Assembly: GCA_963663165.1 (NCBI GenBank)
Contig: OY760175.1
Span: 5,664,001-5,728,000 of the forward strand
Direction of reading: 5' to 3'
DNA length: 64,000 nucleotides
From: an uncultured Desulfospira sp.
GTDB lineage: Bacteria; Desulfobacterota; Desulfobacteria; Desulfobacterales; Desulfobacteraceae
In this document: piece after piece, positions 1 through 64,000 of the stretch
Layout: each line of letters begins with the position of its first letter
How positions within the stretch are numbered: position 1 is the stretch's first letter
Notes under the pieces: generated by a model
Told to the model about the DNA's origin: nothing
The model's database searches: none
The model's input: the letters and a program-made list of their open reading frames with translations, nothing else
Translations under genes and position numbers: made by a program

Positions 1-148
1 CCGGAATGCCAGATTCAGGGATCTGTATTTTGCCCTTAATCACGCGCTTTCTCAAATCTTTTAGAGCAAGAGCATGATTACGGGCAAGAGCAAGAAAATG
101 GACCATAGGAAATCGTAAATCCGGTCTCCTGTTTCCGTAGGTTTCCCC

Positions 149-177
149 TTGACTTAGGATGGGGGCTGAACTATAGT
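149..177 (+). promoter_or_regulatory. candidate sigma70 promoter
   Basis: TTGACT-N17-TATAGT upstream of the Cache/MCP genes. Confidence 0.5.
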
Positions 178-413
178 TTTCCAAACATAATCCGTTCTGC
201 TGATTCCCTTTTTTTCTTTTTTGTCATTATTCTGTTTTCTTCTCCATATGCTGAGTGGCGTTCTGTCAAGTTGGTTTGTTGAAAATGGCTCTAATATTTT
301 ATAGTTACGTTTAATATTCATTTTTGCGGGGCTTTGTCGGCTGATCTGGCCGGCCGGTTTTCGCTTTTTAGGGTATGGCCGTTATAAATTTATTAAATCA
401 TGAGGAGTTTTGT

Positions 414-878
414 ATGAAGAAACTGGCGAGTATCGCATGTGTGGTTTTTTTTGTGTTGGCGGGTACGGGATTTTCCCAGGACAACGCAACAAAAGAAGAA
501 TGCATGGCAAAGTGTGAGGAAGCGGTCCGGATGGTCAAGGAAAAAGGGCTTGAGGCGACCCTTGCGGCGATCATGGCTCAAAACAGCCCGTTTGTCTGGA
601 AAGATACATACATTTTCTGCATTGATACGGAAACGAAGAACACCCTTGCGCATCCCATCAAACCCAAACTGGTCGGCAAGAGTCTCATGCATGTAAAAGA
701 TACCAACGGCAAACTTTTTTTTGCTGAGTTTGTCACTATGGCAAAAGAGAAAGGGACCGGCTGGGTGGAATATATGTGGCCTAAACCCGGCGAAAAAAAC
801 CCGTCACGAAAGATTACCTATGTATACAAGGTGCCGGATGAAAACGCCTTAATGGGGGCTGGCATATACGCAGAATAA
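414..878 (+). CDS. secreted single Cache-domain protein
   Basis: GAGGAG RBS before ATG 414; signal peptide; YIF...AHP...LVGK...KDTNGK...GWVEYMWPKPG...KITYV is the typical single-Cache pattern. Confidence 0.85.
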   Translation: MKKLASIACVVFFVLAGTGFSQDNATKEECMAKCEEAVRMVKEKGLEATLAAIMAQNSPFVWKDTYIFCIDTETKNTLAHPIKPKLVGKSLMHVKDTNGKLFFAEFVTMAKEKGTGWVEYMWPKPGEKNPSRKITYVYKVPDENALMGAGIYAE

Positions 879-965
879 TGCCATGCACCCGGGCTGTATG
901 AAAGCGGCCGGCCCTGCTGTATTCCTGGCAGGGCCGGATATTGTTTTTGATCAATTTTCAGGAGG

Positions 966-2981
966 TTGATGATGGGCTCAAAAATGAACAGGTTTTTTAC
1001 AATTAAAACCAAGCTGATTATTTTCGCTGTGGTCGGCATTATCGGGGTTTCCTCCATCAGCATTCTCAGTAAATACTTTGATTATTCTAAAAACCAGGAC
1101 ATACTGATCGGACGGCTGAGTCAGGAAATCGCCACCAATATATCCGATATGATGTGTCTGGAAACGGGACTGATCCGGTCTTCAGGCGGCGACCTTTCTG
1201 AATATGAGGCGAAACGGGCGAACCTTAAAAGGCTCATGACCCAGGTTGAGGAAACCGCGGATCAGGAGGCGATTCAAAAAACGGTTGGGCAAATTGTAAA
1301 CCTGGAGGCACAGCATGCGGCCGTTTTTAAAGAAATCCTTCATGTACTGGTTCAGATCAACAAGACAAAGGACGATTATAACAGCAGCAACGAGAAAATT
1401 ACCGGGCTTTTAAAAACCGTGGTCAGTGACATTGACAGTGAAGATACTGAACGGGCCATGGAAGGGGAGATGCTGTCTCCGGAAAAAATGTCAGCCCGGA
1501 AAGAAACCATCGATTTTCTGTTTTTCGGCAATGAAAAACAGATCAACCTGCTGGGCAATCTGTTTATTTACAATGACCTTGAAAAGTATCTGGCCACTAA
1601 AAATGCCACTAAAAAAGCCATTGACCTTGCGTTGAAAAATCTGGACACTATTTACGCGGCAACGGGGTCTGATGATTTTAAGCAGAAACTGTCCAAGGTT
1701 AAAGAGATTTTAATCACTTCGGATGGTCAGGAACTCAGCCTTTTGGAAGAATGGAAAACATCCAGGACCTTGATGCCCAGGCTGAACGCTTCAGGAAACG
1801 AAGTTAAACAAATTGCCGTTGCCATAGCCAATACAGCCAAAGAAGAACTCAGCCGGAGTATTAAAACCGCCGGAATAAACACCCTTCTGATCTCTGTTCT
1901 GGTGATTCTTGCCTTGATTATTCTGGGGGTTGTTATTACCCGGGGGATTATTCAACCCATCGCTCAGACAGTCGACATGTTAAAGGATATTGCACAGGGG
2001 GAAGGCGATTTGACCAAACGGTTGAATATTAAAAATGAGGATGAGATGGGAGAGCTTTCCCGGTGGTTTAACACCTTTATTGAAAAAATACATGCCATTA
2101 TTCAGAGTATATCGGATAATTCGGGCCGGTTGAACCATACGGCCGGGGAACTGTCAAAGATGGCAGAGCGGCTCGGCCAGACCGCTGATGACACCTCTGC
2201 CAAAACCAACAGCGTATCTGCCGCCGCCGAGGAGATGAGTGTCAATATGAACAATGTGGCGGCGTCAGCCGAAGAGACCTCTTCCAATGTCAACACGGTA
2301 ACCATTGCTGCAGAAGAGATGACCAAGACCATCAGCGACATCAAGCATAGCACGGAAAACACCATGGCCGTGACGTCAAACGCCGTGACCAAGGCCAAAG
2401 AAACCAGCCGGAAGGTGACGGCATTCGGCGAGATCGTCAAAGAGGTCGGCAAGATTACAGAAACCATTTCAGATATATCGGCCCAGACCAACCTGCTGGC
2501 GTTAAACGCGACCATTGAGGCGGCCAGGGCAGGGGAGGCCGGCAAGGGGTTTACCGTGGTTGCCAACGAGATAAAAGACCTGGCATATCAGACCGAAAAA
2601 GCCACCAGTGAGATAAAATCAAAAATTGATAATATCCAGAGTTCCTCTGTGGAAACCACCCGGGAGATCGAGGAAATTTCTACCGTTATTAATGAAGTTA
2701 ACGATAAAGTTGCCCAGATTACCCGGGCCATTGAAGCCCAGTCAGGGATTACCGGCCAGATTGCCGACAACGTGCTGAACGCCTCCAAGGGCATTCAGGA
2801 GGTCACGGATAATATATCCCAGAGTTCCCTGGTGTCTTCAGAAATCGCCAAAGATATTGCTGACGTCAGGGCGGCGGCCGAGCAGATTTCAGAAAGCGGT
2901 TCAAAGCTGCAGGACCGTGCCGGGGCCTTAAGCACTTTGTCAACAGAGCTTGGGGACATGGTCCGCCAGTTTCATTTGTAA
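966..2981 (+). CDS. methyl-accepting chemotaxis protein
   Basis: two TM segments, HAMP (GEGDLTKRL...[11 protein letters not shown]), signalling core [23 protein letters not shown]. Confidence 0.95.
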
Positions 2982-3066
2982 AGGTTGATCCCATTTGTAG
3001 GAATACCAAAGCCCCTAAGGATGCGCGATCCGGTCTCCGGTCTCCTTTCTTCCGGTTTTACGTTTT

Positions 3067-5019
3067 TTACATATAATCCACCAGGCTCATGCCGATAATG
3101 GATGAACAGGCGCTCAAGGCTGCTTCGTAGGTGGTCTGGGTAGAATTCAGGACCATAATGGCCTCCACCGTGTCCGCATCCTGGACATCGGACAGCCGGG
3201 AGGTCAATGTCAGTTCCGTGTCGGTGATGGTGTCTTCCGTGGCTGTGAGGTTGTCATAGGTGACCCCGATGGCGGAGATGGCGCTGGTCAGGCTCTCATA
3301 ATGGTTGTCCAGCCGGGACATGGCCCGTTCGATGCCGTCCACGTCATCGTTGGCCAGGGCCTCTTTTAAGTCCAGAAGGGTGTCAAAGATGCTCCATGAG
3401 GCTTCGTCTCCCGTGACCCCGCCGGACCCCACGTCAACGGGGTCAAATCCCAGATCCGATGCCGCACTGCTGCCGGCATTGGCCCCGCTGCCGAACAACA
3501 GTTCAAAGGACTCCAGCTGCCGGCCGGTATCGGTATCTTCACGGATTACAAAGGTCATGCTGTCAGCATCGTAAGCCACATCGTAATTAACCCGGCTGCC
3601 GCTTTGGGCAGAGGCTTCTTCTAAGGCATCTTCCACGGCTTTGGCATAAGACTCCGGATCCGTATAGGTTCCGGGCTCGATATAGGCGGTCAAAAGGGTG
3701 GTTTCCCCGTTTTCAAGGGTTTGTGTAAAATCAATGGCATCATTTTCCCCTGCTGTTACCGTGGTGGCACCGCTGACAGCGGATGTGCCCTGGACCGGTT
3801 GGATGGAAACTGTCTCGTCGTCAAAGCCCAAATCCGGCAGGATGCTGTTGTTTTCTTCTCCCTCAACAATGTCAAAGGAAATGGCGTCTCCTGCTTCAGG
3901 GGTTTCGTTCAGATCAATGGTGACATCGGTGACCCCGTCATTGTCAAAATCAATTTCAATGGTGGTGCCGTTCCCATCAATTTGAGTGCCAAGGCCGTAT
4001 CCGGGATCATTTTCAACGGTCCAGGTGCCGTCTTCATTGTAGGTGAGGGTGAAGGGTTCGGATCCTTCCGGCTCCGGGGTATATTCGGTAAGGGCCGATG
4101 CATCGGCGACGTCAATTTCAATATTTTCAAAATCCCCCTCTTCCACGGTGAGGTTGGAAACCCGGCCCATAGAATCGTACTGGGCGATCAGGGTGGTGGT
4201 CATGATGCCGTCATAGCTGCCGTCGGTATCAATGGTAAAGGTGTTCCCGGATTCATCATAGGTGACCTCGTAGACAACGCCGTATCCGCTTTGCGAAGAA
4301 GCTTCGGTCATCAGGTCCTCAATGGTCCGGGCCAGTTCCTCCCGGGTATAGCTCCCGCTGGGAATGGTGACATCAAGGGTCAGGACACTGTCGTCATCCC
4401 TGCCCGGGTCCTCCTGAAAGGTTAGCTGGTTGTTGGTGGTGTCCACAACGATCTCGTCTTCATAGAAGAGGCCGCTGCCGCAGCAGCCCAGTGAGACGGT
4501 GGCGTCATCCCCGGTTTTGATGCTCACAGCATCGGTGCTGCCCAGATAGGTAACACTGGTAGGGGTGTCTTCGTCATCAAGCACAAACGGGGCGGCGTCA
4601 TTTTCATCCCCGGCAAAGACATACCCGCCGTAGCTTTGGGTGTTGGCAAGGTCCAGAATGCTTTCCAGGTATGTCTGGATGCTTTCCACGGCATTGGTCC
4701 GTTCCTGGCTGCTGGCCGATGCATTGGCCAATTGGGAGCACAGCAGGTTGAGTTCCAGAATTTCATCGGCCATGGTGTCCAGGGCGGTCTCGGCACTGGT
4801 CAGGGTGGTCTGGGCCTGGTCAATATTGGACTGGTACTGGTTTAGGCAGGCCATGGTGGAGGAAATGTCCAGCACCTGGGCCATGCCCGACGGATCATCA
4901 GAAATGGTATTGATCCGGCTGCTGCTGGAAACCACCTCATTGGCCTCACTTAAATTACTGGTCAGCTTGCTGAGCTGGTAAGTGGCCTGGTTGTATAAAC
5001 TTATGGTGGGGACCCTCAT
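3067..5019 (-). CDS. flgL: flagellar hook-associated protein 3, enlarged
   Basis: flagellin-like termini (MRV...RINTISDDPSG; LSDVQDADTVEAI...YEAAL), LANTQSYGGYVFAG; follows flgK. Confidence 0.88.
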   Translation of the reverse strand: MRVPTISLYNQATYQLSKLTSNLSEANEVVSSSSRINTISDDPSGMAQVLDISSTMACLNQYQSNIDQAQTTLTSAETALDTMADEILELNLLCSQLANASASSQERTNAVESIQTYLESILDLANTQSYGGYVFAGDENDAAPFVLDDEDTPTSVTYLGSTDAVSIKTGDDATVSLGCCGSGLFYEDEIVVDTTNNQLTFQEDPGRDDDSVLTLDVTIPSGSYTREELARTIEDLMTEASSQSGYGVVYEVTYDESGNTFTIDTDGSYDGIMTTTLIAQYDSMGRVSNLTVEEGDFENIEIDVADASALTEYTPEPEGSEPFTLTYNEDGTWTVENDPGYGLGTQIDGNGTTIEIDFDNDGVTDVTIDLNETPEAGDAISFDIVEGEENNSILPDLGFDDETVSIQPVQGTSAVSGATTVTAGENDAIDFTQTLENGETTLLTAYIEPGTYTDPESYAKAVEDALEEASAQSGSRVNYDVAYDADSMTFVIREDTDTGRQLESFELLFGSGANAGSSAASDLGFDPVDVGSGGVTGDEASWSIFDTLLDLKEALANDDVDGIERAMSRLDNHYESLTSAISAIGVTYDNLTATEDTITDTELTLTSRLSDVQDADTVEAIMVLNSTQTTYEAALSACSSIIGMSLVDYM

Positions 5020-5115
5020 ATTACTTCTCCGTTAAAAAAGCGGTTAGCGGTTAGCATTTAGCCAATAGCCGTTGGCGGTTAGCCGCCCGGCCTGTCTGTT
5101 GCTTGCCGGGGGCTT

Positions 5116-5260
5116 GTGTTTGGGCCAAAAGTTGCCCAGATGCAAGGCGTAACCTAAAGGTCAGAAACCAGAAAAATTTGTAACCGGAGCAACCTTTGGG
5201 GTTGTGAGGATTGCAAATTTTTTTGCAACGCGGCAGATGGGTGACTTTTGGTTCAAACAC
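5116..5260. mobile_element. 145-bp MITE-like palindromic element, family A copy 1
   Basis: GTGTTTG...CAAACAC ends with long imperfect inverted arms; near-identical to 59724-59868. Confidence 0.8.
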
Positions 5261-8200
5261 TAACTCGTTGCCATCAGGGCATCGAACATCTCCTCTACCG
5301 TGGTCAACAACTGGGCCGCTGCCGTATACGCCTGCTGCTGTGCCGTCAGGTTGATCATTTCCTCGTCCAGGGAGACCGCTGAAACCGAGTTGCGCTGTTC
5401 GGTGAGTTCATACACCAGCAGTTCCGAATATTCAAGGGAGGACTGGACGCTGGATGATGTCAGGCCGATGGAGGCAATCATGGTGTCCTCATAGGTATCC
5501 AGGGTGGTCGTGGTTACCGTGGCCGTGGCGGTCTCCCCTCTGGTATAGTCCCACTCTTTCATCTCAATGGTGGTGTTCCGGGTGTCGGACATGGCCAGGG
5601 CATTGGTGTTGTCCCCCGAAGAGAGTTCCCCGGTGTCCGTGTCCACCATGCCCGAGGCCAGATAATCCCCGTCTTCCACCAGCTCATTGACGCCCATGGT
5701 GCCGGCATCGCTTCCCGTAAAAAAAGTGTTCAGGCCTAAAGCGGCGGCTACCCCGCTGTCCCCATCCTCTTCGTCTCCGGCAAAGGCATAGGAGAAGTCA
5801 GTATCATCCCTTGAGGCCAGTTCCAGCTCAATGGTTCCGTCTCCGGTGACGGTGGCATCAAAGGTGATTTCAATATCCCCGATTCCGTCCCCGTCAAGGT
5901 CTACAGCAAATCCGTCATCGTCCCCGCCTTCGGGAATGATGGAGATAATACCGCCGGTGGGGTCGTTCTCAATTTCCCAGACCCCTTCAGTTCTGACAAA
6001 CTGAAGGTCTTCAACTTCAATGGTCAGGGCGGAATAATCCAGTACCGTGATGGTGGTGTTGTCTTCGGTGATGCCATCGGAGTTGGAATAACTGACATTT
6101 TCGATGGCGCAGTAATCGGAATTGGAATCAATGACCAGGGTGTTGTCCTCGCTGACCGAGGCGGTAATCCCCCCGGCGCTTCGGTTAAGCTCATCGGCAA
6201 AGGAGTCCAGGGTCCAGTGCCAGTCGCTTAGGGTCTCGACGGTTTCAGAACTTTCACCGCTCAGGGAAGAGACCACCTGTCCGTCCTCGTCCGTGGTAAT
6301 GGTAAAGGTGTCCCCGTCCACCAGGGTGCCGGAATTAAAGTAAAGGGTCATGCCGTCCACTTCCACGGCAATGGCGGCAAGGTCTGACTCATTGCCTTCC
6401 AGGGTAAGGGTTCCGGAAGAAGCCCCGCTGGTCCACTCAATGACAATATCTTCATCGTTGTCCGGCAGGGTGCCGCCGGATACCACGGTAAAAGTATAGG
6501 TGTCGTCAATGCTGTTGGCCGTGCCCTTGACCGTGACGTCCAGGGGATCAGCCTCACCATCGGAATCCGTATTGATGGTCAGGGTGTTGCCCGCCACCAG
6601 GCTGCCTTGGGAGATTTCAAAGGACAGGGTGGTCTCTCCGTCCTCGGTGAGTTCCACCAGTCCCGGCCCGTCGATTTCAATATAGCCGGATTCGCCTGTG
6701 GCCTCCCCGTCGCTGTCAAACACCTCATAGTAGATGGTTGCCGAGTCACTCCAGGTCACGGCCGAGGTTGAATCATGAAGGGCATCACCCGAGACCAGGG
6801 TGTCGTTTTCCGGTTCGTCTGTCCCGGTGCCGGTGCCCGTGGAGACTGCAAGTTCAGCGTCCCCGGTGATGGTGTCGGTAAATCCGGTGATGGAAATGGG
6901 GTCGTCTGCCTCGGCAATTCTGACCACACTCACTGAGACCCCGTTCTGGATAACCTCGTACTCGTCCGAGGGCAGGGCAGCGGTCAGGGCAGCGTACAGC
7001 TGATCGGCCTGCGCCATGTCTGAGGTGTCATTTGTGATGGTATAGGAAACCGTATATCCGTCCAGCTCAAATTCAATGTTGTCATTCAGGCTGAAGTTGG
7101 TATATCCGCCGGCGCCTCCCAGGGTGATCAGGCTGTTGCCGGAACTGGTAATACCCGAATCCCCGAAAAGCCCGGCTGCGGTCGAGTCATCGGAAAAGAT
7201 CTCCATGTTCGGATCCGTGAGGATGGTCACGCTGCCGGTGGCAACGGCCGCTGTGGTGCTGCCTGAATCGGCCACCGCAACAGTGCTGGATGTACTGGAA
7301 CTGCCTTCACAACCGCCCAGTTCAAACATGATATAATCGCCGGTGACCTCTACTGGCGAAAACGCGGCCGTATCTGAATTGTCAAAGGCAAGGGTTGTGT
7401 CCCCGGTTGTTATGGTGCTGCCGGAAAGGGCGTCTACCTCTATTGTCGCATCATCTCCCGTATCGCCTGAGGCCGAGGAGAGGCTGATGCCCGTGCCGTC
7501 GGTGGTCCTGATAATCACCTGTCCATTGGTTTCATCCAGTTCCACGGTAAAGGGGGTATCCCCAAGTTCCCCTTCCAAAGCATCGTAAAAGGCCTGGGCC
7601 ACTGCATCACTGTCAGTGGTGTCCACACCCGATAAGTCCACGCTTACGGTGACCTCATCCGGGGTAGACGCATCCGTGGAAAGGGTCAGGGTAACCGTAT
7701 CCCCTTCATCAAAATTCTGGAAATTGTCAAGGTAAATACCGCAATTATCCGTTACCCCGAAATCCTGAACCCCGATGGTGGCGCCCGAGGTGCTTGTAAT
7801 GGTGGTCCCGTCCAGTACCAGGTCGGTGTTCTGGTTGGTTTCGTTGATCTTCTCCACCGCCGCTTCAAGGGCGGCCTCAAGGCTTTCTTCAAGACCTGCA
7901 TCGCTATTGTCATCAACGGTGAAGCTGACGGTTGTTTCCACACCGTCCACGTATAGGGAAAATTCAATGGTATCCCCTTCCTGGGCCCCGGAAACATAAA
8001 GGCTCTCAAGGCTGAGGGTCACCTGGGTGGTGGAGGCATAGGCGGTGATGCCGTCAATGCGGCTGAGCGCTTCGGCAATGTCTGCGGCAGAACGGGTTGC
8101 TCCGGATCCTGAATCGCTGATTTCAAGCGTCTGGGTGCCGCCCGACCCGGTGATGGTCAGGGTTTGTTCGGCTATGGCCGCATCCAGGGCATCGCTCACT

Positions 8201-9456
8201 GTGCTGCCCGAGGATACGGCGCCCATGAGATCGGCACTGGACTGGGTCACGGTCTGCTCTCCTAAGGTCCCCTCGTCAATCACGGTGATCACATAGGTGG
8301 CGTCTTCCTCTCCGGTTCCGGAAATATTGGAAATTTCAGCCTGGGAAATCCCCATGTCAATGGTTACGGTCTGGTAGGTGTCTTCGGTGCCGGAACTGTC
8401 CGCAATGACCATGGTGAAATCTTTAAAATAGTCAATTTCATCCCCGTAGGCCAGGCTTGAAAAAGTCCCGGTGTCATCCGTGTCATAGGTCCCTTCCATG
8501 GGGCCTGAATAGTAAGTTTGTCCCGCCCCCTGGGAGTGCTGGTAATTCAGTGCCCAGATCAGGTTGGAAGCCAGTTCGTCCAGCTCGGCCTGGATTTCGG
8601 GGATAATGGCGTCCCGGACTTCCAGCCATCCGGCAATGGAACCGCCCTCAATGTCATCGGTGATTTCGGTCCGGTTGCCTGAGTTGCCGACCCAGTAAAT
8701 GTCTCCTCCGGATACGCTCAGGGAATAGGAGATTCCGTCCTCCACCAGGGGCAGGCCCCCGGTGGCGGTGATCAGGTAGGAGCCGTCTTCCTTGACCGTT
8801 ATCTCAATGTCGATGAGTTCCCCTAAGTCGTCTACCAGGGCATTCCTCTGGTCGTTTAAGTCGTTGGCGTTGCCGCCGGTGCTTTCGGTCTGGATAATGG
8901 CCAGGTTCAGGGCCGCAATTTCCGCGGCAATGGCATTGACCTCCACCACGGCCGTGGAAATTTCTTCATTTAAGTCACCAGCCATGCGGTCCAGTTCCTG
9001 GCTTAGGGTGGAAAAACACTCGGCCAGGCTGATGCCGGCTTCATAAACCGCCTCCTGTTCGGTGGTGCCGTCGGGGTTGTTGCCCAAGTCTTCCCAGGCG
9101 GTCCAGTAATTGTCCAGCAGGGTGTTTAAGCTGTCGTCGGTATCTTCGGTAAACAGGTCCTCGATCAGGGTCATGTAAACGGACTCTTCTTCTAAGGCCG
9201 CTTCCGTGGAAAGCTCGGTGGTCAACAGATTTTCAAGGATCTGGTTGACCTCCTGGGTCACCGATGACACGGTGATTCCGGTGCCGTAAGTTACCCCCCC
9301 GGTGGTGACCGTGGCCGTGGTGGCATACTCGATGGTCTGAATGCTGTAATCGTCATTGTCAGCATTGGCAATGTTCTGGCCCGTGACGCTGATGGCCGAC
9401 TGGTAGGTGGAAAGGGCATTGCCGGCGGTATTTAGAATGGCACTTAAGCTGCTCAT
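5260..9456 (-). CDS. flgK: flagellar hook-associated protein 1, very large
   Basis: N-term VTGQNIANADNDDYSIQ, C-term RNSVSAVSLDEEMINL...QQAYTAAAQLL. Confidence 0.9.
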   Translation of the reverse strand: MSSLSAILNTAGNALSTYQSAISVTGQNIANADNDDYSIQTIEYATTATVTTGGVTYGTGITVSSVTQEVNQILENLLTTELSTEAALEEESVYMTLIEDLFTEDTDDSLNTLLDNYWTAWEDLGNNPDGTTEQEAVYEAGISLAECFSTLSQELDRMAGDLNEEISTAVVEVNAIAAEIAALNLAIIQTESTGGNANDLNDQRNALVDDLGELIDIEITVKEDGSYLITATGGLPLVEDGISYSLSVSGGDIYWVGNSGNRTEITDDIEGGSIAGWLEVRDAIIPEIQAELDELASNLIWALNYQHSQGAGQTYYSGPMEGTYDTDDTGTFSSLAYGDEIDYFKDFTMVIADSSGTEDTYQTVTIDMGISQAEISNISGTGEEDATYVITVIDEGTLGEQTVTQSSADLMGAVSSGSTVSDALDAAIAEQTLTITGSGGTQTLEISDSGSGATRSAADIAEALSRIDGITAYASTTQVTLSLESLYVSGAQEGDTIEFSLYVDGVETTVSFTVDDNSDAGLEESLEAALEAAVEKINETNQNTDLVLDGTTITSTSGATIGVQDFGVTDNCGIYLDNFQNFDEGDTVTLTLSTDASTPDEVTVSVDLSGVDTTDSDAVAQAFYDALEGELGDTPFTVELDETNGQVIIRTTDGTGISLSSASGDTGDDATIEVDALSGSTITTGDTTLAFDNSDTAAFSPVEVTGDYIMFELGGCEGSSSTSSTVAVADSGSTTAAVATGSVTILTDPNMEIFSDDSTAAGLFGDSGITSSGNSLITLGGAGGYTNFSLNDNIEFELDGYTVSYTITNDTSDMAQADQLYAALTAALPSDEYEVIQNGVSVSVVRIAEADDPISITGFTDTITGDAELAVSTGTGTGTDEPENDTLVSGDALHDSTSAVTWSDSATIYYEVFDSDGEATGESGYIEIDGPGLVELTEDGETTLSFEISQGSLVAGNTLTINTDSDGEADPLDVTVKGTANSIDDTYTFTVVSGGTLPDNDEDIVIEWTSGASSGTLTLEGNESDLAAIAVEVDGMTLYFNSGTLVDGDTFTITTDEDGQVVSSLSGESSETVETLSDWHWTLDSFADELNRSAGGITASVSEDNTLVIDSNSDYCAIENVSYSNSDGITEDNTTITVLDYSALTIEVEDLQFVRTEGVWEIENDPTGGIISIIPEGGDDDGFAVDLDGDGIGDIEITFDATVTGDGTIELELASRDDTDFSYAFAGDEEDGDSGVAAALGLNTFFTGSDAGTMGVNELVEDGDYLASGMVDTDTGELSSGDNTNALAMSDTRNTTIEMKEWDYTRGETATATVTTTTLDTYEDTMIASIGLTSSSVQSSLEYSELLVYELTEQRNSVSAVSLDEEMINLTAQQQAYTAAAQLLTTVEEMFDALMATS

Positions 9457-9917
9457 CTCATCTTTCCCTGATTGGCATATTTGGAGGCGGCCCAGAGCTG
9501 GTCCAGCACCCCCTTAAACAGGACCGTGTTTTTCCGGGCTTCCCTGACCAGTTCCCGGTGCCCCTGCTCCAGGGCCTGGGCTAAAGGAATCAGCACGGCT
9601 TCATGTTCCGGGTCAATGCCTGGTATGGCCCGGACCCGGTTGGGCATGGTCTTGGGCACGGTGCTGGGAAGATCGCCGTCCCCCATTTCTTTGAGCTGGC
9701 CGCTGATGGTTCTGACCAGATGTTCCAGCCGGTTCACGCAGTTTTTTTTGCGCAGGGTCAGTTTCTCAAGGGTTTTGCGGTCAACGGCTTTGCCGGCCTC
9801 ATATTCGGCCTTGAGCAGTTTGTTCAGCTCATTGTGAAGGGCCAGGGTCCGGACCATTTTCCGTTCAAGGGCATCAAACTGGTCCACGTCAATATCTTCC
9901 TTAAATAAAGGTATCAT
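9453..9917 (-). CDS. FlgN-like export chaperone (putative)
   Basis: small helical protein directly upstream of and overlapping flgK; FlgN-like size and helix pattern, no diagnostic motif. Confidence 0.55.
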   Translation of the reverse strand: MIPLFKEDIDVDQFDALERKMVRTLALHNELNKLLKAEYEAGKAVDRKTLEKLTLRKKNCVNRLEHLVRTISGQLKEMGDGDLPSTVPKTMPNRVRAIPGIDPEHEAVLIPLAQALEQGHRELVREARKNTVLFKGVLDQLWAASKYANQGKMR

Positions 9918-9929
9918 GGCTGTTTCCCT

Positions 9930-12665
9930 TTACCGTTTCATGGAGATGGTGGTGTCCATCATTTCATCCACGGTGCTGATGATTTTGGCATTGGCCTCGT
10001 AAGCGTTCTGAAGCTCGATCATGCTGACAAATTCCTCTGAAATATCCACGTTGGACATTTCAAGACTGTAAGAGGACAGGGTGCCAAGGCCGTTTGCCCC
10101 GGCCTGGTTGGTAATGGCCGCGCCGCTTTCCGTACTGGCGGAGTAAAGGTTTCCCCCCTCGCTGACCAGCCCGTTGGGGTTGTTGAAGTCGGCCAGGGCC
10201 ACCATGAACAGTGCAATTTCCTGGCCATTGGAGTAAGAACCGGTCACCACCCCGTCCGAGGAGACCTCAACGCCGGTCAGGTCCCCGGGGGGGTAACCGT
10301 CGGCATCCTGGTAGGTGGTGGAGGAGGAACTGGCATACTGGGTGGTGGACAAAGAATCGTTGACCCAGTTGTTGCCGTCGTACTGGCTGCCGATATTAAA
10401 AGAGATGCTGTTTTCCGTAGACCCGTATGATCCCCCCAGGAAATCCACGGTAAACTGGAGGTATCCGGTTTCTTCGACCTCATCCATGGTGACTTCCCGC
10501 CAGGCCGTGGAGCCTGAGATATCAAAGCGGATCACGCTCCGATCTTCTAATGCATCGGCGTCTGTGCCGGCTTTTAAAGCGTCGCTGAATGTAAAAACAA
10601 TGTCATCGTCATCATCCCCCCCGGACCCGTCCAGATCGATGATGGCCTTGGTTTCATCACCGGTGAGGACCGCATCGCTGTATTCTGACGGCGCCGTGTC
10701 CGGATCAACGGTAAAGGTTAGGGTATCCCCGTTGGCCAGGGTGCCGGTGACCCCGGTGTAGGTCAGGTCATCGCCGTCTTCCCCGTCAAAGTCGATGGAA
10801 AATCCGCTGGCACTGGTGGTGATGGTGGCATTGCCATATTCATCCGGCGGGGTGGGATCGATTTCAAAGGAAATGGTTTCGGTCCCGGCGCTGCCCAAAG
10901 CGGAGTCCAGACTGTACTCGATAATGGCTGCCCCGGCGGTGGTACCGTCGGTATAAAGGGCCACCCGGACCGAGGTGGCATCACTCCCGGAGGTGATAAT
11001 CATGGCATACATGGTGGCCGTGCCGATGGCGGTCCAGGTCGAGGTGGTGCCGTCCCATGTCAGGGTAATGGCGCCCCCGGAATCAATGGCCCCTTCCTCA
11101 CCGGAATCGATGAGATCCATGCGGGCTTCGTTGCTGGAGTCAAGCAGTGTGACGGCCTCATTGGCGATATCATCTTCTGTCAGCTCTTCGTTCCAGTCCC
11201 ATTCCCCGGTGGTGGCGTTGTATCTTAAGTTGAGGCCTTCCACGGTCATTTCCATGGCAGAGGCATCGGTAATGCTCATATACGTGTCCGTATCAGTGCT
11301 GGTGGCGGTGCTGCTGGCGATCACACTGGTGATCAGGGTGCCGTCTTCAGCGGCCTGATCAGGGTTGCTCCACTGCCAGGTCTGGGTATACGGATTCCAG
11401 ATAATGCAGCAGTCTTCGGCATCCACGGTCAGGACACTGGCATCGTTGATGGACATGGTGGTGTTGTTGGCCACATCCCCGGTATAGATAACGTTTTCAA
11501 GATCCTGGACATGGAGATCCGAGGTGTCGTTGATGTCAAAGCTGATGGTGTCCCCGGCCACCGCATACTCATCCAGCTCAATGATCAGATCGGCCTCGGT
11601 TTCCCCGCCGCTGCTGTTCGGATCAAGGACAATCTCAATGGTCTGGGAATCAGAGTAGATAATCTCGGCGTTGGCATAATTATCCGGCAGAGAACTGGTG
11701 TCCAGCACCCACTTGCTGCCGTCAAAGGTCATGGCAATGCCGTATCCGTCCAGTTCCATGGCTTCTGAATCCTCAATGGAGAAGTGGATGTCATCTGTGG
11801 AGTTGTTGCCAACCGCTTCCAGGTTCCCCACCCGGCCGGTGAGTTCTTCCATGGTCATGCTCACGATTTCCCCGGAGCTCTCTGAAAAGGTGATGGTCCC
11901 TCTGGCCAGAAGCCCCTGGGCACTGGTTCCCTCAAGCAGTTCCCGGCTGTCCTCTTCGGCGGTGGTGGCAATGGCGTATTCCCATTCGGTATCCGAAACT
12001 TTGTCATAGTAAATGGTCACCTCATGGGCAGAGCCCAGAGAGTCGTATACCGTGACCACGGTCTGGTACTCATAGGCGTCTGAAGATACTGTTGTGTCTT
12101 CTCCTTCTTCATATTTGTATACGTTGGACAGGACATTGGTGTTTGAGTCTGAATCCGATTCCAGGTTGGTGATCACCGTCATCTCGCTGGTCTCTTCCGG
12201 GGAACTGGTAAACTCGGTGAGGATCAGGTCGGTAATGGCCCCGACGGCATCCCCTTCGTCATCCACATACCAGCCCTGAAGAATATACCCGTCCGAAGTA
12301 CTCAAGGCCCCGCTTTCGTCAAAGGAAAAATTACCGGCCCGGGTATAAAAGGTTTTGTCTGATCCCAGCTCGGATACAATGAAAAACCCGTCACCGCTGA
12401 TGGCAAGGTCTGTGGAGTTGCTGGTGGTTTCAAGGGACCCGTCGCTGAAATTCTGGGACACGTTGCCCACGGACATGCCAAGGCCCACCTGGGCCGCACC
12501 GGCCTGGGTGCCGATGCTTTGGTACAGGGTGTCCGCAAAGGTGGTGTCCCCTTTTTTAAACCCCACAGTGTTTACATTGGAAATGTTGTTACTGGTGACC
12601 TGAAGGGCGCTGCTGGTGTTGGTCAGGCCGCTGGTTCCCGAATAAAGTGAACTGGATAAAGACAT
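9930..12665 (-). CDS. flgE: flagellar hook protein, enlarged
   Basis: NNISNVNTVGFK, DLAISGDGFF, YTRAGNF, YDSLGSAH, LEMSNVDISEEFVSMI...AYEANAKII. Confidence 0.92.
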   Translation of the reverse strand: MSLSSSLYSGTSGLTNTSSALQVTSNNISNVNTVGFKKGDTTFADTLYQSIGTQAGAAQVGLGMSVGNVSQNFSDGSLETTSNSTDLAISGDGFFIVSELGSDKTFYTRAGNFSFDESGALSTSDGYILQGWYVDDEGDAVGAITDLILTEFTSSPEETSEMTVITNLESDSDSNTNVLSNVYKYEEGEDTTVSSDAYEYQTVVTVYDSLGSAHEVTIYYDKVSDTEWEYAIATTAEEDSRELLEGTSAQGLLARGTITFSESSGEIVSMTMEELTGRVGNLEAVGNNSTDDIHFSIEDSEAMELDGYGIAMTFDGSKWVLDTSSLPDNYANAEIIYSDSQTIEIVLDPNSSGGETEADLIIELDEYAVAGDTISFDINDTSDLHVQDLENVIYTGDVANNTTMSINDASVLTVDAEDCCIIWNPYTQTWQWSNPDQAAEDGTLITSVIASSTATSTDTDTYMSITDASAMEMTVEGLNLRYNATTGEWDWNEELTEDDIANEAVTLLDSSNEARMDLIDSGEEGAIDSGGAITLTWDGTTSTWTAIGTATMYAMIITSGSDATSVRVALYTDGTTAGAAIIEYSLDSALGSAGTETISFEIDPTPPDEYGNATITTSASGFSIDFDGEDGDDLTYTGVTGTLANGDTLTFTVDPDTAPSEYSDAVLTGDETKAIIDLDGSGGDDDDDIVFTFSDALKAGTDADALEDRSVIRFDISGSTAWREVTMDEVEETGYLQFTVDFLGGSYGSTENSISFNIGSQYDGNNWVNDSLSTTQYASSSSTTYQDADGYPPGDLTGVEVSSDGVVTGSYSNGQEIALFMVALADFNNPNGLVSEGGNLYSASTESGAAITNQAGANGLGTLSSYSLEMSNVDISEEFVSMIELQNAYEANAKIISTVDEMMDTTISMKR

Positions 12666-12746
12666 GGAAACTCCTTTTTTAGCTTTTAGCTTTTAGCTAT
12701 TAGCCGTTAGCCTTTCAGCTGTCAGCTAACAGCTAATAGCTAAGGG

Positions 12747-13871
12747 CTATTTACTGATTGACGTTACATTGGACACGGACACTAAACGGCCATTGTCAAG
12801 TTCAAGGTACTGGGTTCCGCTGACCGACTGGATGGCCACCACTTCGCCGGACGTCGGGGTGGTGGCTGAATCCCCGCTGGCCGTTTCCACGGTGTAGTAG
12901 TACAGCCCATCGTCGGCTGCGTAGCCGGTATCGGCCAGGGCATCCCAATGGACGGAATTGTCACCGGCCGAGGTGTCATCGGCATCCACTTCAATGGTGG
13001 CCACCGCTTCATCATTGGCATCATAAATGGTGATGGTGACCGCTTCGGGAGCGTCCAGATAAAAGGTTAAATCGTCACCGCTGACCGTTGAGTCTTCCAC
13101 CCGGACAATGGGATAATAGGTGGACACCGTGGTTCCCAGGTATTCCAGGACAGAGACGGATGAACTGTCGGAAGATGTTTCAGTGGCGTCGGTGACCGTG
13201 GTGACTGATGAAGGGTCCAGCAGCAGGCCGCCGACCACCAGATATGCTTTGCCGTTCAGGTAGGAGACGGCATCCACGGTGCCGGTAATGGTGGAGGTGA
13301 TTTCTTCATACCCGGACCCGGAATTGGCCATGACCACGTAAGTATAAGTGGCGTCATCCACGGCACCCCCGCTGGAATCGGTGCCGTCCCAGGAAATCAG
13401 ATAAGAGCCGGCATCCACCTGCCCCTCATCCAGGGTGGTGACCAGGCTCCCGTCCTCGTCATACACCAGGACATAGACATCGGCGGCCTCATCCAGGTCA
13501 TAATACCCTGAGGACACGCTGCCGTCCTCAACGGTCATGGTGTCAACGGTGCCCGTAACCTGCATGCCCACAAAAACCGAGGCGTCCACTTCCTCTTCGA
13601 AATCGGTCACGGCTTCCAGGGTTTCATCCATTTTGTCGTTTAAGTTGATCAGCTGTTCCAGCTGGGAAAACTGGGCCAGCTGGTCTGTGAACTGGGAGGT
13701 ATCCGCTGGATCAAGGGGGTTCTGGTTTTCAAGCTGGGCCACCAGGAGGGTTAAAAAATCTTCTGTCCCCAGGTCACTGCTTGAGGTGCTCTCTGTTTCC
13801 GTATCTTCTGAAGAGACATAGCTGGAAACCAGAGACTGCAGTATGGTGCTGTCCACAGATGAGGTTGACAT
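12747..13871 (-). CDS. flgD: flagellar hook capping protein with duplicated C-terminal region
   Basis: FLTLLVAQLENQNPLDP...QLAQFSQLEQL; Ig-like module WDGTD..G..V.D..Y.Y occurs twice. Confidence 0.9.
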   Translation of the reverse strand: MSTSSVDSTILQSLVSSYVSSEDTETESTSSSDLGTEDFLTLLVAQLENQNPLDPADTSQFTDQLAQFSQLEQLINLNDKMDETLEAVTDFEEEVDASVFVGMQVTGTVDTMTVEDGSVSSGYYDLDEAADVYVLVYDEDGSLVTTLDEGQVDAGSYLISWDGTDSSGGAVDDATYTYVVMANSGSGYEEITSTITGTVDAVSYLNGKAYLVVGGLLLDPSSVTTVTDATETSSDSSSVSVLEYLGTTVSTYYPIVRVEDSTVSGDDLTFYLDAPEAVTITIYDANDEAVATIEVDADDTSAGDNSVHWDALADTGYAADDGLYYYTVETASGDSATTPTSGEVVAIQSVSGTQYLELDNGRLVSVSNVTSISK

Positions 13872-13939
13872 GCTTTCTCCTTTGCGTGTCAGGTTCTTGT
13901 TGTTCGGCTCTGCAGAGCCTTTTTGCTGAACAGATAAAT

Positions 13940-13956
13940 ATCAAGAAAAGTACCGG
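13940..13956 (-). promoter_or_regulatory. possible sigma54-type promoter for the flgD operon
   Basis: minus strand CCGGTACTTTTCTTGAT = GG-N10-GA, close to TGGCAC-N5-TTGC but with a non-canonical -12. Confidence 0.3.
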
Positions 13957-14544
13957 AAAAGACGAACCCCGGGGCCGGCCGGTCCCCGGGGACTTTCTGT
14001 ATCACTTGATTGATTTCGTTTTGTGGGGGGGATCCGGAACCGGTATGTTTGCCGGAATGTTTTGAGAATTAACCCTCTTTGCCTGCCTTGAATAAATAAG
14101 TGTCACAGGATCAATCCTTTGATATTTATTTTTATAAATATTTCTAACTAATTGAGAATAAAGAAGTATTGAATGTTTTTGAGCCGGAAAAAATTGCCTA
14201 TTCATGAAATGGGGGCACCTGCCCGGAAATCAGGGATCAAGAAATATATTTTTAAACAAAAGTCTCACGAGCTTAATTTTTTCAAAACAGCTGCCATTTG
14301 CCGGAAATTCATATCAGGTTAAAAACCAATCAGCTGATACACCTCCTGCCGGTCCTTCCCGGGCCGTTAAAGGGTCACTGATAAACCAACGATACCAGTC
14401 TTAAAAACCGCCCGGCAGAAATTGCCCGGCCCTGGCTCAAGGGAACTTGCCGCTAAGGGCCAGGCCATCCGGGAACGGCAGATATAAAAGCAGAACTTCC
14501 TGAGTTTAAAGGAAGTTTAAAATAAACCTTACGGAGGCAGGACA

Positions 14545-16596
14545 ATGGCAACAGGAACAATCACCTCACTGGGAATCGGGTCAGACCTTGACCTTCAGGG
14601 CATGCTGGACACCCTGCAGGAAGCGGATGAGGCTATTGCCGATCTGACACTGGACGATATAGAAGAGCAGGAAGCCATTGAAGATGAGCTGAACTCCGTA
14701 CTCAACCAGCTGCTATCCATGAAGACCACGGTGCTGGACCTGTCCCTTTCTTCAACTTATCTGACCCGTTCCGTGACGTCATCAGATGAAGATGTGGCAA
14801 CGGTCACGGTTCAGGACGGCACAGACACCGGGTCCCACCGGGTTGAAACCACACGGATTGCCTCCAACAGCTCCTATATCTCAAGCGGATATGCATCTGA
14901 ATCTTCTGTCGTCAATGTCCCCACCACCAAGGAATCCACGGACGGATACGAATCATCGGATATTGTCCTGGCCGAGGGTGAAACCCTGGAAATCAGCTAT
15001 GGGGACGAGGATGACCCCATCACCATTACCATCACCGCCGGCGAGGGCGGGTATACGGCCGAGGCCCTGGCGGAGGCCATCAATAATGCTGCCGAAAATC
15101 AGGATGGCGACGGTGAGGCCCTGGTCGTGGCGGAGACTTACATCGATGAGGAGGACGGTCTTAGCCATATCCGGATTGAGGCGGCCTCAGATGAGGGCGG
15201 CGAAGAAAACCGGGTTTCCGTATCCAGCTATAGCTCAGACTTAAACTTTACAACGCCCACATCAGAACTTTCCCTTACCGTTGGGGACGGCGAGACCTAT
15301 ACCATTTCCGTTCCGGCTGAAACCACGTTAGAGGACCTGGCCGAACGGATCAACGAAGATGAGGACAATCCCGGGGTCACGGCCACGGTGATCTATACTG
15401 GTGTGGGCGACAACCCTTACCAGCTGGTCATTGAGGCCAATGACAGCGGAGAGGATTCCCGGATTTCCATTGTCAGCTCCCCTGAAGGGCTCATCCTGTC
15501 GGAAAAAAGCGGGGAAGGGTATGCCATGACCGCTGAGACGGCCATCTCCTTTGAGACGGCCGTTACCGTGGATGACACCAATAACACCATTGTGTTCTCT
15601 GAAAATGGCGGGGATGAACTGACCGCAACCATCGCCAAAGGGGAGTATGAAACCGCCGAGGAACTGGCCGAAGCGGTTGAGGCGGCCCTGGAAAATGAAT
15701 CCCAGCTCAACGGCGAAGGCGTGGACTACCAGGTGACGATCAATGAAGACACCGGCGTCATGACCATTTCCGAAGCCGGTACCTTAGAGGAAATGACCAT
15801 CTTTTGGGAAGATGAGGACAGCACGGCATCCAGCCTTCTCGGGTTTTCATCCACCCAGACCATCACCCCCTTTGAGTCTTCTCTGAATGCGGAAATCATC
15901 GTAGACGGGGTCACCTATCAGCGCCAGGAAAATGAGACGTTAAGTGATATTATTGACGGGGTGAGCTTAACCCTTTACGGTACGGGAAGCACCACCATTA
16001 CCGTTGAAAATGACACCGACAGCATTGAAGAGGAACTGGCAAGCCTGGTGGAGATGTACAACACCCTTCTCACCGAAATTGAGGAGAACGATGATTATGA
16101 CGAAGACGAGGAAACCTGGGGAACCCTGGCCCGCAGTTCCACTGCCCGGAATTTGAAACAGGACCTCCAGGACCTGTTCAGCACCGTCATTGATACCGGC
16201 GGCAGCATCACCAGCCTTCTGGACATCGGGTTTGAATTTGACGATGACGGCACCCTTTCCCTTGATGAAGACACCTTAAGCGAGGTCCTGGCCGAAAGCT
16301 ATGATGACGTGGTGGACCTGCTCTTAGGGACCGACGACGTCACCGGCATTGCCGACACCCTTAACGATACCATTGGCAGTTATGCCCTGTCCGACGGCTA
16401 TATCCAGACGGAGATTGATGCGGTTGAAGAAAAAATAGACCGCCTGGAAGAAAACTATGAAACCGAAATGGAGCGCATCGAAAAGAAATACGAAATCCTG
16501 GCCGACCAGTACAGCGAGCTGGACACCTATCTGGCCGAGATTGAGTCCATCCAGAGCTATATTGATACCATGATGTCCACGGATTCGGATGATTAA
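14545..16596 (+). CDS. fliD: flagellar filament cap protein
   Basis: ITSLGIGSDLD N-terminus; NAEIIVDGVTYQRQENETLSDIIDGVSLTL; C-terminal coiled coil. Confidence 0.88.
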   Translation: MATGTITSLGIGSDLDLQGMLDTLQEADEAIADLTLDDIEEQEAIEDELNSVLNQLLSMKTTVLDLSLSSTYLTRSVTSSDEDVATVTVQDGTDTGSHRVETTRIASNSSYISSGYASESSVVNVPTTKESTDGYESSDIVLAEGETLEISYGDEDDPITITITAGEGGYTAEALAEAINNAAENQDGDGEALVVAETYIDEEDGLSHIRIEAASDEGGEENRVSVSSYSSDLNFTTPTSELSLTVGDGETYTISVPAETTLEDLAERINEDEDNPGVTATVIYTGVGDNPYQLVIEANDSGEDSRISIVSSPEGLILSEKSGEGYAMTAETAISFETAVTVDDTNNTIVFSENGGDELTATIAKGEYETAEELAEAVEAALENESQLNGEGVDYQVTINEDTGVMTISEAGTLEEMTIFWEDEDSTASSLLGFSSTQTITPFESSLNAEIIVDGVTYQRQENETLSDIIDGVSLTLYGTGSTTITVENDTDSIEEELASLVEMYNTLLTEIEENDDYDEDEETWGTLARSSTARNLKQDLQDLFSTVIDTGGSITSLLDIGFEFDDDGTLSLDEDTLSEVLAESYDDVVDLLLGTDDVTGIADTLNDTIGSYALSDGYIQTEIDAVEEKIDRLEENYETEMERIEKKYEILADQYSELDTYLAEIESIQSYIDTMMSTDSDD

Positions 16597-16752
16597 TTTA
16601 GGGGATTAGGCTGAAGGCTGAAGGGGGTTAGGGTTGCGAATCCCTAAGGATGATGCATCCCTTCAGCCTAAACCCCTCAATTCAATTGGAGACTATCCTT
16701 TCCTCTCAAGGCAGGGTGCCCCTTCCGTGGTGTTTCCCTAAAAAATATCCCG

Positions 16753-16781
16753 TTGACATGTTATGCCATTCATTTTAAATT
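16753..16781 (+). promoter_or_regulatory. candidate sigma70 promoter
   Basis: TTGACA-N17-TAAATT upstream of the hybrid kinase. Confidence 0.45.
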
Positions 16782-17069
16782 ATCACTATTAACTTGATTT
16801 TGGCCGGTGGCAACCGTTGCTGCTACCCATTGTTCCGGACGGATTGAACGCTGTACCCGGTATTACCTGCTATACCATTGAAAAATATGTTTTGTGTTTT
16901 CCCCCGGAAGGGTTGGCTGTGGCCGTTGGGTGCCGGCGGGGGGATTCGCCGGTATCAAAGGGCGAAGCCTTAACGCTTCAGGCATTGGCTTCCGGGGGGC
17001 ATTTAACCGCCGGCAGCGGTCATATATATTTTTTACTGCCGGGCCGCTGGGCTCCGGCGGGAAACGAAA

Positions 17070-19686
17070 TATGAAGCATTGTTTAGAAAAGCCGACGACA
17101 AACCGTATGTCTTCTGAACCGGCCTGCCGGTGGGCGGACGATGAACTGTCCGCCATCACGGAAAACAGCGACATCGCCCTCATTTTACTGGCGGATGACC
17201 GGAAAATGCTCAAAGTGAACCAGCGGTGCGCCGATCTTTTCGGATATGGCCGGCCGGACAAGATGGAAGGCCTGTCCTCCCGGGCGATTCACCTGTCGGA
17301 TAAAACCTTTAAAACCTTTGGCAAAGAATATTACAATTCCATTAAGGCCGGCGAACAGTTTCTGGTGGAATATCCCTTCCGGCGCAGGGACGGAACTGAG
17401 TTCTGGGGGCTCATGTCCGGCAAGGCCCTGGATACGGCACGGCCCCCGGATCTGACGAAAGGCGTTCTCTGGGCCGTGGATGAAATATCGGCCCAAAAAG
17501 CCATTGCCCGCCAGAAGGCCCAGGAGGTGGACCGGACCAAAAGTGATTTTCTGGCCTATATGAGCCATGAAATTCGGACCCCGCTAAATGCCATTATCGG
17601 CATGACCTATCTGTTAAGCCAGCAGCATCTTGCCGCTGAACAGGCCGATTATGTAATGCGGATTGAAAAATCGTCAAAGGCTTTGCTCGGGCTGATCAAC
17701 GATATCCATGATTTTTCAAAAATTGAGGCCGGCAAGCTGGAAATCGAAAATTATGATTTTGATCTCCACTCGGTGATTGAAAATGTGTCCATCCTCATAG
17801 AACTCAAGGCGTTGGAAAAGCATATCGGGTTTATCGTGTCCTATTCCCCCGGGATTAATGTGAACCGGCACGGCGACCCCTTGAGAATCGGTCAGATCCT
17901 GACCAACCTGGCCACCAATGCCGTTAAATTTACGGAAAAAGGCGAGATCGGTATTCATGTCCAGCAGGTGAAAAACGGCATGGTCCGGTTTGAGGTGCGG
18001 GATACAGGGATCGGCATGAGCCGGGACCAGCAGGCCAGAATATTTAAGTCCTTTTCCCAGGCCGATGCCAGCACCACCCGAAAGTACGGGGGAACCGGGC
18101 TTGGGCTCACCATTTCCAGGCAGCTGGTGAATTTAATGCAGGGCCGCATCTGGGTGGAGAGCAAGGAAGGGCAGGGCAGTTCCTTTATTTTTGAGATCCC
18201 GCTGGAAGAACGCCAGGCCCCTGAAATCCGGGAACCCTCATTTGCCGGAAAGCGGGCCCTTATTGTGGATGACACCCCTTCCTGGCTGGAGGTCCTTCAA
18301 AACATGCTGGTCCATTACGGCATTGAAACCCATACCGCCCTGTCCGGAGAAGAGGCCCTGGCCCTTATCTGTGAACAGGATCAGCCCTTTGACCTGGTGT
18401 TTATGGACTGGCACATGCCCGGGCAGGACGGGATTGAAACCACCCGGCAGATAAAAGAACGGTTGGGGACTTTGCCGCCCACCATTGTCATGGTGTCGGC
18501 GTATAAAAAAGAGAGTGTGCAAAAGGCGGCAAGACAGACCGGAATCAACATTTTTTTAAATAAGCCCATTAATCCGTCTACTTTTCACAACGTTCTCCTG
18601 GGGGCTTTCGGGAACAAGGGGGAACTGGGCAGAGGCACTGAAATCAGGCCCGACAGGGCCTCATTGAAAAGCCGGCTGGTGTCCTTAAAAGGCAGTATCA
18701 TCCTTTTGGTAGAGGACAATGCCCTAAACCGGGAGATCATCCACGGCATGCTCGCCAACAGCGGCATTGTTATTGATGATGCCCACGACGGCCGGCTGGC
18801 CGTTGAAAAGTTCAAGGCCGCTCCTGAACGGTATGAGTTGATTTTAATGGATATCCAGATGCCGGTCATGGACGGGTATGAGGCCTGCCGCCAGATCCGG
18901 GAAATTAACACGGATATTCCCATTGTCGCCCTGACGGCCCATGCCCTGATGCGGGATATCCAGCGCACCCGGGAAGCCGGCATGAACGAGCATATCAACA
19001 AACCCATTGAGGTGGAAAAGCTGTTTGCCGCCCTGCTCAAATATATTTCCCAGAAGTGTGACATTGTTCAAAGCGAGGAGACCCCGGAGGAAAAGGCGCT
19101 TTCCGGGGTTCTGTCCGGGCTGACCTGTATTGATGTGGATTCCGGGCTGTCCCGTCTCATGGGCAACCGCCGGTTGTACGTCAAGCTGCTCAGAAATTTT
19201 GCCGTTGAATACAACGGGGTCCAGGAGACCCTGTCCCAGCTTATGGAAGATGACCCCACCAGCGGCGCCCGGATGGTTCACACCATTAAGGGCCTGTCTG
19301 CGGCCATTGGGGCCGAAGCCCTGCATAAGGCCTCGGTTAAACTGGACCAGACCCATGATTCTGAACTGATCCCTGAATTCTGCCTGGAACTTGACAGGGT
19401 GATTACACAGATCAAGACCCTGCCGGAAGCAGAAGATCTCGAGGACAAAGATTCAGGCACTGATAAAAAGGCGCTGGGCACTGAACAGCGAAACGATATT
19501 TTCAAGCGCCTGGTGGAAGGGCTTCAGCGCCGCCGGCCCCAAATGATCAAACCGGTTCTGGCAGAATTAAAAGAATATGCCCTTTCTAAGGAGGATGCCG
19601 GGCTTTTAAAAGACATTGAAGCTTTAGTTTATAGATACAAATTCAAGGACGCGGTAAAGGTTTTGGAAGCGGCTGCCCATGAATGA
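17070..19686 (+). CDS. hybrid histidine kinase PAS-HisKA-HATPase-REC-REC-Hpt
   Basis: MSHEIRTPLN H-box, NAVKFT, DTGIG, GGTGLGL, two receivers (FMDWHMP, LMDIQMP), Hpt HTIKG; start uncertain (ORF open from 16894). Confidence 0.9.
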
Positions 19687-20569
19687 ATCCGGCAAAAAAA
19701 CCATTTTGATGGCAGATGACACCCCGGACAGCCTGGATGTCCTGTCCCGTCTGTTTAAGGGACATGACATCATTGGGGCGGGTTCAAGAACAGACTGCCT
19801 GAATGTTTTAAAAGAAAAAACGGTGGACCTGATGCTGCTGGACATGTGCATGTCCGGCATGGACAGTTGCGGGGTCTGCCGGGAAATAAAAGCCAGCCCT
19901 GTGGTCCGGGATATTCCTGTGATGTTTATCATTGACCGTTTTGAAGGGGGGCTCATTGAGAAAGCCTTTGATGCCGGCGGGGCGGATTATGTGGTCAAGC
20001 CCTTTACCCCCAAAGAGCTTTTATCCCGTATCCATGGGCAGATCAGGCTCAGGGAGATCAACCAGGAATTAAAGTTTGTCACCACCCGGGACAGCCTTAC
20101 CGGGATTTACAACAGAAAAAAATTCTTTGAGCTGGGCGAAAAAATGCTTGCCCATTCAACTGAAGGGCTTTACGCATTTATTATCGACATTGATCATTTC
20201 AAGCGGATCAATGATGAATACGGCCACCAGACAGGAGACCATGTTCTCAAAAAAATTACCCTGGCCATAAGCGAGATCCTGCCCGATGATGCCCTGTTCG
20301 GCCGGATGGGGGGAGAAGAATTCGCCATTCTGTTCAGGGCCGGCACCAAGGACCAGGCGGTAAAGATCGCCGACCAGATCCATCAGGCCGTTGCGGTCAG
20401 TCGGATTGCCGCGGGCAGCAGCCAGATCATCTCCTGCTCCATCTCCGGGGGCATCTCATGCAGCATGGCCGAAACCCCCACGTTAGACAGCCTGCTTAAA
20501 AAAGCGGGCCAGGCCCTCTACCGGGCCAAGGACACGGGCCGGAACCAGAGTATCTTCAGAAATTCCTGA
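19679..20569 (+). CDS. response regulator/diguanylate cyclase (REC-GGDEF)
   Basis: DSLTGIYNR, DIDHFKRINDEYGHQTGD, GRMGGEEF; overlaps the kinase stop. Confidence 0.9.
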   Translation: MNESGKKTILMADDTPDSLDVLSRLFKGHDIIGAGSRTDCLNVLKEKTVDLMLLDMCMSGMDSCGVCREIKASPVVRDIPVMFIIDRFEGGLIEKAFDAGGADYVVKPFTPKELLSRIHGQIRLREINQELKFVTTRDSLTGIYNRKKFFELGEKMLAHSTEGLYAFIIDIDHFKRINDEYGHQTGDHVLKKITLAISEILPDDALFGRMGGEEFAILFRAGTKDQAVKIADQIHQAVAVSRIAAGSSQIISCSISGGISCSMAETPTLDSLLKKAGQALYRAKDTGRNQSIFRNS

Positions 20570-20690
20570 GCATTGCCTTTTCTGGGGATGAGCTCTTCTT
20601 TCATGAGAGTTTTCCTTAAAGACGTTAAAGACCTTAAGGTCGTTAAGGACGCTAATGACATTAAGGTCTTTAAGGTTTATCTGCCCGGCT

Positions 20691-21404
20691 TCATGCCCCC
20701 AGGTAGGCTTTTTTAACCTCCGGGTCATCCAGCAGTTTACTGGCCGGGCCTTCAAGGACAATGGCGCCATGTTCGATCACATACCCTCTTTGGGCAAACT
20801 TCAGGGCAAGCCTTGCATTCTGCTCTACCAGCAAAATGGTGGTGCCGTATTTATTGATCTCTTTTAAGGCACCAAACATCTCCAGCATGAGCAGGGGGGC
20901 AAGCCCCATGGAGGGCTCATCCAGGATCATGAGTTTCCGGCCGCTCATATAACCTCTGCCCACGGCCAGCATCTGCTGCTCGCCGCCGGACAGGGTACCG
21001 GCCAGCTGGTTTTTCCGTTCTTCAAGGCGGGGAAACAGGTCAAACACCCACTTTTTGTCTTTTTCAATCTGGCCGGGATCTTTCCGGGCAAAACAGGCCA
21101 GGGTCAGGTTTTCCGTTACGGTCAGGTTGCCGAATATCCGACGTCCTTCAGGCACATGGGAGATCCCGAGCTTGCTGACCACCTTGTCTGTGGAATAGGA
21201 CAGCACATTTTTACCTTCAAATTCAATCACCGTGCCGGGCTCGCTGGGGACCATCCGGGAAATGGCCCGGAGGGTCGTGCTTTTACCGGCGCCGTTGGCC
21301 CCGATAATGGTGACGATTTCACCGGAATCAATGGTAAAGTCAAGCCCGTGGAGCGCTTTGATATTGCCGTAGGATACCTTAAGGTTTTTCACAGTCAGTT
21401 GCAT
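20691..21404 (-). CDS. livF: branched-chain amino acid ABC transporter ATPase
   Basis: GANGAGKST, HVPEGRRIF, LSGGEQQMLA, LDEPSMGLAP. Confidence 0.93.
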   Translation of the reverse strand: MQLTVKNLKVSYGNIKALHGLDFTIDSGEIVTIIGANGAGKSTTLRAISRMVPSEPGTVIEFEGKNVLSYSTDKVVSKLGISHVPEGRRIFGNLTVTENLTLACFARKDPGQIEKDKKWVFDLFPRLEERKNQLAGTLSGGEQQMLAVGRGYMSGRKLMILDEPSMGLAPLLMLEMFGALKEINKYGTTILLVEQNARLALKFAQRGYVIEHGAIVLEGPASKLLDDPEVKKAYLGA

Positions 21405-22177
21405 CAGGTCAAATCCTCCTTGCCCAGATAGGCCTCAATGACTTGGGGGTTGTTCTGGATCTCTTCCGGGGGCCCTTCAGCGATCACTTCCCCAAACACC
21501 AGGGTCTGGATATGCTCACAAAGCTCCATCACAAATTTCATGCGGTGTTCGATCAGGAAAATGGCCACCCCGAAATCCTCATGCACCTGCCGGATGATTT
21601 TGATCATCTGGATGAGTTCATCCGGGGTCATGCCGGCGGTGGGCTCATCCAGAAAGAGAACCTTGGGATTGGTGGCCATGGCCCTTGCCATCTCCACCCG
21701 GCGCTGGGCCCCGTAAGGCAGGCTGGTCACCAGCTGGTGGGCATGCTGTTTAATGTCAAAAAGCTCTAAGAGGCGATAGGCGTTTTCCTCGACTTTGGCC
21801 TCCTGCCTTCGGCATCTGGGGGTATTGAAAAATGAGTCAAAAAGGGTGTAGGTCAGCTGGGAATAATGGGCCATTTTGATGTGGTCCAGCACATTCATAT
21901 GCCGCCAGAGGGCCAGGTTCTGAAAGGTCCTGCCAAGGCCTTTGGCCGCGATTTCATTGGTGGCAAGTCCCACAATACTTTCATTCTCAAGTGTAATGCT
22001 GCCCTCGGTGGGGGTGTATACGCCGGTAATGAGGTTAAACACAGTGGTTTTTCCCGCACCGTTGGGGCCGATCAGGCCGACAATCTGCCTGGGTTCCACC
22101 ATCAGGTTATAATCACTGACCGCCCGTAATCCGCCAAAGTAATGGGTCATTTTATCTACATGAAGTAAAGGCGCCAT
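21404..22177 (-). CDS. livG: branched-chain amino acid ABC transporter ATPase
   Basis: FGGLRAV, GPNGAGKTT, RTFQN, LPYGAQRRVE, VIEAYLG. Confidence 0.93.
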   Translation of the reverse strand: MAPLLHVDKMTHYFGGLRAVSDYNLMVEPRQIVGLIGPNGAGKTTVFNLITGVYTPTEGSITLENESIVGLATNEIAAKGLGRTFQNLALWRHMNVLDHIKMAHYSQLTYTLFDSFFNTPRCRRQEAKVEENAYRLLELFDIKQHAHQLVTSLPYGAQRRVEMARAMATNPKVLFLDEPTAGMTPDELIQMIKIIRQVHEDFGVAIFLIEHRMKFVMELCEHIQTLVFGEVIAEGPPEEIQNNPQVIEAYLGKEDLT

Positions 22178-22186
22178 GGGGTCTCC

Positions 22187-23449
22187 TTATTTGCTGGGCT
22201 TGGCCGCAAGCATTTTTTTGGCATTGAACTCCCTAAAGGAGATCAGGCCGTAGGGCCTGAAGATCATCACAAAGATCAGTATCAGGGGAATAATGATCCA
22301 CTTAAAGAGTTCAAGGGGGCGCAGGGCCTCTCCCAAGATGTTGATGGAGACCGCACCGACAATGGACCCCACAATGGAGTTCAGCCCGCCGAAATAGACC
22401 ATGGCCAGAATTTCGGCCAGCCGGTTGATGCTGAACATGCCCGGATTGATATAGGCCAGGACATGGGCAAAGAGCCCCCCGGCCACCCCGGCCCAGAACG
22501 CGCCGAACATAAATGCGGTCATCTTGGTCTTCCGGGTTTTTACGGTCATGGATTCCGAGGCCGCCTCGTCGTCCCTTACGGCATTTAATGCCTTGCCCAT
22601 GATGGAGGTGACAAAGTTGTGGATCACAAAGATGCACAGCATGGTCCAGATAAAGATCACATGAAGGGGGGCCAGGTCCGGCTGGCCGCCCATGCCCCGG
22701 GCGCCGCCGATGACATTAAGGTTTTCCACGGCACTTTTGACTATGAACATAAAGGCAAGGGAGATGATGGCCAGGTAGTCGCCCCGGGTTCTAAAGGACG
22801 GAATGGCCACCAGAAGAGAGCTTAAGGCGGCGGCGGCCCCGCCGATCACCAGGGCAAAGGGGAACAGCCAGGGCCCAAGGCCGGGGGGCAAAAGGGCCGT
22901 CCCGAAAATCTTGTCATTGACAAACAGATAAAGGGTCAGCGCTGAGGATACATAGGCGCCCACGGCCATGAAACCGGGATGGGAGCAGCTGAACTCGCCC
23001 TGGTAGCCGTTGATCACGTTGATGCTGATGGTCAGGATAATGGAGATCAATGTCAGTTTCACCACCAGGACCCGATAGTCGTTGATGCCGGCCCACAGCT
23101 GCAGGACCCCGTAAAAACAGCACAGGTAAATAAGGACCGAAAGCCATAAGGGCAGTTTTTCCATGGCCCGGGCCAGGGGGTTGGTGAAAAACGTGGAGGC
23201 TTTTGCCACAAGGCAGACCGGCAGGAGATACACCAGAAGGTCATAAGCTAAGGCCCCGGGGATCATCATGGGGTCTTTGAGCATGATGATGGCACCGAAC
23301 AGCACCGGGATTTTGGGCAGGCCAAGGTAATAGGAAATATAGTCATACCCCCAGAAATACTCAATTAAGACAGCGGCCAGCAATCCTATAAGCCAGCCGG
23401 CCATGGGGATGTTGGCAAGAAATTTTTTAATGGGTTGTCCAATGTTCAT
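22187..23449 (-). CDS. livM: branched-chain amino acid ABC permease
   Basis: RTRGDYLAIISLAF, AVRDDEAA, many TM helices. Confidence 0.9.
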   Translation of the reverse strand: MNIGQPIKKFLANIPMAGWLIGLLAAVLIEYFWGYDYISYYLGLPKIPVLFGAIIMLKDPMMIPGALAYDLLVYLLPVCLVAKASTFFTNPLARAMEKLPLWLSVLIYLCCFYGVLQLWAGINDYRVLVVKLTLISIILTISINVINGYQGEFSCSHPGFMAVGAYVSSALTLYLFVNDKIFGTALLPPGLGPWLFPFALVIGGAAAALSSLLVAIPSFRTRGDYLAIISLAFMFIVKSAVENLNVIGGARGMGGQPDLAPLHVIFIWTMLCIFVIHNFVTSIMGKALNAVRDDEAASESMTVKTRKTKMTAFMFGAFWAGVAGGLFAHVLAYINPGMFSINRLAEILAMVYFGGLNSIVGSIVGAVSINILGEALRPLELFKWIIIPLILIFVMIFRPYGLISFREFNAKKMLAAKPSK

Positions 23450-23493
23450 GGCAGGTTTTTTTCCTGAAAACGGATAAAAGAAATAAAAAAATA

Positions 23494-24429
23494 TTACAGC
23501 CGAAGTTTGGTGCTGTGTTCCATACCGAAAAATCCCCTTGGCCTGAAGGTCAGTATCAACAGGATAATGGTGTAGGCAATCAGATCCCTTAAGGTGGATG
23601 GGAATATGGTGGCCACAAATATTTCAATAAAGCCTAAAAGGTATCCGGCCAGGGCCGCCCCTTTAATGGAGCCCCGGCCGCCAAGGATTGCCGCAACAAA
23701 GGCTTTCCAGCCGATCAGCACCCCCATGTAGGGATCCAGGATGGGATAGGCCTGGCCGTATAAAATGCCGGATACGGCGGCAAGCCCCGCCCCAATGGCA
23801 AAAGTTAACGGTGCAATGGTGTTAATGGAGACCCCCATGAGGGGGACGGCCAGAAAATCGTAGGACATGGCCCGCATGGCCATTCCCCATTTGGTTTTCT
23901 GGATAAAGGTGTGCAGGGCGATCATGAGCAGCAGGCTGATGATGATGATCATCACTTTGACGTTGGTGAAATAGACCCCGCCCACATTATAGGAAATCGA
24001 TTCAATAAGCGGGGGAAAGCTTAAGCGTTTGGCCCCGAGAAGAATTAAAATGCCGGTTTCGAATATAATCCCGATCATCAGGCCGGTGATGGCGGCCGAC
24101 GCACGGGGTGCCTGGCGCAGCGGCCGGTAGCCGGCAACCTCCACAAACACCCCGATCCAGGAGGCCAGGAACATGGTCACCACAATGGTGGCCACAAAAA
24201 TCAAAGGCCCCGGTAGAAAGCCTGCAAACAAAGCCAGGAAAAGGGTGGCAATGCCAAATCCGATATAGGTGCCCAGCATGAAAATATCACCATGGGCAAA
24301 GTTAAAGAGCATCAGTACGCCGTATACCATGGAATACCCAATGGAAATAACCGCGTAAAAACTGCCCCGCTGGAGTGCATTGATAAAGTTCTGAATAAAA
24401 TATTGGATCAAATCCGTAAAGGATTCCAT
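23494..24429 (-). CDS. livH: branched-chain amino acid ABC permease
   Basis: GYSMVYGVL..FNFAHGD, KAFVAAILGG; GGAG RBS before ATG 24429. Confidence 0.9.
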   Translation of the reverse strand: MESFTDLIQYFIQNFINALQRGSFYAVISIGYSMVYGVLMLFNFAHGDIFMLGTYIGFGIATLFLALFAGFLPGPLIFVATIVVTMFLASWIGVFVEVAGYRPLRQAPRASAAITGLMIGIIFETGILILLGAKRLSFPPLIESISYNVGGVYFTNVKVMIIIISLLLMIALHTFIQKTKWGMAMRAMSYDFLAVPLMGVSINTIAPLTFAIGAGLAAVSGILYGQAYPILDPYMGVLIGWKAFVAAILGGRGSIKGAALAGYLLGFIEIFVATIFPSTLRDLIAYTIILLILTFRPRGFFGMEHSTKLRL

Positions 24430-24463
24430 GGAACCACTCCTGTCGAAACAATAAAAATAACGC

Positions 24464-24506
24464 GACATAATGACTGCCGCAACAGGTTCCCGGCAGTCAT
24501 TATGTC
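24464..24506 (-). terminator. perfect 16-bp stem-loop between the binding-protein gene and livH
   Basis: GACATAATGACTGCCG / CGGCAGTCATTATGTC, followed by a T-rich run on the minus strand. Confidence 0.6.
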
Positions 24507-24547
24507 TAATTTAAAACCGTTATGAACTTTCGTTTTTCAACCGTTGG

Positions 24548-25723
24548 TTAGGGACATACGGATTTGTAAAACTCAAACTCACCCTTGTCGCTGATTTTAA
24601 CAATAACCGCGCATTTGATGGGGTCGCCTTCTTCTGTAAAGGTCATGTTGCCGGTGATGCCTTCAAAGTTTTTGACTTTTGCCAGGGCATCACGGACCGC
24701 CTTCCGGTCGGTTTCAATTTTACCGGTAATTTTACCGGTATTTTCAATGGCCTGCTGAACCAGGCGCAGGGCATCCCAGGTCAGGGCCGCCACATCGTCG
24801 GGAACGTATCCGTGGGCCTTGTTGTACCGGTCAATAAACGCCTTGGTGGCACCCTTGGCACCGGCTGCGGCGTAGTGGGATGAAAAGAACTGGCCATAGC
24901 AGTCTTCCCCGCAAAGTTCAACGGTTTCAGCCGATCCCCAGGAGTCGGACCCCACAATGGGGCCTTTCCATCCCAGTTCTTTGGCCTGTTTTACAATCAA
25001 GGGGATTTCATTGTAGTACTGGGGGGTAAACAACACCTGGGCCCCGGACTGAATAATTTTGGTCAGCTGGGAAGAAAAGTCCGTGTCTTTGGTGGTAAAG
25101 CTTTCAAAGGCCACAATAGAGCCGGCACCATGTTTTTTCTCCCATGCATCCTTAAACACTTCTGCCAGGCCTTTGGGGTAGTCGGACGCCACATCATAAA
25201 GAACAGCCGCTTTGGTAAACCCGAACTCATCGGTGATGAAGTTGGCCACCACAGGCCCCTGGAACGGGTCCAGGAAACAGCCCCGGAAGACAAACGGACG
25301 GTTCAAGGTGGTATCCGGGTTGGTGGACCAGGGGCTGATCATGACGGTTTCATATTTGTTGGCCACTTCCCCTGCGGGAATCGCCTGTTTGGAGGACTGG
25401 GGGCCGATGATGGCCAGGACATCATCCTGGCTGATCATTTTTGTGTTGGCTTTTACAGCGGACTCGGCCTTGGATTCATTGTCTTCAATGACCAGATCAA
25501 CCTTGTATTTTTTGCCGCCGACTTCAATTCCGCCCGCCTTTTCAATGTCTTCAAGCCACATCTGGGCCGCATATTTGGACCCCTCGCCAACCTTTGGGAT
25601 ATCACCGGTGAGGGGCGCGTTAATACCGATTTTAATAACGGTCTCTCTTTTACAAAACCCCGGTGATGAAAAAACCATGGCCATTGCAAGGACGGCAACC
25701 AGATAACAAGTGATTTTCTTCAT
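24548..25723 (-). CDS. livK: branched-chain amino acid ABC substrate-binding protein (LivK/LivJ family)
   Basis: signal peptide, IKIG..APLTG, FRGCFLDPFQG, DTDFSSQLTKI; heads the liv operon. Confidence 0.85.
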   Translation of the reverse strand: MKKITCYLVAVLAMAMVFSSPGFCKRETVIKIGINAPLTGDIPKVGEGSKYAAQMWLEDIEKAGGIEVGGKKYKVDLVIEDNESKAESAVKANTKMISQDDVLAIIGPQSSKQAIPAGEVANKYETVMISPWSTNPDTTLNRPFVFRGCFLDPFQGPVVANFITDEFGFTKAAVLYDVASDYPKGLAEVFKDAWEKKHGAGSIVAFESFTTKDTDFSSQLTKIIQSGAQVLFTPQYYNEIPLIVKQAKELGWKGPIVGSDSWGSAETVELCGEDCYGQFFSSHYAAAGAKGATKAFIDRYNKAHGYVPDDVAALTWDALRLVQQAIENTGKITGKIETDRKAVRDALAKVKNFEGITGNMTFTEEGDPIKCAVIVKISDKGEFEFYKSVCP

Positions 25724-25965
25724 GTTTCCTCCAAAAAATAAGTGTTAATTTGTGTTTCTTATGATTTATTACGACACCTGCCGTACAGCTTTAATAAATT
25801 TACCCGCCGGTTTTTTATCATTAGGTCTTCTGTCCAAAAGAGAATGGTCTGCACAACATCACCATAAGTGTATAAAAAAAACGGGGAACGAAGTAAAGGG
25901 AGAATTCGGATTTCTTTTATCTATCGCCTGAGGCATGGGTTAAGGGTATGGCTAACCGCTGACAG

Positions 25966-27361
25966 TTAAAAAGGTACCGGATATTCCCGGCAAAGCGCCT
26001 GTACCTCACGGGACACCCGCTCAAAGGTGCCGGGGGCACCGGGGTTGGACATGGTTTTGTCCATGAGATCCGCGATAACCCCCATTTGCAATTTCCCCAT
26101 TCCCCTGGCCGAGAGGGAACAGGTCCCGAGCCGGACCCCGCTGACCGCGCCCTGGCGGTCAGAATCCCGGGGGATGACATTCCGGTTGGCCACAATGCCC
26201 ACAGCTTCAAGCGCCTTTTCTGTGGCGCCGCCTTCAAGGCCCTTGCTGCCCACATCAATGATCACCTGATGGTTGTCGGTTCCGCCGGACACGATCCGGT
26301 AACCGTGCCGGGACAGTGCGGCTGCCAGGTGTTTTGCATTTTCAATGGTATTTTGCTGGATGGCTTTAAATCCCGGCCCCATGGCCAGCTTAAAGGTAAG
26401 GGCCTTGGCCGCCATAACGTTCACCGGGCTGGTGTCCTGGCACCCGGGAAAGACGCTGGCGTTTATTTGTTTTGCGTATTTTCCCCGGCTTAAAATCACA
26501 CCGCCCCTGGCGCCCATCATGGTTTTATAACAGGTAAAGGTGACAAAATCACTGTGCCGGACCGGGCTTGGAATGGCGCCGCCGGCCACCAGACCCGCGA
26601 TGTGGGCCATGTCCACCATAAAGTAAGCGCCAATGTCCCGGGCAATTTGGGAGAGCTTCTCATAGTCGATAAGCCTGGCATAGGAGCTGGCCTCGGCAAC
26701 GATCATTCTGGGCTTGAATTCATGGGCCATGGACTCGACTTGCCGGTAATTGATCCGCTCCGTGGTGAGGTCTACTGAATAATGTTTAAACGAAAGTAAC
26801 TATTCAGCTAATGCTGAAAACTAAGCAAAATCAGGGTCCGTAACTGTTCATCAGTGCTTCATATTTGTTTAGTCAGGACTTCGTAGCATACTTTTGCTAT
26901 GTGAGAAGGCCTGAATGAGCGAAGATGGGGCACTGATGAACAGTTACAAACGAAAAACATTTGCTGGTAATGGACGCCCGGTGGCCGTGGGAAAGGTGAC
27001 CCCCATGGGGAAGGTGCATGGAAAGGATTTTATCCCCCACATCCAGAATACTGAAATAAACAGCCAAATTGGCCGATGTCCCGCTGTGGGGCTGAACATT
27101 GACGTGCTCTGCCCCAAACAGTTGTTTCCCCCGTTCCATGGCCAGGTTTTCCACCTGGTCGGCAAACTGGCAGCCGGCATGGAACCGCCTGCCCGGGTAT
27201 CCTTCAATGGTCTTGGTGTTAAAGACAGACCCTAGGGCCTCCATAACAGAGACCGGGGAATGGCTTTCAGCTGCAATCATGTTAAGGGTGGTGTTGATCC
27301 TGGTGTCTTCTTTTTTGATCAGTTTGGCAATTTCAGGGTCATCCCTGGATATGAACGTCAT
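25966..27361 (-). pseudogene. glyA: serine hydroxymethyltransferase-like gene interrupted by a MITE
   Basis: EGYPGRRF, HVNVQPHSG, GGHLSHG, DMAHIAGLVA, VSGGTDNH, SGVRLGT; removing the insert plus one TSD restores a 411-codon frame. Confidence 0.9.
26796..26947. mobile_element. 152-bp MITE, family B copy 1, 8-bp TSD AAACGAAA
   Basis: TIR GTAACTATTCA / TGAACAGTTAC; direct repeats at 26788-26795 and 26948-26955. Confidence 0.92.
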
Positions 27362-27702
27362 ATGATTCTCTCCTTGTTTTTGGCCCGGCTGTCATGCTAC
27401 CGGTCAGGCACAATTTATGTCGGCCGGCCCGGTTAATGTCAACCCAAATATGGCCGGGCAGGTCTCTGGCAAGAACGGCTTGAAAGATGTTTGTTTTTCC
27501 TTGACCCGGTCAGCATACCATGTATGATAAAAACTTAAACCGGCCAAACCGTTTGAAAACGCCTTCAAGGCAAAGATTAAATGGCCGGGGTTCTGCCTGT
27601 TCACAAAAAACGCCCTGTCTCTTCCAATCGTCATCAGCTGGTTTTGCCGGATTTTCAGGCAGACTTAAATCATCAACCTGACGTTCTTTTATTAAAAATC
27701 AG

Positions 27703-28743
27703 ATGGAGGGAGAAACGATGAAAACAGCGCTGAAAACAGCAGTGGCTTTCCTGGTAGCGGCAGGCCTTGTTCTGGTGCCATGCAAGGGCCGCGCGGCCGA
27801 TCCGCCAGTTGACATTACGTTTATCAAGCCGGTTAAGTATAAATTAAGGCTGGCTCACGGGCTTCCTGTGGACTCTCTTTACGATAAGGGGTGTCAACGG
27901 TTTGCCGAACTGGTCAATATCTACACCGAAGGGGAAATTGAAATACAAATATTCCCCTTGGCCGAACTCGGCACAGAGCAGGAAACCACCAGGATGGTCC
28001 GGCTCGGCACTTTGGACTTAAGCCTTCAGGCGGTGAACAACACAACCATGTGGTACCCGCCCATGGACATTTATATCATGCCGTTTATCTTCAGAGACAG
28101 AACCCATGCGGAACATGTCCTGTTCGGCCCCATCGGGCAGAACATGGAAAAAGAATATATCGAGGCCAGCGACATGAGAATCGTATCCTGGTTTGAGTGG
28201 GGAGACCGGTCGATTTTTAATAAGATCAGGCCCATCAACAAGCCGGAGGACCTTAAAGGAATCCGGATCAGGGTCCCTAAAAATCCTGTGATGATTGATA
28301 CCTACAACACCCTTGGTGCCATTGCCGTGGCCATTGACTGGGGGCATCTGTACAATGCGCTCAAAGAGGATCTGGCCGACGGCCTGGAAGGCCCCCCGCC
28401 GGGCATGGTGGATATGAAATTCTATGATTTTTTGACCTATTACTCTTATATCAATGTGTTTTACGGCCTGGCCGATATGGTCATGAATGAGGCGTTGTTC
28501 CAGAGTTTAAGCCCTGAAAACCAGGCGGCCATATTAAAAGCCGGCAAAGAGGCCGGAAAACACCAGCGCTGGCTGTCTGCCCGGTCTCACCTGCTGGGGT
28601 TGCAAAAATTGTCGCAGCTCGGGGTTAAACTCAATAAAGTTGAGGACAAACAGGCTTTTGTGGATAAAGTCAAACCGGTTTGGGAAAAGTACAAGGAAAT
28701 CTTCGGGCAAGCGTTATTTGATGCCGTCATATACACCAATTAA
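27703..28743 (+). CDS. dctP: TRAP transporter substrate-binding protein (DctP family)
   Basis: signal peptide, LRLAH, PINKPEDLKGIRIRVP, LYNALKEDLADG. Confidence 0.88.
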   Translation: MEGETMKTALKTAVAFLVAAGLVLVPCKGRAADPPVDITFIKPVKYKLRLAHGLPVDSLYDKGCQRFAELVNIYTEGEIEIQIFPLAELGTEQETTRMVRLGTLDLSLQAVNNTTMWYPPMDIYIMPFIFRDRTHAEHVLFGPIGQNMEKEYIEASDMRIVSWFEWGDRSIFNKIRPINKPEDLKGIRIRVPKNPVMIDTYNTLGAIAVAIDWGHLYNALKEDLADGLEGPPPGMVDMKFYDFLTYYSYINVFYGLADMVMNEALFQSLSPENQAAILKAGKEAGKHQRWLSARSHLLGLQKLSQLGVKLNKVEDKQAFVDKVKPVWEKYKEIFGQALFDAVIYTN

Positions 28744-28817
28744 CATGACCCCGGTCTGCCCGGCACTGGTGGACAAATCGTCTGCCGGGGCCGCTGCCGG
28801 GTGGTGCGGGGACCGGA

Positions 28818-29135
28818 TCAGTTGCCGAATTCCGAGGCAAAAATCGACAGGTCCTCCTCATCCACCTCGCCGTCGTCGTTCAAATCCGCATCAGGGAAGA
28901 CACCGTCTGAAAAACTTTGGGTAAAGGTCTGTAAGTCGTTTCCGTCCACGTCATAGTCCGTATCCGTATCGGTCAGGTTGAACACGGTAAAGGTGGTGGT
29001 CTCGTCACTGGTAAAATCGTTCTGGGAAACAATGATGACGGATAGGTCCTCATTGGTCAGGCTGTATTCGGTTGAGATGTTCTAGGCCTTGGTGGTTGTC
29101 CCGCTGTTGGTAATGGTAAAGGTACAGGTTCCGGC
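28818..29135 (-). pseudogene. 3' remnant of a secreted protein with a dockerin/EF-hand-like C-terminus
   Basis: frame reads TFTITNSGTTTKA*NISTEY...DTDTDYDVDGNDL...DADLNDDGEVDEEDLSIFASEFGN*; internal TAG at 29082-29084; no convincing start. Confidence 0.6.
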
Positions 29136-29261
29136 CTGATTGTTTCCGCAAAATGATTCAAGGCAAAAAGGTGTATAATTTTGGTAAAAAATGTCATAAA
29201 GTTGTTGAAAATTTTTCCTATTTTGCCGTACAACAGGAAGGAGATTTGAAGGAGGCCGGTA

Positions 29262-29879
29262 ATGGATAGGGTATCCCCTGTGTTTGAACAGCATTATCAA
29301 TCTTACCTGGAGCAGATTTCCCTTCTGGATTTTGACGCATTGGCCCTGAAGTTGGGCGGAGAAGTTAAGGACAGCGGGAAGGTGCTTTCCCTGCCGTTAC
29401 TGGGGACATGGTATGATATTTCGTCCGGGGAAATCACAGGCCCGGGCCTTAAAAAACCGGGATATGATGCCTGTGTGATTTTATGCCGGTATCTGCTCAT
29501 GTGCCCGGATGAACTGCCCCGGGACCAGGTCTGGACAGGATTCCGGGACCTTAAGGATTCAGGTCCCCTGACCGTTTATTTCAAGGATAATGTGGAAAAG
29601 AAAATCGGGGATCATTTCGCGGGCGGACTGGACCGGTTAAAGACAATGCTCGGGCAGCTTGGCGCATATCCACCGGACCTGGATGTCAGCTATGATCTGG
29701 CTGTCCAGGTGGACGGACTGCCCCGGATCCCCATGGTGGTGCTGTTCAACGATGCAGAACCCGGGTTTCCGGCGTCCTGCTCTGTGCTGTTTCACCGGCA
29801 TGTGGAATCCTTTCTGGATGCCGAATGTATCGCCATGTTGGGGTACCGGTTAGGGGAACGGCTTTGCCGCCCTAAGTAA
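29262..29879 (+). CDS. DUF3786-like protein
   Basis: GGAGG RBS; ILCRYLL, W..FRDL, LPRIPM...FNDAEPGFPASCSVLF...FLDAEC. Confidence 0.75.
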   Translation: MDRVSPVFEQHYQSYLEQISLLDFDALALKLGGEVKDSGKVLSLPLLGTWYDISSGEITGPGLKKPGYDACVILCRYLLMCPDELPRDQVWTGFRDLKDSGPLTVYFKDNVEKKIGDHFAGGLDRLKTMLGQLGAYPPDLDVSYDLAVQVDGLPRIPMVVLFNDAEPGFPASCSVLFHRHVESFLDAECIAMLGYRLGERLCRPK

Positions 29880-30042
29880 ACGGTTTGATTTTGCTGATTG
29901 TAAAAAACGTGAAATTGACCGGGAAACCGGGTTTTCCGGGCTTTACATTCCGGTCATATGCTGGTACTTTAAAGCCGTTGAAGCGACTCACTTGGGATAC
30001 GGGGCAGAGTAAGAGCAAAACCCAAAAAATCGATGGATTAAA

Positions 30043-31284
30043 ATGCAAAAAATGAATACAGGGCTGGCGCCCGAATATATTGACGACGGAAGTTCGTTTT
30101 TCCTTGTTGATCCGTTATCCATCAGCCCTGAAACCCTGTCCAATTTTGTTCTGTTCGAGCGGTTTGGAAAAAATGGGAATACCTATAAATTCAGATGTCT
30201 TTTAACGGATTCCGACGCCCTTCCCAGGGAACGGCTGATGGCACTTTTACGATCCTGGGACGATGTCTATATTCATAAAAGACAGCAGACGGCATACAAA
30301 GAATATGTCAGGGAGAACCTTGAATATATTCTGGACCACGACGAAATTGATATCAAAAAGAAAACCGACACCCTGGTAAGCCTTTCCACGGATGTGATCA
30401 AGGCCTCTCTTTCTGATAATTTTAAAACCTTTGAAGGGGCCCAGGCCGTTGTCGAAAATGTGGAACATCTCGTTGCCCGCGCCGTGGATTTTATTGCCGG
30501 AATGGAATCCTTAAAGGGAATATCCGCTCTGGCCGGACACGATTACGATACCCACACCCATTCCGTTAAAGTGGGCTGGCTGATGGCAACCTTTATCAAT
30601 GCCAACCAGGACCTGATCAACGTGAAAACCAAAAAAAGCCTGCGGGATATCATGATCCGTGCTGCGGTGGCCGGATTCCTCCACGATATCGGGAAGGTTA
30701 AAATCCCCAAAAATGTGATCAATAAGAACGGCCGGCTGGACAACCTCGAGTACGGCCTGATTCAGGCCCATACCGCATATTCCGTCAGCCTTCTGTTTGA
30801 TACAAACCTACCTAAGTCCTGCATGCAGGCTATCTTGTACCACCATGAAAATGAGGATGGGTCCGGATATCCTTCAGGTCTTAAAGGGGACCGGATCCCT
30901 GTTCTGGCCAAAATCTGCCATATCGTAGACGTGTTTGACGCACTCACCTCAAAGCGCTCCTATAAACAAGCCAAAACCCCCTTTGAAGCCTTGGGGATCA
31001 TGGCGGGTAAAAACCCCCACCTCGATGCCCTGCAGCAGTTTGAAGCCGAAGCCAAGGAAAACAAACGGGCCCCGGTGACCGCGGTGGTCAGGGACAAATA
31101 TGAGGAAAAGCTCAAACGGCTCAGAGAACGGGAGATTTTGGAGGAAGAAGCCGAAAAACGGGTCGAAGCCCGAAACAAACTCAGGGATCAGGGGATGGCC
31201 CATTGTTTTAATGCCGACCTGCTCAAACGGTTTGTCCTGACCATCAATAAATCCGGCAGCTTTGATCTGTCGGGGCTTTTATAG
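30043..31284 (+). CDS. HD-GYP domain phosphodiesterase
   Basis: HSVKV, LHDIGK, HHENEDGSGYPSGLKG, DVFDALTSKRSYK. Confidence 0.9.
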   Translation: MQKMNTGLAPEYIDDGSSFFLVDPLSISPETLSNFVLFERFGKNGNTYKFRCLLTDSDALPRERLMALLRSWDDVYIHKRQQTAYKEYVRENLEYILDHDEIDIKKKTDTLVSLSTDVIKASLSDNFKTFEGAQAVVENVEHLVARAVDFIAGMESLKGISALAGHDYDTHTHSVKVGWLMATFINANQDLINVKTKKSLRDIMIRAAVAGFLHDIGKVKIPKNVINKNGRLDNLEYGLIQAHTAYSVSLLFDTNLPKSCMQAILYHHENEDGSGYPSGLKGDRIPVLAKICHIVDVFDALTSKRSYKQAKTPFEALGIMAGKNPHLDALQQFEAEAKENKRAPVTAVVRDKYEEKLKRLREREILEEEAEKRVEARNKLRDQGMAHCFNADLLKRFVLTINKSGSFDLSGLL

Positions 31285-31687
31285 GGATTCGGCTGAAAGG
31301 GTTTAGGGAAAAAACGCCAGGCCGAAGATGACGACAGGTTGTTGCGGGGCATTAGGGCACAGCGCGGCAAAGCCGCAACCCCAATATGTGTTCCCTGCTG
31401 GTGAATGTAATGTATATTGTTGAGACTTGGGATATGGGGTAGCAAGAGGTTCTCAATGTATGGAATGCTTTTCGCCTTGCTCTGTCATCCTAAAATTGAG
31501 GGCTTCGCCCTTTTTTTTATATTCTCACGCAAAGGCGCTAAGGCGCAAAGAATACTATTGCCCAAGGAAAGTTAAGCTTTGCGCCGTTGCGCCTTTGCGA
31601 GAGTTTTTTTTAAAGCGTTGCCCACCATTGCCCATATAACATGTTGTTTGTGAGGGGTAAATCAAACGGGGCCATGCCAACTACCGG

Positions 31688-31755
31688 CTTGGGACTTGGG
31701 GCGGCCACGGACGCTGCAATCCCCAAGTCCCAAGCCCCATATCCCAAGTCCATTT
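31688..31755. repeat. palindromic heptamer repeat (TTGGGAC / GTCCCAA type), copy 1
   Basis: similar to 47129-47212. Confidence 0.7.
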
Positions 31756-31795
31756 TGTTGGGGTTATTTCCCCCAGAATAATCTTAATAAAATTT

Positions 31796-31948
31796 GTAAC
31801 TATTCAGCTAATGCTGAAAACTAAGTAAAAATCAGGGTCCGTAACTGTTCATCAGTGCTTCATATTTGTTTAGTCAGGTCTTCGTAGCATACTTTTGCTA
31901 TGTGAGAAGGCCTGAATGAGCGAAGATGGGGCACTGCTGAACAGTTAC
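31796..31948. mobile_element. 153-bp MITE, family B copy 2, 8-bp TSD TAAAATTT
   Basis: near-identical to 26796-26947; direct repeats at 31788-31795 and 31949-31956. Confidence 0.92.
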
Positions 31949-32147
31949 TAAAATTTTAAGCTTTTGGAGCTGAGTAGCACAGAGAAACACTTTAGTTTCA
32001 GTGCTGCGCATTGAAATTTCATCCGTTAATCCCGGTAGGGCAGATTCAGCACAGTGAAACCCATCACTGGGCCGGAAACCGGATATCGCGAATCCCTCAG
32101 GCTTCCGCATCCGGTATCCTGTCTCCCTTCTTCCGGTCTCCGTTTCT

Positions 32148-33554
32148 TTATCCCTTTTTCAACTGATCCCAGATGGATTCGATCTGCTGCCGGGCATAAT
32201 CCCGGTCTTTGGTGTTATCCACCACGAAATCGGCGAACTGGAGTTTCTCGTCAATGGGCAGCTGGGCTTTGAGAATTTTGGCCGCCTCTTCGGTTGTGAT
32301 GCCGTCCCGTTTGGCCAGGCGCTCGATCTGCACTTCTGAGGGCACATGGATGACCAGAAGCTTGTCAAACAAATACTGTAAATTCAATTCAATGAGCAGG
32401 GGGATGGACACCTGGATAATGGCCTCCGGGTCTTTCTTACAAATTTCCTGAACCTGGTCAAAAAAGGCTTCGTAAATGGGCGGGTGGGTGAAGCTTTCCA
32501 GTTTTTTGCGTTTTTCCATATCGCCGAAAACGATATCCGACATTTTCTTTCGATCCAGTGACCCGTCTTCGGCCAGCACCTGGCTGCCAAAGTAGCTGAC
32601 AATTTTTGCCAGCCCGTCAGTCCCGGGCTCAACCACCTGGCGGGCAATCAGGTCAAAATCGATCAGGGGCGATCCCAAGTCGCTGAGCATGTCTGAAATG
32701 GTGCTTTTGCCGCTGGCAATACCGCCGGTGACCCCTAGAAGAATATGCCGGCCGTCCAGCTTGACCTTTTTCATCATTTCATCCAGCCCCAGATAGACCG
32801 GCGGAAATACCGGGGTCAGTTCACTTTCAGCACCGGCAAAGCTGATGGGATACCGGACGCCGCGCCGGTACAATGCCTCCAACCCGGAGAGGGCTTTTTC
32901 CATCATGTCCGCCGGAACCGCCATCACCATTTCATCGTCCTGGGCATGGCCGTACCGGCGTTCGCCGTAACAGGGAATGCCCACCGAAGGCTTGCCGGTT
33001 TCATAACAGCGGACAATGGCATCAGAGCAAGAAGATTCCCCCACGCAGAAAAACTGCATGACCTCATAGTCCCGAAACTGTAAGGCATTGACCAGCATCA
33101 TGATCTGGGCCGGGTTGGCGTAAACCAACACAATGTCCGGGTCAAAGGGGTTGTACACCAGGGGGGCCATGGCCAGGGCCTCAAACTTGCCCAGGGGCAG
33201 GCGGGGAATTGAGGACTCGAATTTGCGGCCGTCAGCCTTGGTGGCCACCCAGACAATATTTCTAAAGGTCCCGTCCTTATGGGTTTCGGGCAGTTCCCTT
33301 AAGCCCAGGATCGAGGAGCAGGAGGAAAACAGAAAGTCATCCAGATCCGCCCCCACACTCCAGTCAAAGTTGCGGACCAGGTTAATCATCTGGCACATGG
33401 TCATTTTGCCCTGGGGGCGCCTCAGGAACGGGATGGTATCAAGGGACTGCTTTTTCTCCAGCATTTTAAAGGCAACCGGAAAGGACTTTAAGCGCAGGAG
33501 CAGTTCAAACCGTCTGATGATTTTTTCCCAGTTTTTTTTATGGTCACTGTCCAT
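32148..33554 (-). CDS. coaE: DUF169-like domain fused to dephospho-CoA kinase
   Basis: N-part CQM..., GESSCSD, PCYGERRYG..QDDE; C-part GVTGGIASGKST, LDRKKM..IVF, THPPI, IPLLIE. Confidence 0.82.
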   Translation of the reverse strand: MDSDHKKNWEKIIRRFELLLRLKSFPVAFKMLEKKQSLDTIPFLRRPQGKMTMCQMINLVRNFDWSVGADLDDFLFSSCSSILGLRELPETHKDGTFRNIVWVATKADGRKFESSIPRLPLGKFEALAMAPLVYNPFDPDIVLVYANPAQIMMLVNALQFRDYEVMQFFCVGESSCSDAIVRCYETGKPSVGIPCYGERRYGHAQDDEMVMAVPADMMEKALSGLEALYRRGVRYPISFAGAESELTPVFPPVYLGLDEMMKKVKLDGRHILLGVTGGIASGKSTISDMLSDLGSPLIDFDLIARQVVEPGTDGLAKIVSYFGSQVLAEDGSLDRKKMSDIVFGDMEKRKKLESFTHPPIYEAFFDQVQEICKKDPEAIIQVSIPLLIELNLQYLFDKLLVIHVPSEVQIERLAKRDGITTEEAAKILKAQLPIDEKLQFADFVVDNTKDRDYARQQIESIWDQLKKG

Positions 33555-33679
33555 GGTTCATACCTCCTTTTTTGGAAAGGATGAAGAATGAGGGATGAAA
33601 TCACGGCATCCGGCAGGCTTCATGTCTTTCTTAAGTTTATTTTGGGCTAACAGCTAAAGGTAACAGCTAACAGCTAAAA

Positions 33680-34858
33680 TCACCGAAAGGCTACGGGCCG
33701 GTATTTGCCTTGCTTTAAGGCGGCCAGCAGGGCCTGTTCACTGTCAATTTCCTGCTCAAACACAGTGGCGTATGTGCCCACATTGAAAATATCATGGGCA
33801 TCACTGCCGCCGGTTGACGGCAGGCCAAGACCGTCGGCCACCTTCACGGCCAGTTCGTTTTCCGTGTCCGTGACTTTGCCGTTCCGGGTTTCTACCCCGT
33901 CCACCCATTTAAAGGCTTCGCGGTCCATGGCTTTTTCTATGGTCAACCCCACATCATCGGCCCCGAAGGCCAGAAATCCCCTGAAGGGGTGGGCCGCCAC
34001 AATGAACCCGCCCACGGCCGCCACCCGTTCTTTGAGGTCGGCAAGCTTTATAATGCCTTTGATATCCTCATCAAACCCGAACACCAGCATATCGCCTTGT
34101 TCCGTGATGATCTCATTGGCCCGCAGGACCAGGAAATCATGTTTCTCACCCAGGGCCTGCACCTCATCGGCCGGCCAGACGTAGTTATGATCGGACAGGC
34201 AAATGCCATTCAGGCCTATTCGTTTGGCTTCCTCAATCATGGCATCCACTGAGTCGGAGGCGCAGGGCGAGGCCGGCGAGGTGTGAAGGTGCATGTCGAT
34301 GACAAACCCTTCCCCGTTGAAATGGCCCGGCCCTGAAGATTTGGGAGGCTGCACAACGGGTTTCGGGGCGCCTGCCTGGTTTTCGGAAACAGTGGCGGAC
34401 GGTCCTTCGAGGGTGTCTTCGTCTGCCGGCATCACGGCCGCCAATCCGTTTTCTTCATTTTGCATAAACTGCTGCAAGGAAAGTTCCGGGTTGGCCTCTC
34501 TGGCCTGTTCCCAGCAGATCAGCTTAACGGTTTCCCGCACAGCGTGGCCGCATTCGATAAACAGGTTGGCAAAATGGCGGCAGGACCGCCGCCCGATGGT
34601 TTTGTGGATTTTATCGTCAATACCGGGTTGAAGGCAGAACCCGTTCGCCTCCTGGAGAAAATCAATGGCCTTTGGGCATTCGGTGGTTGTCCATCGCAGC
34701 CACCGGCCTTTAACGCCAGAGCAGACAAGATCGCTGAGATTGACCTTGAAGTCAATTTCTATGCTGTAAATGGAATCATCAAGGATCCCATGAACCCCGA
34801 GTGTTTCCTGGTCCAGCCGGGCCACGTTGACCACTTTGTTGCGCATGAAATCAAACAT
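33680..34858 (-). CDS. DUF2889-like domain fused to a PHP metallophosphoesterase
   Basis: N-part ECP...SCRHF...EC; C-part IDMHLHT, SDHN, AAHPFR, GGSDAH. Confidence 0.75.
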   Translation of the reverse strand: MFDFMRNKVVNVARLDQETLGVHGILDDSIYSIEIDFKVNLSDLVCSGVKGRWLRWTTTECPKAIDFLQEANGFCLQPGIDDKIHKTIGRRSCRHFANLFIECGHAVRETVKLICWEQAREANPELSLQQFMQNEENGLAAVMPADEDTLEGPSATVSENQAGAPKPVVQPPKSSGPGHFNGEGFVIDMHLHTSPASPCASDSVDAMIEEAKRIGLNGICLSDHNYVWPADEVQALGEKHDFLVLRANEIITEQGDMLVFGFDEDIKGIIKLADLKERVAAVGGFIVAAHPFRGFLAFGADDVGLTIEKAMDREAFKWVDGVETRNGKVTDTENELAVKVADGLGLPSTGGSDAHDIFNVGTYATVFEQEIDSEQALLAALKQGKYRPVAFR

Positions 34859-35383
34859 TTAAACCCCTCCTTCGCTGTCAGCAGCAAGCTTGGCCTCGTA
34901 TTCAAGAACCAGGGGCCCCCCCTTGGCAAAGGCGGCACACCGGTCATACAGGCGGATGCTTTTTTGGACCATATTGGAATAAAAAACGATTTTGCCGGCC
35001 TCGTCATCGGGTGCTTTTAAAAGCACTTTCCGGGTTAAGGTCAGGATGACGCCGTGACAGCATTCCTCCACCATATAGGCAAGTTGCTGCATTTTTTCTT
35101 CTTCACCCATCAGCCCCTTGATAATTTTGAGCATGCCGGCAGCCACCCTCACCCCGATCACGGACTGCAAGCGCTGGTCAAGGTCTTCAATTTCTCCCCA
35201 ATAGGCATGCCTGAAATGCCCGGAAATGGCAGCAATGGCCATATCCGGCATTTTCACCTCAATGGCAACTTTAGCATCGGTCAGGGTGTCGTTCAACCGG
35301 CACACGGAGCGCAGATTGGAATTCTCCATCTCATCAACACTGGTATTGCGGTTCATGGCAAATTTAACAATATTGTTCGACAT
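34859..35383 (-). CDS. DUF2889-like protein
   Basis: resembles the N-domain of the downstream gene; EECCHG and RCAAF Cys motifs; GAGGAGG RBS. Confidence 0.6.
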   Translation of the reverse strand: MSNNIVKFAMNRNTSVDEMENSNLRSVCRLNDTLTDAKVAIEVKMPDMAIAAISGHFRHAYWGEIEDLDQRLQSVIGVRVAAGMLKIIKGLMGEEEKMQQLAYMVEECCHGVILTLTRKVLLKAPDDEAGKIVFYSNMVQKSIRLYDRCAAFAKGGPLVLEYEAKLAADSEGGV

Positions 35384-35528
35384 GGCAAGGCCTCCTCGGT
35401 TACGGTACGTTGCTTGCGATAAACCTATACCCTCTTGGCAACAAAATTCAACACCAAATATTTACCAGGAAAATACCAGTAAAAACCTGGTAGTCTGGCC
35501 CGGACGATTTCAATTTGAGACTTTTGGA

Positions 35529-36521
35529 TTAATACAGCAGAAGTTGGGATCTCAGATTGGCTTTTTTATTGACCAATCCGATTTTTTTTCGGATATTTTC
35601 CCGGTGAAATTCCACCGTTCGCAAAGCAACATTAAAAAAATCGGCAATTTCCTTATTGGATCGTCCCTCTTTAATCAGGTTGGCGACCTGGATTTCCCGG
35701 GGGGTCAGATTAATCAGGGGCGATGAAAGCTGTTGGGAGAAGGGGGAGGTCAGATTCTCCAGGTTGGCCTGTAATGCCCCAAGGCATGTCCTCTGGGAAT
35801 CGGTAAGACGGCTCGTCCCCAGTTTTTCCAGATAGGGCAGCACAATTTTTTTCATGTTTGCCAGCACCTTGCCTTCAAGCTCGTCTTTGTCGTCTTCGCG
35901 GGCCTTGAGGATCACCCGCAAAGCAATATTGGCCTCTTCGAGTGTTTTTGATTTGAGGTCAAGTTCCGCAGTCCGCTTGATCAGAACCCCTTCGGCTTTT
36001 TTGCGTTCGCCAATTTCAGCATACAGCCGGTCATTGAGGATGGTCAGTTCACGGGTCCTCTCCCCAACCCGGGCTTCGAGCATGGCGCGTGCCTCGGCCA
36101 GTTCGTTTTCCGCTTTTTTCCGGTCCGTGATGTCCTTGGTAACATGAACCATCCCGACCATACGATTGTGGTCATCAAATATGGGTGAGGCGGAAATCAC
36201 AAATACTTTGCCCAGCCTCCGGTTTTCCACCTCAATGGTATGGGACCTCTGGTCCTGCACCACATCCTCAACCGGACATACACGGCAGTTTTTTTCCCTG
36301 CCCCACAACGCCTCGTGGCATTTGCAGTTTGCGATCTGATCAAGTTCAACCTGAAACCCTTCAAGAAACGATTGATTGGCTGAAATGATCCGTTTATCAA
36401 GGTCCAGAATCGTTACATAATCCGTGATGGCATCCAGGATCCGCCAGCACTGCCCCAGAACCGCAACGGCCTCTTCTCTGGTAATGCTTTCAGGTGCTTT
36501 TTTTGGGGCGTTTTTTTTCAT
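35529..36521 (-). CDS. PAS-LuxR family transcriptional regulator
   Basis: Cys-bearing PAS (KCH...C.VCPV), LTPREIQVANLIKEGRSNKEIA...TVEFHRENIRKK; start uncertain. Confidence 0.88.
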   Translation of the reverse strand: MKKNAPKKAPESITREEAVAVLGQCWRILDAITDYVTILDLDKRIISANQSFLEGFQVELDQIANCKCHEALWGREKNCRVCPVEDVVQDQRSHTIEVENRRLGKVFVISASPIFDDHNRMVGMVHVTKDITDRKKAENELAEARAMLEARVGERTRELTILNDRLYAEIGERKKAEGVLIKRTAELDLKSKTLEEANIALRVILKAREDDKDELEGKVLANMKKIVLPYLEKLGTSRLTDSQRTCLGALQANLENLTSPFSQQLSSPLINLTPREIQVANLIKEGRSNKEIADFFNVALRTVEFHRENIRKKIGLVNKKANLRSQLLLY

Positions 36522-36707
36522 ATGTGTCTGCCGCTGTCCGCTTTTGTGTTGACCAATTGTACAGGGCTTATGCGGTTTGTCAACGGTCTTTGCCAAGAGA
36601 ATACTGCCCGCACAAAAATAAAGAAGGTATTTTTTAAATAGTTTTCAGATTTCATTGACTTTGCCCCCCCAAATATAGCATTTTACCATAAACCATCGAA
36701 GATACGG

Positions 36708-37706
36708 TTGAAATCAGTGCCGTATCTGTGCCCTCAACCTGGAGTGGAGGATTTCTTTATGAGTTCCGGAATTTGTTCTGTCCCAAAGGAAATTCTTCTC
36801 AATAACCTGCATGAGCTGGTCAGCCACGAAAATACCGAAATGCGGATTTTATGGGCCAACCGGATGGCTTGCGAGCGGGGCGGGATGTCCCTGGATGATA
36901 TCGTGGGCGGCTTTTGTTATGAGGTCTGGGCCGGCCGGACAATGCCCTGTCCCGGTTGTCCGGTCCAAAGCGCCATGAAAACCGGAAAACCTCATACCCG
37001 GGAGGTGTTTGATAAAAACGGCAAAGCATGGCTGATTCACGGCTACCCCATCCGGGAGGCTGACGGCCAGATTACCAGCGGCATGGAGATCGCCCTGGAC
37101 ATTACAGATCAAAAGAGGGCTGAAAAGCGGCTGAAGCAATACCGTGACCGCCTTGAAGAGCTGGTGGAGCGAAGAACCTGCGATCTTTCCAAAACCAATG
37201 CCTGGCTTCGAAAAGAGATGGAGGAGCGGATTCTGGCTGAAAAGGCCCTTAAGATCCGGGAGCGGGAGCTGGAAGAAAAATCAATGTATCTGGAAGAGAC
37301 CAATATCGCTTTAAAGGTACTGCTAGAGCAGCGGGAAAAGGACCGGCAGGAACTGGAGGAAAACGTGCTGACCAATGTCAGAAAGTCGTTGCTGCCCTAT
37401 CTGGAAAAGCTCAAATACGCCGGGTCTTCCCAGGACCGGGAGACCTATTTTAAAATTCTGGAATCCGGCATGAAGCAGATCGTCTCCCCCTTTTTCCGTA
37501 ACATGGCCTTAACCCAGTTCAATATGACCCCCAAAGAACTTGAGATAGCGCATCTGGTCAGGGAGGGAAAATCCACCAAGGAAATTGCACAGCTTCTGAG
37601 CCTCTCTCCAAGGACCATTGATCTTCACCGCCTGAATATCCGGCGCAAACTGGGGCTAACCTCGAAAAAATCCAATCTTCGCTCCATTCTGCTGTCCCAT
37701 TCATAA
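36708..37706 (+). CDS. PAS-LuxR family transcriptional regulator
   Basis: PAS (CYEV...PCPGCPV), MTPKELEIAHLVREGKSTKEIA...TIDLHRLNIRRK. Confidence 0.88.
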   Translation: MKSVPYLCPQPGVEDFFMSSGICSVPKEILLNNLHELVSHENTEMRILWANRMACERGGMSLDDIVGGFCYEVWAGRTMPCPGCPVQSAMKTGKPHTREVFDKNGKAWLIHGYPIREADGQITSGMEIALDITDQKRAEKRLKQYRDRLEELVERRTCDLSKTNAWLRKEMEERILAEKALKIRERELEEKSMYLEETNIALKVLLEQREKDRQELEENVLTNVRKSLLPYLEKLKYAGSSQDRETYFKILESGMKQIVSPFFRNMALTQFNMTPKELEIAHLVREGKSTKEIAQLLSLSPRTIDLHRLNIRRKLGLTSKKSNLRSILLSHS

Positions 37707-37856
37707 TACATATAAAACCTAGGTATTTCCTATGTGATCTTTAAGCATTGCCCAGTGGGCCTGTCTATCATATTTTTTTGCCATGGCAGACCGGTGACTC
37801 CGGCCTCAGCCGGGCAATACGATCATCATCCATATTTTAAAGGAGGTTTAACCATT

Positions 37857-39299
37857 ATGGCAATCAAGACCGAACAGGAATACCGTGACCGGGTGGCAGC
37901 CCTTAAACCCAATCTGTTTATCGGGGGCAAAAAAGTCGAAGATCTGACAGCCCATCCCGTGACCCGCGGGGTGATCGACGCCACCGCCAAGGTGTACCAG
38001 TTGACCATGGACCTCGAGTATGCCGAGGTGATGACCGCCACGTCCCATTTGACCGGCGAGCCCATCAGCCGGGCGCTTCATATCCATCAGAGCAAAATGG
38101 ATCTTTTCAAGCGCCTGGACATGGCGCGCTTGAGCAGTCAGAAGCTTGGAACCTGCAATTACCGTTGTCCGGGAAATGAAATGCTTCCCTCCCTTGCCGC
38201 CACCACCTGGGAAATTGACCACGATCTGGGGACAGAATACCATCAGCGGTTCAATGATTACATGAAATACATCCAGGAAAACGATCTTGTGGTCAGCGGT
38301 TCGGTTACCGATCCCAAAGGCGACCGGAGCAAACGGCCCCTGGAACAGGACCCTGACATGTATGTCAGGGTAGTGGAGAAAAAATCCGACGGCATTGTTG
38401 TCTGCGGTGCCAAGCAGCATGCCACAGGGGCATATGCAGCAGATGAAACCCTGGTTCTGCCCGGCATTACCACCAGAAAAGGCGAAGAAGACTATGCCGT
38501 GGCCTTTGTCATTCCCAACGGGACGAAAGGGGTGACCTATATCGGGCAGTACAATCCCTTCAGTGCGGAGCGCGAACATGAGGAAGATATCAATGTCCTT
38601 GGCAATCCCCTTTACGGCCAGCGGGAAACTTGCCTTATTGTTTTTGACCATGTGTTTGTTCCCTGGGAAAGGGTCTTTATGTGCGGAGAGACGGCATATA
38701 CCCAAAAATTCATTACCCGGTTTGCCAAGACCCACCGGATGAACTGCGGCGGGGCATGCAAGGTGGGGTTTATGGACCTGATCATTGGCGCGTCCCAGCT
38801 GATGGCTGAATACAACGGGCTGCCCGACGCCTCCCATATTGCCCAGAAAATTACGCGCATGCTGCAGCTCAACGACACCTCCCTTGCCTGTGCCACGGCA
38901 GCGGCCTGGTTCGGAAAGGAAGAACCGGAAGGATCAGGCGTTTACATGCCTGATGAGACCATGGGAAATATCGCCAAACTCAACACCAATGACGGCTTTT
39001 GGGAAGTCATGGCCCTGGCCGGCGATATTGCCGGCGGTATTCCCGCCACCATGCCCAGCGAGAAGGAGCTGGACAATCCTGAGGTAAAGGCCTATGTGGA
39101 AAAATACCTCAAGGCTGCCGCACCGGCAGACCAGCGAATGCGCATTTCACGTTTTTTGCAGAACTGGGTGGCCGGCCTTCACGGCCTTGGAACTTACCAG
39201 GGGTCAGGCCCCAGCCAGAGCCAGTACGTCTCCATTTACCGGGTGGCGGACCTGAAAAGCAAAAAGCAAATGGCCCTGGATCTGGCGTCGGGAAAGTAA
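37857..39299 (+). CDS. 4-hydroxybutyryl-CoA dehydratase-like protein (AbfD/HpaB family)
   Basis: AGGAGG RBS; GTCNYRCPG, TDPKGDRSKRP, GAKQH, FDHVFVPWERVF, H..R...C region. Confidence 0.82.
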   Translation: MAIKTEQEYRDRVAALKPNLFIGGKKVEDLTAHPVTRGVIDATAKVYQLTMDLEYAEVMTATSHLTGEPISRALHIHQSKMDLFKRLDMARLSSQKLGTCNYRCPGNEMLPSLAATTWEIDHDLGTEYHQRFNDYMKYIQENDLVVSGSVTDPKGDRSKRPLEQDPDMYVRVVEKKSDGIVVCGAKQHATGAYAADETLVLPGITTRKGEEDYAVAFVIPNGTKGVTYIGQYNPFSAEREHEEDINVLGNPLYGQRETCLIVFDHVFVPWERVFMCGETAYTQKFITRFAKTHRMNCGGACKVGFMDLIIGASQLMAEYNGLPDASHIAQKITRMLQLNDTSLACATAAAWFGKEEPEGSGVYMPDETMGNIAKLNTNDGFWEVMALAGDIAGGIPATMPSEKELDNPEVKAYVEKYLKAAAPADQRMRISRFLQNWVAGLHGLGTYQGSGPSQSQYVSIYRVADLKSKKQMALDLASGK

Positions 39300-39379
39300 C
39301 CGCTAAAAAGGTTTGCAAAACAAATCCGTCAGTGTTATGGAACTTTAATCAACAACCCATCAAACATGAGGAAATGCGC

Positions 39380-39856
39380 ATGACTGAAAAAGCCTTTCAA
39401 GACTATTACCCTGATGATTTTTCCCACTGCTATGGATGCGGCAGGCTCAATGAACACGGACTGCACCTCAAAAGCTATTGGGATGGCGATGAGACCGTCT
39501 GCCGGTACCAGCCCCGGGCCTATTATACGGGAGGGTTTCCCGGTTTTGGATATGGCGGCCTTGTGGCATCACTGCTGGATTGTCACGGAACCGCTTCTGC
39601 GGCAGCCGCAAAATACCGGGAAGAGGGCCGCGACATGGGGACCGAGCCGGCGCTGCGATTTGTTACCGCCTCCCTGAAAGTGGATTTTATTGCCCCCACA
39701 CCCATAGACGGGGTTTTAGAGGTGCGCGGAAAAATCAAGGAAGTGAAAGGCCGTAAGGTCACCGTCACGGAAACCCTTTTGGCCGGCGATAAGGTAGTCG
39801 CAAAAGGTGAAATGATCGCTGTATCCATACCGGCTGATTTTATGGAAGGAAAATAG
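39380..39856 (+). CDS. PaaI/hotdog-fold thioesterase
   Basis: CYGCG..N..GL, YGGLVASLLDCH, VTASLKVDF..PTP. Confidence 0.85.
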   Translation: MTEKAFQDYYPDDFSHCYGCGRLNEHGLHLKSYWDGDETVCRYQPRAYYTGGFPGFGYGGLVASLLDCHGTASAAAAKYREEGRDMGTEPALRFVTASLKVDFIAPTPIDGVLEVRGKIKEVKGRKVTVTETLLAGDKVVAKGEMIAVSIPADFMEGK

Positions 39857-39951
39857 ACGCCCACCACGGCAGTTTTTATTTCTGCCCCACAGGGCCTCAT
39901 GGCATTTTAAGCCGGCAGCTTGGCTTAATCCTGCCTGGTTCTTACGGGGTT

Positions 39952-40215
39952 TTATATGAAAGTCTCACTAACCTCCTGAGAAGACTTTCATTATTTGTTG
40001 TGGGCGGTTCTTGGTTGGATAACCAAGACGGCCCGTGGCCCTTATAAGAAACTGGAGACAAGAAACAAGAGACAAGAGGGCGAAGCACCTGCGGTGCCCA
40101 ATTTATAGACTACCGTTGCCGGTATCTTCAGTTTCATTATTCGTTGTGGGCTTGTGGCCCATGGCAGTTATATGAAAGTCTCACTAGCTGTCTGTAAAGA
40201 CTCCCATTTTTCGTT
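39952..40215. repeat. cluster A of a ~90-bp structured repeat (3 units: full, variant, truncated)
   Basis: units start at 39952, 40042 and 40168 with TTATA(T/A)GAAA. Confidence 0.85.
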
Positions 40216-40690
40216 AAGTCTTGAAGCACATTTGTGGGAAGAACCTGAAGTCCAGGCCGAGGAACGGCAGATGGACTGGCCGGACTATGCCCGGTTTGTT
40301 CTGTCCGAGTGTCCGGTCAATGCGAATAGGGCCAGTTTTATCCGCAGAACCCTGATCCGGAATCTAAGGGCACATCTGTCTGCTGGGGATGCCGGTTCAC
40401 AAGTGCGATCATACTGGATGGTTGAATACAAAAATATGTTTAACCGGTATGAATTCTGGTCTGTCAGGATTTTAGTCGGCAGGGACAGGGAAAACGATAT
40501 TCAGCTAAAAGATTCAGCTGTGTCCAAGCGCCATCTGATGCTGGCCTTTGATTTGCTCAACTGGTGGGCCATTGATCTGAAGAGCAAAAACGGTATCCGG
40601 GATCATGAATCAAATTGGGTCTCCTGCACCGTTATGAGTCCGGGCCGGCCGTTATATCTGGGAAACAGCAAGCTTATTTATCTGCCATGA
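40216..40690 (+). pseudogene. 5'-truncated FHA-domain gene
   Basis: VGR...NDIQL.D.AVS.RH...DL.S.NG; the ORF-track N-terminus is simply translated repeat. Confidence 0.65.
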
Positions 40691-40719
40691 CCTTTTGCCT
40701 ATTATGAGGCGGAACAGCA

Positions 40720-41166
40720 TTGCTTGAGTTGGAATTCAAACGGGACAGAAAAAACTGGAAGCTGGATCAGGATCGGATCAGTATTGGGCGGGATGACTCA
40801 AATGACATCATACTTGGCGATGACCGGGCCTCCGGATTTCACGCCAATATTATCCGTAACCTGGACAAATTTGAAATCGTTGATCTTGGAAGTTCAAACA
40901 GGACTTTCATCAACAATGAATACCTCAAAGGCCGGCGGGAACTCAAACCCTGGGACCGCATCTGCTTTGCCGGTATCGAGGCGGAAGTCAAGGACACCGA
41001 AGGCCGTCAGCCCACAATGGTCCAGCCGGTGATTGATGATTCCTTTAATCCCCGGGACCGGTCAACGCCGCTCAATGGTCAGGCTAAATTAACAGCCTTG
41101 GAACCCTGTAACGGTGTGCCGGTCAGCGTAAATATCAGCCGGGCACCGCCCTCAAAGAGTCTCTGA
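40720..41166 (+). CDS. FHA-domain protein, probably 3'-truncated
   Basis: IGRD.SNDIIL.DDRASGFHA...DLGSSN.TFIN; the tail runs into a PP2C fragment in another frame. Confidence 0.72.
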   Translation: MLELEFKRDRKNWKLDQDRISIGRDDSNDIILGDDRASGFHANIIRNLDKFEIVDLGSSNRTFINNEYLKGRRELKPWDRICFAGIEAEVKDTEGRQPTMVQPVIDDSFNPRDRSTPLNGQAKLTALEPCNGVPVSVNISRAPPSKSL

Positions 41167-41285
41167 CAATAGCCCATCAGGCGATTCTCGACGCCGTGGC
41201 AGACGGCAACGGCAGCCGGGGCATGGGCACCACGGTCGTGGCATTAAAGCGAAACGGCCGGGATTATGAGATCGCCTGGGTCGGA
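41142..41285 (+). pseudogene. internal fragment of a PP2C-type Ser/Thr phosphatase
   Basis: frame reads GTALKESLTIAHQAILDAVADGNGSRGMGTTVVALKRNGRDYEIAWVG (GMGTT and AWVG motifs; DSR lost). Confidence 0.75.
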
Positions 41286-41595
41286 CGGCCGGGTGGATCA
41301 TGAGGACCTTGAAACCCTGGTGGGGGATGTCGGCCGGACAGACTGTTCTTAAAATTGAAGGAAGACCGGAGACCGGAATGCGTAAGTTTTTAGAATGCGC
41401 GGCATCCGGTCTCCCGCCTCCGGTTTCCGGTTTGCATCCTTGCCCCATTTCCCCAATTTGAGGTTTGTAATTTCCCCTTTAAGCAAACCGGGTAAGCTTA
41501 GAAATTCTTCCATAAATTTTCCTGAATCTAATCTTTTTCTAAAAATATAGCTGTAGGCTTTTGCCTGCGGCTCGACCCCTGCTTCTGATTTTTTT

Positions 41596-41776
41596 TTATA
41601 TGAAAGTCTCACTAACGAGCTGAAAAGACTTTCATTTTTCGTTGTGGGCGGTGCTTGGTTGGATAACCAAGGCGGCCCGTGGCCGTTATATGAAAGTCTC
41701 TCTAACATCCTGAGAAGACTTTTATTTTTTTTTGTGGACGGTTCTTGGTTGGATCATCCAAGTCGTTCGTGACGGT
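41596..41776. repeat. cluster B of the ~90-bp structured repeat (2 tandem units)
   Basis: units 41596-41685 and 41686-41776, same orientation as and highly similar to 39952-40041. Confidence 0.88.
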
Positions 41777-41800
41777 TTATATAAAAAGGACGTATAAAAA

Positions 41801-43624
41801 ATGAAATTCTCACTTGCCTTGCTCGCCTTTGCCATCGGTGTAATTTTCTTTTGCTTCTCAGCCGGTGCTGACCCTGTGGTCGTTCAGTTTCCGTCCTCAG
41901 ATCAAACCGCAGCCCGGGATTCCGACGGACAACGGGTTATTGTTATGTTAAAAGAAACCCCTGAGATCACATCTGCCAGGGCCGCCGGCCGGCTTGGTAA
42001 TCCCGTCGGCAGAAAACAGCAGAAAAACCGGGTTAAGGCTCTTCAGGACCAGGTGCTCGACAAGATTCCCGAGAACCGGGTTCAGATGATTCACCGGTTT
42101 TCATTTGCCCCGGCCTTTGCCGCAACCATCACGGCCGAAGGGATTGAACAGCTAAACGCCATGGAAGATGTCGTTTGCGTTGAAAAGGACCGTGTTGTCC
42201 ACGCCCATACCACCCAGGGCCTGGCTGTCATGAATACCGGTGAGGTCCGGCCGGCTTATTCGGGCCGCGGCGTATCCATTGCCGTTATAGATACGGGGAT
42301 TGATTATACCCATCCCGCGTTAGGGGGCGGCACCTTTCCCAATGACAAGGTTATCGGGGGGTATGATTACGGGAATGGGGATGACGACCCTATGGATGAG
42401 CACGGACATGGCACAAGCTGCGCCGGAATTGCTGCAGGAGATGTCGTGGAGAATGGGGATTATGCCGGCGGTGTGGCCCCGGGGGCAAAGCTGTATGCTT
42501 TGAAAATTACCCAGAATAGCGGTAACAGTTCCAATGATTCCACCATCATTGATGCCATTGAGTGGTGTATTACCCATAAAGACGATGATGGGGATTATCC
42601 CATTAAAATCATCAGCATCAGTTTTGGCGGATATGCTTACAGCAGCGCCTGTGACGATATATACGGGGGTCTTTATGCCGCAGCAGCAGCCGATGCGGTA
42701 TCTGCCGGCATTACCGTATTTGCCTCTTCCGGCAATGACGGGTATTGCGACGCCATTGCCGCCCCGGCCTGCCTTTCAGACATTATTTCTGTGGGGGCTG
42801 TGTTTGATGCCGATATCGGCGGGGTGGGGTTTTGCGTGGATTCCGGTTCCTGCGCCGATAACATGGAAGACTACAGCAGCTGCAATACCGGCACTGTGGC
42901 CTGGGCTTACTCAACCGGTGCTGATATGGCGGCACCTTATACCAACATGTCCGACGATCTGGATATTCTGGCCCCAAGCCACAATGCCGCCACGCCAGAC
43001 ACGACCGGTACCAGCGGAAATTATACGGACGAAGCCTATGAAAGCGACTTCGGCGGCACTTCGGCGGCTTGCCCCTATGCCGCCGGCGTGGCCGCAGTCA
43101 TGCAAAGCGCCATGGTCACCGCTCATGGGGAATTCTTAACCCCGGGGCAGATTAAAACCAGAATGACCGGGGCCGGTGAATCCATTGACTACAGTGCCGC
43201 CGATCTCACCAAACCCAGGGCAGATCTGGGCAATACCGACATTGATGGCGACGGGCTGCCCTGTGAATGGGAAATTGCTTATATGGATACCATTGGAAAC
43301 GATGCCGATACGGATATTGATGAAGACGGGCTCACCCAGCTCGAAGAATACAGCAGCGGCACCGACCCGTCAGCGGTGGACACCGATGAGGACGGGATGC
43401 CCGACGGGTGGGAGGTGGACAACGGCCTTGACCCCCTCACCGATGACAGTAATGAAGACCCGGATACGGATTCCTATACCAATATCCAGGAATACCTGGC
43501 CGGAACCGATCCTGCAGACGGTTCGGATTATCCGGTCCCGGTTCCTGCAAGCAATTACCTGCTTTTGGCGTTATCTTTTATGTTTTTAGTGTTTATAGGG
43601 GGTAAGTTGGGAAGAAATGCCTGA
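41801..43624 (+). CDS. secreted subtilisin-like S8 peptidase with Asp-rich Ca-binding repeats and a C-terminal membrane anchor
   Basis: signal and propeptide; triad IDTG / HGTSCAG / GGTSAACP; DxDGDG.PD.WE repeats; VPVPA-TM-basic tail. Confidence 0.9.
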   Translation: MKFSLALLAFAIGVIFFCFSAGADPVVVQFPSSDQTAARDSDGQRVIVMLKETPEITSARAAGRLGNPVGRKQQKNRVKALQDQVLDKIPENRVQMIHRFSFAPAFAATITAEGIEQLNAMEDVVCVEKDRVVHAHTTQGLAVMNTGEVRPAYSGRGVSIAVIDTGIDYTHPALGGGTFPNDKVIGGYDYGNGDDDPMDEHGHGTSCAGIAAGDVVENGDYAGGVAPGAKLYALKITQNSGNSSNDSTIIDAIEWCITHKDDDGDYPIKIISISFGGYAYSSACDDIYGGLYAAAAADAVSAGITVFASSGNDGYCDAIAAPACLSDIISVGAVFDADIGGVGFCVDSGSCADNMEDYSSCNTGTVAWAYSTGADMAAPYTNMSDDLDILAPSHNAATPDTTGTSGNYTDEAYESDFGGTSAACPYAAGVAAVMQSAMVTAHGEFLTPGQIKTRMTGAGESIDYSAADLTKPRADLGNTDIDGDGLPCEWEIAYMDTIGNDADTDIDEDGLTQLEEYSSGTDPSAVDTDEDGMPDGWEVDNGLDPLTDDSNEDPDTDSYTNIQEYLAGTDPADGSDYPVPVPASNYLLLALSFMFLVFIGGKLGRNA

Positions 43625-43648
43625 AGAATAATTAATTTGCAAATAGTA

Positions 43649-43677
43649 TTGACCGGAAATAGCCGCTGGATTATGGT
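43649..43677 (+). promoter_or_regulatory. candidate sigma70 promoter
   Basis: TTGACC-N17-TATGGT upstream of the channel gene. Confidence 0.4.
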
Positions 43678-43746
43678 GGTTCTGTTGGCTGTTGGCAGGC
43701 TGGCGAAATCCAAAACCTAAACGCTAAAACCATCGGATTCCGGGAT

Positions 43747-44769
43747 TTGATCTATTACCTCAAAATATTGCTTCGCCTCAGTTTCAAGCGCAGGGGGATT
43801 CTTCTGGTTGCGGCCTATTTCCTGATGCTGATGGTGTCCAGTACACTGATCCGCCTTGTGGAGCCCGGGCCAGGCGGGTTGAGTGAATTTGATCAGGCCC
43901 TGTGGTGGAGCATTGTCACCACCACCACAGTGGGATATGGCGATCTGTATCCGTCCACCAATGCGGGGAAGGTCATTGCCGTAATCCTGCCCATGTTCAT
44001 GGGAATCGGCCTGGGTGCCGCCTTTATCACCCATATTGCCTCATCGCTGATTGAAAGGAGAGACAAAAAAATGCATGGAGAAAAACCGTACACCGGCAGC
44101 GGCCATATCGTGATTGCCGGCCTTACGGCTGAAACCGGGCAGCTGATCAACGAAATTCTCAACGATGATGCCGGGGATGAGCGAGACATTGTCCTGATTG
44201 CCGATGCGAATCGCCATCCCTTTTCTGAGTTCGAAACCGTCTTTTTTATTAAAGGCCGTCCGGACGGGCTGGATGCTCTCAAAAAGGCAGGCATATCCAA
44301 TGCATCCCGGGTGGCCATTCACACCGGGTCTGACGAAGAAACCCTGTTTGCCCTGGTCAATGCCCTGAAACTCAAGAATGAAACATGTGAGGTCACGGTA
44401 CGGTGCATTTCCAGCCAGTCCCTGGATACCTTTTCCAGTGTGCCCGGCGATTTTCAGATCATCATGCAGATGACCGCAGAGATGATGGTTCAGGCCATGC
44501 AGGATAAAGTTCATCTGCCCTTGCAGATTCTGCTCAAAAACAATGAGGCCGAAGAAATTTATTATCTGCCGGTACCGGACCGGGCTGACCATAGTCCCTG
44601 GTGGCACCTGCATGAATATTTTAAAAGCACTTACGATTACCTGACCTTTGCTCTGCACACCAGCAAGGGAGAGGTCCGGGTCAACCCATCCAAAGACCGG
44701 ATGGTTTCTCCCAAAGATGCGGTCTGGCTTCTGGCCAACAGGCGGCCTGTCCATGTGAAATGGCCTTAA
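43747..44769 (+). CDS. 2-TM potassium channel with RCK/TrkA-N-like domain
   Basis: ALWWSIVTTTTVGYGDLYP selectivity filter; GHIVIAG Rossmann-like start. Confidence 0.9.
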   Translation: MIYYLKILLRLSFKRRGILLVAAYFLMLMVSSTLIRLVEPGPGGLSEFDQALWWSIVTTTTVGYGDLYPSTNAGKVIAVILPMFMGIGLGAAFITHIASSLIERRDKKMHGEKPYTGSGHIVIAGLTAETGQLINEILNDDAGDERDIVLIADANRHPFSEFETVFFIKGRPDGLDALKKAGISNASRVAIHTGSDEETLFALVNALKLKNETCEVTVRCISSQSLDTFSSVPGDFQIIMQMTAEMMVQAMQDKVHLPLQILLKNNEAEEIYYLPVPDRADHSPWWHLHEYFKSTYDYLTFALHTSKGEVRVNPSKDRMVSPKDAVWLLANRRPVHVKWP

Positions 44770-44885
44770 CGACGTTTGAACGCGGCAATGGCTGCCGCAG
44801 CCAAACTTCTGAGAGGCAATACCGATAAACCAGATTCTGCTGCAGGTCCTTTATCCGGGACATAAATAAAGATAAGGTCCTTTAC

Positions 44886-47054
44886 ATGAGCAAAACCTTG
44901 GCGGAAAAGCTGTCGGGAAAAGAAAAGATCCGTTTTAGGCTGTCCTTGAAGCTGCTGGTTTCTTTTCTGGTTATTTCCCTTTTGCCTTTAGGGGTGGTCC
45001 TGTACCTTAATGTTCACTCCACCAGAACCGCTCTTGAAACCGAGGCATATAAATCCCTTTTTGCTTCGGCATCACACAGCCGCTTGCTGCTCAGCGGTTT
45101 TATCCAGTCAAATTTGGGAATCATTTCTGCAGAATCCCGTCTTCCCGATATTGCCCGTTTTTTATCCTTGAGCCCTGAGAAGAAAAAAGAGCCGGCCGAG
45201 CAGGAACGGCTGTCACAGATGTTTTTGTCTCTTATGGTAAAAAACCGCCAGTTTTTGTCCTCTTATGCGCTCCTGGATATTAACGGGAAAATCGCATTTG
45301 ATTCTGATTCAGGCCGTATCGGATCGGATTTATCCGACCGGTCCTATTTTAAGCAGGCCCTGGAAACCGGAATGCCATATGGTTCCGATGTGGAATTTGA
45401 TCAGCAGACCGGCAAGGCATTTATTTATTTCAGCAGCCCGGTCCAGGATGAAGACGGCCGGTTTACCGGTGTGCTGCGCACCCGGTACGGGGCCGCCGTT
45501 ATTCAGCAGCTGGTTAGCGACAATACAGGCCTGCTTGGGCCAAAGTCCTTTGCCATGGTGGTGAGCTCTCATAATTTGATTCTGGCAAGCGGTTTATTCT
45601 CCTATGGCAAGGCCACTGAAATTATATTTACCCCCATCATGGAAATCCCTGATGATCAGCTCAAACAAATGCAGGAAGAACGCCTGATTCCACCCCGGCC
45701 AAAAGGCGGGCTCGGTCCTGAATTCACGGATTTTCAGCAGGGCATTCTTAATGCGGACAACCGCAACCGGTATTTTACCGGCACCGTTCCCCATGCCGGG
45801 GATGAGGGGTTTGCCGCAGCCGTCATTTCTCTGGACGATGTGGGGTGGCGGGTTGCCTTTTTTCAGCCAAAGAAGGCCTTTTTGGCCCCGGCCAATCAGC
45901 AGCAAACACAGATGCTGTTTCTGGGCGGTATCATTATTGCTTTTGTGAGCTCCGCTGCCTTGTGGTGGGCCAGGTATCTTTCCCGCCCCATTCTGGAACT
46001 TACCGGTATTGTCGGTCAAATTGCCCGGTTAGGGTTTTCAGCGGTTCAGGTTTCTTCCAATGAAGATGACCTCGGTCGTAACGAGCAGCCGCTTTTAAAA
46101 CGTCCGGAAAAGCGGTTTGTGAATCTGGAACGATTTTTTTCATACCGGTTCTGGCATTCTTTTTTTCAGGAATCTGGCGGGGTGGCCGAGGCAGCCGATT
46201 CCAAGGATTCAGACCCCGGTCAAAAGCCGTTGCTTGAAATTAAAAAGACAACCAGAGAGGATGAGATCGGTGTCCTTTATAACGGGTTTGTGGACATGAT
46301 CCAGCACATAAAGACCAAGGACAAAGAAAGTGAAAGCCTGCATACAGAGCTCAAAGCCAATGTGTCCCATTTTCATGACTTGTTTTTAGCCCTTCAGACG
46401 GCCGTTGACACGAAAACTTTTTCCTACAGAATAGACCCTTTGAACGATGAGGATGATCTGTGTGATTCCCTGAATAAAGTGCTTGAGGCCCTTGAACAGG
46501 CTGATGCGGCATCAAAAAAACAGAACTGGCTGAAAAACGGACAGGCTGAGTTGAGCAACGTGATTGGCGGAGACCAGAACATCAGAACCCTTTGTGCTAA
46601 AGCCCTTAAATTCATCGCCTCTTATACCGGTGCGCTCATTGGTACCATTTTTGTTTTTGACGAATCCAAGGATGAATTTTATCTTGCCGCAGGGTATGCA
46701 CTGAAGGGGGGAAACCGGTTTTCCGGAAAATTTAAAGAAGGCGAAGGCCTTTCCGGCCAGGCGGCCCTACAGCGAAAAATCATTCTGGTGGATGACGTCC
46801 CGGACGATTACATTCATCTGGACTCTTCTTTGATTTGCGGAGCCCCTAAGGCCATTGCCGCCATTCCCCTTGTATTTGAAGACCAGGTCAAAGGGGTCCT
46901 TGAATTGGGGGCCTTGAATCGCTTTTCACAGGCCCAGGTTGAATTTTTCGAATCTGTTGCCGCCACACTGGCCGCTTCCGTTAATGCGGCCATGTTTCAT
47001 CATAAGCTCAAGCGTCTGCTCGGCCAGGCCGGCCGGCATGGTGCCTTTTCTTGA
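44886..47054 (+). CDS. membrane sensor Cache-HAMP-GAF without an output domain (possibly truncated)
   Basis: TM, DLSDRSYF Cache motif, TM, EDEIGVL HAMP, NWLKNG...GEGLSGQAA...GVLELG GAF; ends abruptly. Confidence 0.75.
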   Translation: MSKTLAEKLSGKEKIRFRLSLKLLVSFLVISLLPLGVVLYLNVHSTRTALETEAYKSLFASASHSRLLLSGFIQSNLGIISAESRLPDIARFLSLSPEKKKEPAEQERLSQMFLSLMVKNRQFLSSYALLDINGKIAFDSDSGRIGSDLSDRSYFKQALETGMPYGSDVEFDQQTGKAFIYFSSPVQDEDGRFTGVLRTRYGAAVIQQLVSDNTGLLGPKSFAMVVSSHNLILASGLFSYGKATEIIFTPIMEIPDDQLKQMQEERLIPPRPKGGLGPEFTDFQQGILNADNRNRYFTGTVPHAGDEGFAAAVISLDDVGWRVAFFQPKKAFLAPANQQQTQMLFLGGIIIAFVSSAALWWARYLSRPILELTGIVGQIARLGFSAVQVSSNEDDLGRNEQPLLKRPEKRFVNLERFFSYRFWHSFFQESGGVAEAADSKDSDPGQKPLLEIKKTTREDEIGVLYNGFVDMIQHIKTKDKESESLHTELKANVSHFHDLFLALQTAVDTKTFSYRIDPLNDEDDLCDSLNKVLEALEQADAASKKQNWLKNGQAELSNVIGGDQNIRTLCAKALKFIASYTGALIGTIFVFDESKDEFYLAAGYALKGGNRFSGKFKEGEGLSGQAALQRKIILVDDVPDDYIHLDSSLICGAPKAIAAIPLVFEDQVKGVLELGALNRFSQAQVEFFESVAATLAASVNAAMFHHKLKRLLGQAGRHGAFS

Positions 47055-47128
47055 GTTTGGCCTGCGCCAATCCATCGCAGGGTAGCTGAGCTGCCCACAG
47101 TTTGATGCCTGTAAGCATAATGTATAAA

Positions 47129-47212
47129 ATTGGGACTTGGGATATGGGACTTGGGACTTGGGGAGGCCGTGGATACTGCAATCCCCAAGTCCCATATCCC
47201 AAGTCCATTTTT
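47129..47212. repeat. palindromic heptamer repeat (TTGGGAC type), copy 2
   Basis: TTGGGAC x3-4 ... CCCAAGT arms; similar to 31688-31755. Confidence 0.7.
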
Positions 47213-47332
47213 TTGGAGATCAACCCGATTTCTCAAGGTGATGATGCATTGTATTAAGTGTCATATACTGATATAAAACGTTGCGTAAGTGATGGGGAAA
47301 AGCAAGAACGCATATACGGGCAGGAGAAGCGC

Positions 47333-47962
47333 TTGGCTGGAACAGGAAAATTTATTGTAATTGAGGGCATCGACGGGTCCGGGAAATCCACCCAGGTGGA
47401 CCGCCTTTACCATCGCCTTCAAAAAGAAAATCCGGACGTGGTGTCCACTTTTGAGCCCAGTGACGGGGTGGTGGGCAGGTTAATCCGGGACATGCTCAAC
47501 GGAAGCATTGCGGTAGACCAGCGGACCCTGGCCGCCCTGTTTGCCGCAGACCGGACCGACCATCTGCTGGCACCGGGAAACGGCGTTAAGGCCATGGTTG
47601 ACCAGGGCCGGGTGGTACTTTGCGACCGGTACTATTTTTCTTCCTATGCCTATCATGCCCGGTATATGGATATGGACCAGGTCATTCAAATGAATGCCCA
47701 TAATGCGCAAATTTTGACGCCTGACCTGAATATCTTTATTGACGTGGCCCCTGAGGTCTGTCTGGAGCGAATCAGATCCAGCCGTTCTTCTTTTGACATA
47801 TATGAAAAGATTGAGGTATTGAAAGCGGTTAGGGAAAATTATCTGTTGGCTTTTGAACGGCTTAAAGATAAAGAACATATAATTGTAATCAACGGGAATG
47901 ATTCTTTGGATGCGGTGGAAAGAAGCATTTACCAAAAGGTGAGAGGGCTGCTGCAAGGCTAG
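47333..47962 (+). CDS. tmk: thymidylate kinase
   Basis: EGIDGSGKSTQ, FEPS, LFAADR, CDRY; AGGAG RBS before TTG 47333. Confidence 0.9.
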   Translation: MAGTGKFIVIEGIDGSGKSTQVDRLYHRLQKENPDVVSTFEPSDGVVGRLIRDMLNGSIAVDQRTLAALFAADRTDHLLAPGNGVKAMVDQGRVVLCDRYYFSSYAYHARYMDMDQVIQMNAHNAQILTPDLNIFIDVAPEVCLERIRSSRSSFDIYEKIEVLKAVRENYLLAFERLKDKEHIIVINGNDSLDAVERSIYQKVRGLLQG

Positions 47963-47974
47963 TTGGAAAACATC

Positions 47975-48394
47975 ATGGAAAAGGGAAATAAAATTTGCGT
48001 CATTGACGGCCAGGGCGGGGGAATCGGTGCAGTGGTCATTAAAAAACTCAAAGAGACCTTTGGGGAGAGGATCGAAGTGATTGCCTTGGGGACCAATGCC
48101 ATTGCTACAGCCCAGATGCTCAAGGCCCGGGCCAACCGGGGCGCCTCAGGGTCCAACGCCATTATTCAGACGGTTAAAAAAGTCCAGGTGATTATTGGCT
48201 CCGTAGGCATCATTATGCCCCACGCCATGATGGGTGAGGTCACCCGCGATATGGCCGAGGCGGTCTGCCTGTCTGACGCCAAAAAACTGTTGATCCCCCT
48301 AAGCCAGGAAAACATCAGTATTGTGGGATTGACGGGCTTGCCCCTTCCTCAGCTGGTGGATGAGCTTATAGAAACCCACTTAAAAGATATCTAA
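47975..48394 (+). CDS. DUF3842-like protein
   Basis: VIDGQGGGIG, ALGTNAIAT..MLKA.A..GASG, MMGEVT. Confidence 0.78.
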   Translation: MEKGNKICVIDGQGGGIGAVVIKKLKETFGERIEVIALGTNAIATAQMLKARANRGASGSNAIIQTVKKVQVIIGSVGIIMPHAMMGEVTRDMAEAVCLSDAKKLLIPLSQENISIVGLTGLPLPQLVDELIETHLKDI

Positions 48395-48453
48395 TGTTTG
48401 AACGAGACGTCACCCATCTGCTGTGTTGCAGCCGGGTGACTTTTCGTCCAGAC
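48394..48453. mobile_element. internally deleted family A element, copy 3 (inverted)
   Basis: TGTTTGAACGAGACGTCACCCATCTGCTGTGTTGCAG...GGGTGACTTTTCGTCCAGAC matches both ends of the reverse complement of 59724-59868. Confidence 0.7.
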
Positions 48454-48616
48454 CAAGGTTCCCGTTCAGGTATGAGAAAAAAAATAATTGAAAAGTTAGA
48501 GCTATTTCCTAAGAAATGATTATAATATGCCCATAGTAATACAAGGCTAAAATCGGCGGGTTTTGGCGTCCGGACTTAAGGCCTGCCGGCAAGGAAGATA
48601 TAAAAGGAGTCACCCC

Positions 48617-48808
48617 ATGTGTGAAGCAAATGCGTACGTAATGGAAGACGGCAAAGAGACCCTTGTCATGGAAGCCGTGGACAATGTGGAACCCGATGAG
48701 GACGGCATCCGCCTGGTCTCTATTTTTGGAGAACAAAAATTTATCAGGGGGCATATCCACTCCCTGTCACTGGTGAACCACAAAATTTTCATCAAAACAG
48801 ATAACTAG
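48617..48808 (+). CDS. cooT: CooT family nickel-binding protein
   Basis: MCEANAY start after AAGGAG; LVSIFGEQK...SLVNHKI; 63 aa. Confidence 0.82.
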   Translation: MCEANAYVMEDGKETLVMEAVDNVEPDEDGIRLVSIFGEQKFIRGHIHSLSLVNHKIFIKTDN

Positions 48809-48892
48809 GCAGGAAACAAGAAACAGGAAACAAGAGGGGCAAGATTTCTGATGTCCACCTCTAGTTTCTTGTTTCTAGTCTCTATTTTCTTG

Positions 48893-50296
48893 TTACCATC
48901 CCATGGTCAGGTAATCATGCATGGAGTTGGCCGCAGCCCGGCCCGCACCCATGGCCAGGATAACCGTGGCAGCCCCCGTGACAATGTCACCGCCGGCCCA
49001 TACGCCTTTTTTGGAGGTCTTTCCGGTAACCGGGTCAGCAACAATATTGCCCCATTTATTTAGGGCAAGGTCCGGGGTGGTGTTGGTGAGCAGCGGGTTG
49101 GCATTGGAACCCACGGAAACCACTACCAGGTCCGTGTCAATTCTGAATTCAGACCCTTCAATGGGAACCGGACGCCGTCTGCCTGAGGCATCGGGTTCGC
49201 CCAATTCCATTTTCAGGCATTCCATTCCCACAACCCGGCCCTCGTCATTGCCAAAGAACTGGGTGGGGTTGGTCAACAGGACAAACTCTATTTTTTCCTG
49301 TTCCGCATGGTGAAGCTCTTCGTTCCTGGCGGGCATTTCCTCCCTGGAACGGCGGTAAACCACTTTGACGGATTCAGCCCCGAGCCGCATGGCGGTTCTG
49401 GCCGAGTCCATGGCCACGTTGCCGGCCCCAAGGACCACTACGTTTTTGCCCCGGGCAATGGGGGTGTCGTATTCCGGGAAAAGATACCCTTTCATGAGGT
49501 TGGTCCGGGTCAGATACTCGTTGGCCGAATAAATGCCGATCAGGTTTTCCCCGGGCAGGCTCATGAACCTGGGAAGTCCTGCACCCACACCGATATAGGC
49601 GGCGCTGTATCCTTCTTCAAACAGCTCGTCAATGGTCACCGAGGCCCCGACCACGGAGTTACATTGAATGTCTGCGCCCATTTTTCTAAGGGTTTCAACT
49701 TCTGCGGCAACGATTTCCTTGGGCAGCCTGAATTCGGGGATACCATAAACCAGAACCCCGCCGGGTTTGTGAAAGGCTTCAAAAATGGTGACATCGTGGC
49801 CTTTGAGCAACAGGTCCCCGGCCACCGTAAGGCCGGAAGGCCCGGACCCGATGACTGCCACTTTTTTGCCGGTCTTGGCGGCTACTTCAGGGATCTCGCC
49901 GGCCCCGTTCTTGCGTGCATAATCGGCGGCAAATCTTTCAAGATACCCAATGGCAACGGGTTTGTCTTTTTTGCCGACAATACATTTGCCTTCACACTGT
50001 TCTTCCTGGGGACAGACCCGTCCGCATACCGCGGGCAGGGCATTTTTTTCCCACAGCTTTCTGGCGGCCCCGGCAAAATCCCTTTCAGCAATACATTTAA
50101 TGAATTCGGGGATTTTTACGGAAACCGGGCATCCCTGCATACAGGCGGGATTTTTGCACTGAAGGCATCTGGATGCCTCCTGCACAGCCATTTCTTCGGT
50201 CAGTCCCAAAGGAACTTCTATAAAATTGCGTCTTCTGACATCCGGGTCCTGCTCCGGCATGACGGCCCGGTCGATTTTTTCTTTTTTGCTTGCCAT
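48893..50296 (-). CDS. nfnB: electron-bifurcating transhydrogenase large subunit (GltD/SudA-like)
   Basis: EASRCLQCKNPACMQGCPV, CGRVCPQEEQCE, YGIPEFRLPK, GAGNVAMD, GGDIVTGAATVILAMG; adjacent to nfnA, no gltB. Confidence 0.88.
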   Translation of the reverse strand: MASKKEKIDRAVMPEQDPDVRRRNFIEVPLGLTEEMAVQEASRCLQCKNPACMQGCPVSVKIPEFIKCIAERDFAGAARKLWEKNALPAVCGRVCPQEEQCEGKCIVGKKDKPVAIGYLERFAADYARKNGAGEIPEVAAKTGKKVAVIGSGPSGLTVAGDLLLKGHDVTIFEAFHKPGGVLVYGIPEFRLPKEIVAAEVETLRKMGADIQCNSVVGASVTIDELFEEGYSAAYIGVGAGLPRFMSLPGENLIGIYSANEYLTRTNLMKGYLFPEYDTPIARGKNVVVLGAGNVAMDSARTAMRLGAESVKVVYRRSREEMPARNEELHHAEQEKIEFVLLTNPTQFFGNDEGRVVGMECLKMELGEPDASGRRRPVPIEGSEFRIDTDLVVVSVGSNANPLLTNTTPDLALNKWGNIVADPVTGKTSKKGVWAGGDIVTGAATVILAMGAGRAAANSMHDYLTMGW

Positions 50297-50410
50297 TTAT
50301 ACCTCCATATGGTCACCCCTTTGGGGGGATATCATTTTTTTAGCTGTTAGCTATTAGCTTTTAGCCATTAGCCGTTGGCTTTCAACGTTCGTTGCGGCCG
50401 CTGGTCAATC

Positions 50411-51244
50411 TTAACTGGCCCGGCTTTTTTTAAAGGCTTCCATGCTCGTTTTTTCATCATCCAGATAGGATGCAAGCCGTTTGGCCAGTTCGTCAAAATC
50501 CACCTTGTGACCGTCAAATTCCGGGCCGTCAACACAGGCAAATTTGGTCTCGCCGCCCACAGAAACCCGGCAACAGCCACACATGCCCGTGCCGTCAACC
50601 ATGATGGGGTTGAGGCTGACAAAGGTCTTAACCCCTTTTTCCTTGGTGATGAGGCTGCAAAACTTCATCATGGGAATGGGGCCGATGGCCACGACTAAAC
50701 TGATATCCTCTTTTTCAATAACGTCCTTGAGCACATCTGTAACAAATCCGTGGTGTCCGTGGGAACCGTCATCGGTACAGATGTGAAGGGTGTTGGACGC
50801 TTTTTTCATCTTTTCTTCCATGATGAGCAGGTCATAGCTTCTGGCCCCGAGAATGGTGGTGACCTCGTTCCCGGCGTTCTTCAGGGCCCGGGTAATGGGG
50901 TGAAGCACGGCAATTCCGGTGCCGCCGCCCACGCAGACCACCTTGCCGAGTTTTTCAATGTGGGTGGGAGCGCCCAAGGGGCCGATCAGGGCAAAGTATT
51001 CATCTCCGACGGCAAGTTCGGCAAACCGGGCGGTTGATTTCCCTACCACCATATAAATAATGGTAATGGTCCCTTTTTCAGGATCGGTGTCGGCCATGGT
51101 TAACGGGATTCTTTCCCCGGTTTCGTCGGCCTGGAGAATCACAAACTGTCCGGGCTTGGCCTTCCGGGAGATACGGGGAGCTTCGATTTCATTCATCACA
51201 ATGGTCCCCTGGGCCATTTCCTCACGATTGATGATTTTTGTCAT
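50411..51244 (-). CDS. nfnA: electron-bifurcating transhydrogenase small subunit (SudB-like)
   Basis: PGQFVI, GERIPLT, GGGTGIA, MVDGTGMCGCCRV...CVDGPEF. Confidence 0.88.
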   Translation of the reverse strand: MTKIINREEMAQGTIVMNEIEAPRISRKAKPGQFVILQADETGERIPLTMADTDPEKGTITIIYMVVGKSTARFAELAVGDEYFALIGPLGAPTHIEKLGKVVCVGGGTGIAVLHPITRALKNAGNEVTTILGARSYDLLIMEEKMKKASNTLHICTDDGSHGHHGFVTDVLKDVIEKEDISLVVAIGPIPMMKFCSLITKEKGVKTFVSLNPIMVDGTGMCGCCRVSVGGETKFACVDGPEFDGHKVDFDELAKRLASYLDDEKTSMEAFKKSRAS

Positions 51245-51503
51245 TTATTCCTTCCTCCTAATGTCAGTAAATATATAAAATACAGCATCTGCGGCTGAAA
51301 AAGCTTTGTTTTGCCCGGGGTTACCGGAACAAGAAATCATGATAGTCAGAAAAGCTAATAAAATCAAGAAGAGAAGCGTGAAAACCTGCGGCGGGGAAAA
51401 AGCCGATAAAGCCTGTCCGGTTTTCAAACTTTCCAGGGCTTTGGCCAGCGGCCAGATCAATTTTTCTGGAAAGTTTGAAAACCACATTTAATTATCTTAA
51501 AAT

Positions 51504-53462
51504 TTAAGGGGTTACCGTATTAAAACCGTCGGGGGGGATGATGTCTCCTTTTTCCTGTTTCAATGCTTTGAGACCATTTTTTTGTTCTGCCAGGATGTCA
51601 AACAGCTGCTGGGGAATCCCCTGTTCTGCAGCATAGGCTTTTTCCTGGAGTTCAATTCGCTGGATAATGTTATCCGTGTACAACGCAAACTGCTTGTCGT
51701 AAAGCGCCTTTGGGTATTCTTTTGAAATAATATCATTAAAAAGTGTTTTTAAGTCCTCATACACGGGCAGATTGCCGATGGGCGTGGGCAGGTATGCCAC
51801 CTCGCCGTGGGCATATCTTTCCAGCCAGGCCAGCCAGACCTTAACGTCCCGTTTTTCTCCGAGCAGTTTGTCTGAATCCCCGCCCCGGGCCCGGTGGGTT
51901 AGAAAATAGTTCAGGCCGGCCATGACCGGTTTGTATTCCGGCGCAATTTTCTGGGACCCGAAAAATTTGAACTGGGCATCCATATAATCGCCCAATGCCC
52001 CGGGAATAAAAGGCGCATTGGCCCATGGCGCCCGTTTAACACCGGAAACCCCCACCTCTGTGGCCGTGGCCGCAGAGACAATACAGGCACCGATGACCAC
52101 GCCCTGGTCTGAATTTTTGGCCACCCATACCGGGGGCATGGTGTCTGAATCCCGGCCCGAGTAAGTGAAAACCCTTGTCAGCACCCCTTGGGGATTTTCC
52201 GATTCCGGGGAGTAGTTGTCCAGACAGCGGGATTTTAAGGTGCACCTGGAGTTGGGGTGGGATAAGGGAACCGGCTTGCCGTTTTTATCGGTTTTGCCTT
52301 CAAACCAGTCGCCCTGGAAGTTGAATCCTTTGTCCGGATGGGGCTCGTTGTTGCCCACCCAGTGGGGGACTTTGTTTTCGTCAACCAGCACATTGGTCCA
52401 GATGACCTCATGGCCGGGTTGGCGAAGAATTTTCATGAGCAATGGATCGCCGTCAAGGTTGACATCCTCCACAATACCGAAAATGCCGTTCTCAGGATTA
52501 ACAGACCGGATGCTGCCGTCATCGGCAATCCACATCTGGGCCAAGTCATCTCCCACAAATACGTTTCCGGCCATGGCGGTGGTGGTCTTGCCGCATCCGC
52601 TCGGGGCAGCACCGGCACACCAGGTCACCCGATCATTGGAACCGTTGATGCCGGTGATAAACATATGCTCGGACAGTTCAAGCCCCCTGTTTTCGTATAC
52701 GGCCTTGTCCACGGCAAATCTATGGTTCCCTTTTTTGAGCAGCAGGGTGTTGCCGGCATAGGTGCATTTAAAGGAGTAGGTGGTCTGGTATTTTCGGTCC
52801 ATGAACACCCGGGCGTGGGGCAGGTCTTCGGGTCGGTTTAAGCCTTCGGAATGAACATTGGTGAAAAAATGGCCCTGACGTTCAACTTCCTGCTGGAATC
52901 CGTCATAGGCGTTCCGGTAAAGCAGCTCTGCGCTGTGGCTGACATAGGCGGAACTGGTGATTTCCAGGGCCGGGTTGGTGACTTTCGCCCCCAAAGGCCC
53001 CCTGGCATAAAATCCGACCACCATGGTCATGCCCTTCATGATATCGGTCATGTTGGACTTGACTTCTTCAAAGGCATGGGGCCGGTCCATCCGGTTGGCA
53101 AGGGAGGAGACCAGGTCTTCCGGGTCTGCAATATAGTAGGTCCGGTCCACGATCCGGCCCTGTTCGTCGGCCAGGTCATAGTGGATGGTATGCCCGTCCA
53201 TGGCCAGGGCGCTTTCTTCCCCTTTTTCCAGGGCGAGCTGCCGGATGAATTCTCGGTCCTCTGCTGTTCCGGAGTTGATGAAAACGCGGTCGGGATTGCA
53301 GATCACCACCGCGTTGGCGATTCTTTTCAATACTTCGGGGTGTTGAATCTTGGAAATTCTTGAAAAATGGGTGTTGTCCAGTCTTTCTTTAAACAGGGCA
53401 AGGGCATCTTCCAGGGAGTGAATTTTTCCTAACTCATTTAAAATATCCATATCAGTTTCCAT
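51504..53462 (-). CDS. pckG: phosphoenolpyruvate carboxykinase (GTP)
   Basis: YAGNTLLLKK, SEHM, GAAPSGCGKT, VGDD, NPENGIFG, HPNSR. Confidence 0.9.
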   Translation of the reverse strand: METDMDILNELGKIHSLEDALALFKERLDNTHFSRISKIQHPEVLKRIANAVVICNPDRVFINSGTAEDREFIRQLALEKGEESALAMDGHTIHYDLADEQGRIVDRTYYIADPEDLVSSLANRMDRPHAFEEVKSNMTDIMKGMTMVVGFYARGPLGAKVTNPALEITSSAYVSHSAELLYRNAYDGFQQEVERQGHFFTNVHSEGLNRPEDLPHARVFMDRKYQTTYSFKCTYAGNTLLLKKGNHRFAVDKAVYENRGLELSEHMFITGINGSNDRVTWCAGAAPSGCGKTTTAMAGNVFVGDDLAQMWIADDGSIRSVNPENGIFGIVEDVNLDGDPLLMKILRQPGHEVIWTNVLVDENKVPHWVGNNEPHPDKGFNFQGDWFEGKTDKNGKPVPLSHPNSRCTLKSRCLDNYSPESENPQGVLTRVFTYSGRDSDTMPPVWVAKNSDQGVVIGACIVSAATATEVGVSGVKRAPWANAPFIPGALGDYMDAQFKFFGSQKIAPEYKPVMAGLNYFLTHRARGGDSDKLLGEKRDVKVWLAWLERYAHGEVAYLPTPIGNLPVYEDLKTLFNDIISKEYPKALYDKQFALYTDNIIQRIELQEKAYAAEQGIPQQLFDILAEQKNGLKALKQEKGDIIPPDGFNTVTP

Positions 53463-53782
53463 GTGCTATAATAATTTGGAGCCCAGTACCAAATCGTAAA
53501 AATTAATAATGTCGTTATACCTATCACTTAATCCGTAAAAATCAACTGATATCTTATAATTTTTTAGAAAAAACAAATCATTACTATGAAAAAAACCTGT
53601 GATGGGATATGGAATAAAAAAACAACTTACCTTTTTGTTATAAAACCCGGGCGTTGTCTGGTATGGTATTCTGGACATGACGCCCTCAACGAACCATGAA
53701 AGCCATGAAGGTCACAGAAAGGGCAGCCCTAACAACCTTCAGCCTAAACCCCTTCAACCTTTCAACTAAAGGATAATAAATA

Positions 53783-54685
53783 TTGAATATTTACGCCGAC
53801 TTACACAACCACACCACGGCATCTGACGGGGATTTCACCCCTGAACAGCTGGTTAAAAAAATCAAGGAACTGGGCATAAAGGCCATCGGGGTGACCGACC
53901 ACGATACCCTGGCCGGGCTTAAACCGGCCATTGAAGCCGGAAAAGCCTGCGGGGTGACGGTGATTCCCGGGGTGGAAATTTCCATCCGGTTCAAGCGGTC
54001 CTATTTTACCGGCACCCTTCACCTGCTCAGTTACTTTCCCGGGGACAGGCTTGAAGATCAGGCCTTTGTCCGGGCCTTTGAGGATTTGCTGGCCAAAGGC
54101 CGGGGGGAGGGGCTTGTCCGGGCACGGATCGGCCAGATCAATACCGTGTTCGGCCCTGGCGGGACATCGCCGCTGTTAGACCGGGACATGGTGTTTGAAG
54201 ATATATCGGCATACAGTTCAAATGCCAGCCGCCGCCATTTTGCCCTGGCCTTGACCGAGCGGTTCGGCATTGGGGATAAGGAAAAGATCACCCGGATCAT
54301 CGGCAATGACAGCCCGGCCTACCTGCCCTCGGGGGTTGAGCTTGACGCGGTCAAAACATTTATTGCAGACCATGGGACAACACCGGTGCTGGCCCACCCG
54401 GCCGCCGGTTCCTTTCCCGGGAAAGGCCACTATAAGGAGGTGCTGCCGCCCCTTGAAACTGTTGAAAAGATTTTTCCTGAGTTTATGGATGCCGGGCTTA
54501 AGGGGATTGAGGTCAACTATCCGGGGCATGCCATGGAACACCGGCGCATCCTGCTTTCCTGGGCTGAAGAATATGGTCTTTTGATTACCGGCGGCTCAGA
54601 CTGCCACGATGCAACGGATCGCCCCCCCGGTGTAGAAGGATTAAACGAAGAAACGTTTCAGCAATTCATGGAAAACGTCAAATGA
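53783..54685 (+). CDS. PHP-domain metallophosphoesterase (TrpH/YciV-like)
   Basis: DLHNHTTASDG, TDHDT, GVEIS, LAHP, TGGSDCH. Confidence 0.88.
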   Translation: MNIYADLHNHTTASDGDFTPEQLVKKIKELGIKAIGVTDHDTLAGLKPAIEAGKACGVTVIPGVEISIRFKRSYFTGTLHLLSYFPGDRLEDQAFVRAFEDLLAKGRGEGLVRARIGQINTVFGPGGTSPLLDRDMVFEDISAYSSNASRRHFALALTERFGIGDKEKITRIIGNDSPAYLPSGVELDAVKTFIADHGTTPVLAHPAAGSFPGKGHYKEVLPPLETVEKIFPEFMDAGLKGIEVNYPGHAMEHRRILLSWAEEYGLLITGGSDCHDATDRPPGVEGLNEETFQQFMENVK

Positions 54686-55140
54686 GGCGAACCGACCGGG
54701 AAATCAAAGAAAAGGCTGCCATTGAAACGATCATCAGGGCCTGTCGTGTCTTAAGGCTTGGCATGGTGGACAAAAATCGCCCTTATGTGGTCCCCTTAAA
54801 TTTCGGGTACCAGGGCGGCTGCCTCTATGTTCACAGTGCCCGGGAAGGCCGGAAGATCACCCTTATCCGGGAGAACCCAAATGTCTGTTTTGAACTGGAT
54901 GTTCTGGAAAGCATAATACAGGGCAGTCAGCCCTGCAAATGGGGGGCTCAATACAAAAGCGTTATCGGGCAGGGAACCGCCGTTATTCTGGAAAATTTTC
55001 AAGAAAAAAAACATGGGCTTGCCGCCATTATGGCCCATTATTCAGACCAGAAATTTGAGTTCCCCGATAAAGCCCTTGAACAGACCACGGTTGTCCGGAT
55101 TGACATCCGTGAAATGACCGGAAAGCAAACCCGGCAATAG
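54682..55140 (+). CDS. pyridoxamine 5'-phosphate oxidase-like/NimA family flavin-binding protein
   Basis: MRRTDREI, PYVVPLNF, HSAREGRK, NPNVCF, SVIGQG, TGK. Confidence 0.85.
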   Translation: MRRTDREIKEKAAIETIIRACRVLRLGMVDKNRPYVVPLNFGYQGGCLYVHSAREGRKITLIRENPNVCFELDVLESIIQGSQPCKWGAQYKSVIGQGTAVILENFQEKKHGLAAIMAHYSDQKFEFPDKALEQTTVVRIDIREMTGKQTRQ

Positions 55141-55330
55141 CGACAGAAAAGGCGGCGGGGAAAGGAAAATAAAACGCCGGACAAAACGGCGGGTGTTTGT
55201 TTCTTTTGTCTTTTTTCCGGCTCTTTTTTGTTGATTTTTTACGGAAAATGGATGATGTTATGCTATTAATTGGCTATAGCATAAAACCTGCCCTTGCTTG
55301 TAACCCAATATAGGCGGCATACTGAATAAA

Positions 55331-56512
55331 ATGATGGAAAATAAACCATACGGGGATCTTCAACCCTTAACCCGGGTCTATGTGAACCTTGACGCCCTGT
55401 CGGCCAATGTCCGGGCCCTGAAAGCAAAGTGTGCGGACAAGGTGAATCTCATGGCCGTTGTCAAGGCAAACGGGTATGGCCATGGTGCCGTGGAAACGGC
55501 CAGAACAGCTTTGGCGGCCGGTGCGTCATGGCTGGCGGTGGCCCGGATTTCAGAGGCCGTCACCTTGAGAAGCGCCGGGATCACCGCGCCCATTCTTTTG
55601 TTTGGGGACATTTTGCCCGGCCAGGCCCAATATGCCGCTGACCATGACATCAGAATTTCCCTGGCCTCTATAGACGCGGCCAAAGAGATTTCAACGGCGG
55701 CCAGCGGGTCAGGCTGCCGGGTCAAGGCCCATGTGAAGATGGACACGGGCATGGGGCGGCTCGGCCTGCTGGCCGGCCCGGATCTGAACATTGACGGGCT
55801 CATAGGGGATTTTTTTAAGATCAAGGCACTGCCCGGGCTTCAAATAGAAGGGATGTACACCCATTTTGCCAATGCCGATGCCCATGACAAGGCCCATGTT
55901 TTAGGACAGGCCGCCCTGTTTTCCAAAATCAGGGAAACCCTTAAGGCCAAAGGAGAAACCAGCCTGCTGGCCCATGGGGCAAACAGTGCGGCCGTGATCG
56001 AACTGCCCGAGGCCCATTTTGACATGGTCCGGCCCGGAATCAGCCTTTACGGGCTCTGGCCGTCAACCGAGGTTGACCGGAGCCTGATCCGGCTTGAGCC
56101 GGTCATGTCCATCCGGTCACGGATCATCCATATCAAAGATGTGCCCAAGGGGTTCAAGGTCAGTTACGGTTCCACCCATATCACCCCCGGCCCCACTAAA
56201 ATTGCCACTGTGCCCATCGGGTATGCCGACGGTTACAGCCGGTTGCTGTCCGGTTGCGGGACCATGCTGGTCCGGGGAATGAGGGCAAAGATTACAGGGC
56301 GGGTCTGCATGGACTTTACCATGATTGATGTGGGGCATATCCCCGGGGTCTGCCGGGGGGATGAGGTGGTTATTATGGGAACCCAGGGCAGTGAATCCGT
56401 GTCAGCCGATGATATGGCAAAGCTTACCGGCACCATTAATTATGAAGTAACGGCCGGCCTGACCGGCAGAATGCCCCTTGTCCATGAAAGACCGGCCGGG
56501 CATAACCGCTAA
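55331..56512 (+). CDS. alr: alanine racemase
   Basis: AVVKANGYGHG, KMDTGMGRLG, ANSAA, RPGISLYG, GYADG, GRVCMD. Confidence 0.95.
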   Translation: MMENKPYGDLQPLTRVYVNLDALSANVRALKAKCADKVNLMAVVKANGYGHGAVETARTALAAGASWLAVARISEAVTLRSAGITAPILLFGDILPGQAQYAADHDIRISLASIDAAKEISTAASGSGCRVKAHVKMDTGMGRLGLLAGPDLNIDGLIGDFFKIKALPGLQIEGMYTHFANADAHDKAHVLGQAALFSKIRETLKAKGETSLLAHGANSAAVIELPEAHFDMVRPGISLYGLWPSTEVDRSLIRLEPVMSIRSRIIHIKDVPKGFKVSYGSTHITPGPTKIATVPIGYADGYSRLLSGCGTMLVRGMRAKITGRVCMDFTMIDVGHIPGVCRGDEVVIMGTQGSESVSADDMAKLTGTINYEVTAGLTGRMPLVHERPAGHNR

Positions 56513-56528
56513 TCAAGGAGTAATACCC

Positions 56529-57773
56529 ATGGCACCTGTAACCCAATTTGATTTTGAAACCGGTTTATGGCGCAGGCCAGACCCCTTGGACCGGGAGGGG
56601 ATTGTGGTGTCCGTTGCCGGGGACCTTGCGCCCATCCGGGCCTTTTCAGGAATTATGGAGAACACCCCGGAAGATATTTTCGGCAATCTTCTGCCCGGGC
56701 TGGTTGAGGCGGATTTAACCATTGTCAATCTCGAATGCCCCTTGAGCAACATGGGCCGGCCGGTCCAGAAAAGCGGCAGCGTGTTCAAGGGGAAAAAGGC
56801 CCATATCAAGGCCCTTGAAGCGGTTCCCTTTGATGCCGTGACCCTGGCCAATAATCATGTGCTCGATTACGGGGTCCAGGCCTTTGAAGATACCCTTAAA
56901 ACCCTGGACAACGCCCAAATCAAACGGGTCGGTGCGGGCAAAGACATCAAGGAGGCCTTTGCGCCGCTGATCCTGGAAAAAAAAGGAATCCGTATTGGTG
57001 TCATCAACTTCAGCGAGGGGGAGGACCTGACCGCGGCTGATGAGGACAGCCCGGGGGTGGCCGGCTGGGACCTGGACTTTGTCTGCGCCCGGGTGAAATC
57101 CCTGAAAGGCAAGGTGGACTGTATCATGGTGATTGCCCATTGCGGCATTGAGTATATTCCCTTTCCCCCGCCTTATGTGAACCAGGCCTTTGAGCGCGTG
57201 GCCGATGCCGGGGCCGATATCGTTATTGCCCATCATCCCCATGTTCCCCAGGGGGTAAGGTTTTACAACCAGGTGCCCATTTTTTTCAGCCTGGGAAATT
57301 TTGTGTTTTACCAGCCCACGGATTTAAAATTCAGGAAACTCGGGTTCACCCTTGATATCGGCGTGGATAAAAAAGGCCTTGCCAGTTACGAGGTCAAGCC
57401 CTATGTGATCCGGGATTCCGGGCTTTCACTGTTAAAGGCCCGGGCCAGAAAGGAGTTTTTTCAATACTTCAGGGATATTTCCCTTCCCCTTCAGAGCAAT
57501 GCCACCCTGGAACAGGCCTGGCATGCCTTTTTATGCTATTACGGCACCAAGGGGTTTTTAAATGAAATTGAAAGCATTCTGATCCGGCTGAAAACCAATC
57601 CCCGGAAAGGGGCGGCCATGATGAGGAACCGCTTGACCACCCTTCAGCATTTTCATCACTGGAAGGACACCATGACCGGGATTATCGCCGACAATCTCAA
57701 GGATCCTGTGGAGTGGGGGGATCGGATTATCAAGCTTTATATGACCGATACCGGGCAGATTCCCGATGAGTAA
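56529..57773 (+). CDS. CapA/PgsA-family metallophosphatase-like protein
   Basis: GD, NLECP, LANNHVLDYG, HCG.EY, HHPHVPQ, SLGNF; AAGGAG RBS. Confidence 0.85.
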   Translation: MAPVTQFDFETGLWRRPDPLDREGIVVSVAGDLAPIRAFSGIMENTPEDIFGNLLPGLVEADLTIVNLECPLSNMGRPVQKSGSVFKGKKAHIKALEAVPFDAVTLANNHVLDYGVQAFEDTLKTLDNAQIKRVGAGKDIKEAFAPLILEKKGIRIGVINFSEGEDLTAADEDSPGVAGWDLDFVCARVKSLKGKVDCIMVIAHCGIEYIPFPPPYVNQAFERVADAGADIVIAHHPHVPQGVRFYNQVPIFFSLGNFVFYQPTDLKFRKLGFTLDIGVDKKGLASYEVKPYVIRDSGLSLLKARARKEFFQYFRDISLPLQSNATLEQAWHAFLCYYGTKGFLNEIESILIRLKTNPRKGAAMMRNRLTTLQHFHHWKDTMTGIIADNLKDPVEWGDRIIKLYMTDTGQIPDE

Positions 57774-57811
57774 GATGTTTGGGGCAGGTGGGAAAGTGAG
57801 AGGGTGAGACG

Positions 57812-58714
57812 GTGGGAAAGAGAACTATTTTGGTGACGGATTCGGGTCTTGGGGGATTGTCCGTGGCGGCGGATATCCTTTCAGGGCTTTCAGAGGCATC
57901 GGCCTGGCCCGAGGTGTCCATGATTTATTTTAATGCCTGGCCGGAACCGGACAGGGGATATAACCATTTTCCGGACATGGCCTACCGGGCCGCCGTGTTC
58001 AATAATGCCCTTGAGGCCATGGGCCGGTTTTCCCCGGATCAGATTCTGATTGCCTGCAACACCCTGTCGGTGATTTATCCGTATACCCGGTTTTCAGAAA
58101 AGACTGCCATTCCCGTGTCCGGGATTGTGGACAGCGGGGTGGATATGATGGATAGGGCACTGGCGGCTGATCCGGAAAGCCGTGTAATTATCTTTGGCAC
58201 CCCGACCACGGCCCGGTCCGGGATTCATCAACTGGCCCTTGTGGAAAGGGGTATCCGTCCGGAACGGATCATCAACCAGGGCTGCTTTAACCTTGCCGGC
58301 AAAATCGAACGAAACCCCTTTGGCCGGGAAGTTGAAACAATGATCCACGATTATATTAAAGAGGCGGCACAGCAGTTTCCCCAAAAAGGCGGGACGGTTT
58401 TTGCCGCACTGTGCTGCACCCATTTTGGATACCGGCAGGACCTGTTTGAACAACAGATCAAAGAACAGATCAGTGACCAGGTCACGGTGCTGAACCCCAA
58501 CAAGGAGATGGCCGGCCGTGTCCTGGCCGGCTGTCCCGGCCATGAAAAGCCGTTTAAAGCACAAACGGACATTCGTATCTTTTCCCGGATAGAGTGGGAG
58601 CCGGAAAGGCTTGCGGCCTATGAAAAACTGTTGTCCCCCCAATTCCCCCAGGTGGTCCGGGCGTTGAAGCAATACCATTATGACCCCCATTTATTTAAGG
58701 AGAGTGTGTGTTGA
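57812..58714 (+). CDS. aspartate/glutamate racemase family protein (MurI-like)
   Basis: DSGLGGLSV; catalytic-type ACNT and CTHF motifs. Confidence 0.82.
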   Translation: MGKRTILVTDSGLGGLSVAADILSGLSEASAWPEVSMIYFNAWPEPDRGYNHFPDMAYRAAVFNNALEAMGRFSPDQILIACNTLSVIYPYTRFSEKTAIPVSGIVDSGVDMMDRALAADPESRVIIFGTPTTARSGIHQLALVERGIRPERIINQGCFNLAGKIERNPFGREVETMIHDYIKEAAQQFPQKGGTVFAALCCTHFGYRQDLFEQQIKEQISDQVTVLNPNKEMAGRVLAGCPGHEKPFKAQTDIRIFSRIEWEPERLAAYEKLLSPQFPQVVRALKQYHYDPHLFKESVC

Positions 58715-59700
58715 AGAATAAAATTTTACTGCTCACCGGACCCGGCGGAGACGCCCAGGGCTGGGGAGATATCAAGGTAACCGAATCTGTGTGCCAGGCC
58801 ATTATTGACAGCGGGTACGATGCAAAGATCGCCTTTGTCAACACCATGGACGAGTTTGAGAATGTCCTTGCCCAGGGCTCATTCGATATGATCTGGAGCG
58901 CCCTTTATTATGTTACTGAGCGGTCAGAAACCATTGGGCTGACCCAAGGGCAGTGGCTGGCGGATATTTTTGATGAAAAGGGGATTCCCTATATCGGCCC
59001 GGATGCCGCCACCATGAAAGCCCTGATCCAGAAGACCGTCACCCATGATATCCTGACAAAAAATCAGGTGCCGGTTCCCTTTCATTTCCAGGTGGGCGTG
59101 GGGGAAGATTTGCCGGACATTCCTTTCCCGGCCTTTGTCAAGCCCAGCAATGAATCCCGCTCTGTGGGCATCAACGATGACAGTGTGGTCCACGACCGGA
59201 CAGAACTGGCCCGCCAGGTGGCCTGGATTCATGAGGCTTTTGACCAGCCGGCCCTGGTGGAAGAATACCTGCCCGGAGACGAGTATACCGTCCTCATGCT
59301 GGGCAACGGCCAATACCAGGAATTTCTGGCCGGAAAGGTGGAGGTGGATCCAAAGCTTTTTGGCAAATACCCCATTTTAAGAAGCGATCTTCGGGGGGTC
59401 GGCGTCACCAAGATCAAACCGGCCGGCAAGCTCAAAGACAAGGCGGACAAGCTCTGCGCCCAGGCCATGAAGGCCCTGAACTGCCTGGACCATGTCCGGA
59501 CAGACATGCGGCTGGATGCAACGGGAACCCTTAAAATCATTGAGGTCAACGGCATCCCCGGCCTTAAGCCCATTAAAAGCTGGAGTCCCCAGATTTACAC
59601 CCTTCACCACGGCTCCCCGGAAGGCCCCATGACAGATTACCGGAACCTGATCGGACACATCGTAAAATCCGCCCTGGCCCGCTACAATCTGATCGAATAA
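58708..59700 (+). CDS. divergent D-Ala-D-Ala ligase-like ATP-grasp enzyme
   Basis: GIPYIG, FVKP..E..SVGI, LVEEYLPGDEYTV, RTDMR, IEVNGIPGL. Confidence 0.8.
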   Translation: MLKNKILLLTGPGGDAQGWGDIKVTESVCQAIIDSGYDAKIAFVNTMDEFENVLAQGSFDMIWSALYYVTERSETIGLTQGQWLADIFDEKGIPYIGPDAATMKALIQKTVTHDILTKNQVPVPFHFQVGVGEDLPDIPFPAFVKPSNESRSVGINDDSVVHDRTELARQVAWIHEAFDQPALVEEYLPGDEYTVLMLGNGQYQEFLAGKVEVDPKLFGKYPILRSDLRGVGVTKIKPAGKLKDKADKLCAQAMKALNCLDHVRTDMRLDATGTLKIIEVNGIPGLKPIKSWSPQIYTLHHGSPEGPMTDYRNLIGHIVKSALARYNLIE

Positions 59701-59723
59701 GGGATTTGGGCTGAACGAAGGCT

Positions 59724-59868
59724 GTGTTTGGGCGAGAAGTTGCCCAGATGCAAGGCGTAACCTAAAGGTCAGAAACCAGGAAAATTTGCAACCGGAGCAA
59801 CCTTTGGGGTTGTGAGGCTTGCAAATTTTCCTGCAACGCAGCAGATGGGTGGCTTTTCGTTCAAACAC
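59724..59868. mobile_element. 145-bp MITE-like palindromic element, family A copy 2
   Basis: near-identical to 5116-5260. Confidence 0.8.
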
Positions 59869-61559
59869 TAAGCTATTTTGTCGGTTAGGGACTGCGCATG
59901 GATAATATATTCCTTATCCATAAATCCGGACATGAACTGGTAATCGGCAAACACGCCCAAAAGGGTCTTGGCAAAGTATTTGTTCTTATTTATCAGGTCA
60001 TTGAAGCCCGGGGCAAACAGCCTTTCGCCAGGGCAGATATGATGGTTGAAAAAGGTTGAGTAAAAGGCCCGCTGGGGTTTGTAATAAAGGGCATAAGAAT
60101 GGAGCCGTTTCTTGATGTCTTTTTGGACATCCACCCCGGTCATGGGGCGTTCGGAATACCGGCAAAGCTCTTCAAAACAGCTCTGGTGCAAAATCCGGCG
60201 CAAACTGGCCGTCAGTTCCATGGTCCGGTCCTGGGTGGCCAGACCCACATCGGCTTTAAGGGCCATGACCGGCTCAAGGGTTTCATAGGTGGCCTTTTTG
60301 ACCAGTCTGATATAGGCTTCCCGGACCCGTTGTTTTTCCTCGAGAAGATCCTGTTCTTCCAGATTCAGGTTGTCTATGGCGGTCCGGATTTCGTTAAGGC
60401 ATTGGCCGAGCCGGTCGGCGGTGTCCGTTTCCTCTCCGGATGACCATGCATTGATCCTTGATTCCAGTTCGTCATAACACAGGCTGAAAAGGTCTAAAAA
60501 CAGGGTCTGGTAGTTGGGATCGGTTTTAAATTCACGGCAGTAAAGCACCAGGGATTTATAGTAAAATACCCGGTTCAGCCGGTACCGGACCCCGGCATAT
60601 CCAAGCTCCTTGAGCAGTTCTGAGTGGCCGTTTCCGCCATCTTGTTCCCCGGTGCCCACCAGGAACAGCCGGGCCAGGTTTTTCTTTAACTGGGTATGTT
60701 CAGCCCCTAGAAGCTGTTTAAAGGTTGAACCGGTGGCCTGCCTTAAATGGCCTGCGGAAAAAAGAAACCGGTCTATTTCCCTTAAGGTCTGCTGGGCGGC
60801 CTGACTTAATTTTTGCATGGCCTTTAAAAATTTCTTAGGGTCCTGTTCATTCCCCAGGATATAAGCCCGTGTATCAATGATCTTTTCCAAAAGGCCGTTT
60901 TTCTGGTTGAGTTCCTCCCTGGCCTTTTGGATGATCCCGGACAATACCTTGTTGTCCATTTTGGGCAGCCTGGCCCCCACCAGCCGGCAGACCAGGTCGG
61001 CATCGTTGATGTCCTCCAGGTGGCTTCGCCAGGGCTTGTCCTCTGCCAGGGCCTGGGTGAGATTCTTTAACGTCTCGCCGGCCAGGGTTTTATAGTCCCG
61101 GCCGGAACCGCTTTCAAGGATCAGCTGTTTCAGGCCGGGCTCCAGCAGATGGGTGTCCAGCTCATTGGCATCATTCTTGATCCTGCCAAAATAGGTGATG
61201 ATCAGGTTCTGGGTCAAGTTTTCAATGGCGGCCTTGATCCCGGCTTCATGAATGTCCCGCTCAGACACGCTGACCCCGCATTCAAAGGCAAAGGGCGCGG
61301 CTTTGCTGGTCAGCAGATCCAAAAGGGTATACAGGTCGCTGATATAGTCATCGGGAACAATCAGGTGGTTGTCCCTGACCTGTTCTATAAAGAAAGAGAC
61401 AATTTTTCTGACCGGCACCAGGACCTGATCGTTCTCATCCCGTTTGAACCACTTGATAGGGGCAAGCCCATCCGCGCCCTTTTGAAAAATCTGGGGGATT
61501 TTTTTGTGGTACAGCCTGTCCCGGAATGTTTTAATCCTGTCTTCACTGATTGTTTTCAT
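59868..61559 (-). CDS. hypothetical helical protein
   Basis: long ORF whose likely start (MKTISED) overlaps the upstream gene end; no motif recognised. Confidence 0.7.
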   Translation of the reverse strand: MKTISEDRIKTFRDRLYHKKIPQIFQKGADGLAPIKWFKRDENDQVLVPVRKIVSFFIEQVRDNHLIVPDDYISDLYTLLDLLTSKAAPFAFECGVSVSERDIHEAGIKAAIENLTQNLIITYFGRIKNDANELDTHLLEPGLKQLILESGSGRDYKTLAGETLKNLTQALAEDKPWRSHLEDINDADLVCRLVGARLPKMDNKVLSGIIQKAREELNQKNGLLEKIIDTRAYILGNEQDPKKFLKAMQKLSQAAQQTLREIDRFLFSAGHLRQATGSTFKQLLGAEHTQLKKNLARLFLVGTGEQDGGNGHSELLKELGYAGVRYRLNRVFYYKSLVLYCREFKTDPNYQTLFLDLFSLCYDELESRINAWSSGEETDTADRLGQCLNEIRTAIDNLNLEEQDLLEEKQRVREAYIRLVKKATYETLEPVMALKADVGLATQDRTMELTASLRRILHQSCFEELCRYSERPMTGVDVQKDIKKRLHSYALYYKPQRAFYSTFFNHHICPGERLFAPGFNDLINKNKYFAKTLLGVFADYQFMSGFMDKEYIIHAQSLTDKIA

Positions 61560-63744
61560 GAATTTGAATCTCGTATATGTCCTGGTCTGAAGCCGTGTCC
61601 GGCACAACCCCTTCTTTGATAACCACCCGTTTAAGGGGATTTTTAATGGTCAGTTCACAATGTCTTCCCTGAATCAGGTTGCCTGTGCTGACATCAGAGT
61701 CAACCGTAATTTCAAGGATGCCGGGGTTGACTTCCTGCCAGGATTTGAACATCTCAAGCTCCTGTTCAAGATCCCGTCTTTTCTGGTCTAGATAGGTTAT
61801 TTTGTTCATGAGGGTATTGAGGTGGTTCCGTTTGATTTCCATGCGGTCAAGGCTGTCCATGAGTTCGGCACCCAGTCTTGAACACTGGATCCTGGCCTCG
61901 TTGAATCTGCCGGAAGAGGCCGGTTTATCCGTCCCCTGTTCTTTTTCCCGGGACAAGTCCAGGGCGATCCGGATCTTTTTTTCTGAGGCCCGGTCCAGTT
62001 CATCTGCCATCTGGGTGACCTTGCCGTTCAGGGCCTGGACCGTGTCGGTGGCAGCCGCGATCCTGAGCTTGAGGACCTCCATTTCATCTTTAATGGCGGC
62101 AAGTTCCTGTTCTGAAAGGCTTTGGGCCTTTTCAATAAACAGGTCCCGGCCCAGGATAATGGTATTGGGATTAGATTTTTCCGTCCCTATCCTCAAGGCA
62201 TGAATTCCCCTGTTGGCAGCCACCTTGGAGGCAATGATTTCCCCTTTGGGGATGAGGCATGTCCCGGAGCTGGTAATGCCTGAGTCAACAATTTCTTTTG
62301 TTACCCGGATATTTCCTAAGCAGGAAATCTCTGAACTGTGAACCGCGTTGGCCTTCACATTTCCCCAGGCATGAATGGACGCCTGAAAGACCCCTTTTTT
62401 AACGATGACATCCCCAAGGGCCTCAATGATTCCGCCTTCAACCTCGTCTATCCGGATGTCCCGGCCCCTGATTTTAAACCCTGATTTGAGGGTCCCCTTG
62501 ACCTCAATATCCCCGTCGTAGTCAACGTGGCCGGTATTGTAATCCACATCTTTGTCGACCCGGAAGGTTTCCTGAACCATGATCTCCCCGCCCTGGGTCA
62601 GTTTGGGGCAGCCGTTGGCCTGGGCATAAATTTTAAGCCCGTCCTCTGAAAGGGCCGCCCCTTCCCTGGCATTGAAGCGGGCATCGCTTGTCTTTGGGGT
62701 TTCAATGGGTTCTCCGGAAACGGTCATTCCGGGTTCTGATTTTTTAACGGGGAATTTCTCGGCCAGGAGCATCCCTTTTTCAACCATGGGCAGCTCCCCC
62801 CTTTCCCTGAAATCAATATTCCCCTCGTCATCCATCTCTCCGGCCTTAAGGTGGTCTGTATCAAAATAATATTCCACCCGGGCGTCTTCCCCTAAAACAG
62901 GTTCCTTGCCTTTGGCCACCTGGAATGCATTTTTTTTAAAGCCGGTGGAGGCGATGAAATTCTGGAGTACCTCTTTGTTGACCACCCCAAAGGTGACACT
63001 GTTGTCCCGGAGGATATCCATGATGTCTTCTACCTGGATCTGGTTTGAAAATCCGTCATCTTTTTTCAGGAACGCCGCCATCCGGTCTTCCTGGATATCA
63101 AGGAACAGGCCCTGGGCGACTCTTTTCTGAATCCGGGATGTGGACGCTTCTTCAGTGGTGTCAATGAGTTCCGGTTCCGGAAGTTCCGGTTCCGGGAATT
63201 CCAGTTCCGGCCAAAGGTCCATGTTAATTTCCGGAGTTTCTTCCAAAGGGGGCTCCAAGGTTGCGTCCGGTTCAATGGCCTGGGGCCGGGCGGTTTGTTC
63301 TGCCATGCCGTTTTCTGGAGACGGTTCCGGTTCGGCGGCCTCTTTTCCCGCAGCCGTGGGCTCGTTTGTCAGATGCCTGACCGCCTCTTGATACTGCTCT
63401 GGGGTAATTTGGCCGCTTTTCAGAAAAACATCACCGATAAACTCTGGTATTTTTTTGCCGCCGGCCCCTTTCTTTTGTTTGGCAATTTCTTTTTGGATGG
63501 TGGCTTGGTCCAGTAACCCCATTCTGGATAAAATCACTTCGAACCGGCTGTTCTTTTTCAGGATTTTTATGATTTTAACAATTTGAAGAATATTGTCCAT
63601 GTCCGGCTTGGAAATCATGTTCCGGGAAAGAAAATATTCCTTTAATGCCTGGTCGTATGCGGTGGCGTCTTTGCAGGCTTTTATGGCCTCAATGCACTGT
63701 CTGTTGGTGATCAGATTTTTTTGAAGAGCGATTTTTTCAATCAT
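61543..63744 (-). CDS. FapA/DUF342 family protein
   Basis: VAKGKEPVLGEDA, IDFRERG, PGMTVSG, DVDYNTGHVDYDGDIEVKG beta-helix, coiled coil. Confidence 0.85.
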   Translation of the reverse strand: MIEKIALQKNLITNRQCIEAIKACKDATAYDQALKEYFLSRNMISKPDMDNILQIVKIIKILKKNSRFEVILSRMGLLDQATIQKEIAKQKKGAGGKKIPEFIGDVFLKSGQITPEQYQEAVRHLTNEPTAAGKEAAEPEPSPENGMAEQTARPQAIEPDATLEPPLEETPEINMDLWPELEFPEPELPEPELIDTTEEASTSRIQKRVAQGLFLDIQEDRMAAFLKKDDGFSNQIQVEDIMDILRDNSVTFGVVNKEVLQNFIASTGFKKNAFQVAKGKEPVLGEDARVEYYFDTDHLKAGEMDDEGNIDFRERGELPMVEKGMLLAEKFPVKKSEPGMTVSGEPIETPKTSDARFNAREGAALSEDGLKIYAQANGCPKLTQGGEIMVQETFRVDKDVDYNTGHVDYDGDIEVKGTLKSGFKIRGRDIRIDEVEGGIIEALGDVIVKKGVFQASIHAWGNVKANAVHSSEISCLGNIRVTKEIVDSGITSSGTCLIPKGEIIASKVAANRGIHALRIGTEKSNPNTIILGRDLFIEKAQSLSEQELAAIKDEMEVLKLRIAAATDTVQALNGKVTQMADELDRASEKKIRIALDLSREKEQGTDKPASSGRFNEARIQCSRLGAELMDSLDRMEIKRNHLNTLMNKITYLDQKRRDLEQELEMFKSWQEVNPGILEITVDSDVSTGNLIQGRHCELTIKNPLKRVVIKEGVVPDTASDQDIYEIQIHENNQ

Positions 63745-64000
63745 AAAACCGTTATCTTTTAGGCATATTGGGCGAAGGCGCCTTTCTATGAAATAAATGG
63801 AAAATTTATACCCAATTATTCTACCATAAGTTTGATGGAATACAAACGGATGTTTCAGTTTCCAACGGAAACCAAGTGATAAAGAGCTTTCTAAAATTGG
63901 TATCCAATGGTAAAATTTGCTTCTTTTTTATAATGATGGTCGGCCGCATTTTTTTACGGTCGGCCCCTTTTTAAAAACCCCATATTTGCGGACAAAGCCT

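Follow-up and report, generated by a model that had tools for sequence, protein, structure and literature searches.

Hairpin repeat arrays in a sulfate-reducer genome as probable gene-less miniatures of an IS110-family element

The window, a 64,000-nt stretch of the genome that we call G000, carries two short arrays of a structured repeat, A and B, with two FHA-domain open reading frames between them and an S8 peptidase gene behind the second (Table 1). All five unit starts of the original prediction on the + strand (39952, 40042, 40168, 41596 and 41686) were correct by sequence and profile search. The units are 90, 126, 48, 90 and 90 nt long in that order, four being whole and one, which ends after ...TTCGTT, being cut. 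In the first of them a right-end box is followed by 10-bp inverted arms round a 16-nt loop, a left-end motif, hairpin 2, and CGTG with 4 further nt; the 126-nt type recurs in 52 near-full matches in G000. Array B was rightly said to abut the S8 peptidase, whose start lies 25 nt past it. The intervening DNA had been described as broken signalling genes; the two FHA frames could be confirmed, whereas a third piece, presumably PP2C-like, had no Pfam match. The frame at 40154 had no homologue in 300 other genomes. An inverted remnant had been suspected near 53682-53702, where a left-end motif does match, although weakly.

Table 1. Repeat units, their parts and neighbouring features in the window
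Feature	Position	Strand	Basis or remark
TT (AA on the element's strand)	39950..39951	-	core/extra T's at right-end junction of array A; sequence, empty-site offsets
Mini-element 1, 90 nt	39952..40041	-	profile match 98.6 bits; ends match IS
Mini-element 2, 126-nt type	40042..40167	-	first loop long, containing heptamer repeats; second hairpin short
Mini-element 3	40168..40215	-	cut at 48 nt within left-end motif
FHA-domain ORF	40154..40690	+	frame opens within repeats; no homologue found; outside element
Second FHA-domain ORF	40720..41166	+	outside element
Mini-element 4, 90 nt	41596..41685	-	7-T run precedes; sequence, profile
Subterminal inverted arms of element 4	41600..41635 (arms 41600-41609, 41626-41635)	.	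ends comparison, folds
TTYGTTGTG motif	41638..41646	+	complementary to 5' side of predicted donor loop of helper RNA; conservation, covariation
Hairpin 2, CRTG and four freely varying core-adjacent bases	41647..41685	-	motif comparison
Mini-element 5, 90 nt, more diverged	41686..41775	-	72.6 bits
Landing site of array B, TTTAT on + / ATAAA on element's strand	41776..41780	-	immediately precedes S8 peptidase RBS
Possible decayed left-end motif, opposite orientation	53685..53701	+	weak, E 0.31 with left-end profile; intergenic

Other repeated sequences lie nearby. Directly before array A, the fragment at 39865-39930 matches the PAS-LuxR gene at 35529-36596, and the counterpart of this gene in the relative G001, at 86-88%, and is the remnant of a second PAS-LuxR copy. 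The segments 26827-26950 and 31828-31951 belong to a 124-nt palindromic repeat family (98% alike), members of which serve elsewhere in G000 as landing sites for the miniatures described below. A 149-nt repeat with inverted ends (5115-5263, 59723-59871 and 48392-48453) is probably another miniature element family. Hairpins of heptamer-like tandem repeats were seen at 41357-41440, 31688-31751, 47126-47213, 5039-5076, 12674-12749 and 50341-50379; one of them sits between the two arrays, and many copies occur genome-wide.

On either strand, the 90-nt units fold into two hairpins (z -4.4 to -5.8 against shuffles, 0/200), whereas the 126-nt unit shows no such clear excess (z about -1.45). The predicted fold across a unit junction is multi-branched and not the single long hairpin that had been drawn. 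The paired change in the arms of the unit at 40042 is real, and in 323 elements from several genera, kin among them not being independent, Watson-Crick pairing at positions 1-4 is retained in both stems more often than in shuffles, and all four pair types are represented. Position 1 is paired in 112/125 cases in stem 1 (65.5 in shuffles) and in 57/70 in stem 2 (33 in shuffles). The claimed strand specificity survives at the CATG/CGTG position, which pairs only on the + strand (T-A in 94/171, T-G in 67/171). As to a general wobble bias, G-T and A-C mismatches in the variable stems (90 vs 70) did not differ significantly (p 0.13). A comparison of positions 39300-42000 with Rfam gave no match at E up to 5.

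The units are a small part of a large family. A profile search of G000 (6.74 Mb) returned 317 matches in 248 clusters, distributed evenly over both strands; 257 of the matches are full length. The arrays run head to tail, and only 5/248 clusters are of mixed orientation. A three-motif regular expression, some matches of which are loose, found 292 elements, which form 217 arrays with 1 to 5 members each. Because both flanks fall in long open frames in only 45/217 arrays, while such frames cover 86% of G000, the copies are mostly intergenic. Related units occur in 8/41 relatives and in 14/151 genomes of the order, and among the matches listed, records that carry a name come mostly from Desulfobacteraceae and other Desulfobacterales, which makes a sulfate reducer of this kind the probable host. 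Neither the unit pattern nor the recombinase protein considered below was found in viral contigs. When flanks in G000 were compared by eye with 1.2 Mb of G001, about 27/50 collinear comparisons, some of which represent paralogous repeats, were empty at the other site, 19 of them with an offset of -1 to -3; the TT shared by the empty sites is the core.

This distribution does not agree with the idea that the two clusters bracket a cassette, for their units are five of about 300 dispersed copies. Gaps of up to 2 kb between arrays numbered 13/216 against 13.5 expected, seven of them between arrays of the same orientation. Synteny breaks occurred at 14/39 arrays and 69/241 control intergenic gaps (p 0.35) in the region that shares synteny with the 1.2 Mb of G001, after exclusion of 6 arrays (both window arrays included) and 49 gaps that had no match. 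The 1.4-kb segment between the clusters is unique among 41 genomes. In G001 the window's 36.5-43.5 kb is missing and one unit stands there, but no boundary can be read from it because its flank does not match cluster B. The segment is bystander DNA. Dispersed copies free of any link to breakpoints, and units that match an IS-end family, are what the original prediction had itself named as speaking against a cassette system.

The IS in question is an IS110-family element. G000 has three copies of a 419-aa IS110 recombinase, 100% identical to each other, with PF01548, PF02371 and NF033542 above cut-off, a DEDD RuvC domain and a Tnp domain with serine; residues D22, E73, D109, D112 and S310 align with those of IS621. 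In reverse complement the IS starts with TTTTATATGAAA and ends with TTTCA-NNN-TTCGTTGTG-hairpin-CATG-NNNN-TTATA. These are the conserved boxes of the unit, and therefore the unit read on the minus strand is a left end followed by a right end. Its loop 1 takes the place of the gene and non-coding region of the IS; the equivalents of the subterminal inverted arms enclose, in the complete IS, both the recombinase gene and the guide RNA. The core TT is found on both sides of the miniatures, and the A count at the right junction varies from 3 to 4. Judging from these sequence comparisons, the 90-base units are very probably (we would put it at roughly 90%) gene-less miniatures in which both ends of an IS110-family element are joined round a small hairpin. 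The units lack a recombinase gene. Because their ends are unrelated to each other and the repeats are subterminal, they are not classical MITEs, which have terminal inverted repeats.

The unit and the recombinase were each found in 8 of 41 genomes and both together in 5, in which the recombinase is at >=58% identity. With the queries used, neither recombinase nor RNA region was found in G001, G019 and G022, which carry units, nor in G737, which has units and is 74% complete. No circle junction was found in the contigs of four sequencing runs when these were compared with the IS; contigs drop rare molecules. One helper copy is interrupted in the 3' stem of its RNA by a 1.9-kb element present in at least 10 copies (G000:C1:4961840-4963720), and another element interrupts a fourth IS left end 70 nt from its start (G000:C1:4913738-4913807). 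The miniatures also receive insertions. Four lie inside other miniatures in opposite orientation (G000:C1:2956283, 3693290, 4169382 and 341509), three of them at CACTAAC of loop 1. Loop 1 also holds unrelated repeats such as REP-like doublets and heptamer runs (L031, L043 and L037; G745 and G727), so that the miniature ends can carry small passengers.

An IS110-dependent miniature, MITEPpu9, has been described with 8 copies (PMC12288879). In the passages covered of that report, the likeness is close: MITEPpu9, the ssr9 module of ISPpu9 in Pseudomonas putida KT2440, is gene-less and flanked by IS110 end boxes, one of about 43 nt that includes a palindrome and one of 16 nt. It also shares with our units a purine dinucleotide core and tandem copies, and its circles are made in trans (PMC12288879). 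It differs in that its 8 copies lie at REP sites, as against about 300 at a 5-nt motif here, and in that its interior is an sRNA gene instead of a replaceable loop (PMC12288879). The core is AG there and AA here, and the ISPpu9 RNA region lies upstream (PMC12288879). A MITE census did not mention the present family in the passages covered (PMC11602168).

In the IS, a 3' non-coding region of about 370 nt downstream of the gene contains a conserved structured block. The predicted RNA pairs show two-sided changes in 14/18 cases; the prediction did not include the stem that closes the first loop. Guides were parsed in 73 of 122 redundant loci. In 39/39 distinct guide/target pairs the target guide is identical to the five bases that precede the left end; among 12 distinct 5-mers, 36/36 variable positions match, against 12.5 by permutation. 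A second stretch of the RNA equals the right end exactly in 40/47 cases, the variants ATACAA and ATTCAA included. On the right side of the target, relatives gave a weak top-strand signal (55/152 vs 40, p 0.004) and the G000 miniature sites none. A strictly one-sided target was therefore softened as a proposal, in view of the signal in distant relatives. A distal or hairpin-dependent target guide gave no signal (flank folding p 0.28).

The position of the RNA differs among relatives. In the plasmid relatives L360-L377, most of which have an AG core, the block is upstream of the gene; in the sulfate-reducer clade L236-L358 it is downstream. Relatives at 33-40% identity, ISArsp3 included, have the same RNA upstream. 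In a tree of 46 rows, which was used for this purpose alone, the 3'-RNA elements at >=52% identity form one supported clade. The change in position is a relocation within one lineage.

The flanks of the miniatures may preserve the guides that placed them. Among 182 well-ended arrays the landing sites were TATAA in 64, ACTAA in 44, AATAA in 32 and ATAAA in 9, and the one-step intermediate TCTAA in only 4/182 (p 7e-12). The guides of relatives include all four landing classes, whereas G000 encodes only TATAA; this is also the sequence before 4/4 IS left ends, as well as the commonest class of the mini-elements. In G001, 34/46 landing sites are TATAA and 0/46 are ACTAA. Three landing-site classes suggest several helpers over time, and the simplest reading of them would be lost helpers that shared one donor address. 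Helpers with other guides (ACTAA, AATAA), now absent, would then have moved the same miniatures.

For the movement itself, we propose that the two ends join into a small circle, which would be recombined at 5-nt targets of the form NNN-AA. A 92-nt circle would probably be single-stranded or dumbbell-shaped, and the resident recombinase with its predicted bridge RNA likely copies miniatures to new sites in trans. The resident guide ATATAA is also found in the element's right end, so that new copies would stack head to tail, and a guide that spells the element's own right end likely explains the head-to-tail arrays. Full IS copies inside mini-element arrays were preceded by a right end in 5/5 cases in G005 and 11/11 in G745. 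This right end belonged to a miniature or to an IS, and G745 has full copies head to tail. In G000 one IS copy abuts a mini-element left end, an arrangement also seen as a loose end in two sequencing runs. The 5' T-run lengthens with array size (2.3, 3.1, 4.0; p 2e-4), as repeated insertion predicts, although the growth is less than the 2 per unit of a strict model: array A has two extra T's for three units.

It is possible to accept the IS110 origin and still regard the miniatures as relics, with arrays produced mostly by slippage or unequal exchange and a left-end motif bound by protein. In G001, 74 elements occur in 1.2 Mb with no helper found; many sites are common to both genomes and hence old, and one helper copy is broken in its RNA stem. 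However, the three helper copies are 100% identical, neighbouring units of an array differ in type, many sites are filled in one genome only, and a protein-bound motif is not expected to change together in DNA and RNA across six variants. We consider the relic view unlikely, and current or recent movement by the resident helper has, from the sequences, a good chance of being correct.

The left end of the element is where the predicted RNA would depart from studied systems. Here the bases beside the core vary freely, and what is conserved is CRTG, GTTGTG and a hairpin between them whose length differs, the two motifs being 9-36 nt apart in the various genera and about 50 nt in one type; the TTYGTTGTG motif is 97-100% conserved in 290 elements recognized with up to 2 mismatches. 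A right donor guide on the top strand next to the core was not seen, a 5-of-5 complement being present in 0/27 elements. Instead, the 5' side of the donor loop carries CACAAC, which is the top strand of the left end beyond the hairpin. The 27 elements were chosen for diversity, 10 from the 122 loci and 17 of the 18 plasmid loci (L374 was excluded, its RNA not being placeable); anchors of the distal motif were set by eye and kin are not independent. With these settings the distal pentamer was exact in 18/27, against a null of 4.25. With one row per distinct pentamer, 6/12 were exact against a null of 0.75 and a maximum of 5 in 50,000 shuffles. ACAAC, ACAAA, ACCAC, ACCCC, ACCTT, ACCAT and TTCGT changed in step in the element and the RNA. 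Of the 9/27 inexact cases, 3 become exact if a G-U pair is allowed, L373 was mis-anchored, and L313, L368 and L369 disagree. An automated, error-prone parse gave 7/20 vs 0.8.

From these co-changes we think it somewhat more probable that a distal guide pairs with the left-end motif than that it does not. On the bottom strand the donor loop would have two partners, the right end and the motif about 15-20 nt into the left end, beyond the hairpin; both donor guides would thus pair with the bottom strand, which is the window's + strand. Folding at hairpin 2 would put the motif opposite the core-adjacent bases, close to the fold drawn in the original prediction; the donor left end is about as likely to be read in folded form as not. 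The predicted guide RNA likely reads the element's end in a way unlike that of the family members studied so far. A result from ISPpu9, in which mutation of the left-end palindrome did not stop circle formation, speaks against a distal guide, as far as the passages covered report it (PMC12288879).

The comparisons that follow likewise hold for the parts of the reports that were covered. The element resembles IS621 in its DEDD and serine residues, in a two-loop RNA with target and donor guides and in a core dinucleotide (PMC11208160, PMC11208158, PMC13626964), and is unlike it in having the helper RNA downstream of the gene. The IS621 target consists of 9 + 4 bases on opposite strands, whereas here 5 are strict and the other side is weak (PMC11208160, PMC11208158). 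For its right donor guide IS621 uses the top strand next to the core, whereas our second stretch matches a distal motif on the same strand (PMC11208158). With the IS1111 group (ISEc11, ISPa11 and ISKpn4) the element shares a long 3' non-coding region, subterminal inverted repeats and a top-strand complement located 5' of a bottom-strand match; the repeats there are 11-13 bp at 7 + 3 nt, and here they are 7-9 bp long and stand off the core by 30 nt on the left and by about 5 nt on the right (PMC11187229). ISPpu10 and CazIS110-1 are alike in that a DNA hairpin contributes to recognition, and they yield single-stranded circles and tandem by-products (bioRxiv 10.64898/2026.03.19.712850; 10.1101/2025.10.25.684509). 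In ISPpu10, however, the hairpin is in the target and both guides are on opposite strands, while our hairpin is in the left end of the donor (bioRxiv 10.64898/2026.03.19.712850); the bottom-strand circle of CazIS110-1 did not integrate (bioRxiv 10.1101/2025.10.25.684509). No description of the repeat or of a distal same-strand donor guide was found in a search of openly readable article text; Extended Data Fig. 10c of PMC11208160 could bear on this claim.

Taken jointly, these features would define a clade of bridge recombinases of about 410 aa with a split same-strand donor address, in which one guide serves the right end and the second a pentamer that becomes accessible only upon extrusion of the left-end hairpin. 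Helpers that have the donor address in common but differ in their 5-nt target guide would cross-mobilise 90-nt passengers into self-stacking arrays, and the clade would extend over sulfate reducers, Bacillota, Burkholderiales, Actinomycetota and Chloroflexota. We hold this combined picture to be about as probable as its opposite.

A functional small RNA, such as an antisense regulator of the helper's bridge RNA in the manner of Ssr9, is a much less probable identity for the unit. In its favour, both sides of the donor loop, as predicted, find their complement on the unit's + strand, where a G-U pair is preferred at one position, and MITEPpu9 encodes an sRNA in the part of the report covered (PMC12288879). 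Yet the units have no promoter-like site, the Rfam comparison was negative, and loops are freely replaced by unrelated repeats, which leaves a side role at most.

Still more improbable is a REP- or REPIN-like repeat moved by a Y1 HUH transposase (RAYT or IS200 TnpA), although hundreds of intergenic hairpin copies and 14 Y1 matches in the genome might recall one. REP, BIME and REPIN repeats alternate in orientation and flank the Y1 gene of their RAYT, whereas the present arrays are head to tail with the few mixed clusters given above, a copy lies within 1.6 kb at only 3/14 Y1 loci, and IS200-like ends differ. The three IS200-like tnpA elements L001-L003, nearly identical to one another and ending in hairpins, have no relation to the unit. 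Reverse transcriptases (11 matches) were also considered: RNA domains of group II introns are present at 7/8 scanned loci, and no connection with the unit emerged; some of the group II intron loci L105-L111 are in tandem.

Least of all can we credit attC- or attP-like sites of an integron- or Xer-type tyrosine recombinase that bracket and move the 1.4-kb segment: the G-TTA junction, the strong folds, a box that we take to resemble an XerD arm and one copy adjoining an XerD-like gene recall such sites, but an integron attC pairs inverse core with core in one hairpin and lies in a clustered array with its integrase, whereas the units have no inverse core-core pairing, are dispersed at chance spacing with no link to breakpoints, enclose unique cargo, and have both ends explained by the IS110 element. 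The XerD-like gene is a housekeeping one among 71 tyrosine recombinase matches in G000. From the resemblance to attC and CTX attP sites, action in trans on a folded site had been proposed; action in trans by an enzyme outside the window is partly upheld and the folded strand may matter, but the tyrosine type is not upheld.

The reading of the units as miniatures of an IS110-family element explains a major repeat family of sulfate-reducer genomes that resembles integron or REP repeats, and the local feature in the window is itself ordinary. IS110 bridge recombinases are under development as programmable DNA tools, with donor rules known from few members. The natural donor variants, about 300 of them in this genome and hundreds more among its relatives, indicate which end bases are fixed and which are free, the smallest natural donor being about 55 nt. 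They suggest a guide geometry absent from the literature searched, five strict target bases and orthogonal target guides used with one donor. If this is true, the miniatures would record past guides in their flanks.
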